From Desulfobacterales bacterium (GTDB lineage Bacteria; Desulfobacterota; Desulfobacteria; Desulfobacterales; UBA5616), in the NCBI GenBank assembly GCA_046483495.1, contig JAWODC010000090.1:1-64000 (forward strand): 64,000 nucleotides of DNA, in the 5' to 3' direction. The position numbers were made by a program, and so were the translations under genes. The notes under the pieces were generated by a model. It did no database searches and was not told where the DNA came from. It saw only the letters and a program-made list of their open reading frames with translations. Positions within the stretch are counted from its first letter, which is position 1. Every line of letters begins with the position of its first letter. This document shows positions 1 to 64,000 of this stretch, piece by piece.

Positions 1-188
1 GTGAGGCCTACCCGGGCGAGCTGCTGCCCGGCCTGGCCGAGCTCGGGATGCTCGGTGCGGTCATCCCCGAGGAGTTCGGGGGCGCCGGCCTGGACGACGC
101 CGCCTACCGGGTGGTCATCGAGGAGCTCGGCGCGGCTGACTCGTCGATCCGGTCGCTCGTGTCGGTCAACCTCGGCCTGGTCGGCAAC
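1..188 (+). pseudogene. Fragment of an acyl-CoA dehydrogenase gene, much more GC-rich than the rest of the window
   Basis: Translation MLGAVIPEEFGGAGLD...EELGAADSSIRSLVSVNLGL is a typical ACAD N-terminal segment. It breaks off at ~188. Confidence 0.65.
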
Positions 189-372
189 TGCTCCGATGCT
201 ATGTGCCTCTTGATGTTGAGGGCCAAGGCCTTGAAGGTGACGGCGGTTCGGACCCTGTCCAACCCTCTGCACCAGACGTTCTTAAGCCCCGTCACCCGTC
301 CGCCTCCGATACGGTGGCCTCGATCCCTGAACGGATCTTGTAGCGCTCTTTGAAATCCTTGTCCTCCTGCTT
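189..372 (-). mobile_element. Frameshifted C-terminal fragment of a DDE transposase (IS1182/IS4-like)
   Basis: Minus strand reads KQEDKDFKERYKIRSGIEATVSEAD, then after a frameshift VTGLKNVWCRGLDRVRTAVTFKALALNIKR. This fits the Y-x2-R-x2-IE...RG...N pattern of DDE C-termini. Confidence 0.6.
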
Positions 373-374
373 GA

Positions 375-911
375 ATAGCCGATATCGTCGCCGAAGCCGG
401 TGTCGCCCAGGGAACCTTTTACCTGTACTTCAAATCCAAGGAAGAGATCTTTAAAAACATCTGTTTCGACCACATGAACCGGTTCATCCGGGTATTTGAC
501 GAAACCCGGATTCTGTTCGGCGGCCGTGACATCGATGAAATCCGGCAGAATATCCAGCATTTTTTGACGAAGCTGCTCGAGATCTACAAACAAAACGTGC
601 ATGTGACGGAATTGCTGTTTCGGGAAGGGATGGGGCATAACGGATTGTTCAAGGAAATCAATGAAAATTTTTTTGACAAATTCGTTCACCTGATTCAAGA
701 TCATATGAAACGCGACATCCCGCCGGATACATTCCCTTCGGAAGATGCAGAAACCTTGTCCGTATTCCTGCTGGGGGTCTTCGAGCGAAGCGCCTTCTAT
801 TTCATGCTCAAGCGAAAACGATTCGACACGGGAAAGCTGGCCCGGCGAATGGCCGATTTTATGGTGAACGGACTTCAGCTCAACCAAAGCGCCGCCGCCA
901 CCGAGGCCTGA
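375..911 (+). CDS. TetR/AcrR family regulator, 5'-truncated
   Basis: The frame is open from 375: IADIVAEAGVAQGTFYLYFKSKEEIF is the TetR HTH. Helix 1 and the start codon are missing (in-frame TGA at 372-374). Confidence 0.85.
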   Translation: MADIVAEAGVAQGTFYLYFKSKEEIFKNICFDHMNRFIRVFDETRILFGGRDIDEIRQNIQHFLTKLLEIYKQNVHVTELLFREGMGHNGLFKEINENFFDKFVHLIQDHMKRDIPPDTFPSEDAETLSVFLLGVFERSAFYFMLKRKRFDTGKLARRMADFMVNGLQLNQSAAATEA

Positions 912-966
912 TAAAAGATTATTTACTCCTGCTCCTTTCTTGAAGCGCAAATTTTTTCTTCCAAAA

Positions 967-986
967 CGGACTGACGCGTCAGTCCG
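967..986. promoter_or_regulatory. Perfect 20-bp palindrome, putative TetR operator upstream of masC
   Basis: CGGACTGACG|CGTCAGTCCG lies between tetR and masC, about 20 bp downstream of a TTGAAG (-35-like) at 940-945. Confidence 0.7.
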
Positions 987-1163
987 CTGGAGGGAATATG
1001 AAAAAAACCATTCGGTAAAGGTTTATCATCGATAGCGGCATTAAGCATCGGTTCATGCTTTCATCACATCACCGGTTCAACGCGGAAACGAATCGTTTAC
1101 AGCGGAATTCTCCGATTTCTCAAAACCGCCGGTCAAAAAGCCACAGAAAAGGAGGTGATATTC

Positions 1164-1328
1164 ATGCCCACATGCAAGGAATGCAAGTCCTTTTTCCCCA
1201 TCGAAGAGGAGCCCGGAAAGGGAGATTGTGTTCAAAAGTGCGTCGATGCCAGGCAAACCTATTATTCGGCCAGAGTTGTTTCTTCAGAAATGGATGCAAG
1301 CCTGTGCGATTCCTTTCAAAAAAAATAG
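1164..1328 (+). CDS. masC: (1-methylalkyl)succinate synthase gamma subunit (MasC/AssC, BssC-like), 54 aa; absent from the ORF track
   Basis: SD GGAGG at 1151. MPTCKECKSFFPIEEEPGKGDCVQKCVDARQTYYSARVVSSEMDASLCDSFQKK has the BssC/MasC CxxC...GDCV...C pattern and lies directly before assA. Confidence 0.92.
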   Translation: MPTCKECKSFFPIEEEPGKGDCVQKCVDARQTYYSARVVSSEMDASLCDSFQKK

Positions 1329-1373
1329 AATTGGCGTTTGCAGGGGGTAACGGACGCCTGCAAGGGAGGCAAT

Positions 1374-3872
1374 ATGGCAGAGCCAGCAATCGAAAAAGAA
1401 ATCAAGGGATATGAAGAAAAACAGCAATGGTGGTGGGCCGCGGAAAAAAGGCGCTCCAAACGGCTCGATTATCTGCGAAAAGCCGTCTGGCGAAAAGGGT
1501 CCACCGGCGGTGCGCCGATTTCACCCATCAAATTGGATCTGGAACCGGCTTACAGGCGCATCCAATTTTATAAACAATTCAAAAAAGAGCCCCAGCCGTT
1601 GCGAACGGCGAAAATTCTTGCCGCCATGTGGGAGAGCGACCAGATCTACATCGTCGATCATTCCCAGCTTGTCGGTTCAAAAACCCCGACACCGTCCACG
1701 GAAGCCTGGGAGGGCGCCGGCGGAACCGCCAATGCGGCCGTTTACAATTACCCGGAGATTCTTCCCGAACCGCTCGAGGAATCGTTGAAGAAGGTGCATG
1801 AAGTCGGCGAGTTCTGGGATACCGAAGGCGACGCCATGGACAAGCTGATCAGCATGGCCGACCCGGAAGATATCGCCAAGTTTCAATCCGGCGCCATTGC
1901 ATGGGGAAGCCTCATCGGGGGATACTCGGGCAAGAACTACGAGTACTTCATGACCGGCGAACGGGCCTTCGAAGACATCATCGCCGAAATCGAAAAGAAC
2001 ATCGAGGAAGCCGAGGATAAGATCCAGGGGGTTTCCAATCCCGACCTCCTTCCCCTGTACCAGAAAATCATCAACTGGGAGGCCATGATCATCGGCCTTC
2101 AAGCCGGCATTAAGCTGGCGAAGCGGTACGCACGGTTGGCCAGGATTATCGCTGAAAATTTCGAATCGGACCCCAAACGCAAGGAAGAGCTGCTTCGGGT
2201 TTCGGAGACCTGCGAACGGGTTCCGGCCAAACCGCCGAGAAATCTCCAGGAGTCCCTCCAGTACGACCACTTCATCCAGGTCATGGCACGGAAGGAGCAG
2301 GGCGAAGGCGCCTGGCCGGCCCGGCCGGATTACTACCATGGCCCCTATTACGACAGGGACGTCAATGTCGAGAAAAACATCACCAAAGAAGAGGCGATCG
2401 ACCTTATCGGCGAATTTCTGATCCGGGCGTATGACATGCCGGTCGTCCTGGCGATGGGCAAGTGGGTTCGCGAAGGTCTGCAGGGCATTGCCGGAACATG
2501 GGTCTGGACATTGGGAGGCGTGAATCAGCACGGCGACGATGCCTGCAACGAGATGACCATCGCCCTGATGCAGGCCGCCCGCCTCGTCCGGACACCGAAT
2601 CCCACGTTCGCCTTCCGGTGGCACCCGAAGGTGAAGGACGAAGTCATGCGGGAGATTTTCGAATGCATCCGCCACGGACTCGGATACCCGGCCATGCGCA
2701 ACGACCCGGTGCTGATCTCCAACGCCATGCACTGGCACCGGCACCCCATCGAGGAGGCCCGTACGTGGGTCCACCAGGCCTGCATGTCGCCCTGCCCCAC
2801 CACGAAGCACGGCACCCAGCCCATGCGCATGGCTTCGGCTACGGCAAACTGCGCCAAGATTATCGAATATGCGCTGTGGAACGGCTATGACCATGTGGTC
2901 AACATGCAGATGGGCCCCAAAACCGGAGACGCGCGCAACTTCATGGATTTCGAACAGCTCTTCGACGCCTGGGTCCAACAGATGGAGTGGCTGTTCAGCC
3001 TGCTGACCCGTACGGTGAACTTCGCGCGGTTCGTGCAGAGCGATGTGGCTCCGAGGCCTTTTCTTTCCGGCATTTCCCAGCGCGCCGTCGATTTGGGCGT
3101 CGATGTCATGCGGCCGGACGGCGAACGCGGCAACGCCTGGATCACGGCCTTTACCTGGGTGGAAAACGCGGACAGTCTTGCGGCCATCAAGAAGCTGGTG
3201 TTCGATGAAAAGAAATACACGATGAGCCAGCTCATGGACGCGCTCGAATCCAACTGGGACGGGTTCGAGGAGATGCGCCTGGACTTCGTCAACAGGGCAC
3301 CCAAATGGGGCAATGACGACGATTACGTGGATGAGGTCATGCTTCGCTGCCTGCGGGAATGCGCCCGGTTTTCACGGGAGCTGAAAGATCCCAGTGGAAA
3401 TTCATGGCCCATTCTGCCGGAGAACGTCAGCGGCAATATCCATTATTCAAGCATCGTCCGGGCACTGCCCAACGGCAGGCGACAGGGGGACGCCCTGTAC
3501 GACGGCGGCATATCACCGGGACCGGGTCTGGACAAGAAAGGCCCCACCTCGGTATTGAAGTCCTGCGGCAAAATCGATCATGTCACCGACGGCCGGGCGT
3601 TTTTGCTGAATCAGCGCCTTTCCCCGACCCAGCTCAAAGGGGAAAAGGGGTATCAGCTCTGGCGGGCCTACATGAAAACCTGGGCGGATCTCGGGCTGGA
3701 CCATGTTCAGTTCAACATGGTCTCCGATGAAACCCTTCGTGCGGCCCAGAAAGATCCTGAAAAATACTCGGAGGTTATCGTTCGGGTTGCCGGATACAGC
3801 GCTCATTTCGTGGACATCAGCCGGAAAACCCAGGACAATATCATTCAGAGAACGGTTCAGGGAATCGGATAG
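1374..3872 (+). CDS. assA: Alkylsuccinate / (1-methylalkyl)succinate synthase alpha subunit (glycyl radical enzyme, AssA/MasD), 832 aa
   Basis: SD GGGAGG before ATG 1374. Cys loop WVHQACMSPCP (Ass/Mas type rather than the BssA LCMSP), glycyl motif IVRVAGYSAHF, and N-terminal WWWAAEKRRSKRLDYLRKAVW. Confidence 0.95.
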   Translation: MAEPAIEKEIKGYEEKQQWWWAAEKRRSKRLDYLRKAVWRKGSTGGAPISPIKLDLEPAYRRIQFYKQFKKEPQPLRTAKILAAMWESDQIYIVDHSQLVGSKTPTPSTEAWEGAGGTANAAVYNYPEILPEPLEESLKKVHEVGEFWDTEGDAMDKLISMADPEDIAKFQSGAIAWGSLIGGYSGKNYEYFMTGERAFEDIIAEIEKNIEEAEDKIQGVSNPDLLPLYQKIINWEAMIIGLQAGIKLAKRYARLARIIAENFESDPKRKEELLRVSETCERVPAKPPRNLQESLQYDHFIQVMARKEQGEGAWPARPDYYHGPYYDRDVNVEKNITKEEAIDLIGEFLIRAYDMPVVLAMGKWVREGLQGIAGTWVWTLGGVNQHGDDACNEMTIALMQAARLVRTPNPTFAFRWHPKVKDEVMREIFECIRHGLGYPAMRNDPVLISNAMHWHRHPIEEARTWVHQACMSPCPTTKHGTQPMRMASATANCAKIIEYALWNGYDHVVNMQMGPKTGDARNFMDFEQLFDAWVQQMEWLFSLLTRTVNFARFVQSDVAPRPFLSGISQRAVDLGVDVMRPDGERGNAWITAFTWVENADSLAAIKKLVFDEKKYTMSQLMDALESNWDGFEEMRLDFVNRAPKWGNDDDYVDEVMLRCLRECARFSRELKDPSGNSWPILPENVSGNIHYSSIVRALPNGRRQGDALYDGGISPGPGLDKKGPTSVLKSCGKIDHVTDGRAFLLNQRLSPTQLKGEKGYQLWRAYMKTWADLGLDHVQFNMVSDETLRAAQKDPEKYSEVIVRVAGYSAHFVDISRKTQDNIIQRTVQGIG

Positions 3873-4075
3873 AAGTATGGGGGACGGCAATGCCGTCGTC
3901 TCCCGGTTTTGCCGGGTTTGGGCGGACGGTTTCTTCCAGGCCGGATGCATGCACCACCCAACGGGGATTCGCCACTCCGCAGGCTTGCATCGCGGTTTTT
4001 CCGGTTGCAGCCTTATACGATGGAAGCATCCGATCCGCCCTTTTCCTCACACGTCAATCAGTAAAAGGAGAAGAC

Positions 4076-4303
4076 ATGAAATGCACCGAATGCGGACATG
4101 AGGCGTCTGTGGATAAGTTCAGGTACCTTTACAATGCCAGGATCGATGCATCCGTCAGCATGCGGCAATGTCCGAATTGCATGGAGGTTCTTGCCGTGAA
4201 CGAGCTGGACCACGAGGCCTTGAAAAAAGTGGGGCTTGGAGAAGCACCCTGGGGAAAATCCGCGGGAATCGAAGATCTGGCCGAAGACGTCAAGACGGCT
4301 TGA
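4076..4303 (+). CDS. masE: MasE small subunit (CxxC...CxxC, rubredoxin-like), 75 aa
   Basis: SD AAGGAG. MKCTECGHEA..KFRYLYNARIDAS..RQCPNC...PWGKSAGIEDLAED matches MasE as I recall it and follows masD as in mas operons. Confidence 0.9.
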   Translation: MKCTECGHEASVDKFRYLYNARIDASVSMRQCPNCMEVLAVNELDHEALKKVGLGEAPWGKSAGIEDLAEDVKTA

Positions 4304-4606
4304 TGTCGACCACGCGTTTTGGATCGATACCGACCCCGGGCGATCGACCGGGCCCGGCGTTCGAAGCGCCGGACCCCGCCCGAGGATCGGCAGCCGATCG
4401 TCTTTCCGATCAGCACTTGGATTCGCAGTATTCCGGTATTCATCAGACCGTAAGTTCTATCACCAAAAACCCGTTTCGTGATGACCCCATCGACATCCGG
4501 ACCCGGCGGAAGCCTTACGATGCTGCGTCGGCCGGGCCGGAGGCGGAACCGGCAGAGTAAAAGCGATGTCAACGACTCAGATGCGCCGTTACGAGGGAGA
4601 AAAACG

Positions 4607-6355
4607 ATGACAAAGCATGATGATGAAATTCGCGAGAAAGAAAAACAGTGGAAGGAAACCACCGTTCAAAACGCCCTGAAACGCTTTCCCATTCTGACGG
4701 AATCCCCAAGCCGTTTCTACACCCCGCTGGACGTGGACAAAAAGTTCAAATTTCTGAAAAAAGTGGGATTTCCCGGTGAATACCCCTTCACCGCCGGCAC
4801 CTATCCATTCGATCCCACCGCCGGGCTTTCCAAGTTTGCCGCCAAAATGCCGGCCGGGTCCGCCTACACGCGTGCCGCGCTGTACAGCGGCTACGGCGCT
4901 CCGGAGGACACACGGGATTACTACAAAAACCTGCTGGCCAAGGGCGGAAAGCAGGGGCCGAACCTGGCCATGGATCTTCCCACGCAGTGCGGGTACGACT
5001 CCGACAACCCCATGGTGGACGGAGAAGTCGGCAAGGTCGGCGTATCCATCGACACGTTAAGGGACCTCGAAGTCATTTATGAGCCGTATCAGGGGGATCT
5101 CAACCTTGACCGGATCGCCTCCAATTTCACCATCAACGCCCCGGCCGTCTACATTATGGCGATGTACGCGGCGCTCGCGGAAAAGCGGGGAATACCGCTG
5201 GACAAATTGCGTGCCACACCCCAGAACGACATATTGAAAGAATACGTCGCCCGGGGGACCTACATTTTTCCCCCGACGCCGGCCATGCGCCTCTTTCGGG
5301 ACACCCTGGTTTTTTTAACCAGGCACATGCCCAACGTCAACATCACCAGCATCGGCGGATACCACATCCGTGAAGCCGGCGCAAACCGGAAGCAGGACCT
5401 TGCCTACAGCATGGCCATTGCCATGGCCTATCTTCGGGAAGGCGTCAACACGGGTCTGAATGTCGACGATTTCGCTCCCCGCTTCACGTTCAACGCCTTC
5501 GGCGGCAGCATGGAATTTCTCCAGGAAATCGCGTTTCAACGGGCCGCAAGGCGCATGTACGCCTTTATACTCAAAGAGAAGTTCGGCGCAAAAAACCCCA
5601 AAAGCATGATTATCCGTCAGCCCATCACCGCCCATATCGGCCCGTCGGACACCACCATTCAACGGCCGCTGAATAATCTGACCCGGGCGGTTCTGGGTGC
5701 GGTGGCGGGTGCCCTGTCGGGCGGGTCCGGCGCCCCCTTTCCGCCCTATGATGAGCCCCTCGGGCTGGGCTGGAGCCTGGAGGCGCAGCAGTTGATGCAG
5801 GATGCAGGCCGGATTCTCACCTGTGAAGCGAGGCTTCTGGACGTGGAAGATCCGTTCGCCGGTTCCTACTGCATGGAGCACCTCACCGACAGCATCGAGC
5901 AGGAGGCATGGGAAGAACTCAATAAAGTCGAAGCCATGGGAGGCGCGGTGGCCGCCATCGAAAGCGGGTACCTGCAGAAACAGGTAGCCAAGAGCGCGTA
6001 CGAACACCAGAAAAAAGTGGCAAACGGCGACATTCTGAAAGTGGGCGTAAACTGCTTCACCGGAGAGCATGAGCTGGAAGTGGAAACCACCCGCCTGGTC
6101 CCGCACCCCTATGATCCGGGAAAACGGGAACGGGCTCAGGAGCACCAGATCGCATCCCTGAACGAGGTTCGACGATCACGGGACGGCCGGGAAGTCAAAC
6201 GGCTTCTTTCCGAACTCAGAGAAAAATCCCTACAGGAAGATGAAAACCTGACCTACCATCTGATCGACTGCGCCAAAGCCTACGTCACCATTCAGGAGGT
6301 ATGCGACACATTGCGGGATGTTTTTGGAGAATATGAATCCCCTTCGATCCTATAA
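4607..6355 (+). CDS. B12-dependent acyl-CoA mutase, large subunit (methylmalonyl-CoA mutase family)
   Basis: Motifs GFPGEYPFT, DLPTQCGYDSD, GEVGKVGV, QNDILKEY, GYHIREAG. SD GAGGGAG before ATG 4607. Confidence 0.93.
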   Translation: MTKHDDEIREKEKQWKETTVQNALKRFPILTESPSRFYTPLDVDKKFKFLKKVGFPGEYPFTAGTYPFDPTAGLSKFAAKMPAGSAYTRAALYSGYGAPEDTRDYYKNLLAKGGKQGPNLAMDLPTQCGYDSDNPMVDGEVGKVGVSIDTLRDLEVIYEPYQGDLNLDRIASNFTINAPAVYIMAMYAALAEKRGIPLDKLRATPQNDILKEYVARGTYIFPPTPAMRLFRDTLVFLTRHMPNVNITSIGGYHIREAGANRKQDLAYSMAIAMAYLREGVNTGLNVDDFAPRFTFNAFGGSMEFLQEIAFQRAARRMYAFILKEKFGAKNPKSMIIRQPITAHIGPSDTTIQRPLNNLTRAVLGAVAGALSGGSGAPFPPYDEPLGLGWSLEAQQLMQDAGRILTCEARLLDVEDPFAGSYCMEHLTDSIEQEAWEELNKVEAMGGAVAAIESGYLQKQVAKSAYEHQKKVANGDILKVGVNCFTGEHELEVETTRLVPHPYDPGKRERAQEHQIASLNEVRRSRDGREVKRLLSELREKSLQEDENLTYHLIDCAKAYVTIQEVCDTLRDVFGEYESPSIL

Positions 6356-6488
6356 GGGCCGGTCAACGGAACCGGGCCGCCACCATGAAAGCCGCATTTC
6401 CCGACCGCAGGCGTCCTCGTTCGGACCGGATCATTTTCGGTATCCGATCCGCCGGCCTGCGGAAGCGGGCCTGGCTCATCCCGACGAC

Positions 6489-8198
6489 ATGATTGCGTCC
6501 CATTTTCGGGAACTGCTGGACCTCTTGATCCCGATGTCGGGCAACCGCCGCGTCATGATCGACGGGTACGGCCTGTTAAAAGACCCCGGGACAATTCACC
6601 CGATCCTGCCGGACCGGGAGAATTCGGCACCGGAGCCCCTGGACCTGTATGAACCCCGGATCGGTTATATCCGCCGTGCGCTGGAATCCATCCTGGGGCT
6701 CGTCGAACTCGAGTCCGGCGGCAGGCCCGTGCGAGTGGACGGCTTTCGCCTGAAGGACCCCGCGGCCTGGCTGGGTCCGTCCGGAGGGGCATCGGACATC
6801 CTGGCCCACGCAGCATCCCGATGCAATGTAAACTGCCGGTTCTGTTACAACAGGGGCACGTCCCCCGCACTGAAACCGAAAAAACGGGACAGCGATGAGG
6901 AATACCGGGAAATTCGGCGGCGTATCGAGCATTATGTTCCGGAGGGCCGGCTGGCTGTCTTTCCGGATATGGCAAGCCCCTGTGAAATGCTGGCGCATCC
7001 CTGCATTTCGGAAATACTTTTTCAGTTGCGGGAAAAAACACCGGAGCTTTTTCGAATCGCCACCAACGGCGCCGCACTGACGGAGGAAATGCTCGACATT
7101 CTTTCCGCCGTCAAACCGGTGCGCCTGGACATTTCCCTCAATTCCGCCTCCCCCGGCAGACGAAAATGGCTGATGCGCGACAAAAAACCCGAGACCGCCC
7201 TCGGTGCGCCGAAACGGCTTGAGCAGCGCGGGATCCCCTACTCCCTGGTGATCGTGCCCTGGCCCTTTCCCTCGCCGGAGGTCATGCTCGCCGATCTGAC
7301 CAAAACACTTGAATGGGCCGATAACCACCGGCCGATGTTCATTCAGATCAGCCTGCCCGGGTATACGCGGCATTCGCTTCCTTATGCGCACCATTTTGAC
7401 GAATCCGTCTGGCGAAAAGTAAAGCGCCGCGTTCAGGACATGCGCCACCATATGACATGTCCGGTGGTGCTGCGGCCGGGGCTTTATGAAGAATATGACG
7501 ATCCGGAGCATGTCGATCATGCCGCGCTCGTCGGCGTAATCGCCGGTTCCCCCCTGGATAAGGCGGGGGTTTGCCGGGGTGATCGAATATCCGGAATAAA
7601 CGGCATACGGGTAAAAAACCGCCGGCAGGCAAGGTCTTTATTGACGATGCTGCATCAAGGCGACCTCGGAAAAACCCATTTGCACGTCCTTCGAAACGCC
7701 GAAGAAGTGCATATCCCCGTGGATCTTCACGCATGGGCTTATCCCTATGCGCCGGCGGCGGCCACCCACCTGGGAGCGGTATTTTCCTCGAGCGGCATAC
7801 CGTCATCCTGGATGGATCACCTGCTGCAGGTAATCGAACGACGTTTTGCAAAGACCATACTGCTGCTGACATCCCGGCTCGTTCGGCCCTCGATTGTAAC
7901 CATGATTGCCAAAAGCCCCGGGTTAGCGGGTGTTCACTTCCACCTGTGGGTCCCGGAAAACCGTTACTTCGGAGGCAATATTTTCATGGGGGATTTGATC
8001 ACGGCGGAAGACGTCATCGTTTCGGTGCGGCATTTTATCGCCTCTGAAAAAGTAACCCCCGAGCTTGTAGTGCTTCCCGCTTCCCCGTTTCACATGAGCG
8101 GGTGGGGCCGTGACCTGACCGGGCGGGTGTACCTGGATATCGAACGGCATCTGGGTATTCCTGTTGAATTGATACCATGCGATCCGCTATTTGACTGA
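6489..8198 (+). CDS. Radical SAM protein with PDZ-like segment and C-terminal DUF512-like domain
   Basis: CNVNCRFC (CX3CX2C), PDZ-like VIAGSPLDKAGVCRGDRISGING, and DUF512-like NRYFGGNIFMGDLITAED...GRDLTG. Start uncertain (6489 chosen; the frame is open from 6318). Confidence 0.8.
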   Translation: MIASHFRELLDLLIPMSGNRRVMIDGYGLLKDPGTIHPILPDRENSAPEPLDLYEPRIGYIRRALESILGLVELESGGRPVRVDGFRLKDPAAWLGPSGGASDILAHAASRCNVNCRFCYNRGTSPALKPKKRDSDEEYREIRRRIEHYVPEGRLAVFPDMASPCEMLAHPCISEILFQLREKTPELFRIATNGAALTEEMLDILSAVKPVRLDISLNSASPGRRKWLMRDKKPETALGAPKRLEQRGIPYSLVIVPWPFPSPEVMLADLTKTLEWADNHRPMFIQISLPGYTRHSLPYAHHFDESVWRKVKRRVQDMRHHMTCPVVLRPGLYEEYDDPEHVDHAALVGVIAGSPLDKAGVCRGDRISGINGIRVKNRRQARSLLTMLHQGDLGKTHLHVLRNAEEVHIPVDLHAWAYPYAPAAATHLGAVFSSSGIPSSWMDHLLQVIERRFAKTILLLTSRLVRPSIVTMIAKSPGLAGVHFHLWVPENRYFGGNIFMGDLITAEDVIVSVRHFIASEKVTPELVVLPASPFHMSGWGRDLTGRVYLDIERHLGIPVELIPCDPLFD

Positions 8199-8212
8199 AA
8201 AGGAGAATCACG

Positions 8213-8608
8213 ATGGAGAACAACATCAGGGTACTCATCTCGAAAATAGGGCTGGACGGACACGATCGCGGCGCAAAGGTGATCGCTTACGGCCTGAGGG
8301 ATGCGGGATTCGAAGTCATTTTCATGGGGGTGAGGCAAACCCCCGAACGCATTGTCAACACCGCCATCCAGGAAGACGTGCAGGTGATCGGATTGTCCAT
8401 TCTTTCCGGCGCCCATATTCCCCTGATCAAAAAATTAATTGAAAAACTGAAATCCGCCGGGGGTGATGAGATCATGGTTATCGTGGGGGGCGTTATCCCC
8501 GAGGAGGACAAATCGGTGTTAAAGGATATGGGGGTTGCCGAAGTGTTTACCTCCGGCACGCATATCGATCAGGTGGTCAATGTCATCAAAAACACCCTTG
8601 GCGATTAG
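8213..8608 (+). CDS. Cobalamin-binding small subunit of the acyl-CoA mutase
   Basis: GLDGHDRGAKVI (DxHxxG), GLSILSGAH, VIVGGVIP. Confidence 0.95.
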   Translation: MENNIRVLISKIGLDGHDRGAKVIAYGLRDAGFEVIFMGVRQTPERIVNTAIQEDVQVIGLSILSGAHIPLIKKLIEKLKSAGGDEIMVIVGGVIPEEDKSVLKDMGVAEVFTSGTHIDQVVNVIKNTLGD

Positions 8609-8666
8609 AGGCGATCGGGGAATGCACTCCGGCGGCGGTACGGCAACCTTAACCGCGAGGAACGCA

Positions 8667-9851
8667 ATGCAGGGACTGCTCAATGGAATACGCATACTGG
8701 ATTTGACGAGGATGCTGGCGGGTCCTTACGGCACCATGCTGCTGGGAGACTTGGGGGCCGACGTCATCAAAATCGAGGATTTCTCAGGAGACTATACACG
8801 GCTTCTCGATGCCTACTACTTGTCGATCAACCGGAATAAACGAAGCTTCGTGCTGGATATCAAATCCCCGGAAGGAAAGCGGGTTTTTTTCGATCTCGTC
8901 AAGGTATCCGATGTCGTGATCGACAACATGCGCCCGAACGCGCTTCGAAAGCTCGGGTTCGATTATGACGACATCAAGGTGCACAACCCCGGCATCATCT
9001 CTTGCTCGTTGAGCGGGTACGGCCATACCGGCCCCTACCGGGATAAGCCGGCGTTCGACTTGTCCATCCAGGCCATCAGCGGCGGCATGAGCCTGACCGG
9101 TGAAAAAGGCGGGCCGCCGGTGAAGATGGGGATTCCCATCGCCGACATCGCGGGCGGCATGTTCGCCGCGTTCGCCGTCGTGTCCGCCCTGGTCAACCGA
9201 AATGCCACGGGAGAAGGCCGCAAACTCGATATCAGCATGCTGGACAGCCAGATCTCCATGGCTTCGTACCTGGCCGCCTATTACCTGATAAACGGCACGG
9301 TGGCCGGACCGCAGGGCGCCCGGCACGAATCCATCGTACCTTACGAGGCGTTTCGAACCAGGGATCGGTGGATCGTGGTGGCCTGTGTCACGCCCAAATT
9401 CTGGGAATCCCTGTGCCGAACGCTGGGAACCGCCGAACTCTTATCCGATGAACGTTTTTCCGATCCCGCCAAACGGCTCGAGAACCGGGATGACCTTGCC
9501 GCGCGGATTCAGGATGCTTTTTTAAGCAAAACCACGGATGAATGGCTCGCATTGCTCGAGCGGGCCGGCGTGCCCTGCGCCCCGGTCAACGCGCTGGACC
9601 ATGCCTTGAACGACCCGCAGGTTCTGGCGCGCGATATGGTGCTGGAATTCGAACACCCCCGGCTGAACCGCATCCGGGTGGCCGGCAACCCGGTGAAATC
9701 GCCGGGATTCAACATGCCGAAAAGACGCCCGCCGGAATTGGGCGAACACACCGAAGAAGTGCTGAAAGAATTTTTAAACTACTCGGACGACACGATCGCA
9801 ATGCTGGAAACACAGAAAACCATCGCCTCCCGGAAGGAGCCCATGTCATGA
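8667..9851 (+). CDS. Class III CoA-transferase (CaiB/BaiF)
   Basis: IRILDLTRMLAGPYGTMLLGDLGADVIKIE, NRNKRS, IADIAGG, PELGEHT. Confidence 0.93.
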   Translation: MQGLLNGIRILDLTRMLAGPYGTMLLGDLGADVIKIEDFSGDYTRLLDAYYLSINRNKRSFVLDIKSPEGKRVFFDLVKVSDVVIDNMRPNALRKLGFDYDDIKVHNPGIISCSLSGYGHTGPYRDKPAFDLSIQAISGGMSLTGEKGGPPVKMGIPIADIAGGMFAAFAVVSALVNRNATGEGRKLDISMLDSQISMASYLAAYYLINGTVAGPQGARHESIVPYEAFRTRDRWIVVACVTPKFWESLCRTLGTAELLSDERFSDPAKRLENRDDLAARIQDAFLSKTTDEWLALLERAGVPCAPVNALDHALNDPQVLARDMVLEFEHPRLNRIRVAGNPVKSPGFNMPKRRPPELGEHTEEVLKEFLNYSDDTIAMLETQKTIASRKEPMS

Positions 9852-10654
9852 CTGAAAGTGCTGAAAAATCGCTCATCGTTACAACGGATGCCTACATCGC
9901 CACCATCACGTTATCACGGCCCGAGAAACGAAACGCCCTTTCACCGGTGCAGCTCATCGAGTTGCATCAACTGTTAAAAGGGTTCGAGAAAGGCGATGAT
10001 ATCCGGTGCGTCGTTTTCAGGGGAGACGGCGACACGGCGTTTTCATCGGGATACGACATCAGCGCCATCCCCACGAAAGTCCCACCCGAGGTCCAGGAGG
10101 CCCTGAAAAAGCAAAATCCCCTTGAGCTGGCGTTGAACACGGTGCGCAATTTCCAGTATCCCACCATCGCCATGATCAATGGATACGCATTCGGCGCCGG
10201 GTTCAATCTCTGCGCCTGCTGTGATATCCGCATCGCCGCAGACGATGTCCGCATGGGGATGCCGCCGGCAAAACTCGGGCTTATCTATCACCCCGGAGGG
10301 CTTCAGCAATTTATCGAAACATACGGCATTGCCGGGACAAAAGACATCTTTTTAAGTGCCCGGACGTATACGGGTCGAGATTTGCTGGAGCGCGGGATCG
10401 TGGATTACCTGGTCAAACGACCCGAACTGGCGTCATTCACATACACCTACGCATCGAAAATAACGGAAAATGCGCCGCTCTCCCTGAAGGGCATGAAGAA
10501 AATCATCAACATGTTCGGCAACGGCATGTCGCTCGATGAAGAGAACCTGAAAGCGGCCCATGAGATCATACAGGCCGGCTTCCAGAGCGATGACTTAAAG
10601 GAAGGGCAGCTGGCGTTTCTGGAAAAAAGAAAGCCGAATTTCACCGGCAAATGA
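9848..10654 (+). CDS. Crotonase-superfamily protein, possibly an ScpB-like decarboxylase
   Basis: RPEKRNALS, FSSGYDI, AMINGYAFGAGFNL, MPPAKLGLIY. ATGA overlap with the upstream gene. Confidence 0.85.
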   Translation: MTESAEKSLIVTTDAYIATITLSRPEKRNALSPVQLIELHQLLKGFEKGDDIRCVVFRGDGDTAFSSGYDISAIPTKVPPEVQEALKKQNPLELALNTVRNFQYPTIAMINGYAFGAGFNLCACCDIRIAADDVRMGMPPAKLGLIYHPGGLQQFIETYGIAGTKDIFLSARTYTGRDLLERGIVDYLVKRPELASFTYTYASKITENAPLSLKGMKKIINMFGNGMSLDEENLKAAHEIIQAGFQSDDLKEGQLAFLEKRKPNFTGK

Positions 10655-10670
10655 AAAAGGAGACCGCCAC

Positions 10671-12245
10671 ATGGATCCGTTTCTGGAAAGAAGACTCGAT
10701 GAACTGGAAAATTCCCGCAAGAAATCCAAAATGGGCGGCGGACCGGATAAGATCGAAAAGCAGCATGCCCAGGGAAAGCTGACCGCACGCGAACGATTGG
10801 ACCTGCTGCTCGATCCCGAAAGCTTTTTTGAAATCCACCCGTTGATCGGCCATTACACCGGCACACCCGGAGACGGCATCATTACCGGCAGCGGCACCAT
10901 CGACGGCAGGCAGGTGTTTGTCTATTCTCAGGACAGGACCGTGAAAGGCGGCTCCATCGGCCTGGAGCACGGCATTAAAATGTACGAAACCATTGAACGG
11001 GCCCTCGAGATGCGCGTTCCGCTCATCGGGTTGAACGATTCTCCCGGCGCACGGGCGGGCGCCCGAAGCGAAGGGGATTCCGGTCCCATGAGCATCCGGG
11101 GATTTTCGTCTTTTTTGTCAAACAAACACGGCGGTTCGGTGTTTTATCCAAACACCCACGCTTCCGGGATTATTCCCCAGATCTCGGCCGTGCTGGGAAC
11201 CTGCGCCGGCATTTCGGTATACTCGCCGGCATTGACGGATTTTATCTTCATGGTGGACAACACCAGCCACATGATGATCACGGGCCCTGCCATGGTGAAA
11301 GTCAGCCTGGGAGAAGAAATCACCAAGGAGGAATTGGGCGGCTCACGGGTGCATGCCCGGAAATCCGGCGTGTGCGACAGGCGATTTCCTTCCGAAGAGG
11401 AGCTGTTCACGCAGATTCGTCGCCTGATGAGCTTTTTGCCGTTAAACTGTGATGAAATGCCCCCCGTCGTGGACACCGGCGATGATCCCGAACGCACCTG
11501 TGAAGAGCTCCATGAGCTCGTGCCGTTCGCGCCCAACAAGTCATTCGATGTCCGCAAGCTGATCCGGGTGATCGTGGACAACGGCGACTTTTTTGAAATC
11601 AAACCGGAATTCGCCGGCGAGATCGTCGTGGGTTTCGGCCGGATGAACGGAAAAAGCGTCGGGGTCGTGGCCAATAATCCCCAGGTGCTGGCCGGGTCCT
11701 TGACCGTGGACAGTTCGGACAAGCAGGCCCGGTTCATACGGTTCTGCGACTGCTTCAACATCCCCATACTGATGCTTGTGGACACCCCCGCCTACATGCC
11801 GGGATCCGGCCAGGAGCATGCCGGCATCATTCGGCACGGTGCAAAAGTGCTCTACGCCCTGTGCGAAGCCACGGTGCCGCGCATCACGCTCGTGCTCCGC
11901 AAGGCATACGGCGGCGGCAACCTCGGCATGAGCGTTCTGCCGGGCCTGGGAACGGACCTCGTACTCTACTGGCCCACAATGGAGATCGGGGTCCTCGGCG
12001 TCGAGCAGACCGTAATGCTGTTTTACGGCATGCAGGAGGGCATGACAAAAGAAAAGATCGCTGAAAAAATCGAAGAATACCGGAACACCACAGCCAATCC
12101 CATTGTGGATGCATCCTTTAACGTGAACGTTCATGATGTGGTGGCACCGGCCGAAACACGGATGTATGTAATACGGGCGTTCAAAGCCCTTGAAGGGAAG
12201 AAGAAAACGATACCGGAGAAGCGGCATGGGAACATTCCGCTGTAA
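10671..12245 (+). CDS. Acyl-CoA carboxyltransferase subunit (PccB/MmdA-like)
   Basis: GKLTARERLDLLLD, ARFIRFCDCFNIP, HGAKVLYA, RKAYGG, KRHGNIPL. Confidence 0.93.
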   Translation: MDPFLERRLDELENSRKKSKMGGGPDKIEKQHAQGKLTARERLDLLLDPESFFEIHPLIGHYTGTPGDGIITGSGTIDGRQVFVYSQDRTVKGGSIGLEHGIKMYETIERALEMRVPLIGLNDSPGARAGARSEGDSGPMSIRGFSSFLSNKHGGSVFYPNTHASGIIPQISAVLGTCAGISVYSPALTDFIFMVDNTSHMMITGPAMVKVSLGEEITKEELGGSRVHARKSGVCDRRFPSEEELFTQIRRLMSFLPLNCDEMPPVVDTGDDPERTCEELHELVPFAPNKSFDVRKLIRVIVDNGDFFEIKPEFAGEIVVGFGRMNGKSVGVVANNPQVLAGSLTVDSSDKQARFIRFCDCFNIPILMLVDTPAYMPGSGQEHAGIIRHGAKVLYALCEATVPRITLVLRKAYGGGNLGMSVLPGLGTDLVLYWPTMEIGVLGVEQTVMLFYGMQEGMTKEKIAEKIEEYRNTTANPIVDASFNVNVHDVVAPAETRMYVIRAFKALEGKKKTIPEKRHGNIPL

Positions 12246-12311
12246 TCCCTTGGTCGGATCGCGATGGATCGGGCGAATGTCCGACGACATGTAAAGAAAT
12301 GAGGAGCCGCC

Positions 12312-13898
12312 ATGCAAAATGACATCGAATACAAGCGCAGCGCAAGATGGAACGTGGGCATGATTGCGGTAAAAAGGGCCGCCAATACCCCGGAAAAGAC
12401 AGCCGTGGTTTTCGAGGATGAACCGCTGTCTTATCTGACCTTGAACCGGGAATCCAACAGGGTCGCGCACTACCTGCAGCGCATCGGGTTGAAGAAAGGG
12501 GATCGCATCGCCGTCCTCGCATTGAATTGCTGTGAATTCATATACGTGTATTTCGCCGCGGCCAAACTCGGCCTGATTCTCGTCCCCCTTAACTTTCGCC
12601 TTGTGGGACCCGAATTGGCCTACCAGCTGAAGGATTCGGGCGCGCGGTTTCTTCTTTTTCATGATGTGTTTACCGGCAGTTTGACCGCCATCAAGGATGA
12701 TATTCCGGTCGAACCGGATAAATTTCTGTATTTGAAAAGCCTGATGGAGAAGGCGCCCGAACGCCCTGCCTGGGCGAAGAACTACGTGGATGAAACCGCC
12801 GATCTTCCCGTCGACGAACCCACGCCGGACGAGCCGGTTCACCTGGAAGATCCTCTGGCGATTATCTACACGTCCGGCGTGACCGGTGATCCGAAAGGTG
12901 CGGTCGTAAACCACGTGCAGACTTATTTTAAGGTCATGAACGTCACGATGGGTGCCGTAAGAGGCGAAAACGACGTGTTTTTGGCCCAGTTGCCCCTGTT
13001 CCACTCGGGAGGACTTTTCATCGGCCTTACCCCCGCCTTGGCCACCGGCCAGACCATGATTTTAAGGCAGGGATTCGATCCGGTCAAATTCGCGGAAGAT
13101 ATCGAAAAATACCAAGCCACCACGGTATTCGCCCTGACCACGATGTGGCGTTTTATCCTGGACACCGGCAAACTGGATGACATCGATACGAGCAGCGTGC
13201 GAACGGTTCTCGGCGGCGGCGAACGCACGCCGCTGAGCCTGATCGAGGCCCTTCGCGAACGGGGGCTCTACATGCAGCAGGGGTTCGGGCAGACGGAAAA
13301 TTCCGCCATGATGGGGCTTGGAAAAGACGATGTCATCCGCAAGCAGGGTTCCATCGGCAAGCCCGGCTGGTTCAGCGACATCTGGATCCAGGGGCCGGAC
13401 GGGAACAGGCTGCCGCCCGGCGAAATCGGCGAGATCGTGGCCGTCGGCCCCCTGGTCATGAGCGGCTACTGGAACAAGCCGGAAATGACCGAAAACACAA
13501 TCGTCGACGGTGTGCTTCACACCGGCGATTTGGGGTACACCGATGACGAAGGTTATTTTTATATCGTCGACCGGGCCAAGGACATGTACCGGAGCGGCGG
13601 AGAGAACGTCTACCCGGCGGAGGTCGAAAAGATCCTGTACAACCACCCGGATATCCGGAACGTGGCGATCATCGGGGTTGCCGATGACACATGGGGGGAA
13701 ACCGGAAAGGCGTTCATCGTTCCCGAAGAGGGCAAAACCGTGAGCCTGGAAAACATACACGGGTTTCTCGACGGCAAGGCCGCACGGTACAAATGGCCCA
13801 AGCATGCCCAAACCATCGATGCGCTGCCGATGACCGCAACGGGAAAAATAAAAAAATCCGAACTCAAGAAACAGTACGGTGTTCGGCTCGACAGCTGA
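12312..13898 (+). CDS. AMP-dependent acyl-CoA synthetase
   Basis: IIYTSGVTGDPKG, GFGQTE, HTGDLG, SGGENVYPAEVE, TATGKI. Confidence 0.93.
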   Translation: MQNDIEYKRSARWNVGMIAVKRAANTPEKTAVVFEDEPLSYLTLNRESNRVAHYLQRIGLKKGDRIAVLALNCCEFIYVYFAAAKLGLILVPLNFRLVGPELAYQLKDSGARFLLFHDVFTGSLTAIKDDIPVEPDKFLYLKSLMEKAPERPAWAKNYVDETADLPVDEPTPDEPVHLEDPLAIIYTSGVTGDPKGAVVNHVQTYFKVMNVTMGAVRGENDVFLAQLPLFHSGGLFIGLTPALATGQTMILRQGFDPVKFAEDIEKYQATTVFALTTMWRFILDTGKLDDIDTSSVRTVLGGGERTPLSLIEALRERGLYMQQGFGQTENSAMMGLGKDDVIRKQGSIGKPGWFSDIWIQGPDGNRLPPGEIGEIVAVGPLVMSGYWNKPEMTENTIVDGVLHTGDLGYTDDEGYFYIVDRAKDMYRSGGENVYPAEVEKILYNHPDIRNVAIIGVADDTWGETGKAFIVPEEGKTVSLENIHGFLDGKAARYKWPKHAQTIDALPMTATGKIKKSELKKQYGVRLDS

Positions 13899-13908
13899 CG
13901 GGAGCAGC

Positions 13909-14862
13909 ATGAAAAACCGCATAACGGACATACTCGGTACCCGTTACCCGCTCATACTCGGCCCCATGCGGATGATGACGCTGGGGGAAATGGCCGCGGG
14001 CGTCTCCAACAGCGGCGGGTTCGGGCAAATCGCCGCTTCGGGTGCATCGGCGGACCTTCTGGCGGCGGAGATTCAAAAGGCGAAGCGCTTGACGGACAAA
14101 CCCTTTGGACTGAACATGCCCATTTACCGGCCGAACGCCTTCGAAGCGCTGGAAATCGCCATCGAGGCGGGCATCAAAACCGTGACCACTTCCGCTGGAA
14201 ATCCCGCGAAAATGATCGGCCGAATAAAAGAGGCGGGCTTGAAGGTGCTCCACAAAGTTTCCAGCCTCAAGATGGCCCTCAAAGCCCGGGATGCCGGGGT
14301 GGATGCGGTGATCGCCACGGGATACGAGGCCGGCGGCCATGTCGGACGCGACACCGTTACGACCCTGTGCCTGATACCCCAACTGGTGGACGCCCTGGAC
14401 ATCCCGGTGGTGGCCGCCGGAGGCATCGGCGACGGGCGCGCCGTGGCCGCGGCGTTTGCACTGGGTGCCGAAGGGGTCGAAGTGGGCACACGATTCGTCT
14501 GTACGGTTGAATGCACCACACCGGACTGGTACAAGCAGTCCATCATCAACGCGTCGGACGGCGCGACGCTGGTGCTTGGCGGTGAAGCCATGCCCATCCG
14601 GGTCTTGAAAAACAAAAAGGCCCTCGAGGTTCTCAATCCGGAAAAAGCCGCCGAGGATGACCGGATTCGGTCCGGCGGGGATGACGCCTATGTAGACGGT
14701 GATGCACAAGAGGCCATTATGCCGGCCGGCCAGGTTGCCGCCCTGATTTGTGACATCAAAACGATTGCCGACATTTTTCCGGAAATGGTCAGGGAGGCCG
14801 CCATGGCCGCCCGACGATTGGACCGGTTTTTTCGAATGGATGATACGGAGGACGCGACATGA
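13909..14862 (+). CDS. FMN-dependent nitronate monooxygenase / FabK-like oxidoreductase
   Basis: TDKPFGLN, GYEAGGHVG, IPVVAAGGIGDGR, GVEVGTRF. Confidence 0.88.
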   Translation: MKNRITDILGTRYPLILGPMRMMTLGEMAAGVSNSGGFGQIAASGASADLLAAEIQKAKRLTDKPFGLNMPIYRPNAFEALEIAIEAGIKTVTTSAGNPAKMIGRIKEAGLKVLHKVSSLKMALKARDAGVDAVIATGYEAGGHVGRDTVTTLCLIPQLVDALDIPVVAAGGIGDGRAVAAAFALGAEGVEVGTRFVCTVECTTPDWYKQSIINASDGATLVLGGEAMPIRVLKNKKALEVLNPEKAAEDDRIRSGGDDAYVDGDAQEAIMPAGQVAALICDIKTIADIFPEMVREAAMAARRLDRFFRMDDTEDAT

Positions 14863-15650
14863 CCTGGGAACATGTACTGCTCGACAAAAAAGACCATATC
14901 GCCTGGATCACCCTGAACCGGCCGGACAAGATGAACGCCTTCGGCGGCCGTATGCGGCAGGAAATCGCGGAAGTGGTGGATCACGTCTGCACGGATGCCG
15001 ATACACGGGTGATCGTCATCACCGGCGCGGGTAAAGCCTTTTGCGTCGGCGGCGATGTTACCGAGTTCGTCTCCGGCGAAACCAGGGCCCTTGCCGAGGC
15101 TTCTCCCAGTGAGCGGCCGGCGATGTCGAAAATCGTACTGGCATTGAACCGGGTGGAAAAGCCCGTTATCGCCGCGGTAAACGGCGTCGCCGCCGGCGGC
15201 GGCGTGAACCTCGCCCTCGCCTGTGATATTCGAATCGCCAGTGATAAGGCGCGGTTCGGGCAGGTGTTTACACGACGGGGGGTTCATCCGGACTGGGGGG
15301 GAATCTATTTTCTGCCGAGACTGGTGGGATACGCCAAGGCCTGCGAACTCATTTTTTCAGGAGAGGTCATCGATGCCGACGAAGCATTCAGACTCGGCAT
15401 GGTGAACACGGTCGTCCCCCATGAACAGCTCATGGAAAAAGCCGCGGCCATGGCCGAACGCATAGCCAAAAACGCTCCGATCCCCGTCGCGTTTGCAAAG
15501 CGCGGACTTCAGAATTTCTACAGGTGGAATTTGGAGCAGGCGCTGGATTATGAATCCTACGTTCTGGGCGTCACCATGAAAAGCGAGGATATCAAGGAAG
15601 GCTTCACGGCGTTTCTGGAAAAGCGCGAACCGAATTTCAAGGGACGATAA
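14859..15650 (+). CDS. Enoyl-CoA hydratase/isomerase family (PaaG-like, isomerase-type)
   Basis: LNRPDKMNAF, AFCVGGD, AVNGVAAGGGVNLALACD, GVHPDWGG. Confidence 0.9.
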   Translation: MTWEHVLLDKKDHIAWITLNRPDKMNAFGGRMRQEIAEVVDHVCTDADTRVIVITGAGKAFCVGGDVTEFVSGETRALAEASPSERPAMSKIVLALNRVEKPVIAAVNGVAAGGGVNLALACDIRIASDKARFGQVFTRRGVHPDWGGIYFLPRLVGYAKACELIFSGEVIDADEAFRLGMVNTVVPHEQLMEKAAAMAERIAKNAPIPVAFAKRGLQNFYRWNLEQALDYESYVLGVTMKSEDIKEGFTAFLEKREPNFKGR

Positions 15651-15686
15651 GGCTGGGCGCTGTCCCGTCCATGCCGCATCGACAAA

Positions 15687-15767
15687 CCCCTTTTGCTTCT
15701 ATTCCGCAGCAAAAGGGGCCAGCACTAAAACAAAAGCCGGAATTGAAGCTGCAGGGGAAATTCCGGC
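15687..15767. other. Two tandem intergenic hairpins upstream of meaB
   Basis: CCCCTTTTGCT-N10-AGCAAAAGGGG (15687-15718) and GCCGGAATT...AATTCCGGC (15736-15767). Neither has a U-tract, so function is unknown. Confidence 0.45.
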
Positions 15768-15785
15768 GGTCAGGAGTTTACGTAT

Positions 15786-16745
15786 ATGAAGAATGATTGG
15801 ACCCAGCTGGTGGAGCATTTGAAAAAGGGGTCGATTGTCGCCATGTCCCGGCTGATTACGCACATCGAAAACCGGGAACCCGGGTGGATGGAAGCCATGA
15901 AAGCAATTTACCCCCACACGGGCAAGGCGCGGCTGATCGGCGTCACCGGTTCTCCGGGTGCCGGGAAAAGCACGCTGACCAACAGGATCGCCCGGTTTTT
16001 GGCGGAAAAGGGGCATACCATCGGCATCATCGCAGTTGATCCTTCCAGCCCGTTTTCAGGCGGAGCGATTTTAGGGGATCGCATTCGCATGACCGATGTC
16101 AGCGACTTGGAGAACGTATTCGTCCGGTCCATGGCGACGCGGGGCGCACTGGGCGGCCTGAATCAATCCGCCCGCGACATCGCCAAAATCATGGATGCGT
16201 TCGGCAAAGACTACATCATCATCGAAACGGTGGGCGTGGGTCAGGATGAGGTCGAAGTGGTCAAAGCCGCCGATCTCGTCCTGGTGGTGTGTGTTCCCGG
16301 CCAGGGTGACGCCATACAGGCCATCAAAGCGGGGATCATGGAAATTGCGGACATTTTCGTCGTCAACAAGGCGGACAGGGACGGGGCCGATCAACTGGTC
16401 ATGGATATCGAATCCATGCTGGAGCTGGATGACGATCTGGGCAAACCGAAGCCGCCGATCATCACAACCGTAGCCGTCAAAGGCGACGGCATCGAGGATC
16501 TTGTCGGAAAAACCCTGGAAATGATCGACGCTCCGGACCGGCGGGCCGGATGGAAAGAGGAGCAGATTCGGGTGGAGCTCATCGGCCTGGTGGAAAAGGA
16601 AATCGTAGACCGGATCAAAAAAAGCTGGGGGAGCAACGGGAAACTCGATGCAGCCGTCCGCCGGATCGTCAACCAGGAGAACGATCCGTATTCGGTTGTT
16701 CAGGAATTCATGGCCCCGTTTGCCGGCATTTTGCCGGAAAAGTGA
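15786..16745 (+). CDS. meaB: MeaB/ArgK GTPase, chaperone of B12 mutases
   Basis: GVTGSPGAGKST, AVDPSSPFSGGAILGDRIRM, IETVGVGQDE, VVNKAD. Confidence 0.95.
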   Translation: MKNDWTQLVEHLKKGSIVAMSRLITHIENREPGWMEAMKAIYPHTGKARLIGVTGSPGAGKSTLTNRIARFLAEKGHTIGIIAVDPSSPFSGGAILGDRIRMTDVSDLENVFVRSMATRGALGGLNQSARDIAKIMDAFGKDYIIIETVGVGQDEVEVVKAADLVLVVCVPGQGDAIQAIKAGIMEIADIFVVNKADRDGADQLVMDIESMLELDDDLGKPKPPIITTVAVKGDGIEDLVGKTLEMIDAPDRRAGWKEEQIRVELIGLVEKEIVDRIKKSWGSNGKLDAAVRRIVNQENDPYSVVQEFMAPFAGILPEK

Positions 16746-16819
16746 TTGAATCGTGCCTTAGGCTGAGAAAACAGCCGGATCAATTATTTCATTTGCCGAT
16801 CGGCATGGAGCAAACAATT

Positions 16820-18163
16820 ATGGAATCCGATACCTCACGCGGCATGACCGTCAGACTCGCCGACTTCATTGCCAACACCCGATCATCCGAAGTTCCGTCC
16901 CGGGTGATCGAACACGCCAAGGTCGCTTTTCTCGACTGGGTCGGCGTGGCCATGGCGGGAAAGGACGATCCCCTTGTGCTGAAGCTGATCCGGTTCGCCG
17001 ATCGCATGGGGGGCCGTGAACAGGCCGTCATTCTCGGCCACGGCATGCGAAAAACCATTTCACAGGCCGCCCTGATCAACGGCGCCGCCTCGCATGCCCT
17101 GGATTATGACGACAGCCTGATATCGTTTTTGGGGCACCCCTCGGTGACGATCTTTCCAGGCATTCTTGCGCTGGGCGAATTCACCGCTTCCAGCGGCCTG
17201 GATTTCCTTTCCGCATACGCCGTCGGCTTACGGGTGGGCGTCTCCATCGCCGCCTCCGCCGGGCTGGAGCATTATCTCTCCGGATATCACGGCACATCCA
17301 CCATGGGGACGCTTGCCTCGGCAGCCGCCTGCGCCCGTCTGCTCGGTTTGAATGAAAATCAGACGGCTCACGCCCTGGGAATTGCGGGAACCCAGGCCGG
17401 CGGCTTGAAGCGGGTGTTCGGCACCATGTGCAAGCCGTTTCATGCCGGTAGGGCCTCCGACGTGGGGGTTTGCGCCGCGGTTCTGGCCGAAGACGGGTTT
17501 ACATCGGCCGAAGACATTCTCGAAGGGCCCGGCGGTTTTTTCCAGGCCATGAAAGGATCGGTCAACGAAGAGTCCCTGGCTTCGCTCGGTCAAACCTGGC
17601 TTATCGAAACACTGGCCCAGAAGTATCATGCCTCCTGTCATGCCACCCATTCCCCCATCGAGGCGGCCCTTTCGATCGTAAAGGAAAACGACGTACCAAT
17701 CGCCGACATCGCATCCATTACGGTCAGGACATCGGAAACGGCATTGAGTGCGGCGTTTCGAAAAGAGGCGCGCACCGGTCTCGAGGGCAAATTCAGCATC
17801 CCCTATTGCGTGGCCAATGCGCTCATTCGTGGCAATACCGGCCTTCAGGCGTTTACGGATGAAATGGTCGGCGATGCAAACATTCAGGAACTGATGTCAA
17901 AAATAAAGACGGTTCAAGATCCCGCGATTCAGGCGCTGGACGCCGACGTCGAACTCGTAACGGCGCAAGGAGACGTTTTTTCGAAGTATATCGACATTTT
18001 TAAGGAAATTCCCGACTTGGAAACGAAGCAAAGAAAGATTAAATTAAAATATGAGGACCTTTGCGAACCGGTCATTGGACGGAAAAATACGAAGGAGCTG
18101 TATGACGGCATACGTCGCCTCGAACACATGAATTCACTATCCGCGATCCTGGCGTACCTGTGA
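16820..18163 (+). CDS. MmgE/PrpD family protein
   Basis: AALINGAASHALDYDD, HPS, GTMCKPFHAG, KYHASCHATH, LEGKFSIPYCVA. GGAG before ATG 16820. Confidence 0.9.
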   Translation: MESDTSRGMTVRLADFIANTRSSEVPSRVIEHAKVAFLDWVGVAMAGKDDPLVLKLIRFADRMGGREQAVILGHGMRKTISQAALINGAASHALDYDDSLISFLGHPSVTIFPGILALGEFTASSGLDFLSAYAVGLRVGVSIAASAGLEHYLSGYHGTSTMGTLASAAACARLLGLNENQTAHALGIAGTQAGGLKRVFGTMCKPFHAGRASDVGVCAAVLAEDGFTSAEDILEGPGGFFQAMKGSVNEESLASLGQTWLIETLAQKYHASCHATHSPIEAALSIVKENDVPIADIASITVRTSETALSAAFRKEARTGLEGKFSIPYCVANALIRGNTGLQAFTDEMVGDANIQELMSKIKTVQDPAIQALDADVELVTAQGDVFSKYIDIFKEIPDLETKQRKIKLKYEDLCEPVIGRKNTKELYDGIRRLEHMNSLSAILAYL

Positions 18164-18200
18164 TTTTCGGGGCAGTGGTCCACATCGAGAAGGAGGCACT

Positions 18201-19172
18201 ATGGAAGATCAGGTATTGGTCACCGACATTCAAAAATTTGCCGTAAACGACGGGCCCGGTTTTCGAACCAACGTGTTCTTAAAAGGCTGCCCGATGTCAT
18301 GCCATTGGTGCCATAACCCGGAAACCATCGCACCCTATCCCGAAATATACTGGAAAAGCAGGCTCTGTCACCAGTGCGGGGCATGCCTCGAGGCCTGCCC
18401 CAACGAGGCGATTTATCCCCCTATTCCCCTTGACCAAACCCAGGATGAAAACGTCTCGTACCACAAAATAAACAGAAGCCGCTGTGACCGCTGTTTCAAA
18501 TGCGTGGAGGCATGCCCCTACGGCGCCCTGTCGATTGTCGGAAAACCGATGAGCATCGAAGAGATTCTCACAGAGGTGGAAAAAGACCGGATGTTTTACG
18601 AAAACTCCGGGGGCGGGATGACCCTGAGCGGGGGGGAACCCACTTCCCACCCGGCTTTCTCGAAAGAACTTTTGATTGCGGCAAAAAAAAGCGGGATTCA
18701 CACGTGTCTCGACACGAACGGGTTCTGTGCACAAGCGGTTCTGGAAAACCTGCTCCCCTATGTCGATATCGTTTTGTTCGACATCAAGCACATCGATGCC
18801 GCCAAGCACGAGAACGCCACCGGCGTGAGCAACGATATCGTTTTAGCGAACTTATCCATGCTCCTTACGACAGGGAAAGAAGTATGGGTTCGCATACCCG
18901 TCATTCCGGGATTCAACAACACGATGGACTTTCATGAAGCGGCATCGGACTACCTGTATCATCTCAAGGGGAATATCGCCAGAGTGGACCTGCTTCCGTA
19001 TCACAATTACTGCCAGGACAAGTATGCATGGCTGGGAATCGACTGGGTGTTGAAGGAGGCGGAAGCCATCGAGCCGTCGTTTCTGGAGATTCCGGCGGAT
19101 GTATATCGGCAGAAAGGATTTTATACCACGATTGGAGGCTCCGGCTTCGAGAATGTGTCCTCATTCGGCTAA
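18201..19172 (+). CDS. assD: Glycyl-radical enzyme activating enzyme (AssD/MasG)
   Basis: DGPGFRTNVFLKGCPMSCHWCHNPE, two ferredoxin motifs (CHQCGACLEACP, CDRCFKCVEACP), and GGMTLSGGEP. Confidence 0.93.
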   Translation: MEDQVLVTDIQKFAVNDGPGFRTNVFLKGCPMSCHWCHNPETIAPYPEIYWKSRLCHQCGACLEACPNEAIYPPIPLDQTQDENVSYHKINRSRCDRCFKCVEACPYGALSIVGKPMSIEEILTEVEKDRMFYENSGGGMTLSGGEPTSHPAFSKELLIAAKKSGIHTCLDTNGFCAQAVLENLLPYVDIVLFDIKHIDAAKHENATGVSNDIVLANLSMLLTTGKEVWVRIPVIPGFNNTMDFHEAASDYLYHLKGNIARVDLLPYHNYCQDKYAWLGIDWVLKEAEAIEPSFLEIPADVYRQKGFYTTIGGSGFENVSSFG

Positions 19173-19233
19173 AAACCCGTGAGTCTCAAGTTCGAAGCCG
19201 GAATTGCATCAATAAACATCAGGGAGGTAAACC

Positions 19234-19608
19234 ATGTCCAGAAGAGATAAATGGCGTCAAGTGAGGGACAGTATCACCATGTCCAAGGGAGAAATGGGCA
19301 AAACGCTCGAAGAGCGGGAAAACATGCCGGCCAAGGCATGCGGCTACTGCAAGAACTTCTTCGAAAATGCGTATAACGCAGACGGCCGCGGTTCCTGCAA
19401 GATCCTTAAAATGGGGTCCGACCTGAAAGCAGACCCGCCGGTATTCGTGTTGGAGGGCGACACAGGCCTGATCTGTTACATCAACACCAATGCAGAGAAC
19501 TGCCCTTATTATGATCGAATGGAGCTCATCGACACGGATCTCGGCGAAATTACAGACCCGGCATACCGGCGCAGCCACCGAATTATGGAAAAGCGAAATG
19601 GGAGATAA
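19234..19608 (+). CDS. masB: (1-methylalkyl)succinate synthase beta-type subunit (MasB/AssB)
   Basis: MSRRDKW...ACGYCKNFFENAYNADGRGSCKILK.GSD...CP.Y.RMELIDTD...DP..RR matches MasB as I recall it. SD GGGAGG. Confidence 0.88.
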   Translation: MSRRDKWRQVRDSITMSKGEMGKTLEERENMPAKACGYCKNFFENAYNADGRGSCKILKMGSDLKADPPVFVLEGDTGLICYINTNAENCPYYDRMELIDTDLGEITDPAYRRSHRIMEKRNGR

Positions 19609-19687
19609 GTACTTGCCGGGTTTTTGATAATTCGCCTTATGAGCTGTGAACTTTCAGCCTCGAGTGTCTTTAAACGAAGAGGAGCTT

Positions 19688-20026
19688 ATGGATCTAACAT
19701 GCCACAAGTGCGGCTTTACGGCCGACCACGTCGAGTTCCGGTATCTGTGCAAATCCGGTTGACCGGCTTGCGGAGAGGCCGATCTCCGCGTGTGCCCCGG
19801 TTGCGGCACAGAATTGCTGTTTTCAAGAGCTGAAGCCTTGGAAAATGAAGATGAACAGATGAAAGAACTCTCGAAACGGCTTGCCGTGATACAAAAAGAA
19901 GACGATCCGGTACGGTTGCGGGAAGCAAAAGCGATTATCACCAAACTGCAGCAGATGAATATCCGGTGGAACATTCCTCAATTGGATGATTTCCTGAAGC
20001 AGCGGCAAAAAGACCTCTTTTTCTGA
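19688..20026 (+). CDS. Putative selenoprotein: MasE-like metal-binding domain with CxxxUxxC insert plus helical C-terminus, 112 aa
   Basis: SD AGAGGAG before ATG 19688. Reads MDLTCHKCGFTADHVEFRYLCKSG-(TGA 19760-62)-PACGEADLRVCPGCG... in frame with track ORF 19790..20026. Similarity to MasE lies on both sides of the TGA. Confidence 0.8.
19761..19802 (+). promoter_or_regulatory. Candidate bacterial SECIS hairpin
   Basis: Perfect 7-bp stem GCGGAGA(19770-76)/TCTCCGC(19783-89) with G-starting loop GGCCGA, plus lower stem GACCGG(19761-66)/CCGGTT(19797-802). Confidence 0.65.
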
Positions 20027-20082
20027 AGCTATCTCGAATAGGTTCCAATCTCACCGGATCACGACAGCAAAAGGTAAACACT

Positions 20083-20931
20083 ATGAGCAATTTTGAAGCG
20101 AGCCTCTCCATCCCGAAGCCCGAGGAGCATTTTTTTCTTCCCGAACATGTCATCGACAACCTGGAGCGGATAAAACGGCTGGCCGAACGGCATCCCGTCA
20201 ATGTTCTCGTCACGGGGAAGCAGGGCTGCGGAAAATCCACCATGGTCAGGCAGTTTGCAGCCCGAAACAACAGGCCAATGGCTGTCTTTCAGATCGGCAT
20301 TTTGTCCGAACCCGGGCAGCTTTTCGGCGAGTATCAATTAAGGGACGGCAAAACCGTTTACCGCAAGTTTCTATTCCCCCAGGCGATTCAGACCCCGGGA
20401 TGCGTCATTCACCTGGAAGAAATCAACAGGCCTGAAAATCCAAAGGCGCTGAACATGCTGTTTTCGGTCCTTTCGGAAGATCGTCGGGTGTGGATGGATG
20501 AACTCGGCCTGATCGAGGTCGCCGATGAAGTGACATTTTTCGCCACCCTGAACGAAGGGGAAGAATTCGTGGGTACGGAAATGCTGGACGCCGCCCTGCG
20601 GGACCGGTTTTACGTGACCATGCTGGATTACCTTCCGGCTGATATCGAAACCAGGGTGCTTCATCTGAAAACCGGCATCGAAGAGGCGGAAGCATTGACC
20701 ATCGTCAATATAGCAAACAAACTTCGAAACAACACGCAGGAACCGATTGTCGTCTCCACCCGTCATACCTTGATGATCGCCGAACTCGCTGCGGTCGGCG
20801 CTTCCACGAAAGACGCGTTTATCAACAGCCTGCAGCTCAGCCGGGATATCATTGAATCCGTTCTTTTGTCCCTGCATTCCGAACTGGGCATGACCGGCGC
20901 GGGGGGGCGGAATGCATACCGTATATACTGA
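20083..20931 (+). CDS. MoxR/CbbQ/NirQ-type AAA+ ATPase (AssE/BssE-like)
   Basis: Walker A GKQGCGKST, Walker B IHLEEINR, LDAALRDRF, VSTR. Confidence 0.88.
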   Translation: MSNFEASLSIPKPEEHFFLPEHVIDNLERIKRLAERHPVNVLVTGKQGCGKSTMVRQFAARNNRPMAVFQIGILSEPGQLFGEYQLRDGKTVYRKFLFPQAIQTPGCVIHLEEINRPENPKALNMLFSVLSEDRRVWMDELGLIEVADEVTFFATLNEGEEFVGTEMLDAALRDRFYVTMLDYLPADIETRVLHLKTGIEEAEALTIVNIANKLRNNTQEPIVVSTRHTLMIAELAAVGASTKDAFINSLQLSRDIIESVLLSLHSELGMTGAGGRNAYRIY

Positions 20932-20955
20932 TTTTCTGCAGGCAGGCGTAATGTC

Positions 20956-22638
20956 ATGACTACCGGCATCTCAGAATTCTGGCGGAAAAACACTTCTCCG
21001 ATCGAAGCCGTCGAACTGGCCAACGTGCTTCGGGCGCTTCGAAAGGTCTCCGGGTACCTGGGTGAAAACATCGGCACCATCGAATATGCCGGCATGTCCC
21101 GGCGGCAGGGGTCCGGTATTGTTTTGGACCCGGAGCTCGCCATGGGGCAATACCCGTTGCCGTTCAGTCAAATGGATTACCTGGTCGGGTTGGTGACCCA
21201 TGAAGCCCTTCATAGGGTCGAGTGGAGCGATCATGTGTGGAAGATATTGGAACCCGTATTTCAAGAGATGGGGCCGATGGCCATGGTACGTTTTCAGAAG
21301 ATCGTTCATTTCGGCGAAGATATTTATGTGGATATCGTGGCCGACAAGAAAATCTTTGGACGCTATGTGCGAAAACTCCGCGATCGCATCATAACGGAAA
21401 TCGCCTCGGCCGTGCCGTCCGGCAAAGCATCGCTCGATGAACTGGTTTATATCTGGTGGGCGGAATACCATACACGCGCTTCCGAAGACCCCCCGATTCG
21501 CGATGAATACAAAAGGTCCATCACCATACTGAATCATCTCACCGAGGAATTGATCTCGGTGAGCCGCCTCGAAAAAGGTGCCACCGCACGTTGTGAAAAA
21601 CGCGCCGAACTGTATGCCGATGCATTCCGGCAAATCGAACATACGGGCACCCCCCTCTATGTCCATGACAAGAAGCTGTACTGGTACCCCTCAGCCGCAT
21701 CTCCTTTCGCCTGTGAATCCGCCGGACGTAAGAAGGGAGAAAAACCGGCACCTTCGATCCCGAAGGATGTTTTGAACGAAATCGAGCTTCAGCTTGCCGG
21801 GTCTTCCATTGACATGACACCGATTATTCAGTCCATTGTCGGTTACGACAACGAAGACGTCATCCCAACCTCCCGTTGGGATTTTACCGTCAGCGCGCAC
21901 CCGATGATCGACCGCAGGATCGTCTCACGCCTGAAAGCCGCCTTCCGGCAATATGCCGGCCGGAATAAAATCATCAGCCGCGGACTTCCCAGCGGAAAGA
22001 TCGATCGTCGCCGGCTGTACCGCGCGGCAACCACCGGGCGCTGCTTTCAGCAGCATGACGATTTTCCCAACCTCGACTGGAATGTCACGCTGCTGATGGA
22101 TGCCAGCGGTTCGATGCGGGGAAACAAGTGGCGCATGGTTGAAAACACCGTTGCCAATATTCACAAGGCCTTGACCGGTTTTCACAACCATCTGCAAGCC
22201 CTGGCCTATTTTGAAAAAGACGGCATCCTGATGATCTCCCAGCTGATCCGGAACAATCGCATCCAATCGGTGCCTCCCAGCGGCCTGACTGCATCGGGCC
22301 AGGCCATTATCGCCGCGGCCTGGCTCATGCCGAAAAGAAGAAAGCGCAACATTCTCATTCACGTAACGGACGGAGAATCCAACCTGGGATGCGACGTGCA
22401 ATACGGCATCGACTATTGCCGCAAGGCGCATATCGACCTGATCACACTGGGATGCGGCTACAAGGACCGGGACGCCATGATCCGCCAGTATGGAAAGTCC
22501 ATCCAGTTTCTGGATCACTTCGGCCAACTGGCCCGGGCCATGGAGCGGCTGCTCAAATGGACGTTTATTTACGGAAAAAGACCGAACCTGAATGAAAAAG
22601 GAGAGATGGCGTTTTTAACGCAACGATCCACCGGTTGA
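20956..22638 (+). CDS. VWA-domain partner of the AAA+ ATPase (AssF/BssF-like)
   Basis: MIDAS motif MDASGSM, IHVTDG, SGKIDRRRLYR, and N-terminal HEALH (HExxH). Confidence 0.85.
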   Translation: MTTGISEFWRKNTSPIEAVELANVLRALRKVSGYLGENIGTIEYAGMSRRQGSGIVLDPELAMGQYPLPFSQMDYLVGLVTHEALHRVEWSDHVWKILEPVFQEMGPMAMVRFQKIVHFGEDIYVDIVADKKIFGRYVRKLRDRIITEIASAVPSGKASLDELVYIWWAEYHTRASEDPPIRDEYKRSITILNHLTEELISVSRLEKGATARCEKRAELYADAFRQIEHTGTPLYVHDKKLYWYPSAASPFACESAGRKKGEKPAPSIPKDVLNEIELQLAGSSIDMTPIIQSIVGYDNEDVIPTSRWDFTVSAHPMIDRRIVSRLKAAFRQYAGRNKIISRGLPSGKIDRRRLYRAATTGRCFQQHDDFPNLDWNVTLLMDASGSMRGNKWRMVENTVANIHKALTGFHNHLQALAYFEKDGILMISQLIRNNRIQSVPPSGLTASGQAIIAAAWLMPKRRKRNILIHVTDGESNLGCDVQYGIDYCRKAHIDLITLGCGYKDRDAMIRQYGKSIQFLDHFGQLARAMERLLKWTFIYGKRPNLNEKGEMAFLTQRSTG

Positions 22639-22738
22639 ATGTTGAAGCGCCCGCTGAAACTGCTTTCCCGTGTGGTGTAACACGAAAAGGCATCCATTTT
22701 GTTTCGAATTTCGTGCTTTTATTTTTATGGGGGTGTAT

Positions 22739-23011
22739 ATGCCGGTTACGATTTACATTCCGGGATCATTGTCCGACTGGCTGGGCGGAAAGGATGAAGC
22801 CGTGTGTTCCGGCGGCACCATCAAAGAGTGTCTTGCCCATGTCGACAAGGTGCATGCCGGATTTTTAAATCGCATCTCAGACGGCTCCGGGAATCCGGCC
22901 GGCGTAATCGTTTTTCTCAACGGAGAAAATATCAACAATCTCCTTGGATTCGAGACGCCGGTGAAAAACGGTGATCAAATCGGCATCATTCCGCTGGCAG
23001 CGGGAGGGTAA
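22739..23011 (+). CDS. MoaD/ThiS family ubiquitin-like sulfur carrier
   Basis: IVFLNGENI...VKNGDQIGIIPLAAGG with C-terminal GG. Confidence 0.9.
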   Translation: MPVTIYIPGSLSDWLGGKDEAVCSGGTIKECLAHVDKVHAGFLNRISDGSGNPAGVIVFLNGENINNLLGFETPVKNGDQIGIIPLAAGG

Positions 23012-23013
23012 GC

Positions 23014-23535
23014 ATGATTATCGATGACCCGAATTCCCATTTCATATTTGTCTACCATCCGTTCGTGCTCATGGGAAAACGATACACCACCCACCGGGGA
23101 AAGGAATTGACAAACGCTGAAGTCCTGAAATACTGGGGCAAGTGGATTATTCTCGGAAAAAAAGAACAGCTGGACGACCTGGCAACGAAGCTTGATCCCT
23201 ATGTCGAGGAGAAAAAAATACCCTGCATCAAGTATGACCGGAATCCGTCCGCCAATCTCGGCGTAAATGAATGCGTTTTCATGGTGTACTGTGACCGGCG
23301 CGATCGTGACAATGTCTGGCAGATTCTTTCCCGATTCGGCATAAAGATGAAAGCATGGGTAACCGAAAAAGAAACCATGGAGCTGTGGATGCCTGGAAGC
23401 CCCCTGCTGGAACGGTGGATGGAATCCAAAGGATTCGACGAGACGTCAAAGGCGCTGATTCGAAAGGATGCCAAGGAACGGCTGTCGCGAATCTTCGACA
23501 ACCCGGATGCCGTATTCACCGGCTGGGAGCAGTGA
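23014..23535 (+). CDS. Hypothetical protein, last gene of the ass/mas operon
   Basis: 173-aa ORF 2 bp after moaD with globular, Trp-rich composition (YWGKWII, CIKYDR, MVYCD). No family recognised. Confidence 0.8.
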   Translation: MIIDDPNSHFIFVYHPFVLMGKRYTTHRGKELTNAEVLKYWGKWIILGKKEQLDDLATKLDPYVEEKKIPCIKYDRNPSANLGVNECVFMVYCDRRDRDNVWQILSRFGIKMKAWVTEKETMELWMPGSPLLERWMESKGFDETSKALIRKDAKERLSRIFDNPDAVFTGWEQ

Positions 23536-23539
23536 GGCG

Positions 23540-24325
23540 TCAGTCCTCATTGATGCGTATCCAGATATCCGATGCCGCACGAAACGCCGGTGAATCATCG
23601 GGCAGTTCCAATAACGGCCGCGCCTCGAGATCGAAACGGGTTACAAAACCGTCTTCCGGAATACACCCGAAAAGATCAAGCCCCGTCTTTTCGACATACG
23701 GCTTGATTGCGTCTTCTTCACCCCGCACCCGGTTCAAGACCAAGCCCATGCGTTTATAGCTGAAGGCCTTTTGATGGGACGCGATAACGCTTCTGATAAG
23801 AGCCGCGGTCTGAAGCCCTCGATTGGACATGTCCGATACGATGACCGGCGTGTCCACCCGCCTCATCACCTGGCGGTTGATTTGTTCGACCCCCGCCTCG
23901 CCGTCGATAATGATGATGTCGTAATTTGCGGCAAGCGTCTCGATGCCGCTTCTCAAAAAATCATTGACCGGGCAATAGCACCCAAGGGATTCCGGCCTCC
24001 CCATCACCAGAAGACTGAACCGGTCTGCCTCGATCAGCGCTTCGAACAGCATGTAATCCAACGAACGGGCAAGGTCTTCCTTCTCGGTTCTACCGGCCGT
24101 TCGGGCCCTGCTGATAATGTTTTCCCGTATGTCATTGATGGTTTTTTCAGGCGTTATCCCCAGCACCGGTGACAAATTCATCGTGGGGTCGGCATCGATC
24201 ACCAGAAGACGCTTTTTTTCGTTCTGGAGGACGTATTTGGTCAACAGTCCAACCAGTGCCGTTTTCCCGCTACCGCCTTTGCCGCATACGGCAATCAGTG
24301 CTTTATGACCGGCCGTTGTTTCCAT
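23540..24325 (-). CDS. CooC/AcsF-type ATPase
   Basis: GKGGSGKT, VIDADP, MGRPESLGCYCPVN, DGEAGVEQINR. Confidence 0.9.
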   Translation of the reverse strand: METTAGHKALIAVCGKGGSGKTALVGLLTKYVLQNEKKRLLVIDADPTMNLSPVLGITPEKTINDIRENIISRARTAGRTEKEDLARSLDYMLFEALIEADRFSLLVMGRPESLGCYCPVNDFLRSGIETLAANYDIIIIDGEAGVEQINRQVMRRVDTPVIVSDMSNRGLQTAALIRSVIASHQKAFSYKRMGLVLNRVRGEEDAIKPYVEKTGLDLFGCIPEDGFVTRFDLEARPLLELPDDSPAFRAASDIWIRINED

Positions 24326-24336
24326 ATCTTTCCGAT

Positions 24337-25167
24337 CTACTCGTGCTTTTCGATCGTCACCTCGTCTTTGCCGAAGGTGATGACCCGGTCGCCTTTCCGG
24401 ATATTGATGACGTCCCGTATGTTATCGCAGACCACCTGCTCGGGACAGGTCCGGCAATCCTGCTCCTGGGTACACTCATAATCGCCGTCCGGCCGCAGGG
24501 TGAACGTCTCGAGCTTTTTCCTTTTTGCCCTGGCGGCATCCAGAATGTCATCCAGCTGTTCGATGTCCCCTTTCGCACCGGTGGCAAAATAGATTTCGCA
24601 GGCGCTCACGCCGTCACAGCCGTATTTGACGGCCTCGACCACCCGCGCTCCGAGATGCTTTAAGGAAAATCCCCGTCGGGCGGCGTCTTTGCTGACACGT
24701 GCCCAAATCACATTGGGAACACTTCGAATCATATACCCGTCATCCTGGGCCGACGCATAGGCGATGCGGTCTATCTTTGAAGCCGTTTCGTCGAGAACCG
24801 CCGTTGCCTGTGATTCCGCCATGCCGGTCAGACCGGGAATGGCGGCGATTATGATCTGCCCGAATGCCGATCGCGCGTGATGCATTTCCAAAATATCCGG
24901 TCCGGTCAGGGTAATGCGTCCGTCAACGACAAGATCGGCGTTTCGGGTGGCGAGAGAAGCGCTGCAGGACCCGGCTGAAGGGTGACCCAGTTCCAGGTAG
25001 GTGTCTTCCTTCAAGATAATGTTCACCGCCGAATCGCGCTTACCGGATGCACTGCGAATGCCCGCAGCGCCGGTATCGGCGATGGTGTACGACCGGGCGT
25101 TTCCGCCGGGCCGCCGTTTGTCGTACCATTGCCGGATCTCGGCGATGGTGTCATCGAAGATATCCAA
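24337..25167 (-). CDS. CODH/acetyl-CoA synthase beta-subunit-related small protein with C-terminal Cys cluster
   Basis: ILKEDTYLELGHP, DGRITLTGPDI, GYMIRSVP..IWARVSK, C-x4-C-x2-C-x5-C. TTG start. Confidence 0.65.
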   Translation of the reverse strand: MDIFDDTIAEIRQWYDKRRPGGNARSYTIADTGAAGIRSASGKRDSAVNIILKEDTYLELGHPSAGSCSASLATRNADLVVDGRITLTGPDILEMHHARSAFGQIIIAAIPGLTGMAESQATAVLDETASKIDRIAYASAQDDGYMIRSVPNVIWARVSKDAARRGFSLKHLGARVVEAVKYGCDGVSACEIYFATGAKGDIEQLDDILDAARAKRKKLETFTLRPDGDYECTQEQDCRTCPEQVVCDNIRDVINIRKGDRVITFGKDEVTIEKHE

Positions 25168-25184
25168 CGACCGAATCCTCTCTA

Positions 25185-25326
25185 GTGTCCATCCAGAAAT
25201 GGCTGATTCGCTTCATTTCGGCGTTGGCCGGTAAATTTTAATCCTCAAAATACTCAAGTATTCCTGTGGTTAAAATTTACCGGCCGCCTTGAACTGAATC
25301 GAATTTTCTCATTTCCGGATGGACAC
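25185..25326 (+). mobile_element. MITE-like element, copy 1 (142 bp)
   Basis: TIRs GTGTCCATCCAGAAATG / CATTTCCGGATGGACAC flanked by a TCTCTA direct repeat (25179-84, 25327-32). Similar copies at 43611 and 62507. Confidence 0.85.
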
Positions 25327-25709
25327 TCTCTAATGTATGGATGTCAAAGGGACGGCGAGGGGTTGTAAAAGCTGCCTCGACATAATCGTTTGTCCCGATA
25401 TCTACGTTGGAACCCCATGTGATGCCGCCTTGTTATACTCCCAGATGTGCGGTCCAAAGTCAATGACTTTTCATCCAAATAATACTACCCGTTCCAAAAT
25501 TGCGACAGACGAACCTGCCGGCCGTGATGCGATTGGAATAGGATAAAGTGTCCGACGTATCGGCATCGCCGTTACTATCCAAATCAGATTTATTTGGTAT
25601 CTAATATGGAGGTCCAATCGCGATCGAACCGCTATCCAATCGATAGTTTCATTCGGGCGATATCTTCCAGGGATAACACGAAATAAGGCAAGAAACCTTG
25701 CATTTTTTC

Positions 25710-25738
25710 TTGACACTCACAGGGTTTTAGAGTAGTCT
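25710..25738 (+). promoter_or_regulatory. Putative sigma70 promoter for the dehydratase/reductase operon
   Basis: TTGACA-N17-TAGTCT, about 385 bp upstream of 26123. Confidence 0.55.
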
Positions 25739-26122
25739 TCAATCAACGATTTTTCTTATTAGACTGGCAATCTCATTTCCTTTCTGATTCGGACTCTCGA
25801 TATAAGCGCTGATACTTGGGACACGCCGATCTTTTCGGCGGATCGGCTCACGGCATGCACGATGCAAAAAGATGATCCATCAGGTTGGAAAGGGCGTTCG
25901 TCCGATACAGCTTTGTACTACAATCGGCATGCATTGAAATGCTTACCTCTGGCTGCTGAGTTTTTTTACCCTTTTTTACAGCCGTTTTTCTCCGATCCAT
26001 GGAAATGGGAACTTCTTCTTTTTTGATATCTTTTCCGTTCGTTCTCCGGTCGATGCAGGTTTATACAATACCGGCGATTCGGAGATCCCATAACCGGAAT
26101 TTCAGGCAAAGGAGGTTGTGAC

Positions 26123-27253
26123 GTGAACGCTTTTGAGGAACTGAAGACGGTGTCCGGGACACTGAAGAATCACTACGTGGATGAGTGGAAAGCACAGGGC
26201 AGGAAAGTGATCGGGTATGCCTGCACCTATCTGCCCGAAGAACTGCTCTACGCAATGGATATGCTGCCCTATCGCATTACCGGACGCGGCATCACCGATA
26301 CATCACAGGCCGATTCATACATGTCCCGGGTGAACTGCAGTTTTGTCCGCTGTTGTCTCGAAGCGGCGCTCGAATCGAAATTCGATTTTTTGGATGGGGT
26401 AATATTCATCAACGGGTGCGACCACATCCGGCGATGCTATGAAAACTGGGCCGTCCATGACATTGCCGCACGGCCCTTTATGCACATTCTTCCTGTTCCC
26501 CACCGCATTTCGGAGCCGGGATTTGCCTGGTTTACGGAAGAAGTCACTCGAATGAAGGAAGCCCTGGAAAAGCGGTTTGCCGCAAGAATTTCACCCGATG
26601 CGCTCAGCCGGGCGATTTCCGTATATAACGAGACCCGGCGCCTCCTCAGACAAATGTACGACTTGAGGGCATCGGATTCACCGCCGTTTACCGGCGCTCA
26701 AGCCCTCACCATTACCACGGCATCCAACCTGATGCCCAGGGAATCCTTCAATCGGCTATTGTCCGAACTCCTCGAGGAAAGCGCCAAGTCGCCGCCGGCC
26801 AAAAACGACAAGACACGGCTGGTTATCGCCGGCAGTTTAATGGACGATCCGGAGTTTATCGAAAATGTGGAAGACCTCGGCGCCGTGGTCGTGTCGGATT
26901 CACTTTGCTTCGGTGCACGGTCCTTCTGGAACCTGACCCCGGAAACCGGTGATCCTTTTGAAGCGCTCTGCCGTCGTTACTATGAACATGAGCCCTGCCC
27001 CCGGATGTCCGGCGACTACAAGCGCCGGCTGGCGTTTCTGATGGATCAGATCGAGAGGTCCCGTGCCGACGGCGCCGTTCTGGAATACATCAAATTCTGC
27101 GATCAGCATGGCACGGACAACGCGCTGTTGAAGCACCACCTCCAAAAAGAGCACATACCCGTCATCGAACTGGAAAGGCAGTATGGGCCCCTGGCCGACG
27201 CCGGTCGCGTAAGAACCAGAATTCAAGCGTTTCTTGAAAGGATTGGTGATTAA
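26123..27253 (+). CDS. 2-hydroxyacyl-CoA dehydratase / benzoyl-CoA reductase subunit (HgdB/BzdN-like)
   Basis: IGYACTYLPEEL, CSFVRC, NGCDHIRR, KFCD, RVRTRIQAFLE. GTG start with SD AGGAGG. Confidence 0.9.
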   Translation: MNAFEELKTVSGTLKNHYVDEWKAQGRKVIGYACTYLPEELLYAMDMLPYRITGRGITDTSQADSYMSRVNCSFVRCCLEAALESKFDFLDGVIFINGCDHIRRCYENWAVHDIAARPFMHILPVPHRISEPGFAWFTEEVTRMKEALEKRFAARISPDALSRAISVYNETRRLLRQMYDLRASDSPPFTGAQALTITTASNLMPRESFNRLLSELLEESAKSPPAKNDKTRLVIAGSLMDDPEFIENVEDLGAVVVSDSLCFGARSFWNLTPETGDPFEALCRRYYEHEPCPRMSGDYKRRLAFLMDQIERSRADGAVLEYIKFCDQHGTDNALLKHHLQKEHIPVIELERQYGPLADAGRVRTRIQAFLERIGD

Positions 27254-27254
27254 C

Positions 27255-28622
27255 ATGAGCACACCGTCAAATGCACTCGAAAGAATGGTTGCGGCATTCA
27301 GGATGGGTGCCAATATACCGGAGGATATGGATTTTGAATCACCCGAAGTGAAAATGCTGCTGGACAGCATGCCCGAGCGGCAGCGAAAAATGTTTCTGAC
27401 CATGGCGAAGGACCCGGATATTCGGAAAATGTCCAACGTGTTCAACCGGGGGATGGGAAACTACTGGGAGAGTGTCCTTACCGCAAAGGACAACGGTAAA
27501 AAGGTGGTTTTCATTCCATTCAATTTCTCTCCCGAGATCTTCTATGCCCTGGACATGGTGCCGGTGGGGGTCGAAATCCTGGACACCATGACCATGACGC
27601 TCGAAGAAGGCATCCATCCTTACCTGGATCTGGCCGTCGAACGGGGGCTTCCGGATACCATGTGCTCGGCTCAGCGGGCTGTTGTCGGCTTGCTGGAAGC
27701 CGGTGTTCTCGGAAAACCCGACCTGTTGGTCAACGGGGCCCTGGGAGGCTGTGACCCGAATACGAAAGTATTCGAATATATGGGGGAGAAGTTCGACATT
27801 CCTACACTGTTTATCGACGTCCCCTACTATCACGATCGAAGGTCGTTTAAGTACTACACCGATGGCTTCAAGGAAGTCGTTAAGGTTCTCGAGGAAATTT
27901 CCGGGAACAAGCTCGACGAAGACCGCCTTCGGGAAGTCTGCACACTCTCCAACCAGGCGAACGAACTGGCCATGGATATTACCGACCTCAAGCGCCATGT
28001 CCCCAATCCGGTTCCCAATTACTACAACATGAACCACTTGGCGACGAAACTTACCAAGCTCGGGACTCAAGACGCCGTCGATTTCTATGAGATAGCTTTG
28101 GACCGGTGCATGGACCGTTTCAAAAAAGGAAAACATGTACTGCCCGAAGAGCGCATCCGGTTCATGTTCATGTACACGGGATTTTATTTTGACAACTCCT
28201 TTCACGCATGGTTCCAGGAAGAAATGGGCGTTTCCTACCTTATGGACCTTCTGATTTTTGCCGACCATACGCCGTATATCGACACCCGCGACACGGAGAC
28301 CATGCTGGCCGGTCTTGCCGCCGTCAATATGAATCTTCCCATGACGCGACAGTTGAAGGGCAGCCACGACCTTCACGGCGGGTGGGTATCGGATCTTCTC
28401 TACTATGTGGAAAAATACAAAGCGGACTGCATCGTATTTACCGGCCATGCCGCCTGCAAGCAGGTTTGGGGCGTCTACCGCATTGTCGCTGACCGAATAC
28501 AGAAGGAACTCGGTGTTCCGGCATTGCGAATGGAGGTCGATGGATGGGATTCCCGCATCACATCCATGGAAGTTATTCAAGATCAACTGGAAGAATTCCT
28601 GGAAACCATCAGTCACACCTAA
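27255..28622 (+). CDS. 2-hydroxyacyl-CoA dehydratase / benzoyl-CoA reductase subunit (HgdA/BzdO-like)
   Basis: PEIFYALD, GLPDTMCS, GGCD, GHAACK, QLEEFLE. Confidence 0.85.
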   Translation: MSTPSNALERMVAAFRMGANIPEDMDFESPEVKMLLDSMPERQRKMFLTMAKDPDIRKMSNVFNRGMGNYWESVLTAKDNGKKVVFIPFNFSPEIFYALDMVPVGVEILDTMTMTLEEGIHPYLDLAVERGLPDTMCSAQRAVVGLLEAGVLGKPDLLVNGALGGCDPNTKVFEYMGEKFDIPTLFIDVPYYHDRRSFKYYTDGFKEVVKVLEEISGNKLDEDRLREVCTLSNQANELAMDITDLKRHVPNPVPNYYNMNHLATKLTKLGTQDAVDFYEIALDRCMDRFKKGKHVLPEERIRFMFMYTGFYFDNSFHAWFQEEMGVSYLMDLLIFADHTPYIDTRDTETMLAGLAAVNMNLPMTRQLKGSHDLHGGWVSDLLYYVEKYKADCIVFTGHAACKQVWGVYRIVADRIQKELGVPALRMEVDGWDSRITSMEVIQDQLEEFLETISHT

Positions 28623-28634
28623 GGAGAATTTATC

Positions 28635-29438
28635 ATGATTGCTGCCGGATGCGATGTCGGGTCATTGTCCGCTGAGGCCGTTATTTTAGAAGACGACGAA
28701 ATCAAAGCCGCTGAAATTATCCGGGTCAGACCCCGGGCCGAGCAGTCGGCCCGGGAAGTCATGGATCTGGCGCTTTCAAAACTCAAGCTTTCTTACGAAG
28801 ACATCGACTATATTGTTTCCACCGGATACGGGCGGGAGACCATTCCTTTTTCGGACCACAACATCAGTGAAATCTCCTGCCATGGAAAAGGCGCCTTTTT
28901 CCTGGCACCCGGCATACGGACCGTCATCGATATCGGCGGGCAGGACTGCAAGGCCATTCGGGTTGATGAATACGGGGGACTCGAAGACTTCGTCATGAAC
29001 GATAAGTGTGCGGCCGGAACGGGACGCTCCCTCGAATTGATGTCCCAGTACCTCGGGGTTGATTTTTCCGAACTGAGCGGACTTGCCCGGCAGGCGGAAC
29101 AACCCCTCACCATCACGAGTCAATGCAGTATTTTTTCAGAACTGGAAATCATGCATTACCTCATGGAAGATAAAAATCCTGCGGATATAGCCGCCGGAAT
29201 ATGTGAATCCATGGCCAGACGGGTCAAAATGCTTGCCGGACGTGTGGGCGTAAAACCGGAGATCACCATCACCGGAGGCGTCTGTAAAAATGCTGCGGTC
29301 GTATCTTATCTCGAACACATGCTTGACATTGAATTTGTGCCGCTCACCGAAGACCCGCAGATTATCGGAGCGCTCGGTGCGGCCGTTTTCGCCGGTGAAC
29401 GCTGCCGACGGCTGAAAAAGAAAGCCCGGACCGCTTAA
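28635..29438 (+). CDS. ASKHA ATPase activator 1 (HgdC/BzdQ-like)
   Basis: GCDVGS, TGYGR, DIGGQDCK, MNDKCAAGTG, SQCSIF, GALGAA. Confidence 0.92.
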   Translation: MIAAGCDVGSLSAEAVILEDDEIKAAEIIRVRPRAEQSAREVMDLALSKLKLSYEDIDYIVSTGYGRETIPFSDHNISEISCHGKGAFFLAPGIRTVIDIGGQDCKAIRVDEYGGLEDFVMNDKCAAGTGRSLELMSQYLGVDFSELSGLARQAEQPLTITSQCSIFSELEIMHYLMEDKNPADIAAGICESMARRVKMLAGRVGVKPEITITGGVCKNAAVVSYLEHMLDIEFVPLTEDPQIIGALGAAVFAGERCRRLKKKARTA

Positions 29439-29460
29439 TGCGTTAAAGGAGGTATCGAAA

Positions 29461-30246
29461 TTGATATACGCCGGATGTGATTTAGGAACCATTTCTGCAA
29501 AAGCCGTTCTTATCGATGACCGAAATATTCTGGCCGTCAGCATTCTTCCTTACAGCAGCCTGCCCCGACAGGCCGCCTTCCAGGTGCTGGAAAAGGCCCT
29601 GGCTGATGCCGGTTTGGATGAAAGCCAAATTGCTTTCTGCCTGGCCACCGGTTTTGGAAAAAAGGCCGTGCCCTTCGCAAACGGCGATATCCCCGAACTG
29701 ATCTGCTTAAGCCGGGCTGCAAAAGCGCTGAACCCTGAGATTCGCACCGTCATCGACGGCGGCGGCCAGAGCATCAAAGCATTCAACATGGATGCGGGCG
29801 GAAAGGTCACGGGATCATCGACCAACGAGAAATGTGCCTCAGGGACGGGAAAATTCATGGAAGTTATGGCCCACGCACTCGAGATGCCTGTCGATTCATT
29901 GAGCCGGTCGGCTTTGGCTTCGACGCATCCACTGCCGATTACCAGCCAGTGCGGGGTTTTTGCGGAAAGTGAAGTCATCACCCATGTCAATGACGGAAAA
30001 GACCGGCTGGACATATTTGCCGGGATTTCCTTATCCGTCGCCGGGAAGATCGCCGGAACCGTGCGGCGCATTCATCTTGACGAACAGGTGGCGATGGTCG
30101 GCGGCCTGGCTAAAAATGAGATCGTCGTCAGGGATCTGCAGAATGAACTGAACATAACACTTGCCGAGTATGCCATGGATCCACAGGCCCTTTCCGCCTA
30201 TGGAGCCGCTTTAATGGCCTGTGAAAAATGTCCCGTGTCGCTTTAG
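29461..30246 (+). CDS. ASKHA ATPase activator 2 (HgdC/BzdP-like)
   Basis: GCDLGT, TGFGK, DGGGQ, NEKCASGTG, SQCGVFAESEVI. TTG start with SD AGGAGG. Confidence 0.9.
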   Translation: MIYAGCDLGTISAKAVLIDDRNILAVSILPYSSLPRQAAFQVLEKALADAGLDESQIAFCLATGFGKKAVPFANGDIPELICLSRAAKALNPEIRTVIDGGGQSIKAFNMDAGGKVTGSSTNEKCASGTGKFMEVMAHALEMPVDSLSRSALASTHPLPITSQCGVFAESEVITHVNDGKDRLDIFAGISLSVAGKIAGTVRRIHLDEQVAMVGGLAKNEIVVRDLQNELNITLAEYAMDPQALSAYGAALMACEKCPVSL

Positions 30247-30260
30247 CGGATGTGAAAGCC

Positions 30261-31190
30261 ATGCCCCAAATGCGAACGCTGATCATGATATCCGGGCTGT
30301 CGGAGCGTTCCGGCGTTCCGGTGTCCACCATAAAATTTTACATCAGGGAAAAGCTGCTGCCTCCCGGTGTCAAGGCGAACAGAACAACGGTCTATTACGG
30401 CCGGGAGCACATCAACCGGCTTCGTCTTATCAAGCATCTGCGAGGGGAAGGGTATTCGCTGAGGCGGATCAAGTCCCTTTTGAAAAACCAGGTTATCGTC
30501 GATCGGAGTGAATCCTCGACGCCTTCCGCAAGACGGGAGAACATCATCGATGCGGCTGCCCCGCTGTTTATGAAATACGGGCTGGAAAGGACTTCCATAA
30601 CCGATATCACGCAATCGGCCCGGATCAGCCGGAATACCTTTTACCGCGAATTCAAGAGCAAACGGGACGCATTCGTCGCCTGTCTGGATAGAATTTTCAC
30701 GGATATGATCGATGCCTTCAATAGCGACATCAGCAGCAAAATGGCCGTTTCCAGGGAAAACGGCGTATGGGATTTTTTGGGTATACAAACCTCCTGGAGC
30801 GACTTTATGAATTTGCTGGGCGCCACTATCGTCAATGATCCGCCGCTGCTCAACAGTATGCTGGATGACTTTATCCAGAGGCGGGCCCGTCGGATTTCAT
30901 GCGGATTCGATCATTATGTCGAAAAAGGACGTATACGGCCGGTGGATACGGGGCTGTTGGGGCTTATCGTTCTGGGCATGATCGATTACTGCAGCCGTTT
31001 TTTGCGCAACGGCACATTCACCGATGCCGAAGAAATGTATGCGAAAGCGATCGATATCCTGATCAACGGCATCAAGAATTCCGAAAAGGAGAAAGCCGCA
31101 GCGTCTTCAGAGGGCGGCACGGCAAACCGCATCAGGGCAAGACATATGGCGCGGGTCGGCAAAGCAGCGGATTCTGTCGGTCACACCTGA
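30261..31190 (+). CDS. MerR-HTH + TetR fusion transcriptional regulator
   Basis: ISGLSERSGVPVSTIKFYIREKLLPP (MerR) followed by RENIIDAAAPLF...TSITDI...ISRNTFYREFKSK (TetR). Start uncertain. Confidence 0.85.
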   Translation: MPQMRTLIMISGLSERSGVPVSTIKFYIREKLLPPGVKANRTTVYYGREHINRLRLIKHLRGEGYSLRRIKSLLKNQVIVDRSESSTPSARRENIIDAAAPLFMKYGLERTSITDITQSARISRNTFYREFKSKRDAFVACLDRIFTDMIDAFNSDISSKMAVSRENGVWDFLGIQTSWSDFMNLLGATIVNDPPLLNSMLDDFIQRRARRISCGFDHYVEKGRIRPVDTGLLGLIVLGMIDYCSRFLRNGTFTDAEEMYAKAIDILINGIKNSEKEKAAASSEGGTANRIRARHMARVGKAADSVGHT

Positions 31191-31328
31191 AGCCGGCCGC
31201 GCTGAAACGGCATATTTCCGCTGCGACTTTTTCAACAGCCTGCATACAACTGTGTTTGGAAGTGGTCTCAAAACGTAATTGCAGTATATTTTTTCCATGC
31301 GAACCGCTAAACCGGAAGGGGGAGGGTC

Positions 31329-32585
31329 ATGGCTTCAATTGAAGATCTACGAAAAAAATATCTGGGTGCCATCGACGCAACGGATGAAGACATGCAGATC
31401 GTCAGTGCCGTTCGTGAATATGTCGACAAGGAAATCATGCCCCGTCGGCAGGACCTTGACGGAGGCTGGCACCGAGACGAAAAACTGGCCGCGGAAACAT
31501 TTTTAAAAGTGCACCAGGGACTGGTGGATATCGGGGTTCAGCGCGCCATCTATCCTGAAGAATTCGGGGGTTTAGGAGTCAGCGGCATCGCCGGGGAAAT
31601 GATAACCGAAGAAATATCCCGGGGTGATGCCGGGCTTGCCACCCACATGGGCATTATCAACTGGGTTATGCTACCGGCCTTGAGAGCCGGACGAATGGAC
31701 CTGCTCGAACAGTTCATACCCAAAATCTGTGATGACTCCCCCCACGGATGCTGCATGGCGATTACCGAACCTTCCGGCGGCGCCAATGCCGAAGATCCGA
31801 CCCAGCATGGGCAAACCATACGCACCATTGCCGTGCTCGATGGAGACGAGTATGTCATCAACGGCCACAAAATCTGGCCCAGCGGCGCCAGTATTGCAGA
31901 CGTTACCTACTGCACCATTTGCACCACGGACCCGGACACGGGGGATGAGGGTATCGCCCTGATCTACGTTCCTCCGGATGCCAAGGGGATGACCTTCTCG
32001 AAACCCTTTCAGAAAATGGGTATGTGCTGGACGGACACCAACACGGAAATTTTTTTCGATAATGTCAGGGTTCCCAAGGAAAATCGGGTCGCCGGGCCCG
32101 GGGAAGATGCAAAAATACTGCATGACATCGTCGGTGTGGGGCGGATCGGCACCTGTGGATTCGCGCTTGGCGCGGCGCAGGCCTGCATGGAAATCGTCCT
32201 TGAATGGACCAAAAGCAGGGAGATCGCCGGAAGGCCCGTCCGTGCACGATCGATGCACGCCGGAATCATCGGTGAAATGGCGCTTAAAATCGAATCGGCC
32301 AGGGCATACGCCATACAGGTCCAACGCATGATACGAAGCGGCCGTTACGGCACTGCGGGCGAGCCTCTGCTTCTTTCGAAATGTTCCGCCGCCAAGGCCT
32401 ATACGTGCGACATTACCCTCTGGGTAGCCAATAAAGCCATGGAGTTGATGGGTTCCTACGGGTATGCCTTTGACTACAATGTCGAAAAGTACTTGCGGGA
32501 CGTGAAAATACTTCAGCTGTGGCTGGGTGGTCCTCAGCGGGCCCTGCTGGACACGGCATTGGGGTACTACCGCTTCGACTGGTAA
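31329..32585 (+). CDS. Acyl-CoA dehydrogenase family protein (atypical active site)
   Basis: AITEPSGG, VINGHKIW, KMG, FFDNVRVP, MGSYGY..DYNVEKYLRD. Confidence 0.9.
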   Translation: MASIEDLRKKYLGAIDATDEDMQIVSAVREYVDKEIMPRRQDLDGGWHRDEKLAAETFLKVHQGLVDIGVQRAIYPEEFGGLGVSGIAGEMITEEISRGDAGLATHMGIINWVMLPALRAGRMDLLEQFIPKICDDSPHGCCMAITEPSGGANAEDPTQHGQTIRTIAVLDGDEYVINGHKIWPSGASIADVTYCTICTTDPDTGDEGIALIYVPPDAKGMTFSKPFQKMGMCWTDTNTEIFFDNVRVPKENRVAGPGEDAKILHDIVGVGRIGTCGFALGAAQACMEIVLEWTKSREIAGRPVRARSMHAGIIGEMALKIESARAYAIQVQRMIRSGRYGTAGEPLLLSKCSAAKAYTCDITLWVANKAMELMGSYGYAFDYNVEKYLRDVKILQLWLGGPQRALLDTALGYYRFDW

Positions 32586-32642
32586 ACTTCAGGCCGATTA
32601 GGCAAGGCAACGAAAATTACCCAGCCGCAAGGGAGATGATCG

Positions 32643-33920
32643 ATGACATCATTTAAACGGACCCGGGAAATGGTTGAAAATCGTATCCGGCCGGGGATTG
32701 AAATGCTTCAAACCATGAGTGATCATCCTGATATCCGCCTCCAGCTGCTGCGGCTTGAAGATGCGCACGGCCGGCTGGATGACCTGTTTGCCGCGGCTGA
32801 AGATACGAACCGGAAAGTGGCCTTATTCGAATTCGGATTAACCCCCCAACTTTTTTATGCATTCGATTGTGCGCCCCTTTGCCTGGAAACGTTTCCCATG
32901 ATGTTCACCGCCGGAAACAAGGAAGTCTTTTACGACTTTATCGAAAAGGCGGAATCCTCCGGGCTGCCGTCGGATGTCTGCTCCACCGACCGTTTCATCA
33001 TGGGTGCGGCATTGTCGGGAGAATTTCCCGAAAACGCGTGCTTCGTGACCTGTTCGGCGCCATGCGACGGCACCCGCCTCGCCTACCCTGTCATGCAGCA
33101 GGCGACAGACATTCCCACTCTGTTTCTTGAAGCGCCCTATACCTACGGAAAAGAGGCGGCCCACTGGTACGGGCAGCAAATCAAACGGGAATTGATTCCG
33201 TTTCTGGAAGAAGTCACGGGAAAAACGTTCGACCTTGAAAAATTCCGGCGCATCGTGGAAGAATCCAACAGGGCCTACGAACTTCTCGTCGATATTTCAG
33301 ATGCCTATACGATGAAACCCTCCCCGCTGCCGGCATCCCTGCGCGGATTTCCCTATATGAGTTTTATCGGTTCGGCCGGACATCCCCGCAACACGAAAAA
33401 CACCGAAACGTTTCACCGGGAAGTATACCGGCGAATCAAAGCGGGCATCACCAACCCCTTTGAAGAAAAGCACCGGGTGATGTGGGGCCATGTCCCACCC
33501 ACCTTTGACAGCGAATTTTTCACCTGGATGGAAACCGAACTCGGGGCATGCGTGATCACATCCATGCTGGCGTCCTCACCGATTCTGCGGCCCATCGATA
33601 CCACGGACCTCGATACCATGCTCGAAGGGTATGCCTGGCAGGGATTGGATTTGACCATGTCGCTCATGCGGTATGACACGCGCAAACTGATCGAATACAC
33701 GATGAATACGTTTCACCAGTACCGATGCGACTGCATGATTTTCACCCTCCACGTGGGGTGCAACAGCATCTGCGGCGCCGCAGGCATCATGCGCCGTTAT
33801 TTTCAAAAAGAGGGCATCCCCGTGCTGTTTATCGAGCTGGATTACAACGATGACCGTGTCTTATCGGCCGAACCCATGAGAGAGCAAATCGAAGATTTTT
33901 TCGCCACGATAAACGCCTAA
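32643..33920 (+). CDS. Second HgdA/BzdO-like dehydratase/reductase subunit
   Basis: PQLFYAFD, GLPSDVCS, APCDG, HVGC, QIEDFF. Confidence 0.85.
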   Translation: MTSFKRTREMVENRIRPGIEMLQTMSDHPDIRLQLLRLEDAHGRLDDLFAAAEDTNRKVALFEFGLTPQLFYAFDCAPLCLETFPMMFTAGNKEVFYDFIEKAESSGLPSDVCSTDRFIMGAALSGEFPENACFVTCSAPCDGTRLAYPVMQQATDIPTLFLEAPYTYGKEAAHWYGQQIKRELIPFLEEVTGKTFDLEKFRRIVEESNRAYELLVDISDAYTMKPSPLPASLRGFPYMSFIGSAGHPRNTKNTETFHREVYRRIKAGITNPFEEKHRVMWGHVPPTFDSEFFTWMETELGACVITSMLASSPILRPIDTTDLDTMLEGYAWQGLDLTMSLMRYDTRKLIEYTMNTFHQYRCDCMIFTLHVGCNSICGAAGIMRRYFQKEGIPVLFIELDYNDDRVLSAEPMREQIEDFFATINA

Positions 33921-33924
33921 TGTT

Positions 33925-35058
33925 ATGGAAATGCATATGGAAAGCCTGGCATTTTTCAGAGAGGCAGCCGATCATCCTGCCGCCGCAGAAGCGCTCAACC
34001 GGCGCACGAACGGCGGCCGCATTCTTGGAACACAATGCTCCGGCATACCGGAAGAAGTCATTCATGCCGCGGGCATACTGCCGATCAGGGTTCGCGCACC
34101 CGGACTTGCGGACACGAAACATGCGGATGCCCACCTGCACCGAATCAACTGCTCCTACACGCGATCGGTGCTGGAATACCTCATCCTGGGCAAGCTGGAT
34201 TTTTTGGACGGCTTCGTCGCGACCAACACCTGCGATCACCATCTCCGCCTGGTCAGTGAGGTGGCGGATAAATCCGAATACGCCTTCTTCCACTATTTCC
34301 AAATGCCGCACACCACGACAGCAGGCGCCAAACAATGGTTCATCCAGGAGATGAAACGCCTGATCGAGCATTTAGAAGAACACTTTCACCGAAGCGTTTC
34401 ACACGACGATCTGAGGCATAGCATTTCGGTTTACAATCGAACACGGCAGCTCATGGCCCGGCTGAACGACATGCGAAAAGCACAGTCTCCCCCATTGACA
34501 GGTGCGGAATACATGCAGATCGCCCTCGCCGGAATGACCGTTCCCAGAGAAATGTTCAACGAGAAATTAGAAGCGCTGCTGCCGCATCTCGAAAGCCGCC
34601 GCAACTCGGAAAACCCTCTGCCCCGGCTCATGATGATCGGGGGTGCGTGTGATTCACCGGCTTTTATCGATTTTATCGAAAGCAGGGGCGCCCGGGTCGT
34701 GGCGGATGGATTCTGTTTCGGTCTTCGTCACTATATGAATATGATCGACGAGGGTTTATCGGATCCTCTCGAGGCGATCGCAGATCGATACATGTCACGA
34801 ATTCCCTGCCCGTCGGTCATTGACGGCTTCGATAGAACCTATGCAGTCATCAAAAAAATCATCGAAGATTTCGATATACAGGGCGTCATCAGCGCCCGAT
34901 TGAAATTCTGCGATCATTTCGCCGGATTGCGAAAACTGCTTGCCGACCGCCTTCGGCGGGATGGCGGCGTGCCGGTAATCGAGCTCGAGCGGGAGTATAA
35001 CACGATCAAATCGGGACAGATCAGCACGAGGGTTCAGGCGTTTCTCGAGATGCTTTGA
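33925..35058 (+). CDS. Second HgdB/BzdN-like dehydratase/reductase subunit
   Basis: CSGIPEEVIHAAG, NCSYTR, NTCDH, LKFCD, GQISTRVQAFLEML. Confidence 0.9.
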   Translation: MEMHMESLAFFREAADHPAAAEALNRRTNGGRILGTQCSGIPEEVIHAAGILPIRVRAPGLADTKHADAHLHRINCSYTRSVLEYLILGKLDFLDGFVATNTCDHHLRLVSEVADKSEYAFFHYFQMPHTTTAGAKQWFIQEMKRLIEHLEEHFHRSVSHDDLRHSISVYNRTRQLMARLNDMRKAQSPPLTGAEYMQIALAGMTVPREMFNEKLEALLPHLESRRNSENPLPRLMMIGGACDSPAFIDFIESRGARVVADGFCFGLRHYMNMIDEGLSDPLEAIADRYMSRIPCPSVIDGFDRTYAVIKKIIEDFDIQGVISARLKFCDHFAGLRKLLADRLRRDGGVPVIELEREYNTIKSGQISTRVQAFLEML

Positions 35059-35225
35059 AAAAGCGGCGCCCCATACTTTCCGATGGTCTATGCAGCTTTT
35101 ACAAGCTATCTCAAAATAATCTTTTGTCCCAATATCTTCGTTTGAACCTCATGTCAAGTCATCAACATACATGAGTATGCCTGCGGCTTAACATGCGGTT
35201 TTGTCTTGATCTTGAACCAAAATAT

Positions 35226-36965
35226 TTATTTTGGGATAGCTTGTAGTATGCGTTGCCGCAGCAAATGTTCGAGCCCATCGGAAAGGTGATGAATGCTTTT
35301 TAAAAAATAGAGGTGTCCGGGAGGAAAAAATTCCCTCAAAAAGTCCCGTGTCTGGCGGTTGCATCCACATCCGAGTGTCACCACGTCGATGGCGTGGCTT
35401 CGACAGTACCCAAGGGCTTCCCCAAGGCTCAAACCGCAATTGGCCGCACCATCCGTAATATGAATGATCAACCGGTTTTTTCCGCTCTTCTTCCGCAGCA
35501 TCGCTGCAGCCATTATGGCCTGTCCCGAGGGTGTCCGTCCCGAAGGCGTGACGGAATAAACGGTTTTGCCGTGATACAGCCGCGTCAACAGGCAGACATG
35601 CCGTTCCGCGTGATAGGCGTATATATCAAAAACATTCCCGTATCCCCGTGCGGCGGCTGCGAGGGATACAAAACTCTTTTCAGCGATTTCCCACGGCCTT
35701 CGCGACCGGCTGCCGGTGCGGCCCGGTTCCTCTTTGCCGCTCATGGATGCCGATGCATCCGCAACGATGCATATGTGCCGGTACTTGTCTTCTCCCGGTC
35801 CCTGCCTCTTTTTGAACACCTTGCCGTCAAGGGGCACCCGGTAAAGCCGCGCCGGGTCCAGTTTGCCCTCTTTCAGGCCTCGCCTGACGTGCCGAATGCG
35901 CGCCCGGCGGATCATCGAATCCTGCTTTTTAAAGATTTTTCTCAATCGTCGGACCTGAACGGCGTCAGGTGAAATGCTTGAAACCACTTCGCCTTTTACG
36001 AGCCGGGTTTCCATGGGGCGGGCTCCGGGTTCATCCACAGCAACGGCCGTGCTGTGCAATTTCAGCGGCTCTTCCTGAAGGTATGCATTCACCTCCTCGG
36101 CCAGTCCCTGACGAAGCCCCTGTGCAAATTCCGTCTCCTCACGGCCGTTCGAATCCTCATTTTCAGCGTCATCTTCCCCGATATCCACATTTTTTTCAGG
36201 ACCCGCTTCATCATACATATTCACCGCATCCGGGTTCAATGCAAACCGGCGCCATTGGGATACAACCGGTTCAACCTCATGCCACATCATTCGGTAAATG
36301 CCTGTTCTTTCTTTTCTTCTGGCGCTCATGGCATCGTGTGCCGCCACTGCCCGAATGCGTGCCCTATACGGCGCTAAAACGGCAAAAAGCTCCGTGTAAT
36401 AAAAATGAAGATGGTCCGGAATACGGCCGGTGAACCCGTAACCCTGCCAGACGGCGAACGCGCTTTCCGCAGTCGGGGGCAGGGCCGGATCTCTTGTGTT
36501 TTCCGAAAAGGCGCGGCGAAAAAACCGCGATAAATACAAGTGCCAAATGCTGTCTTTTACCAACTCATAAATGTAAATATTTTCCGAAGCGGTAACCAGG
36601 TTGTCGAGGTAAGGCATGGTATGCTCATCGAGGTTTTTAAACGGTGCCGCGGTATGTTTCCTCACCCATTCATGAAATTCCATGGCCAGAAACCCCTCAC
36701 GCACGACCTGGCCGACAAGCTGGTCGTACGTGTCGTGTGGGATCGGGTATTCCCCTTCTGTTTTTTCCGGATCCAGCAAAATAAAACGGCCGTCATCTGC
36801 AGTCATTCCTTTCCAGTATACGGGTTTGACGGCTTTTCCGATATGACCGGCCACCTTTCGCACGGCCCTTAAGGCAAGGGCCAATTCAGCGGTTTCATTG
36901 GAAGAGCGGTTGATGCGCCAATACTTGGAATAGCTCGTGGGCGTGATCGCCGGCGGTAAATTCAT
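35226..36965 (-). CDS. Second VWA-domain protein (paralog of 20956..22638)
   Basis: YWRINRS..E..ELA.ALRA.RKV.GH.G, GKLDPARLYR, DASASM, PSGRTPSGQAI, IHITDG. Confidence 0.85.
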   Translation of the reverse strand: MNLPPAITPTSYSKYWRINRSSNETAELALALRAVRKVAGHIGKAVKPVYWKGMTADDGRFILLDPEKTEGEYPIPHDTYDQLVGQVVREGFLAMEFHEWVRKHTAAPFKNLDEHTMPYLDNLVTASENIYIYELVKDSIWHLYLSRFFRRAFSENTRDPALPPTAESAFAVWQGYGFTGRIPDHLHFYYTELFAVLAPYRARIRAVAAHDAMSARRKERTGIYRMMWHEVEPVVSQWRRFALNPDAVNMYDEAGPEKNVDIGEDDAENEDSNGREETEFAQGLRQGLAEEVNAYLQEEPLKLHSTAVAVDEPGARPMETRLVKGEVVSSISPDAVQVRRLRKIFKKQDSMIRRARIRHVRRGLKEGKLDPARLYRVPLDGKVFKKRQGPGEDKYRHICIVADASASMSGKEEPGRTGSRSRRPWEIAEKSFVSLAAAARGYGNVFDIYAYHAERHVCLLTRLYHGKTVYSVTPSGRTPSGQAIMAAAMLRKKSGKNRLIIHITDGAANCGLSLGEALGYCRSHAIDVVTLGCGCNRQTRDFLREFFPPGHLYFLKSIHHLSDGLEHLLRQRILQAIPK

Positions 36966-37822
36966 GATGCCGTGTCCGGCAGGTACAGGCAGTAGGATGC
37001 CTCTTCTGCTTGTGTTTCACCGGTTTCCACCTGAATGGAGAGCAAAAGCGATTCCAGTGTGTCAACGGAAATTTGCAGGCTGTAAATCAGGGCTTCACGA
37101 AGCGATGCGCCCATGGCGACCAACTCGGCCATCATAAGGCTATGCCGGATGGAGACCCGCATTTCGATCTGGTCGTTGTTGCGAATACGGTTGACTATTT
37201 TCAAAATCCGATCCGCCGCGGCCGCATCGATTCGGGTTTTTCGGATGAGCACTTCCTTTTCTATGGGTTGGGGCAAATATTCGAGGTGAACCCTGTAAAA
37301 CCGGTCCTTCAAGGCCTCATCCAAATCGTCCGTGCCGCTGAATGTCTCCCCTTCATTCATGGTTGCAAAAAACATCACCCCCGGTGCGACCTTGATCAAG
37401 CCCAGTTCGTCGATCCATATACTTCGGTCCTCGGATAATACGCTGAACAGTTCGTTCAGCGCATGCGGGCTTTCGGTCCGATTGATCTCCTCCAGATGAA
37501 TGACGCAACCCGGCGTCTGAATGGCCTTTGGAAAAAGAAATTCCTGAAAGTACGTTTCTCCGGATCTGAGCCGCTGCTGCCCGAAAAGCTGCCCCGCCTC
37601 GAGAAGCAGTCCAATCTGAAAGGTCGCCATGGGCCTGGTGCAGATATGGGCGAATTGCCTGACCAGAGAAGATTTTCCGCAGCCCTGGTTTCCCGTTATC
37701 AGAATATTCACCGGATGCGTTTCAGACATCCGGTGAAATCGTGCGAGATTCTCTTTGTCCGCTTTCAGAATAAAAAAGTGGGGATCGGGATCGGGTACTT
37801 TCAACTGACCGGATAAATCCAT
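36962..37822 (-). CDS. Second AAA+ ATPase (paralog of 20083..20931)
   Basis: HPVNILITGNQGCGKSS, FPKAIQTPGCVIHLEEINR, LDEALKDRF. SD AGAAAGGA. Confidence 0.88.
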   Translation of the reverse strand: MDLSGQLKVPDPDPHFFILKADKENLARFHRMSETHPVNILITGNQGCGKSSLVRQFAHICTRPMATFQIGLLLEAGQLFGQQRLRSGETYFQEFLFPKAIQTPGCVIHLEEINRTESPHALNELFSVLSEDRSIWIDELGLIKVAPGVMFFATMNEGETFSGTDDLDEALKDRFYRVHLEYLPQPIEKEVLIRKTRIDAAAADRILKIVNRIRNNDQIEMRVSIRHSLMMAELVAMGASLREALIYSLQISVDTLESLLLSIQVETGETQAEEASYCLYLPDTAS

Positions 37823-37936
37823 TATCGGGTATCCTTTCTGAAATGGATCATATCGGTGAAAAGTATACTGCAAGAGGTGAAAAAAGGCAAATAACATTTA
37901 AAAATGGTGGATACGGCCGGCATTCAGCCGAAGCAT

Positions 37937-38683
37937 CTATCTCAACCCCCTGCTTTTCTTGATATCCTCATATGCGGCTTGTATCTCTTGAAATTTCTCG
38001 TTGGCAAACCGAATGAAGTCCTCCGGCAGCCCTTTCGATGCGATCTTGTCCGGATGAAAATCGCTGACCCGTTTGCGGTATCGATGTTTGATCATATCAT
38101 CCGAATCGTCGATAGTGCAGCCTAAAACCGCATAGGATGAGCCGGCGGCGCCTTTTGCATATTTTTGAAGAACGGATCGATAATACCGGCGGCTGAGATG
38201 AAATATGTCGACACCGGCCAGAACGAGTTTTTCTTTGTCATGCGTTATCCTTCCATCAGCCGAAGCAATACGAACGAGAATGTCGATCATCAATTCCAAA
38301 TACTGCGGCCGGTTTGCAAATTCGGCGTAAAATTGGAAGGCAAAGTCTTCAAAACGCCGGTCGGTATCCATGGCGGAATGAAAAATGTGCATGGCCGTGT
38401 TCCGGCCGAGCGCATCCAGGTTCAAATCGTCGACCATCAGACGTGTAACGGCATCCATCTCCTTCTGTTTCACCGGTCCATCCACACGGACCAGTTTGGC
38501 CAGCATGGAAAACGCCGCCACATAAAATATCGACTGCGGGGATTTTCGGCATGAAAGGCGCGGCTCGTCCATTTCCCCGGAAGCATCGAGTACATGTCCG
38601 AAGGCCGCTCCCGCTAAAGCCCCCAGGGGGCCTGCTACGGCAAACCCGATCGTACCGCCGACGATTTTCCCCACGACACCCAT
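37937..38683 (-). CDS. djlA: Co-chaperone DjlA (TerB + J domain)
   Basis: N-terminal GKIVGGTIGF..AGPLGA membrane anchor. J domain FHPDK...FQEIQAAYE. Confidence 0.88.
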   Translation of the reverse strand: MGVVGKIVGGTIGFAVAGPLGALAGAAFGHVLDASGEMDEPRLSCRKSPQSIFYVAAFSMLAKLVRVDGPVKQKEMDAVTRLMVDDLNLDALGRNTAMHIFHSAMDTDRRFEDFAFQFYAEFANRPQYLELMIDILVRIASADGRITHDKEKLVLAGVDIFHLSRRYYRSVLQKYAKGAAGSSYAVLGCTIDDSDDMIKHRYRKRVSDFHPDKIASKGLPEDFIRFANEKFQEIQAAYEDIKKSRGLR

Positions 38684-38813
38684 GTTCGAGACCCTTTAAA
38701 ACAACTGAAATAGAAGTTTTCCACCTATAAAAAACAGCTTCTGCTGTCAAGGGATAATCCGCCGTGTACGCTAGTGCAATCGGAGATCAGAAGGAAGAGC
38801 GGGATGGGACGAT

Positions 38814-39824
38814 TCAGATCGAATCCATAAAGAAGCGGTTGATCCGCTCCGTCTGCTCCCGGCCGATGACGGTATTGAAGCCCTCGAACCACCTCTCCGG
38901 CCGGGTTTCAACACCCGCCATCACGGAATCCCCTCTTCCGACGATATTGAAGTAGCGCTGCTGGGCCATGCGGCCGGCAAGGAGCGTACCGATAGGGTAA
39001 AGCGCCATGCCGTATCCCATCTCGTAGAGTTCACGCGGGCTCTTATAGGGGGTTTTCGGACTGCCTTCGATCATATTGGCGACAAGAACGACCCCGGAGC
39101 CCTTGAATGCATCGGCCGCCTGCAGCAGTTGGGATTCGCCTTCCAGAGCTTCTAGAAAAATGAGTTCGGCTCCTGCCTCCCCATACCGCAGGCCGCGACG
39201 GATTCCCTCGTTGAATCCGAGGGGTGATATGGCATCCGTCCGGGCCATTACAAGAAAATCGCTCTGACTGCCGGCATAGCTGACCGCCGGTTTCAGTCGA
39301 TACTCGATCATTTCTTCGGCGGATATGACCTGTTTTCCCGTTCCCCGGGCACCTTCCATGTGACCGCACGATTTATTGATCGCGTATTGATCTTCAAGTT
39401 GCACATACTGCGCGCCCTGTTTGTGCATTTGACGACAGGTGAGAACGACCGATGCCGCCTCATTGCCGTACCCGGTATCGATATCCACTCCAATGGGAAA
39501 GGCCGGTTTTCCCGTATCCAATGCGGCAAACCAGGTGGCCTGCTCGATAATGTTCGTTTGCTGAGCGACTTCCGCCCTGAGAATGTATCCCATGTCCGGC
39601 AGCCCGTACCCGGCGGCGCACAGATATCCGGAAACGAACGTAATGAAACCGCCGACAAATTCCGGCACGGCCGCCTGAGCCTCGAGCTCATAAATCGTAT
39701 GGTGGAGCTGCCGCGCCTCGTAGCCGTTTGCTACGCCGATGCCGATCAAAATCCGATCACCTTTTTTCTCGATCATCTCGCGCAGGTTCAACCGCTTCGC
39801 TTTCCATGAAATCTCAGCCTTCAT
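38814..39824 (-). CDS. Isocitrate lyase/PEP mutase family enzyme (PrpB/dimethylmalate lyase-like)
   Basis: GLPDMG, VDIDTGYG, QLEDQ..NKSCGH, VMARTDA. Confidence 0.85.
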   Translation of the reverse strand: MKAEISWKAKRLNLREMIEKKGDRILIGIGVANGYEARQLHHTIYELEAQAAVPEFVGGFITFVSGYLCAAGYGLPDMGYILRAEVAQQTNIIEQATWFAALDTGKPAFPIGVDIDTGYGNEAASVVLTCRQMHKQGAQYVQLEDQYAINKSCGHMEGARGTGKQVISAEEMIEYRLKPAVSYAGSQSDFLVMARTDAISPLGFNEGIRRGLRYGEAGAELIFLEALEGESQLLQAADAFKGSGVVLVANMIEGSPKTPYKSPRELYEMGYGMALYPIGTLLAGRMAQQRYFNIVGRGDSVMAGVETRPERWFEGFNTVIGREQTERINRFFMDSI

Positions 39825-40228
39825 TATGGATTCCCTTTCAGGATGCGTTTTGTTTCTTCTATCTGCTGCACTTTCACCACCAGGTATGTTCGATCGTTGC
39901 TTCCATGAACGGATGCATAAATGTAATCGATATTGATGCCGTTCTCGGCGAGAATGGCCGCTATATGGCCGGTTGCGCCGGGGGTATTTGGAATCGTAAC
40001 CAGGAATACATCCGCCTCGATAACCCGGAAACCGGCGGCTTTCAGGGCCCGGCGGGTCTCGTCGCCTTTTTCCGGGACAATCCGCAGGACGGCTTCTTCG
40101 ACCGTGTCGATCGCACAGACGGCATACAGATTGATCGACTGATCCGAAATCAATCGGCACAACTCCGCCAGTGCTCCGACACGATTTTCTAAAAACACGG
40201 AATACTGTTTGGCAAGTTGAAATTCCAT
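39824..40228 (-). CDS. Tandem ACT domain protein
   Basis: QYSVFLENRVGALAEL, IPNTPGATG..L.ENGINIDYIY. Confidence 0.85.
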   Translation of the reverse strand: MEFQLAKQYSVFLENRVGALAELCRLISDQSINLYAVCAIDTVEEAVLRIVPEKGDETRRALKAAGFRVIEADVFLVTIPNTPGATGHIAAILAENGINIDYIYASVHGSNDRTYLVVKVQQIEETKRILKGNP

Positions 40229-40232
40229 CAGT

Positions 40233-41546
40233 TTATTCTCCCCTGTCGGATTCGAGGAGGTGAAGGATTCCTTCCGCATGCCTTCGTGCCGCCCCTTGAT
40301 GGTCCAGCACCGCCTTTTTTGCTTTCCGCCCCAAATCACGTCTTTTCGTTTCATTCATCAGGTAAAACACGATTTTTTCAGCCAATTCTTCACCGCTCCT
40401 CACCAAAAAAGCATCCCCCACAGCGGCTTCGACGAGGTCTTTCGCCTCCTGGAAATCCTCCATGTAGGGTCCATAAAACACGGGTTTGCCCCAGACGGCC
40501 GCCTCCAGCAGGTTTTGTCCGCCAAGCGGCACCAGGCTGCCGCCGCAGAAAGCGACACTCGATACGCCGTATACGGCGGCGAGCTCACCGATGGTGTCCA
40601 TAATCGTGATGTTTGCGGTGCGCCGGGCGTGATGTCCATTGAATCCGGAGCGCAGTTGTGGATCGAATCCCCTTTCCACGGCGAGATCATAAATGGAGGA
40701 AGCCCGGTCGATGTGCCGGGGAGCGATAAAAAGAAGGGCTTCGGGAATTTTTCGACGGATCTTTTCATAAGCATCGAAAACGACGGACTCCTCGTTTTTC
40801 CTCGTGCTGCCGGCAACAATCACCGTTTCGTCACCCGTCAGGGAATAGATCCTGCGAATCCCATCAAGGTTTACGCGCAAATGATTTCGAATGAGCCCGT
40901 CGTACTTTGCATTGCCGTTTACGAACACCCTGTCGCGGGGAGCCCCTATTCTGCAAATTCTTTCGGCGTCTTCTTCATGAATCATGCTGAAGAAATCCAT
41001 GTGCTTCAGAATTTCCCGAAAAAACGGCAGAATCTTTTCATACCGCCTGCAGGATCGAACCGAAATCCGGCCGTTGGCCATAACCGTCTTAATGCCCGTC
41101 CGATGGGCTTCAACGATCAAGTTGGGCCAGATTTCCGTCTCGATGCACACCAGCATTTCCGGCTTTATGCAAGAAAGGGCTTTTTTAACGGCAAATGTCG
41201 CATCTACGGGTGCATACACCAAAGGAACGGCCGGCACTCTTTCCCTGGCAATCCCGTACCCGGTTTCCGTTGTCGTCGACAAGAACACCGAGGATTCCGG
41301 AGACAGGCGCTGAAGTTCTTCGGCAATCACCGCAGCGACGTTTACTTCTCCGACCGAAGCCGCATGCAGCCATATTCTGCGGCCGTCGGGCCTTAATTTC
41401 ACAATTTCCGGCGAATAAAATCCAAGCCGCTGATCCAGGCTTTGAGTATACCGTCCGCTCACATTCGAGTACACTTTCAATACCGGAAATCCCAGCAGGA
41501 AAACAAGATTCGTGAACTGCCGATAGATCGAATACAAGGGATTCAT
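40233..41546 (-). CDS. waaA: 3-deoxy-D-manno-octulosonic acid transferase
   Basis: IWLHAASVGE, ETEIWPN, NGRIS, APRH, DTIGEL, GGSL..GGQN.LE. Confidence 0.93.
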   Translation of the reverse strand: MNPLYSIYRQFTNLVFLLGFPVLKVYSNVSGRYTQSLDQRLGFYSPEIVKLRPDGRRIWLHAASVGEVNVAAVIAEELQRLSPESSVFLSTTTETGYGIARERVPAVPLVYAPVDATFAVKKALSCIKPEMLVCIETEIWPNLIVEAHRTGIKTVMANGRISVRSCRRYEKILPFFREILKHMDFFSMIHEEDAERICRIGAPRDRVFVNGNAKYDGLIRNHLRVNLDGIRRIYSLTGDETVIVAGSTRKNEESVVFDAYEKIRRKIPEALLFIAPRHIDRASSIYDLAVERGFDPQLRSGFNGHHARRTANITIMDTIGELAAVYGVSSVAFCGGSLVPLGGQNLLEAAVWGKPVFYGPYMEDFQEAKDLVEAAVGDAFLVRSGEELAEKIVFYLMNETKRRDLGRKAKKAVLDHQGAARRHAEGILHLLESDRGE

Positions 41547-41593
41547 TTTTCCCGGTCAACCTGTTGAATGCGTGTGGTTGGAAGAAGTCGGCA

Positions 41594-43408
41594 TCAGTAT
41601 TCAAGTTCCAAAAAACGGTTGTTGCGGATCTTCAAAAGATACAACCGTTTTCGTGCTTCACCCGTGTCGGTAAACGCCGTCAGTCCGGTGACCCCCTCGT
41701 AGTAAGGCATGCGGGCCAGGGCATCCTTTACTTCACTCCTGAGCGACATCGTATTTTCCGCCAATTGCGTAAACAGCATCATCGCGGTGTCATAGGAAAC
41801 GGCTTCTATGAAACCGGGGTCTTCCCCGTACGTGTTTCGATAATCGGAGACAAAGGCTTTCACAAGTGCCGATCGGCTGCCGACGAAAAAACCCTCCGTT
41901 AAAACGGCATTTTGGGCGTAACGTCCCGCCATTTTAATCAACTCATCCGAATGCCATAGATTTGTCCCCAAAAGAACCACATTTTCAACATCGTAATAAA
42001 GCAGCTGAGGAATGATCAACCCGGCCTTTTTAGGGGCATCCGGAAGAAAAAGGGCGTCGAAATCGACCGTAGGAAGGTCCTCTTCATTCGATTCATCCAA
42101 TGGGTCCGGCTCTTCGTTGGACACATCCGGCGACCCCGCACCGGGTTTTATATCTTCCGGAAGATCATAGTACGAGCCCGCCAACTTTCTAATCGGCGCT
42201 TCAAAATCCGTTTGGTCCAATTCATAGGATTCCGCACCGACCACTTCCCCGCCGTTTCGAAGCACTTCTTCCCAGAAGTAATTCATGAAAGACACGCCGT
42301 ATTTTTCTTTCGGATAGAGAATGGCAAACCGGCGGGCGCCAAGCTCATTGACAGCGTAGGAAACGAGGGTCTCAACCTGCATCCCGGGAGTGATGAAGTT
42401 TCGGAAAACAAAGTCTCCGGCCTCGGGAACACCGTCCATATGGGATAAGGCGATCATCGGAATGCCGTTTTCCTGGGCTGCCGCCGCTGCCGAATCGGCG
42501 GTGGCGATCGGGCCGATAATACAGGCGGCTTTTTCTTCCACCAGCTCCAAAACACAATTACGGGCCGTTTCCGCGTCGGATCGCGTGTCTTTGACAATGA
42601 TATTATAGTTGATTTGACGGATTTCGGAAAAGCGGTTCAAGGCCATCTCGATGCCCTTGAGCGCCCTGTTTCCGTAAACCTCGTAGGCCCCGCTCAAGGG
42701 CAGCAGGCATCCGATGGTGTCGGTTCGAATCGATTTTTCCTTGTAAATGGATTGCACCAGCTCAACATCTCTCGGATCTTTGAGCCTCAATGACAGCATG
42801 TGAAGATCCTCTGCAGACAGGGCGGAAACGACACTTTCAAGCCGGTCCATGACGGTCTGCCTTCCCAATGGCGATGATGCATGTCCTAAGGCGTTGACAT
42901 ACGCGTACGCCGCTTCGACAGGGGCATCCAAGGCAACGAAGGCATCCCCGACCAGGGTGGAAATTCTCATGATATGAATCGGTGTAAAGGCGGCACTCGG
43001 CAACTGAGACGATTGCTGGATCAGTTCGATATAGTTTTCCTGCCTGTACAGCATCGACAGCATTTCGACCCCGGCATCCGGCGCATAAACGGTATCCGGG
43101 TATGCCGATAAAATCCGTTCATATGCGTTGTAGGCCAGGGTGAAATCATTCCGAAGTTCATATATCCGGCCCATTTTCATCAGTGCAGCCGGAGCAAAGG
43201 GGGCATCGGGAAAGTGTTGGACAACGGCTGCGTATTGCGCAAGGGCTGCCTCGTAGTCGCCTTGTTGAAAGCGTTTTTCAGCCGCTGAAAACCGGTCTAA
43301 ACCCGTGTCAACGGGCGGAGCCGGTTTTTGGACAAGAGCGGGGCCGCAGCCGATTAATCCTAAAAAAATGATGTATAAAACCCCTGAACACAAACGTCTG
43401 AATGCCAT
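41594..43408 (-). CDS. Lipoprotein with TPR and periplasmic-binding domains (LpoA/LppC-like)
   Basis: Lipobox LIGC, TPR repeats, IGCLLPLSG, DFDALFLPD, GVTGLTAF..TG. Confidence 0.8.
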   Translation of the reverse strand: MAFRRLCSGVLYIIFLGLIGCGPALVQKPAPPVDTGLDRFSAAEKRFQQGDYEAALAQYAAVVQHFPDAPFAPAALMKMGRIYELRNDFTLAYNAYERILSAYPDTVYAPDAGVEMLSMLYRQENYIELIQQSSQLPSAAFTPIHIMRISTLVGDAFVALDAPVEAAYAYVNALGHASSPLGRQTVMDRLESVVSALSAEDLHMLSLRLKDPRDVELVQSIYKEKSIRTDTIGCLLPLSGAYEVYGNRALKGIEMALNRFSEIRQINYNIIVKDTRSDAETARNCVLELVEEKAACIIGPIATADSAAAAAQENGIPMIALSHMDGVPEAGDFVFRNFITPGMQVETLVSYAVNELGARRFAILYPKEKYGVSFMNYFWEEVLRNGGEVVGAESYELDQTDFEAPIRKLAGSYYDLPEDIKPGAGSPDVSNEEPDPLDESNEEDLPTVDFDALFLPDAPKKAGLIIPQLLYYDVENVVLLGTNLWHSDELIKMAGRYAQNAVLTEGFFVGSRSALVKAFVSDYRNTYGEDPGFIEAVSYDTAMMLFTQLAENTMSLRSEVKDALARMPYYEGVTGLTAFTDTGEARKRLYLLKIRNNRFLELEY

Positions 43409-43610
43409 TTTTCGTCCTATCTTTGCCGCTTAAAAATAACCTGCGCCGAAATCGGATAAGAGGAAAACCGACGAGGCTGTAGGGAAAAAGATCCTCAAGC
43501 GATCGAGTACGGCGGGAATTCACCGAAAATCCCGGCCCGTCCGAAGTCGACCTTTATATACACCAGGATATTCGTGTTTCACAACCCCTTTTAGTAGAAG
43601 GGCTTAATTC

Positions 43611-43753
43611 GGGTCCATCCAGAAACGGCTGATTCGCTCCATTTCGGCGTTGGCCGAAAAATTTTAATCCTCAAAATACATTATGTATTCCTGCGGTTAA
43701 AATTTACCGGCCGCCTTGAACTGAATCGAATTTTCTCATTTCCGGATAGACAC
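43611..43753 (+). mobile_element. MITE-like element, copy 2
   Basis: GGGTCCATCCAGAAACG...CATTTCCGGATAGACAC, colinear with copy 1. No clear target-site duplication. Confidence 0.82.
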
Positions 43754-43870
43754 GAATCCATCGGCGGCCATTATTTTATTTACAAAGACGCCGATCCATT
43801 TTAAATTGGCAGAAGGTTCTCAAAATAAATGATCTCAAAATAAATGGTTTTGCTTATCCGGACTCGAGGC

Positions 43871-44122
43871 GTGAAATCCACCGACGATAACGATTTTGTA
43901 AAAATTGCCGTTCTCGACAACATCATCGAGGCGCAAATGGTTATGTCCTTGCTCGACGAAGAAAATATTCCCTATTTGTTCCGATCCTTTCACGACACCG
44001 CCTATAACGGCCTGTTTCAGTTCCAGAAAGGGTACGGCGAAATTTCAGCTCCCAAAAAATTTGAAACAGATATACGTGAGATCATTGCACACATCAAGGC
44101 CGCCGGGGCAACCCGGCAATAG
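43871..44122 (+). CDS. DUF2007-like small protein
   Basis: KIAVLDNIIEAQ...LDEENIPY..RSFHDTAY.GLFQ.QKG.G. Start uncertain. Confidence 0.7.
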   Translation: MKSTDDNDFVKIAVLDNIIEAQMVMSLLDEENIPYLFRSFHDTAYNGLFQFQKGYGEISAPKKFETDIREIIAHIKAAGATRQ

Positions 44123-44160
44123 CCTCCCCAAGTGAACTGCCTGAGAAAAGGAGGTAAAAT

Positions 44161-45450
44161 ATGCCTGTAACGATCGATTCAACCACCTTCGACCGCGCAC
44201 TCAACGCCGGGCGACCGCCAAACGTGGCCAACCTGTTTCCCCATTCAAAGGCCCTGATTGTCAGCGGCAAATTTATCGACCGCGCCATGCTTGCCAAAGG
44301 CGGCGCGATTGCCATAGCCGCCAATGGACGCAATTATTTTGTCATTCGGGGCGCCCTGATCGCCGCTCAGCAGGCGAATTCCTGCCTTATCATCGAAATT
44401 GCGAAATCGGAAGGCGGCGCTAATGCGTATTGCGCGGTCAACTTTTGGAATATCGCCCGCATCGTGAATGCGCTTTGCAATGAACTGCACATCACGGTCC
44501 CCGTGGCCGTTCATGCGGATCATTACGGCATCAAAAACGATCAGGATATCGAAACGGCAAAAACCGAAATACCCTCTATGTTCGATGCCGGCATCACGTC
44601 CATCGCCATTGATGCTTCCCATATGACGGACGACAAAAACCTGCTGGCCGGTATTATGCTGAATCCGTATGTCCCCGCCTGGGCGGGACTTGAAACGGAA
44701 GTTGGTGAAATAAAAGGAAAGACCGGTCTTTCCACAGTCGAGGAGGCCCTGTTTTTGATCCAGGGGCTTAATGCCCATACGATTTTTCCCGATTGGATCG
44801 CCCTGAACAACGGCACCACCCACGGCATCGAGGCCGGCGAATTCGGAATTCAAGTGGATTTAACAACACAAATCCACGATGCCCTTCGTGATTATCATGT
44901 TTCCGGAGCCCAGCATGGGACATCGGGAAACAGTTCTCAGCGGTTGCGTGAAATCGCCTCCCGTACCCGGACCACCAAGGCGAATGTCGCGACATCGCTT
45001 CAGATGATCTCGTGGGGACTCGAAGTCAACGATTACGGAAATGCCATCCTCGATGATCAGGGGCGGTTTAAAAAGCTCCTCGATGCGGGCGTCTCCGAAT
45101 CGATGTGGGCCGAAATGGAAGCGTATGCCGACGCCCACTCCTTGAAGGCCGGCGACTACAAAAAGTTAAACATTGTTTTTGAAAACAAACTGTTGGGCCA
45201 GCCCAAGGCTGTCCGGGAGCGTATGACAAGCCGCGTCGCGGACTTCGTGTATAATCTGCTGGTAAACGTTTTCAATTCCCGGGATACGGCTCCGCTTGCC
45301 ATCGAACATATCCTGGATACGGGAATATATGATCCCGGTCCCAAGGCCGAACGCCTGGCGGATCCGAACGATTGGACACCTGCAAAAATCAGGGAGGGGG
45401 CATTGCGCATCGTCAGCGATAAAGGAGAGGCAGGAACTTTTGACGACTAG
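44161..45450 (+). CDS. fba: Class II fructose-bisphosphate aldolase
   Basis: VAVHADH, AIDASH, ETEVGEI, NNGTTHG, AQHGTSG, KANVAT. Confidence 0.85.
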   Translation: MPVTIDSTTFDRALNAGRPPNVANLFPHSKALIVSGKFIDRAMLAKGGAIAIAANGRNYFVIRGALIAAQQANSCLIIEIAKSEGGANAYCAVNFWNIARIVNALCNELHITVPVAVHADHYGIKNDQDIETAKTEIPSMFDAGITSIAIDASHMTDDKNLLAGIMLNPYVPAWAGLETEVGEIKGKTGLSTVEEALFLIQGLNAHTIFPDWIALNNGTTHGIEAGEFGIQVDLTTQIHDALRDYHVSGAQHGTSGNSSQRLREIASRTRTTKANVATSLQMISWGLEVNDYGNAILDDQGRFKKLLDAGVSESMWAEMEAYADAHSLKAGDYKKLNIVFENKLLGQPKAVRERMTSRVADFVYNLLVNVFNSRDTAPLAIEHILDTGIYDPGPKAERLADPNDWTPAKIREGALRIVSDKGEAGTFDD

Positions 45451-45970
45451 CCTATCCATCTATCTGCGCCCTATATCCTACTGTCATTTTTGCGGAAAAC
45501 GCCTTATCCGGAAAACCGTTGACGGCTATGAACGGTTGTTTTGCACTGCGTGCGGCATTCCGATTTATCAAAACCCCGTGCCTGCTACATGCGTTGTAGT
45601 CGTCGAGGAGGAGAACAACCTGCTCCTTGTGAAAAGAAGCGTCGAACCACGAATCGGTGAATGGTGCCTGCCGGGGGGATTTGTTGAATTGGGGGAGTTT
45701 CCGGATAAATCCGCACTGAGAGAACTGAAAGAGGAAACCGGATTATCAGGCTCGGCGATAAAGCTCCTTGGTGTTTCCACCAACCCCAGTATTCAATACC
45801 ATTCCATCCTCATGATCGGTTATCTCATCCGTCGATTCTCCGGAACACCCGTTGCCGGGGATGATGCCGCCGAAGTCGGGTGGTTTCCGTTAAACGACCT
45901 GCCGGAAATCGCCTTCGACAGCCATCGCCGATTCGTCCGGCAGTACCGGAACATGAAGCACCCGGCATAG
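45440..45970 (+). CDS. NUDIX hydrolase with N-terminal zinc ribbon
   Basis: YCHFCG...CTACG and Nudix box LPGGFVELGE...ALRELKEETGL. TTG start inferred. Confidence 0.88.
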   Translation: MTTSLSIYLRPISYCHFCGKRLIRKTVDGYERLFCTACGIPIYQNPVPATCVVVVEEENNLLLVKRSVEPRIGEWCLPGGFVELGEFPDKSALRELKEETGLSGSAIKLLGVSTNPSIQYHSILMIGYLIRRFSGTPVAGDDAAEVGWFPLNDLPEIAFDSHRRFVRQYRNMKHPA

Positions 45971-46068
45971 CTCAATGAAAAAGCCGGAGAAAACGGCGTC
46001 TTCCGTTGACCTTCCATACCCTCGGGCCGGACCGGCAGCCGGAGGCGGGCGGAACCCATCGACGGGTT

Positions 46069-46860
46069 CTATCCGAGCGCTTTTTTCGCTTCCCCCCAGA
46101 GGCGCTCCAACTGATCCCGGGGAACGTTATCAAGCCTGAGATTCTTTTTCCGAAGCTCTTTTTCCATAAACCGGAACCGCTTCTCGAATTTTTTCGTGGA
46201 GGCGGACAACGCCGTTTCGGGATGAATGCGGGCAAAACGGGCCACATTCACCAATGTGAACACGATATCCCCGAATTCCAGCATGAGTTTGTTCTTGCCG
46301 GATTTCTTCTCTTTCTCCAGCTCGGTTTTGAATTCAGCCCATTCCTCTTCTGTTTTTTCAATTACGCCGCCTATATCATCCCAGTCAAATCCACAGCCGG
46401 CGGCACGGTCCGAAATACGATACGCACGCATCAATGCAGGAAGCTTGCGCGGGACGGAGTCGAGAACGGATGGCTTCCTCCGGTCCTCCGGATGCTCCAT
46501 CGCCTTTATTCTGCGCCATTGTTCTTTTACCTCTCCAGCGGTTTCCACGGAAGCATCACCGAACACATGCGGATGACGGTGAATCATTTTTTCCCGGATT
46601 TTTTTTGTGACATCCGCCAACGTGAAATCCCCGGACGCGCCATACAGGCTGACGATAAACAACAGCTGAAACAAAACATCCCCCAATTCCTCACAGATGT
46701 CGGCGATAGAACCCGATTCGATGGCCTCGACCAGTTCGTATACTTCCTCAACCAGATAAACGGCCATGCTTTGGGGCGTTTGTTTTCGATCCCAGGGACA
46801 GCCCTTGTCCCCTCGAAGCGTCTCGATAAGATGAATCAGGTCGGATATGCCGGATGTCAT
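46069..46860 (-). CDS. mazG: Nucleoside triphosphate pyrophosphohydrolase MazG
   Basis: GCPWDRKQT, EELGDVL, RHPHVFG, GFDW. Confidence 0.95.
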   Translation of the reverse strand: MTSGISDLIHLIETLRGDKGCPWDRKQTPQSMAVYLVEEVYELVEAIESGSIADICEELGDVLFQLLFIVSLYGASGDFTLADVTKKIREKMIHRHPHVFGDASVETAGEVKEQWRRIKAMEHPEDRRKPSVLDSVPRKLPALMRAYRISDRAAGCGFDWDDIGGVIEKTEEEWAEFKTELEKEKKSGKNKLMLEFGDIVFTLVNVARFARIHPETALSASTKKFEKRFRFMEKELRKKNLRLDNVPRDQLERLWGEAKKALG

Positions 46861-47393
46861 ACGGTGTGCTTTCCGGTTTGCCAGGATTTTTTCAAGGCGT
46901 CAAATTTGCTCCTGAACTCTTTTTTCATATCATCCGGCACAATCAAAACGAATTTCTCGGAAATCACCATCGCATGCCGGGCCAACTGAGATTCCCGGAT
47001 AATTACAGTTCCTTTTGGGAGAAATGTGGTCAACATGAAAACGATAACGGAAACGATGAGAATTCCCTTAATGAACCCGAATCCGGATCCGAAAATACGG
47101 TCGAACCATCCCAGATGGGCGATTTTCAGGACATATTTGATCAGCACCCCAATAGCGGCAACGAGAATGAGCACAAAAAAGAATATCAGCAAAAAACCCA
47201 GAATATGGCGGTACGCCGGGTTGGATATCCACTTTGAAAACAGGCTTCCCACATGCGAATAGTAGGTGTAAGCACCGTATAAACCGGCGATTACACCGGT
47301 GATGGACGCCAGCTCCTTAACCAATCCCCGGAAAATACCCCGTATAAGACAGAATCCAACGATCACCAATATGATAATATCCAGTGGGTTCAT
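46857..47393 (-). CDS. cvpA: CvpA family membrane protein
   Basis: MNPLDII...RGIFRGLVKE, DRIFGSGFGFIKG. Confidence 0.88.
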   Translation of the reverse strand: MNPLDIIILVIVGFCLIRGIFRGLVKELASITGVIAGLYGAYTYYSHVGSLFSKWISNPAYRHILGFLLIFFFVLILVAAIGVLIKYVLKIAHLGWFDRIFGSGFGFIKGILIVSVIVFMLTTFLPKGTVIIRESQLARHAMVISEKFVLIVPDDMKKEFRSKFDALKKSWQTGKHTV

Positions 47394-47931
47394 AGGCTGT
47401 GTATGGGTCTGGATGGGTGCAAGCACCATCCGTTGTTGCTCAGGCGCCTTCATAAGCGCCGAATGCGGAAATGAATCACGGCATTCGGCGGACGTTACCA
47501 AAATAAATCGCCCCTCGTCAAGGTGTTTTTCCCCCTTCCCGGATTGCCCCATCAAGCCCGCCCGGCGGCGGCAAATGGAACCGGCATCGCCGCAAAGCCA
47601 ATCCGCTCCGCCTCGAAAAAAAAACCCGATAACCCTTGAAAAAATAAAATCATTCCTTATTATTCACAAGACGCTCGAATTGCGGGACGCCGGATTATTT
47701 GAATTCGGCTTTCGGGTCTTACATCGAACCGGGACGTCATAACTCCCGAAAGATGAATTTTTCATTTATTTATCCTGCGGATTCGACTAAACGCCCGGCT
47801 CGGTGCGTCGAAGTTCGGCCGGCCTTTATTTGGTGTTTGATTTCTTTTTTCAACGTGTGTTATAGGTTGAATTCTCCGAAATGGAGAACTCCGCCTGCTG
47901 TCGGAAAAATGGACAGGCGGAATCCGATAAT

Positions 47932-48936
47932 ATGGCAGAAGAACAAAAACAAGATACCTTAAGCTTTTCAGACAATGAATCGGCCAGGCAACTGTTTGGG
48001 GAGCACAACAGCAATCTTCAACGGATTGCCGGTGCCTTCGGTGTCGACATCCATGCCAGAGGAAACATGGTGTTTATCAAAGGAGACACCGCCGGAAGCG
48101 AGCTGGCACGCAATGTACTGCAGCAGCTATACGGGTTGTTGAAAGAAGCTTATCCGATTTATTCTCCGGATGTTGACCACGCCATTCGAATTCTCAGTGC
48201 GGATCCTCGTGCCAAACTGAAGGACATTTTTCTCGACACCGTATTCATTACCTCAAAAAAACGACACATTACTCCGAAAAGCCGATCCCAGAAGGATTAT
48301 ATCGACGCCATTCGTTCGCATGACATGGTTTTCGGAATCGGACCCGCCGGAACCGGAAAAACGTATTTGGCCATGGCCATGGCGGTAGAGGCTCTGTCGA
48401 AGGCAAAGGTCAGCCGTATCATTTTGACCCGGCCGGCCGTGGAAGCCGGTGAAGCGCTGGGGTTTTTGCCCGGAGATCTGGCTGAAAAAGTCGATCCTTA
48501 TCTACGGCCCCTGTACGATGCACTTCACGATATGATGCGATTCGAAAAAATATCCAATTTGATGCAGCAAGGCGTTATCGAAGTCGCACCATTGGCGTTT
48601 ATGCGGGGCAGAACCCTTAATGACGCCTTCGTTATTTTAGACGAAGCGCAAAATACCACATCGGAACAGATGAAGATGTTTTTGACACGAATCGGATTTT
48701 CATCCAAAGCCGTAATCACCGGCGATATCACCCAGACCGACCTTCCGAGCGGGAAACCATCGGGTTTGATCGAGTCCAAAAACATTTTGCAGGACATCGA
48801 AGGAATTCAATTTATTTATTTTTCAAAAATCGATGTGGTCCGACATAAACTGGTTCAAAAAATTATCAACGCCTATGAAGAACACGAGGCACGCCGCGAC
48901 CGCAAAGAGCAGATTTCACAGAACCCACTGATATGA
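47932..48936 (+). CDS. phoH: PhoH family ATPase
   Basis: GPAGTGKTYLA, RPAVEAGE.LGFLPGD, MRGRTL, DEAQN. Confidence 0.95.
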   Translation: MAEEQKQDTLSFSDNESARQLFGEHNSNLQRIAGAFGVDIHARGNMVFIKGDTAGSELARNVLQQLYGLLKEAYPIYSPDVDHAIRILSADPRAKLKDIFLDTVFITSKKRHITPKSRSQKDYIDAIRSHDMVFGIGPAGTGKTYLAMAMAVEALSKAKVSRIILTRPAVEAGEALGFLPGDLAEKVDPYLRPLYDALHDMMRFEKISNLMQQGVIEVAPLAFMRGRTLNDAFVILDEAQNTTSEQMKMFLTRIGFSSKAVITGDITQTDLPSGKPSGLIESKNILQDIEGIQFIYFSKIDVVRHKLVQKIINAYEEHEARRDRKEQISQNPLI

Positions 48937-49008
48937 TGCGCATTTTTTTCATGTACTCCCTGTTTTGATGTCGTGTTGTGCATCGAAATGCGCGGATGAT
49001 AAAAGCCT

Positions 49009-51414
49009 ATGAAGCTTGAAAGAAACAAAGACGCTGTTCGAAAAGCGCTGGAAACGAGCAATTTTATCCGATTCGCCATGCTCCTTTTGATCACCGTCAT
49101 CTTCACTATCATTCTCTATCCGGACCTGGTCATGCAGGCAACCCATTATTCATTGGGGGATGTGGCGGAAAAGGACATAAAGTCTCCGATTGACTATTTC
49201 ATAGAGGACAGGGACGCAACACTCGAAAAGCGGAAGGCTGCCGAGGATCAGGTGCTGACTGTCTATGACTACAACTCCTCTCTTGCTTCGAAGCTGACCG
49301 GCAGGGTTTCCGATGCCTTCGAGCATTTGCGAAAAATGATATCGGCCGGTGAGCCTCCTGCAGAATCACCCCTGTTGGAAAATCCCAAACAGCCGGGTTC
49401 AGGCTTATACTCCGAACAGATTACCGAAGGCGACAGGGCCCCTAAGGCGATTTTCGAAGAAAAACTCGGCATGTCCATCAGCGAAGGGGCCTTCACCATC
49501 CTTGAAAAGGAAGGGTTCTCCGCAGACATCAGCCAACTGATCAACCGCATTTTAATCGAAATTTTGCATAACGGCGTTGTCACGAACAAGGAGCTTTTGT
49601 TAAACGAGTATGACAAGGGCATCATTCTTCGCGATATCGAGTCCCAAACCGAAAGGGTCGAGACGGGCTTGAAATCCTTCTACGGTCTCGATCAGGCCAA
49701 AGCGATGGTCCGTATTATCGGGCAACCGCTGTTGCGGAACGTCGGCTATACCGTGAGAAATCTTATCGTCGATTTTGCCCAGCGGTTCATCCAGCCGAAC
49801 ATTACACTGAATATCAATGAGACCGAACTGAGGAAGAACAACGCCGTCTCCCGGATAAGACCCATTATGTATAAAATCAAATCCGGAGAGATGCTGCTTA
49901 GAGAAGGTGAGCGGGTCACTGAATTCCAGCTCCTGAAATTAAGAGCCCTTCAGGATACCCTGCGCAACAAAAATCTCTTCAAAAACAGCATCGGCGGTGC
50001 CTCGATCATCCTGTCGGTGCTGCTCATCATTTATGTCTTATATGTGAATATCGAAAAGGATTCGGCGCTTCGCAACAATAAGAATCTGTTTTTTCTCTCC
50101 TGCATGCTCATTATGTTTTTTGTCTTCGCAAAATTTTCCGCCACTTTCATGGATACGATGATTCATGACACGACCTTGTCCATTCCGGCAAATATCACCA
50201 TTTTTGGAATACCGGCGGCAGCCGGCGCCATGGTGGTGTGCATCTTCATGGGTTTGAATCTTGCTGTGGCGTTTTCCCTGGTACTTTCACTTTCCATGGC
50301 GGCTTTGTTCCAAAATGGCTTTGTCGTTTTTCTGTATCATTTTCTGAACAGCATTATGGCCGCCTACTGGATTCAGGATTGCAGGGAGAGGAAGGCGTTT
50401 ATCAAGGCGGGACTCAAACTCGGGGTGCTGAACATCCTGCTGGTCACGGTATTCTCCATTTATGCCGACGAAACCTCCGGGTACCGGCTCCCATGGAGTT
50501 ACGCATTTGCATTTTTGGGCGGGATCGGCAGCGGCATCATCGTTTCCGGGCTCGCGCCTCTTATTGAAATTGCTTTCGGCTACAGCACGAATATCACACT
50601 GCTCGAATTAGCCAACCTGGAACGGCCGATTTTAAAGCGCCTGATGCTGGAGGCGCCGGGCACCTATCATCATTCCGTCATTGTCGGCTCCATGGTGGAA
50701 GCCGCCGCATCCGCCATCGGCGCCAATCCGCTTCTGGCCAAGGTATGCGGCTACTATCACGATATCGGCAAAATCAAGAAGCCGTTGTATTTCATTGAAA
50801 ACCAATCCAACGGCCCAAACCGGCACAATAAACTGGCACCTTCCATGTCCAGCCTCATCCTGATTTCCCATGTCAAAGAAGGCGTTGAAATCGCCAAAAA
50901 GCATAAACTGGGTCATAGCATTATCGAAACGATCAAACAGCATCACGGCACGAGCCTGATCACCTACTTTTACGAAAAAGCCAAGCAGATGAAAGGAAAA
51001 GATGCCGTAAAAATCGATGACTTCCGCTACCCCGGACCGAAACCCCAGACCGTCGAGGCGGGCCTCGTCATGCTGGCGGATGTGGTCGAGGCTTCCGCCA
51101 GAACGCTCGAGAACCCGACACCTTCACGAATTCAGGGGCATGTTCAAAATCTCATCAACAAGGTTTTTTCCGACGGGCAGCTCGATGCATGTGAACTGAC
51201 ATTGAAAGACCTTCACAATATTGCAAAAAGCTTCAATAAAATTCTAAACGGCATTTATCATCACCGCGTCGAATACTCGGAAAAGAGCCTCTTGAGCAAT
51301 GGAAAGGCCGTTAATGGGAGTACTGATCGACAACAGGCAAAAAAAATTCAAAGTGCCGATAAAGACACTAAGGTCGAAAACGCAGGCCGTCTTAAACGCC
51401 TTGGGTTGTCCTGA
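49009..51414 (+). CDS. 7TM-HD phosphohydrolase (PgpH-like)
   Basis: Extracytoplasmic domain, TM helices, APGTYHHS, YYHDIGK, QHHGT, MLAD. Confidence 0.9.
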   Translation: MKLERNKDAVRKALETSNFIRFAMLLLITVIFTIILYPDLVMQATHYSLGDVAEKDIKSPIDYFIEDRDATLEKRKAAEDQVLTVYDYNSSLASKLTGRVSDAFEHLRKMISAGEPPAESPLLENPKQPGSGLYSEQITEGDRAPKAIFEEKLGMSISEGAFTILEKEGFSADISQLINRILIEILHNGVVTNKELLLNEYDKGIILRDIESQTERVETGLKSFYGLDQAKAMVRIIGQPLLRNVGYTVRNLIVDFAQRFIQPNITLNINETELRKNNAVSRIRPIMYKIKSGEMLLREGERVTEFQLLKLRALQDTLRNKNLFKNSIGGASIILSVLLIIYVLYVNIEKDSALRNNKNLFFLSCMLIMFFVFAKFSATFMDTMIHDTTLSIPANITIFGIPAAAGAMVVCIFMGLNLAVAFSLVLSLSMAALFQNGFVVFLYHFLNSIMAAYWIQDCRERKAFIKAGLKLGVLNILLVTVFSIYADETSGYRLPWSYAFAFLGGIGSGIIVSGLAPLIEIAFGYSTNITLLELANLERPILKRLMLEAPGTYHHSVIVGSMVEAAASAIGANPLLAKVCGYYHDIGKIKKPLYFIENQSNGPNRHNKLAPSMSSLILISHVKEGVEIAKKHKLGHSIIETIKQHHGTSLITYFYEKAKQMKGKDAVKIDDFRYPGPKPQTVEAGLVMLADVVEASARTLENPTPSRIQGHVQNLINKVFSDGQLDACELTLKDLHNIAKSFNKILNGIYHHRVEYSEKSLLSNGKAVNGSTDRQQAKKIQSADKDTKVENAGRLKRLGLS

Positions 51415-51754
51415 CAAGGAATTATCCATGGTTATCACCGATGATGACGGCATACAACAGTTGAACAAGGCGTATCTTTTCAGGGATCGACCGACGAATG
51501 TGATTGCATTTCCCATGCAGGAAGGCGACTTCCCGCATGTTTCTCCGGATATGCTCGGCGATGTCGTGATCTCGGCCGAAACAGCGGCCAGAGAGGCCCA
51601 GAACGCCGGTATGGGTTTCATGGAGCGGTTCGATGAATTGGTTGTCCATGGGATACTGCATCTGCTGGGATATGATCACGAAAAAAACGAGAAAGAAGCT
51701 GCTGAAATGAGGAAAAAAAGCATCGAGATGCTCAAAGCCGTTTCCAGGTTATAA
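51314..51754 (+). CDS. ybeY: rRNA maturation endoribonuclease YbeY
   Basis: PTNVIAF, LGDVVIS, VHGILHLLGYDH. Confidence 0.95.
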   Translation: MGVLIDNRQKKFKVPIKTLRSKTQAVLNALGCPDKELSMVITDDDGIQQLNKAYLFRDRPTNVIAFPMQEGDFPHVSPDMLGDVVISAETAAREAQNAGMGFMERFDELVVHGILHLLGYDHEKNEKEAAEMRKKSIEMLKAVSRL

Positions 51755-51896
51755 GCGGGCACCCCGATGAAAAACACGCGGCGGCAAAACGCGAGCTTGC
51801 GGTTTTTTTCATTTTCGATATCTTGTACCTACACAAAATCGGCTGTCGACGCCTGATTCACCGATCCCCTTGCCGGGATTTTTTTTGTTAAAGACT

Positions 51897-52400
51897 ATGA
51901 AAGCAAACGACCCCGATTTCATCGTTACCACCCATGGTACGGACCATACGCGATTGGTGGCGGAAAAAATCGGCGCTGTTCTGTCGTCGGGATTGGTCAT
52001 TGCTTTAACCGGGGATTTGGGCAGCGGTAAAACCGCATTCGTTCAAGGACTTGCAAAAGGTCTTGAAGTTTCCGAAAAATATTATATAAACAGCCCCACC
52101 TATACTCTTTTGAATGAATACCGTGGAAGAATGCTGTTGGCGCACGCGGACCTCTACCGACTGGATTTCGGCGATGACATCGAGAGCATCGGCTTGTTCG
52201 ATATGCCTGATCGGCATTGCGTAATTGCCATTGAATGGGCCGACAAGCTGGATGGCAGGGATTTTGATGAATATCTCTCCGTGCACATCGAAATCCGCGA
52301 CGAAAACAGCCGGGCCCTCGCCTTTACAGCGCACGGCGGATATCCGAAGATGGTGATTGACTTGCTTAGAACAAAGTTCAAGGAGCTCAAATGGCTTTGA
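51897..52400 (+). CDS. tsaE: tRNA t6A biosynthesis ATPase TsaE
   Basis: LTGDLGSGKT, SPTYTL, HADLYRL, IEWA. Confidence 0.95.
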   Translation: MKANDPDFIVTTHGTDHTRLVAEKIGAVLSSGLVIALTGDLGSGKTAFVQGLAKGLEVSEKYYINSPTYTLLNEYRGRMLLAHADLYRLDFGDDIESIGLFDMPDRHCVIAIEWADKLDGRDFDEYLSVHIEIRDENSRALAFTAHGGYPKMVIDLLRTKFKELKWL

Positions 52401-53617
52401 TCGTTCAGAAATACGGCGGCACCTCAGTCGCCGATATCGATCGCATACGCAATGTGGCAAAACAGGTATCGAAAACATACGATGACGGAAACGATGTGGT
52501 GGTGGTCCTGTCCGCCATGGCCGGGGTTACCGACAACCTGATTGGTCAGGCGCATCAGATTTCGGACAGGCCGGACAAACGGGAGTTGGACGTGCTGTTG
52601 ACCACGGGTGAACAAACGACGGCCGCGCTGTTGGCCATGACCCTTTTGTCGATGAATTATCCTGCGATATCCCTCCTGGGTCACCAGGCGGAAGTGGTCA
52701 CCGACTGCACGCACGGTGATGCCCGTATTCTGGATATCGGGGCACATCGCATCGAGGAAATGGTGGCGCAGCATAAGATCGTCATCGTCGCAGGGTTTCA
52801 GGGATGCACGGAAAATGGTGATATCACCACGTTGGGCCGAGGGGGATCGGATACATCGGCGGTTGCCATTGCAGCGGCTATACATGCGGATGTATGCGAA
52901 ATTTACACCGATGTAGACGGCATTTATACCACCGATCCCAATATCTGCGCAAAAGCCAGGAAAATGAAGCGCATCTGCTTCGAAGAAATGCTTGAAATGG
53001 CCAGTCTCGGGGCCAAGGTGCTGCAGATTCGATCGGTTGAATTCGCTAAAAAATACAATGTCCCCGTCCATGTCAGGTCATCTTTTAACGAGGAGGAAGG
53101 AACCATGATGGTGAATGAAGAAGATGTAATGGAAAGGCTCGTCGTCTCGGGCATCACCTGCAATAAAAACGAGGCGCGAATCACTCTGCGAAAGGTTCCG
53201 GACCAACCGGGCATTGCGGCCAAGGTGTTCGGCCCCATAGCCGATGCCAACATCCTGGTGGACATGATCATTCAGAATACGCGACAGGGCGGGCAGACCG
53301 ACCTGACGTTCACCGTACCGGAAAAAGACTACGAATCCGCCATGGCGATCGCCCGACAGATTGCAGGTCGGATAGAGGCTGAAGACGTTCTGGGCGATAC
53401 CGATATCGCCAAGGTCTCGGTGGTCGGCGTGGGGATGAAAAATCATGCCGGTGTAGCGGCGAAAATGTTTTCAACCCTTGCCGCTGAAAACATCAACATC
53501 CGCTTGATCACCACTTCTGAAATACGGATATCTTGTGTGATAACCGAAAAGTATGCCGAACTTGCCGTCAGGGCGCTTCACGAGGCTTTCGGATTGGACA
53601 CGGATGAAAGCGTTTAA
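52391..53617 (+). CDS. lysC: Aspartate kinase
   Basis: VQKYGGTSV, TTLGRGGSD, DVDGIYTTDP, two ACT domains. Confidence 0.95.
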   Translation: MALIVQKYGGTSVADIDRIRNVAKQVSKTYDDGNDVVVVLSAMAGVTDNLIGQAHQISDRPDKRELDVLLTTGEQTTAALLAMTLLSMNYPAISLLGHQAEVVTDCTHGDARILDIGAHRIEEMVAQHKIVIVAGFQGCTENGDITTLGRGGSDTSAVAIAAAIHADVCEIYTDVDGIYTTDPNICAKARKMKRICFEEMLEMASLGAKVLQIRSVEFAKKYNVPVHVRSSFNEEEGTMMVNEEDVMERLVVSGITCNKNEARITLRKVPDQPGIAAKVFGPIADANILVDMIIQNTRQGGQTDLTFTVPEKDYESAMAIARQIAGRIEAEDVLGDTDIAKVSVVGVGMKNHAGVAAKMFSTLAAENINIRLITTSEIRISCVITEKYAELAVRALHEAFGLDTDESV

Positions 53618-53704
53618 TCGCTACCAGCAGGTCCTGGTTTTGTTTCTGGCGGCGGTGATTGCCTTTCTTATTTTTTGTCGTTCGTTTTATACGGAAAGGA
53701 TGTA

Positions 53705-55309
53705 ATGGGCAACGGCACTGCTATCGATGCAACAAAACGAAACGACCGAATCGCACATGCCGAATGTGATCATTTCGATGTGGCCGTTATCGGAGCCGGC
53801 ATCACGGGCTGCGGCATCGCCCGGGAAACGGCCATGCGCGGCATGCGCACCCTGCTCGTTGATGCCGATGATATCGGTTCGGGAACTTCCAGCCGTTCAT
53901 CGAAACTCATTCACGGCGGATTGCGCTATCTGGCACAGGGCCAGATGACGGTCGTTCGGGAAGCCGCCCGGGAACGGCGGATTCTAAGAAGAATAGCGCC
54001 CCATCTTTCCCTGACGAATATCATGGTCGTGTTGGCCCATTCCAAAAAATCCATCAACGTTCTCAGAACCGGCATGTGGACCTATGAAACAATGGGGGGC
54101 GTCGATTCGGGCGAACGCCATCGATTGTGGACTCCTGAAGAAGTGAATGCCAAAGAACCGGCTGTTCGATGGGACGCATTTGCCGGTGCGATCGTGTATC
54201 CGGAATACCTGACGGACGATGCCCGTTTGACATTGGCCAATGCCCGGAGTGCAGCGGGATGCGGGGCTGTTGTCATCAACTACATGGCCGTGACGGATGT
54301 GCTGTTCGAAAACGGCGCCGTTTCGGGACTGGTGCTGCAGAACACAGCCGGTGATGACGCTCAAAGGGTTCGAATCAGGGCTCGGAAAGTGGTCAATGCA
54401 GCGGGCCCATGGGTCGATGCCGTTCGAAAATTCGAGGATCCCGATGCCGAGGACAAGCTCCAGTTGACCAAGGGGATTCATCTGGTGGTATCGCGCACCC
54501 GCCTTCCGCTCCACCATACCGTTGTGTGGGCGGCAGCCGACGGCAGAGGCCTCTTTGCCGTACCGAGGGGCCGGTTCGTTTACATCGGTACGACGGATAC
54601 CTTTTTCTCGATTCCGGTATACTGGCCTGAAATCACCCGGGATGATGTCGGTTATCTCCTCGAATCCACGAATCGGACGTTTGCCGTCGACCCGCTGCGG
54701 GACGCGGACATTCTTGCGCTGTGGTCCGGCATCCGACCCCTGCTGGGCGCCAAAGGTAAGAAACCGTCCGAAATATCCCGCCGAAACGAGATTCTCAAAG
54801 GACCGGGCGGCATGTTGACCATCGCCGGCGGCAAACTGACCAGTTACCGGGCCATGGCACAACGGACGGCGGACCAGATCGAAAAGGATCTCGGCAGAAG
54901 TGTTTCCCCATCGAGAACCGGGGAAGAGCCGCTTCCGGGCGGCGATTTTACCGAACCGTTCGAAAACCTGAAAGCCCGTGTCGCCAAACTCGGATTGCCG
55001 GAAGACGAAGCCGAGCGGGCCGCCAATCTGTATGGCACGGAAGCCCTCGACCTGTTTTCAAACGGGACCGGACCGGCCGTGGAGGCCGAGTTCGCTGTAA
55101 AGACCGAGGGGGCTCTCCTGCTGGAAGATTACTGGATCAGGCGGAGCGCCCGATCCTATTTCGATGAAAACTGCGGGTTCGGCGCGCTGATTCCGGCCTC
55201 CAGGAAAATGGGTGAATTGCTGAACTGGTCCGAAGCATTCCGCAGTAAACAGGTGAATGCATGTAAGCACAAAAAAGATGCAACCTTTTCGGTTATCCAA
55301 TGCGAATGA
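53705..55309 (+). CDS. FAD-dependent glycerol-3-phosphate dehydrogenase/oxidase
   Basis: IGAGITG, GTSSRSSKLIHGGLRYL, DDARL, NAAGPW, GGKLT. Confidence 0.9.
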   Translation: MGNGTAIDATKRNDRIAHAECDHFDVAVIGAGITGCGIARETAMRGMRTLLVDADDIGSGTSSRSSKLIHGGLRYLAQGQMTVVREAARERRILRRIAPHLSLTNIMVVLAHSKKSINVLRTGMWTYETMGGVDSGERHRLWTPEEVNAKEPAVRWDAFAGAIVYPEYLTDDARLTLANARSAAGCGAVVINYMAVTDVLFENGAVSGLVLQNTAGDDAQRVRIRARKVVNAAGPWVDAVRKFEDPDAEDKLQLTKGIHLVVSRTRLPLHHTVVWAAADGRGLFAVPRGRFVYIGTTDTFFSIPVYWPEITRDDVGYLLESTNRTFAVDPLRDADILALWSGIRPLLGAKGKKPSEISRRNEILKGPGGMLTIAGGKLTSYRAMAQRTADQIEKDLGRSVSPSRTGEEPLPGGDFTEPFENLKARVAKLGLPEDEAERAANLYGTEALDLFSNGTGPAVEAEFAVKTEGALLLEDYWIRRSARSYFDENCGFGALIPASRKMGELLNWSEAFRSKQVNACKHKKDATFSVIQCE

Positions 55310-55349
55310 TGACGGTTTCCGTTCAATCGAAATTTCCAATCGCTGACAT

Positions 55350-56267
55350 ATGGATATCATCAATACCATTGTTCCCATCTTTTCCGTGATATTCATCGGA
55401 TGGTTCGCCCATCGTAAGCACTTTTTCCCCCGATCGTTTCTTGAACCCGCCAACCGCATCGTATTTTACATCGCGATACCGGCTATGATTTTCAGGGCTG
55501 TTTCAAACACCTCCTTTTCCAGGAATTTCAATCCGGATCTACTGGCCGTCGCCCTCATTTCCCTGACCCTGATTTATCTTTTGTCATGGGCGGGCGGTGT
55601 TTTTCTCAACCTGAAAAAGGGAAGCCTGGGCAGTTTTGTTCAGAGTTCATCCCACTGCAACATCGGATATATCGCCTTTGCCGTGGCGTTTTACTACCTC
55701 GGGCAGGAAGGGCTTGCAGCGACAGGCCTGTTTGCCGGATTTATCATGATTCTTCAGAATCTATACTCGGTCACGGCATTGACCGCCGCGAGGAAGGACG
55801 GTTTCGGTAACGGGGAGATATTCAGAATGGCCAAACAGGTGGTGCTGAACCCGATCATCTTATCGGCAGCCCTGGGAATTGTATTTTCAGCAGCCGAAAT
55901 TCCTCTTCCCGTTTTTGCTTCGCGGGCGTTGGATATTTTGGGCGGCATGGGGCTTCCCACGGCACTTCTCATTATCGGGGCTTCCCTGTCGCCGGAAAAG
56001 ATTCGAACGGGCTTTTGGGTCGTTGCCGCATCCTGTTTCATCAAGCTGGTCCTGCTTCCGGCGATTTCCCTCGGGTTGTTTGCCTTTTGGGGCATATCCG
56101 GTGAAGAGCGCCTGCCCATTCTGATCATACTCGCCTCCCCCACCGCTACCGTTGCTTATGTTATGGCCGGTGAAATGGGTGGTGACGCCAATCTTGCCGC
56201 CGCCGTCATAAGCCTGTGCACCATCCTTTCGTCCATTACCTTTCTTTTTTGGCTGAATATGGTTTAG
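55350..56267 (+). CDS. AEC family transporter
   Basis: About 10 hydrophobic segments, YIAIPAMIF, LNPII, SPTA...MGGD..LAA. Confidence 0.88.
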   Translation: MDIINTIVPIFSVIFIGWFAHRKHFFPRSFLEPANRIVFYIAIPAMIFRAVSNTSFSRNFNPDLLAVALISLTLIYLLSWAGGVFLNLKKGSLGSFVQSSSHCNIGYIAFAVAFYYLGQEGLAATGLFAGFIMILQNLYSVTALTAARKDGFGNGEIFRMAKQVVLNPIILSAALGIVFSAAEIPLPVFASRALDILGGMGLPTALLIIGASLSPEKIRTGFWVVAASCFIKLVLLPAISLGLFAFWGISGEERLPILIILASPTATVAYVMAGEMGGDANLAAAVISLCTILSSITFLFWLNMV

Positions 56268-56279
56268 GCGGGCCTTTGT

Positions 56280-56340
56280 TCTCCCGCAGAGGCGCAGAAA
56301 GATCAGTCATTCTCTGTGCGCCCTGCGTCTCTGCGGGAGA
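56280..56340. repeat. REP-like palindrome / possible bidirectional terminator between convergent genes
   Basis: TCTCCCGCAGAGGCGCAG...CTGCGTCTCTGCGGGAGA (18-bp arms, one G-T pair) abutting the pyrF stop. Confidence 0.7.
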
Positions 56341-57066
56341 CTACCTTGCGAGTCCTTCGTCAATGGCTTCTGTGATGTGCCGAACGGCCGCAACAGGATC
56401 GGCCGCATCCCGGATGGGCCTGCCGATTACCAGGTAATCGGAACCGGACCGCACAGCATCGGCCGGTGTGGCCACACGCTTCTGGTCGTCCATGGAAACG
56501 GAATCCGCCTCGAGTCGTATACCGGGTGTAACGGCCAGAAAATCCCGCCCCAAAGCCGTTTTTATGGCGGCCGTTTCCCGCCCCGAACATACGACACCGG
56601 CACAGCCGGCTTCCTTCGCGGCGGCCGCCCTTTTCAACACCAGGCGGGTCGGATCATCGGCGAATGCATCATTGTATCCGGCCAGAGCAAGATCCTTTCC
56701 GGAAACGCTCGTCAGCACGGTTACCCCCAACACCTTCAAGCGCTCACGGCTGCCGGCAACCGCCGCTTTCAGCATTTCGGTGGATTCGCCGCAATGCACC
56801 GTGGCAAACGCGACCCCCAATTCCGCCGTACGGGCCATGGCCCGCTCTACTGTAGCCGGAATGTCATGAAGCTTCAAATCGAGAAATATGCCGGCGTCGC
56901 CCTCCATGGTGATCATCTTGACGATATCGGGTCCGCAGTGGATAAAAAGCTCGAGCCCGACTTTGAACATGCCGACATGGGGGGACAGCAGCTTAACATA
57001 GTGCCGTGCTGTCTGAAACGTCGGGACATCCAGGGGAAAGATGATATATTCCTTTGCGCGCTTCAC
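56341..57066 (-). CDS. pyrF: Orotidine-5'-phosphate decarboxylase
   Basis: FKVGLEL, IFLDLKLHDIPATV, VTVLTS, VTPGIR, VIGRPI. Confidence 0.96.
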   Translation of the reverse strand: MKRAKEYIIFPLDVPTFQTARHYVKLLSPHVGMFKVGLELFIHCGPDIVKMITMEGDAGIFLDLKLHDIPATVERAMARTAELGVAFATVHCGESTEMLKAAVAGSRERLKVLGVTVLTSVSGKDLALAGYNDAFADDPTRLVLKRAAAAKEAGCAGVVCSGRETAAIKTALGRDFLAVTPGIRLEADSVSMDDQKRVATPADAVRSGSDYLVIGRPIRDAADPVAAVRHITEAIDEGLAR

Positions 57067-58787
57067 AGCACCTCGCCTTCGATGATGTCATTGTGGCAGT
57101 CGATAACCTTCATATCATCGGACATGATGCAACTCAAGGCGGCGGACACACGCGCGGAGGCTTTTGTCAGGAAAACGGCGGCGGTTTTTTTCTTCAGATC
57201 GGATGCCGTCGCATCTCTGCACATCAAATAGGCAAGGACGGTATCGGTAGCGATCTCCACTAGTCGCCGGGCGTGGTATTCCTGGAATTCCGGTTGCTTC
57301 TTTTCCTTGACATGGGATACGGCCGTCTCCAGATGCCGACGCAAATTCGAGGCTGTTTCAAAGAGATCCGGAATCCGGGAAACGTCCGTCCGGGTTTCCC
57401 AATCATTGAGCCGCTCGGTCACCACACCCCCCATGACACCGCCGATGGCCGCGACAACCTGAAGCTGGGTGGTGCCTTCGTAAATGCTGGTGATCCGGGC
57501 ATCCCGCCAAAGGCGCTCAACCGGAAACTCACAGGTATATCCCACGCCCCCGTGAACCTGTATCGCATCATAGCAGATCCGGTTGGCCGCTTCCGCTGCA
57601 TATGCCTTGACCATAGGCGTGAACAGGGCCGCATACCTGGCATACCGCTTGGCGTCTTCCTTCACGTTTTCCCGGCTTACCGGAACGTCTTCCATGTAAT
57701 GTTCGATGCCCTCCTTAATGTCGACTATCCTGGAAGTTTCGTAAAGGAGGGTTCGGGCGGCCTCTATGGTGACTTTCATATCCGTGAGCATTTCATAAAC
57801 CGCTGAGAATTCACGGATAGGTCTTTTAAACTGGACCCTGGAAGCGGCATATCGGCGAGCCTCCCGAAAGGCCGATTCAGCGATCCCGACCGCTTGAGCC
57901 GCAACACCGAGGCGGGCGCCGTTCATCAGAGACATCGTATATTTCACCAGGCCCATCTTTCGCTTGCCAAGCAGCTCCGCCGGTGCATTGTCGAACTGGA
58001 TTTCACAGGTGGGAGACCCATGGATACCCAGCTTATGCTCGATCCGACGGATCTTCATACGGTCATCCCGTTCGTAGATAAACAAGGATACGCCCCGCCC
58101 CCCGGAGGATCCTTCTTCGGAACGGGCCATGACCAGGGAAATGTCGGCGCATCCGTTGGTAATAAACCGTTTTACGCCGTTTAACAGCCATGTGCCGTCT
58201 TCATTTTCATGGGCTTTCATGACGATGGACTGCAGATCGGAACCCGCATCCGGTTCGGTCAACGCCATGGCACCCATAACCTCGCCTGCGGCGAACCGCG
58301 GCAGAAAACGTTCTTTCTGGTCCTCGGAGCCGAAATTGCAAATGGTGTCCGCGATCTCTTGAAGACCGAAAATATTCATCAGTGCGGCGTCTGCGCGGGA
58401 TATCATCTCGATGGCCATGGAATAAACGGTTTTCGGCATATTGATGCCCCCGTATTTCCGTGGAAGGGTAAACCCCGTCAAATCGGATTTTTTGAGCCGA
58501 TCCAAGGCCTCGAGCGTTCCCGGCGCATACACCACCTCACCATCCTTGAACATCGCGCCGACCGCATCGACCTCGGCCGCCCGCGGAGCCACAAAATCGC
58601 CGGCGATCTCACCCACAATGTCGAGGACGCGGTGGTAATTGTCCCTGGCGTCATCGGCATCCTTCGGCGCATAAGGAAATTCATCCTTTTCTTCAAAATT
58701 GTTTTCCCTGAGTTCGATAATCCTGGAAAGGTCCATCTGCTTCATATGGAATAGAATGTCAGGATTGTCTCTATAGAAATTCGGCAC
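57063..58787 (-). CDS. Acyl-CoA dehydrogenase (long form)
   Basis: LTEPDAGSD, NGVKRFITNG, KLGIHGSPTC, RITSIYEGTTQ. Confidence 0.93.
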   Translation of the reverse strand: MPNFYRDNPDILFHMKQMDLSRIIELRENNFEEKDEFPYAPKDADDARDNYHRVLDIVGEIAGDFVAPRAAEVDAVGAMFKDGEVVYAPGTLEALDRLKKSDLTGFTLPRKYGGINMPKTVYSMAIEMISRADAALMNIFGLQEIADTICNFGSEDQKERFLPRFAAGEVMGAMALTEPDAGSDLQSIVMKAHENEDGTWLLNGVKRFITNGCADISLVMARSEEGSSGGRGVSLFIYERDDRMKIRRIEHKLGIHGSPTCEIQFDNAPAELLGKRKMGLVKYTMSLMNGARLGVAAQAVGIAESAFREARRYAASRVQFKRPIREFSAVYEMLTDMKVTIEAARTLLYETSRIVDIKEGIEHYMEDVPVSRENVKEDAKRYARYAALFTPMVKAYAAEAANRICYDAIQVHGGVGYTCEFPVERLWRDARITSIYEGTTQLQVVAAIGGVMGGVVTERLNDWETRTDVSRIPDLFETASNLRRHLETAVSHVKEKKQPEFQEYHARRLVEIATDTVLAYLMCRDATASDLKKKTAAVFLTKASARVSAALSCIMSDDMKVIDCHNDIIEGEVL

Positions 58788-58797
58788 CGGCTCCTCC

Positions 58798-59805
58798 TTA
58801 CGCCCCTGACTTGCAGGCGGTTATCATTTTGGGGATGACATCATGAATATCGCCGACGATGCCGTAATGGGCGATGTTGAAGATCGGGGCATCCGGATCA
58901 CGGTTGATGGCAATAATCCGTTTGGAATCCGCCATGCCCGCCCGATGTTGAATCTGACCGGATATTCCGCAGGCAATGTATAGATTGGGCCGTACCGTCA
59001 CCCCGGTTTGGCCGACCTGGCGGCTCCGGTCCAGCCAACCGGCATCAGCAACCGGACGGGAGGCTCCTACGGCGCCGCCGAGGGTCTTTGCCAGTGCATG
59101 GACAAGCGCAAGCCCCTCCGGCCCGCCGACGCCCATCCCCGCCGAGACAATGATTTTTGCGGATTTTAGATGAACGGTTCGATGCTGCCGCACGACCTCG
59201 ATCACCTCCGTTAAAAAGTTCTCTTCGGGAAGTCCGCAGGTCCGTTTGACGATCGCCGCTTTCCCTGAACAATCGGGATCGGCCGTTTTCATGACCCCTT
59301 CCCTTACAGTGGCCATGCTGGGATGGCTTTCCGGCGATACAATGGTGGCAATGATGTTGCCCCCGAATGCCGGGCGAATCTGATGAAGAATATCGTGATA
59401 GACCCTCTGTTTGGTTTTATGGTCCCCGATTGCGAGTTGGGTGCAGTCGGCCGTAAGACCGCATTTTAACGCGGACGCCACCCGCGGCGCCACATCCCTG
59501 CCCATAGTGGTTGCACCGAACAGAACGATTCGGGGATGATGCTCTTTGATGGTATCGATAATGATTTTTGAAAATGGAACGGAAGAAAAGTGATATAACC
59601 GCTTGTCATCCGTATAAAATATGCTCGAACACCCGTATCGGCCCAATGTTTCGAGTTCCGCTTCGGCCCCATATCCGATAGCCACGCCCTCGACCTCGGC
59701 GTTCAGTTTTCGCGCCAGCCTTCCGGCTTCACAGATCAGTTCCAGGCTCACATCCGCAACCCGGCCTTCATCCAACTCGATAAATACCATTACATTCTGC
59801 GCCAT
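58798..59805 (-). CDS. etfA: Electron transfer flavoprotein alpha subunit
   Basis: GLTADC, IRPAFGGN, GASRP, QVGQTG, GISGQIQH.AG. Confidence 0.95.
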   Translation of the reverse strand: MAQNVMVFIELDEGRVADVSLELICEAGRLARKLNAEVEGVAIGYGAEAELETLGRYGCSSIFYTDDKRLYHFSSVPFSKIIIDTIKEHHPRIVLFGATTMGRDVAPRVASALKCGLTADCTQLAIGDHKTKQRVYHDILHQIRPAFGGNIIATIVSPESHPSMATVREGVMKTADPDCSGKAAIVKRTCGLPEENFLTEVIEVVRQHRTVHLKSAKIIVSAGMGVGGPEGLALVHALAKTLGGAVGASRPVADAGWLDRSRQVGQTGVTVRPNLYIACGISGQIQHRAGMADSKRIIAINRDPDAPIFNIAHYGIVGDIHDVIPKMITACKSGA

Positions 59806-59820
59806 ATCCGCTGCCGCTCC

Positions 59821-60690
59821 TTAACCGATAATATGCTCATCTCTCAATTCCTTGATCAGGGACGCGATTCCGACCGGGGTGTTGGGAATTTTCCTGGCCT
59901 CACCGGCCGTCAATACAACGTTCTCGATCTTTTTAACCTTTGTCGGCGAACCGGACAAGCCGCACAGTTCAGGGTCCGCGCCGATGGTTTCGACATTCCA
60001 CTCCTTTGTCCGGGTGCTCAGGCTGCAACCGGCGGGATCCATGTAAGCTTCTTCATAGGACCTTTCACATAACACACTTTCCAGGTTTTTATAGGCCATC
60101 ACCCGCTTTGCGCTGGGATACCGCGGCTCGTTGGCTCCGGCTGCAACGGTAATCAGAACCGGAAAACGGCTTTTTACGATCTCGTAGCCGTTTTCAAATA
60201 CACGCCTTACCGTCACCGCGTCTTCGTTGACGGATACGATATCGACCACGCATGTCAACTGATTCCACCCGAGTTTTTCAGCAATCTGTGGGCCGACCTG
60301 GGCCGTATCACCGTCGATGGCCTGCCTGCCGCAAAGCACCATATCCACCTGCCCGACATGTTCGATCGCACATGTCAGTGCATAAGAGGTGGCAAGCGTA
60401 TCGGCTCCGGCAAATCGCCTGTCCGACACCAGGATCACTTCGTCGGCGCCTCGGTATACGCATTCCTTGAGGACCTCGCGTGCTGACGGCGGTCCCATGG
60501 TAATCGCCGTCACCGTGCCCCCAAGCATATCTTTGATCGTAAGGGCCGATTCCAATGCATTCAGATCTTCAGGATTGAATATGGCCGGCAAAACGCTGCG
60601 GTTCACCGTACCGTCCGGCTTCATGGCGTCGCCGGAGAGATTGTGCGTATCCGGCACCTGTTTTACGGTTACGACCATTTTTATGCCCAT
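59821..60690 (-). CDS. etfB: Electron transfer flavoprotein beta subunit
   Basis: VKQVPDT, NPED, MGPP, GADTLAT, GRQAIDGDTAQVGP, GLSGSPT. Confidence 0.95.
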   Translation of the reverse strand: MGIKMVVTVKQVPDTHNLSGDAMKPDGTVNRSVLPAIFNPEDLNALESALTIKDMLGGTVTAITMGPPSAREVLKECVYRGADEVILVSDRRFAGADTLATSYALTCAIEHVGQVDMVLCGRQAIDGDTAQVGPQIAEKLGWNQLTCVVDIVSVNEDAVTVRRVFENGYEIVKSRFPVLITVAAGANEPRYPSAKRVMAYKNLESVLCERSYEEAYMDPAGCSLSTRTKEWNVETIGADPELCGLSGSPTKVKKIENVVLTAGEARKIPNTPVGIASLIKELRDEHIIG

Positions 60691-60959
60691 GCACTTTCCT
60701 CCCTTTGGAAAAAACGGCCGTCATCGATGCATTGCCGATGAACCCGCCGCTCTATTCCCGGGCAAATTATCAGCGCCCGGGACGCGATGTCAAGGCAATA
60801 AAGCATGACCCGAATCGCCGGCAGGCTTTGGATGATGCCGATATTTATCGGTTCGGTTCAAGGATGTAAAAATTGTTTTTTAAATGGTTGCAAATGTGGT
60901 AATTTGAAGCACCATCCACCAACTTCCAACAACCCTCAAACGCATGTCGAGGAAAGGTC

Positions 60960-61958
60960 ATGAAACATCGCATTCCACTGATTATCATGTTCATCGCACT
61001 GTATGCCGTATGCCCGACATCGGGTGGCGGAGTCCGGGCAGGGCAAACGGAATTTGACGTAACCATCGCCGTCGTAAACGGTGCCGGCATTACCAAGCGG
61101 GATTTCATCTGGGCTTTGTCCAGTGAGGAGCAGCGGTTGACCAGTTCGGGCAAACTCATGTCTCCCGAAGAACTCAATGAGCTGAAAAAAAAGGTTTTAG
61201 ATCATCTGATCGATCGTGAGCTTCTGTATCAGGAAAGCATGAAAAAAAATATCGTTGTGTCCGATGTAATGGTCGATCAGGAATTCGAGAAAATGCGTGA
61301 TGCCATGATTTCCGATATCGACTTCGAAACCATCGAGGCGGAGCTGGGTATGGACATCCATCACATCAAAAACGAATTTCGGCGTGTCTTCGCCATCGAG
61401 ACGTTGATGGCCCGGGAACTGGTTATCGATGACTCGGTGTCGGAAGAGGAATCCCGGCTCTTTTACCAAGCAAACCCGGAAATGTTCACGATTCGGGGAC
61501 CGGTGTATGTCAGTCACATTCTGATACAGGTCGAATCCGGCGCCGATGCGGTACGAAAGGCCCAAGCCAAAAAAAAGGCCGAAGATATCTATAAAAGAGT
61601 ACTGTCCGGAGATGACTTCGCCCAATTGGCGAAATCCTATTCAGAGGGGCCGTCCGCCTTCCGGGGCGGTGATATCGGATGGATCAAGACCGGCCGGACC
61701 GTAAAAGCATTTGAAGACGCGGCTTTTGCCCTGAAGGTCGGTGAAATCAGCGGCATTGTTGAAACGCCTTATGGATTTCACATCATCAAGGTCATGAAAA
61801 AAATACCGGATTCGGTTTTTGCCTACGACGATATTCGGGAGCAGCTCGATGAATTCCTCAAAAAAGAAAAGGCAGACACCGTCAAAAATGCTTACGTACA
61901 GAAGCTTCGTCAAGGGGCGGATATCGACTATCTCATGGATACCGTATCCATTGACTAG
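60960..61958 (+). CDS. Exported parvulin/PpiC peptidyl-prolyl isomerase (SurA/PrsA-like)
   Basis: Signal peptide, SHILI, FAQLAKSYS, GGDIGW, FEDAAF, ETPYGFHII. Confidence 0.9.
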   Translation: MKHRIPLIIMFIALYAVCPTSGGGVRAGQTEFDVTIAVVNGAGITKRDFIWALSSEEQRLTSSGKLMSPEELNELKKKVLDHLIDRELLYQESMKKNIVVSDVMVDQEFEKMRDAMISDIDFETIEAELGMDIHHIKNEFRRVFAIETLMARELVIDDSVSEEESRLFYQANPEMFTIRGPVYVSHILIQVESGADAVRKAQAKKKAEDIYKRVLSGDDFAQLAKSYSEGPSAFRGGDIGWIKTGRTVKAFEDAAFALKVGEISGIVETPYGFHIIKVMKKIPDSVFAYDDIREQLDEFLKKEKADTVKNAYVQKLRQGADIDYLMDTVSID

Positions 61959-62103
61959 AACGGATCTAAAAACCTCCCCTCAGGCCCGATTTCGGCGTTG
62001 GGATGAAGGATTAAATGCTCAAGATACGCAATGTATTCCGGCGCTTGAATCCTCCCTCCCGCCTTGATCTTGGACCTGATTGAAGGTTTTGAAAGCCGTT
62101 CCA
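61956..62103 (+). repeat. Related palindromic element sharing the MITE core but with different arms
   Basis: Imperfect 32-bp terminal IR (TAGAACGGATCTAAAAACC.../...GGTTTTGAAAGCCGTTCCA) and core ATTTCGGCGTTGG...CTCAAGATAC...GTATTCC...CCGCCTTGA. Confidence 0.7.
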
Positions 62104-62127
62104 ACATTTATTCAAAAACAGACCACC

Positions 62128-62379
62128 ATGCCCAAATACAGCCATACGTTTGTAGAAGAGTATAACGGCCTTGTCGGATTCGGACTGGACCGGAAAACGG
62201 ATGAAGCTTCTTTTGTTGTGTATCTCCAAAAATTCTCGGATGACCGGTTAATGGCCGCCTTAAAGGGGCGGCTTACAAAACCCGAAATCGAAGAAATGGT
62301 AGACCTGATCCACCGGCTGATGCGCAACCATTTTTGTGAAGAAGAATATCACCGTCTCTTTCTGAAGGAAGACTCCTGA
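62128..62379 (+). CDS. Small hypothetical cytoplasmic protein
   Basis: MPKYSHTFVEEYNGLVGFGLDR..DE....YLQKFSDD...EEEYHRLFLKE, a plausible 83-aa globular ORF. Confidence 0.75.
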   Translation: MPKYSHTFVEEYNGLVGFGLDRKTDEASFVVYLQKFSDDRLMAALKGRLTKPEIEEMVDLIHRLMRNHFCEEEYHRLFLKEDS

Positions 62380-62506
62380 ATTCGGGTCAAAAAAACCGCA
62401 CCCGACCTCTGCAGGTGAATACGATATCGTCCATTCGAAAACGGCTGATTCTGCGCGGGCGCCGAATAGTGTTCATCCGAAAATGAGAAAATCCGCCGGA
62501 TACTAA

Positions 62507-62649
62507 ATGTCCATCCAGAAATGAGATAATTCGATTCAGTTCAAGGCGGCCGGGAAATTTTAACCGCAAGAATACATTGAGTATTTTGAGGATTAAAATT
62601 TCCCGGCCAACGCCGAAATGGAGCGAATCAGCCATTTCTGGATGGGCAT
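62507..62649 (-). mobile_element. MITE-like element, copy 3 (inverted), with degenerate TIR remnants at ~62428-62495
   Basis: Reverse complement of copy 1 with several substitutions. Its end touches the stop codon of the CoA-transferase gene. Confidence 0.82.
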
Positions 62650-63857
62650 TAAATAATCGCTTTTTCTTCCTTGAACGCGATAATATCGTCCCACGAATAG
62701 CCCATTTCAATTAGAATTTCTTCGGTGTGCTGCCCCAATTCAGGTGCCGTTTTCCGTATGGAAGCCGGTGTTTCTTTTAATTTGATCGGCGTATTGATCA
62801 GTTTAAACGGGCCGTGTTCCGGATGAACCACCTCCGCCACGAAATCGTTGGCCGCGGCTTGGGGATCGTTCAACGCCTCCGCCAATGTCTGAATAGGAGC
62901 CCAGATAATTTCTTTTTCATCGAACAGGGCTCCCCATTCATCACGGGGCCGGGTTGTGAAAATATCGTCAAACATGGCGATCAGCGGCGCGGGGTCTTCC
63001 GCCCGGACAAACATGTTTTCATAACGCTCATCATTCTCCAGATGCTCGATGCCGGCCACCTTGCAAAAATCCGACCAATATCGATCGGACTGCAGGCATG
63101 CCAGCATGAGCCATTTGCCGTCCTTGCATCGATATGAATTAAAGAGAGGATTGGGCACTTCTTTCCTGGAAACCCGGGTGGGTTCTTCTTCCGCAAATCC
63201 GGCACCCACTACGGACAACCCATTGCACCAGAGGGCCGTTCCCAGCAGGGAAACATCCACTTTCTGGGCCACGCCCGTCCGCTCTCTGACAAAAAGGGCC
63301 ATGGCAATTCCGCCGGCCAATGCCATAGCACTGGTATTATCGCCGTATCCCGGCAGGCACTGGGGCGGCGGTGCATCGGGTTCACCGATCATGTTCATAA
63401 TCCCGCCTCTGGCCCAAAAAGCGGCATAGTCAAACCCGGACCGCATGTATTCCGGACCCTTTTCGCCGTATCCTGTCCCATGCGCATAGATGAGGCGCGG
63501 GTTGATGCCGGCAAGCGTCTCATAATCAACCCCCAGTTTCTTCAATACATCCGCACGAACGTTTGTCACAAACACATCCGCCTGCTCGACGAGCCGGTAC
63601 ATGATCGCCCTGCCCTTTTCCACTCGTAAGTCCACGGCCATTCCCCGCTTATTCCGGTTCTCCAACTCCCAGGGAAAATTGATTTCCGGAATTTCCGTAC
63701 CGCCGCCGAACATGATGATGGCCCGTTGCGGGTCGCCGGAAACGGGGTCCTCCACTTTAATGACATCGGCCCCCATATCGGCAAGGATAGCGGTTCCGCC
63801 CGGTGCAAAAATCCATGTGGTGAAATCGATAACCTTTATTCCTTCAAGTGCCTGCAT
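62649..63857 (-). CDS. Class III CoA-transferase (CaiB/BaiF)
   Basis: ALEGIKVIDFT, LADMGADVIKVE, NRNKR, GYGDN, APELGQHTEE. Confidence 0.93.
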   Translation of the reverse strand: MQALEGIKVIDFTTWIFAPGGTAILADMGADVIKVEDPVSGDPQRAIIMFGGGTEIPEINFPWELENRNKRGMAVDLRVEKGRAIMYRLVEQADVFVTNVRADVLKKLGVDYETLAGINPRLIYAHGTGYGEKGPEYMRSGFDYAAFWARGGIMNMIGEPDAPPPQCLPGYGDNTSAMALAGGIAMALFVRERTGVAQKVDVSLLGTALWCNGLSVVGAGFAEEEPTRVSRKEVPNPLFNSYRCKDGKWLMLACLQSDRYWSDFCKVAGIEHLENDERYENMFVRAEDPAPLIAMFDDIFTTRPRDEWGALFDEKEIIWAPIQTLAEALNDPQAAANDFVAEVVHPEHGPFKLINTPIKLKETPASIRKTAPELGQHTEEILIEMGYSWDDIIAFKEEKAII

Positions 63858-64000
63858 CGATAATTCCTCCTATTCACGTTCACATCCATTTTAAATTAAC
63901 AGCGATCACCTGAAACCGGGCCGGTGTCGGTCCGGAACCCATCCTGCTGCCTTTTTTCCTTATTATCCCGACAAAAAAGACGATTTTCGTAAAAGGCGAA

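Follow-up and report, generated by a model that had tools for sequence, protein, structure and literature searches.

The locus examined here lies within a window of 64,000 nucleotides (the whole stretch of DNA that was analysed, contig JAWODC010000090.1 of the Desulfobacterales assembly GCA_046483495.1), and the genes and features that concern us are listed below by position in the window.

1164..1328, plus strand: putative masC-like gamma subunit, assigned from its Cys pattern and position
1374..3872, plus strand: masD/assA, catalytic alpha subunit (PDB 9o8u_A, 1261 bits)
4076..4303, plus strand: masE, delta subunit and paralog of the candidate (PDB 9o8u_D, E 7.4e-28)
18201..19172, plus strand: masG/assD, glycyl-radical activating enzyme (TIGR02494, 339 bits, above cut-off)
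19234..19608, plus strand: masB, beta subunit (PDB 9o8u_B, E 7.8e-30)
19678..19684, plus strand: Shine-Dalgarno-like AGAGGAG, 3 nt 5' of ATG 19688 (a short spacing)
19688..20026, plus strand: candidate selenoprotein gene, 112 aa if UGA25 is read as Sec
19700..19711, plus strand: predicted first metal knuckle Cys5-x2-Cys8, invariant in 88 aligned sequences and matching MasE Cys3/Cys6
19748..19777, plus strand: predicted beta-hairpin tip, residues 21-30, with Cys21, Sec25 and Cys28 (model strands 18-23 and 31-35)
19760..19762, plus strand: in-frame TGA, putative Sec codon 25, in a TGA/Cys column across 77 distinct loci
19769..19790, plus strand: hairpin H1, SECIS candidate, 8 bp with a G-starting 6-nt loop 14 nt past the UGA
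19791..19810, plus strand: hairpin H2, second SECIS candidate, loop ~36-37 nt past the UGA, stronger in homologs
19793..19804, plus strand: predicted second metal knuckle Cys36-x2-Cys39, Cys36 invariant and Cys39 at least 90% conserved
19826..20014, plus strand: three-helix C-terminal domain of the model, residues 47-109, which MasE lacks
20083..20931, plus strand: AAA+ ATPase, AssE/BssE-like (Pfam AAA_5 and CbbQ_C)
20956..22638, plus strand: vWA protein, AssF/BssF-like (Pfam VWA)

Judged by these family and structure matches, the neighbourhood is a true alkylsuccinate synthase cluster, in which the name AssE/BssE-like rests on gene position and on the excerpted text of PMC7285207. The candidate stands with masG, masB and the AAA+ and vWA genes, and masCDE lie 14 kb upstream. 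The preliminary description had placed the gene between masB and the AAA+ gene of an alkane-activation operon, and both statements are borne out, the first by masB at 19234-19608 upstream and the AAA_5/CbbQ_C ATPase downstream, the second by co-occurrence with masE and by the mas and AAA+ neighbours of its homologs. The candidate and masE are found in the same 15 of the 401 genomes of our phylum sample (one weak unrelated match left out, and related genomes not being independent). A mas gene lies at most 1 kb upstream in 65 of the 67 informative loci (masE being nearest in 52 and masB in 9), an AAA+ gene follows next downstream in 61/67, and neither is adjacent in 3 of 77 loci (L033, L068 and L073). 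Outside the phylum, MasE-like matches occur in 3/301 genomes around a Bacillota MAG.

The reading frame is as previously described: AGAGGAG and ATG 19688 open a frame that meets TGA at 19760-62 and continues to its final stop, a TGA at 20024-26, and purine-rich tracts also precede the start codon in most of the homologs displayed. Whether reads support the TGA at 19760 is answered in part, since a public contig covering 19094-20054 agrees with zero differences, TGA included, but the run behind it may be the source sample itself. Contigs from RNA libraries, drawn from three runs in two studies, overlap the gene in part, although contigs cannot show transcription. The source genome is 96.7% complete and by tblastn holds a single copy each of masB, masC, masE and the candidate. 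Among named genomes the closest homolog locus (L004, 83%) is labelled Desulfobacteraceae. A protein search returned 48 relatives, 15 full-length and 33 N-truncated (62-78 aa), and the truncation of 33/48 is what gene callers that end a frame at the TGA would produce. No Pfam family scored above cut-off for the candidate protein, a plasmid search gave zero matches, no longer or fused homolog was found among 7999 candidates (weak evidence), and the best ESM Atlas hit (score 0.88) is an unnamed protein that serves as a lead only.

To describe the column of the internal TGA, we gathered homologous DNA loci from named genomes (23 loci), from metagenomes (49) and from the 401-genome phylum sample. 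Of 89 matches, 88 reach column 25, with TGA in 47, TGC in 26, TGT in 14 and one misaligned row. Left out were L075 (short of column 25), L095 (the misaligned row, with its TGA two codons on), 10 duplicates, and G044/L091, a weak and unrelated 30-residue match. The resulting 77 distinct loci have TGA in 44 (window included) and Cys, as TGC or TGT, in 33, with nothing else at this position, so that the TGA/Cys pairs sought at position 25 are indeed present. Full-length database proteins have Cys there in 15/15 cases, and same-family relatives carrying the gene have TGA in 4/4, one of which also has a late TAA.

Among the 41 complete Sec forms, pN/pS is 0.18 over codons 2-24 and 0.21 over codons 42-110, values which indicate that the protein is under purifying selection on both flanks of the TGA. 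The conserved Trp94 is encoded by TGG in 41/41 Sec forms; together with the low pN/pS on both sides, this means that the TGA is neither a product of decay nor a Trp codon. A tree computed from the alignment without column 25 (74 rows, with few columns and many open forks) shows at least five Sec/Cys switches, and Cys forms are nested inside a Sec clade. The candidate is very probably a selenoprotein, a statement of comparative genomics and not of chemistry. The earlier reading of the TGA as Sec is upheld by the TGA/Cys column, by the two-sided purifying selection and by hairpins selected in the Sec forms, to which we return below. In a divergent member at 38% identity (L101:2323-2643 minus, G242:C161), the TGA is displaced by two codons in the 3' direction and a clear hairpin is missing.

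The machinery for Sec insertion, whose presence in the genome had been left to be checked, is complete in the source genome, with selA, selB, selC (tRNA-Sec) and selD all found and selD itself containing a TGA. Further in-frame TGAs occur there in three vhuD/mvhD-like genes, one fdhA and three hdrA-like genes. In the 13 other TGA-form genomes tested, selA or selB scores above cut-off in 13/13 (selA in 12/13 and selB in 12/13). The 20 Cys-form genomes tested have selA above cut-off in 15 and selB in 19. Since Cys-form genomes mostly hold selA and selB too, a test at the genome level does not discriminate between the two forms, and we reject loss of the Sec machinery as the origin of the Cys forms. 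With selB in at least 19 of 20 of these genomes, it appears that Sec has often been given up where it was available.

The preliminary description had also reported a GC-rich hairpin with a G-starting loop after the TGA, and had cautioned that its loop begins slightly closer to the UGA than is typical. The hairpin, H1, is present, and the caution is warranted. The consensus SECIS model has a G-starting loop of 3-9 nt located 16-37 nt from the UGA (PMC13188914, excerpts), against which the H1 loop at 14 nt falls outside and the H2 loop lies at 36-37 nt; the other genes with in-frame TGAs here show a G-bearing loop at 18-24 nt in 6/8 minimum-energy folds. Taken alone, H1 in the window is borderline, with z between -1.5 and -1.8, 8-17 of 200 shuffles folding equally well, and 2.4% of 3000 synonymous recodings doing so, and H1 and H2 of the window taken jointly fold no better than synonymous recodings (27%).

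The hairpins become much clearer when the whole family is considered. H1 beats its synonymous null (z below -1.65) in 23/44 Sec forms vs. 2/33 Cys forms, and H2, an additional selected hairpin absent from the preliminary description, does so in 24/44 vs. 1/33, which bears out the expected conservation of hairpins in TGA forms. Synonymous divergence over the hairpins is halved in Sec forms (0.28 vs. 0.55-0.58) and not in Cys forms (0.50 vs. 0.53-0.65). As drawn by hand, the two helices pair in 85.5% of cells, with 42 cells changed on both sides (figures that relatedness inflates); 0/500 shuffles equal this, and slid controls pair in 29-57%. The outer pair of H1 has changed from G-C to C-G where Cys28 has become Thr. 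RNAalifold returns a weak consensus (-1.76 kcal/mol, 7 pairs), a tree-aware test of hairpin against Sec has three independent pairs and hence no power, and in one clade of about ten Sec forms both hairpins are weakened. Sequence comparison thus indicates that a selected RNA element is present past the UGA, with H1 or H2 as the candidate SECIS.

The encoded protein resembles MasE in its N-terminal part and departs from it in the rest. A structural model built from the 88-sequence alignment (pLDDT 86) has strands at residues 2-4, 11-13, 18-23, 31-35 and 42-46 and helices at 47-67, 74-94 and 97-109; it replaces an earlier 34-row model with N-terminal pLDDT of ~50, for which a fold search caught only the helices. 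The preliminary description had aligned the protein with MasE at 4076 on both sides of the TGA, a relationship that is weak by tblastn (E 0.055) but real by profile comparison (hhalign 95.8%, E 6.8e-9, 40 columns). The best match of the candidate profile among PDB sequences is likewise MasE (9o8u chain D, E 0.027). What the two share is the four-Cys, rubredoxin-like N-terminal domain of MasE, also called MASS-delta. The conserved tip loop of MasE is absent and a Sec/Cys tip stands in its place, as had been noted. A three-helix domain, which the preliminary description lacks, takes the place of the ~20-residue tail by which MasE binds the glycyl radical domain, and it returned generic helical-bundle matches only (VIA) in fold searches on both models. 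Because this tail is replaced by three helices, we regard the candidate as a paralog of MasE rather than as a MasE, and masE itself is present as well, in the same operon and the same genomes.

The loop that carries the putative Sec was described earlier as C-x3-U-x2-C, with the spacing of the radical-SAM CX3CX2C motif. This is true of the present sequence and of 31/33 Cys forms, which keep C-x3-C-x2-C, and untrue of the Sec forms at large, as the spacing is broken in 19/44 and both Cys21 and Cys28 are kept in only 25/44. In the remaining Sec forms the loop Cys are found at 21 and 24 (10 loci), at 30 only (4), at 21 only (3), at 28 only (1) and at 21 and 30 (1), so that 8/44 have one other loop Cys only. 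Cys28 is replaced by Thr, Ser or Ala in 18/44 and Cys21 is lost in 5/44, and all 44 keep a Cys at 21, 24, 28 or 30. Distant homologs with the same two domains have a loop with CC or without Cys. The presence in every Sec form of a nearby Cys at a shifting position is easier to reconcile with a Se-S redox pair than with a cluster held by three fixed ligands, while the conservation of C-x3-C-x2-C in the Cys forms keeps a metal-binding role alive. Despite the shared spacing, the candidate at 112 aa differs from radical SAM enzymes in having no radical SAM domain (no NCBIfam or Pfam match).

Taken together, these observations suggest a mechanism in which SelB and tRNA(Sec) would read UGA25 through the downstream stem-loop, the four Cys of the rubredoxin domain would bind one Fe or Zn (by analogy with MasE), and the tip of the beta-hairpin would present Sec beside at least one Cys. 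The Sec and its nearby Cys may then cycle between selenol/thiol and a Se-S bond, with the three-helix domain probably serving for docking. The protein would serve as a redox accessory dedicated to the activation and maintenance machinery of alkylsuccinate synthase (the activase and the AAA+/vWA pair), keeping an oxidation-prone site reduced. That site could be the iron centre of MasE, the cluster of the activase, or the catalytic Cys, which is exposed when the glycyl radical domain opens. Orthologs with Cys alone would do the same job, in which case selenium is a boost and not a requirement. We give this mechanism, a Sec/Cys redox accessory of the activase/AAA+ module, an even chance of being right as a whole. 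The protein may have the role in radical installation, protection or repair that the preliminary description had proposed.

Recurring UxxC, UxxT and CU motifs in the selenoprotein catalogue (PMC13188914 Table 1) count in favor of the mechanism, and the redox selenoproteins that bear them resemble the candidate in having an in-frame UGA, Cys homologs, a stem-loop and a Cys near Sec, although the candidate lacks a thioredoxin fold. The genomic layout also suggests a closer link with the module for activation and maintenance than with the core enzyme, since extra copies of masD and masE often occur without the candidate (L015, L102, L104 and L106) and at L105 the candidate follows two activase genes on a contig without any synthase subunit. 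The HxN1 cluster is described as seven genes, masA-G, none of which is presented as such a protein in the excerpted text of PMC12358834, and the same source cites alkylsuccinate formation in E. coli; the candidate may therefore be dispensable in some systems.

A different reading, which we consider rather unlikely, is that the candidate is an exchangeable delta-like subunit that docks on MasD/MasB at the site of MasE but has no tail with which to clamp the glycyl radical domain, its Sec tip donating a hydrogen atom so as to quench the radical reversibly or protect it. The Se-H bond is weak, which would suit such a donor. The MasE fold also speaks for this reading (Foldseek, the one fold search to list MasE, gave probability 0.92 and rmsd 1.8 over 47 columns, but with E 1.4 and rank 31), as does the layout at L099, L100 and L101, where the candidate lies directly after masC with no masE between and so occupies the place of masE. 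The iron of MasE faces away from the alpha subunit (PMC12358834, excerpts), and the opposite tip of the hairpin may consequently face alpha. Against this, the candidate has other sequence in place of both the tip loop and the C-terminal tail of MasE, and its copy number tracks the AAA+ and activase genes more than the copies of masD.

Nor does it seem likely that, in line with the Fe-S alternative of the preliminary description, Cys21, Sec25 and Cys28 hold labile iron or a [4Fe-4S] cluster, the protein being a metal or Fe-S carrier that, with the AAA+ and vWA proteins, delivers to MasE, MasB, MasC or the activase. The C-x3-C-x2-C pattern of the Cys forms and the 25 Sec forms with both Cys would provide the ligands, and the neighbouring gene encodes a CbbQ/NorQ-type ATPase with a vWA partner, a class in which NorQ/NorD insert iron. 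But 19 Sec forms break the spacing, the eight with one other loop Cys have too few residues for three ligands, and the distant homologs without loop Cys and the missing radical-SAM domain also argue against this role.

We consider it quite improbable that the protein is a non-redox adaptor, with the helical domain connecting the synthase to the AAA+/vWA remodeller and with the Sec/Cys loop acting only as a switch sensitive to redox state or as a gate by which selenium controls translation of the genes downstream. The family has a conserved R-W-N and a hydrophobic C-terminus, the AAA+ gene is downstream in most loci, and P0050, P0052, P0079, P0095 and P0097 have both domains and a loop without Cys, all of which would suit an adaptor; in the core family, however, column 25 is always Sec or Cys, and toluene-type bss clusters have BssE/BssF with such a protein unmentioned in the excerpted text of PMC7285207. 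That the TGA is a true stop, whether as a nonsense mutation, in a split gene restarting at GTG 19790 or as a Trp code, is scarcely credible: the N-truncated database relatives, the atypical spacing of H1 and a purine tract within H1 ~11 nt before GTG 19790 would be in keeping with it, but several clades share the TGA at a single column and have counterparts with Cys there, codons 2-24 are under purifying selection, GTG is found at codon 35 in only 4/44 TGA forms and a restart product would lose half of the metal site, so that the restart is rejected, as is the Trp reading from the TGG of Trp94.

We next ask how the redox accessory relates to proteins already described. The candidate is absent from a catalogue of 119 selenoprotein families (PMC13188914 Table 1, compared by names and motifs), in which no family name refers to a glycyl radical enzyme ("glycyl", "alkane" and "rubredoxin" have 0 occurrences). 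The zinc ribbon (seleno)protein DG and the dual-CXXC DW/OS_HP3 resemble it as small zinc-ribbon-type selenoproteins of Desulfobacterota (PMC12013277, excerpts), yet the DG, DW and DF sequences given there (194, 54 and 92 aa) are by eye different proteins with other motifs, and the DG model NF049953 reaches only 25 of the 130 bits that its cut-off requires, matching from the second knuckle onward. The genes assABCDE, masE and assF are listed in PMC7180275 with the candidate gene not among them; ass loci occur with and without assD/assE (PMC13685792, excerpts, in which "seleno" has 0 occurrences); the function of BssE/F is uncertain (PMC7285207, excerpts); and the excerpted text of PMC13326102 does not mention the candidate. 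The literature covered, to which subscription papers are mostly external, gave no report of a selenoprotein in fumarate-addition operons or tied to alkylsuccinate synthase. We conclude that the alkane-activation operon includes a genuine and conserved selenoprotein family that derives from MasE and has apparently not been published.

In sulfate-reducing and methanogenic communities, the anaerobic degradation of alkanes begins with alkylsuccinate synthase. The MasE subunit has a rubredoxin-like fold with one Fe, a puzzling role, and a tail that grips the glycyl radical domain; among the accessory subunits it is reported to be the most sensitive to oxygen, and it has to move before the activase can bind. 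The 2025 structure paper leaves open the reason for its rubredoxin fold and the route of activase access (PMC12358834, excerpts). A paralog of this subunit, conserved in 15/15 masE-bearing genomes of the sample and truncated in its Sec form by annotation, is a concrete candidate for a missing component in the in vitro activation of the synthase. It would also connect selenium supply with anaerobic hydrocarbon degradation in a way open to testing and add a non-thioredoxin family to the bacterial selenoproteome. A bolder and doubtful extension is that alkylsuccinate synthases of Desulfobacterota, and of some Bacillota and Chloroflexota, have a fifth component that has been overlooked, namely this protein, made through a tandem-hairpin SECIS of unusual geometry. 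Its selenol would then act on the radical machinery itself, either as a reductant of the activase cluster or in the reversible quenching or the repair of the glycyl/thiyl radical site. If true, one step in the activation of a glycyl radical enzyme would be based on selenium.

Several related genes were encountered in the course of the analysis. A stand-alone MasE-like ORF of ~66 aa without the helical domain (L111:7500-7690 minus, G322:C8), a 30% identical relative of the candidate, carries a TGA in frame at the corresponding loop tip, and H1 and H2 both recur there with compensating base pairs; the 14 kb covered at this locus include no mas genes. It may be a second selenoprotein, though its database relative P0087 has Trp-Cys there and a nonsense change is possible. 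A third MasE-like paralog without loop Cys lies directly upstream of tandem activating-enzyme genes at four loci (L015:837, L047:249, L105:1314 and L110:4946). MasE-like proteins with a Cys-Cys loop occur in genomes of the Bacillota sample (L113:1143-1352 and L114:1444-1662), one between two activase-like genes and the other beside a MoaD-like gene and a conserved uncharacterized gene. At L067-L069:6001-6351 a TGA-form gene is located among housekeeping genes (adenylate kinase, helicase-like and aminotransferase-like) with no mas gene within 12 kb. At L109 (G150:C132), L057 and L059, masG, masB, masE, the candidate and the AAA+ gene are clustered with no masD between.

Elsewhere in the source genome there is a second masD copy, 84% identical (G000:C25:3622-6114), with C-terminal masD fragments on C25 and C48. 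In the window, a radical-SAM-like protein with a PDZ-like region (6318-8198), which matches no family above cut-off, is encoded between the two mutase subunit genes of the alkane cluster, and a second AAA+/vWA pair (35226-37897, minus strand) is 59% and 27% identical to the first, with no nearby synthase gene. Following the vWA gene, at 22739-23535, are genes for a small MoaD/Urm1-like protein and for a protein of 173 aa that belongs to no known family, a pair that recurs near the mas loci L004, L023, L059, L101, L107 and L109.
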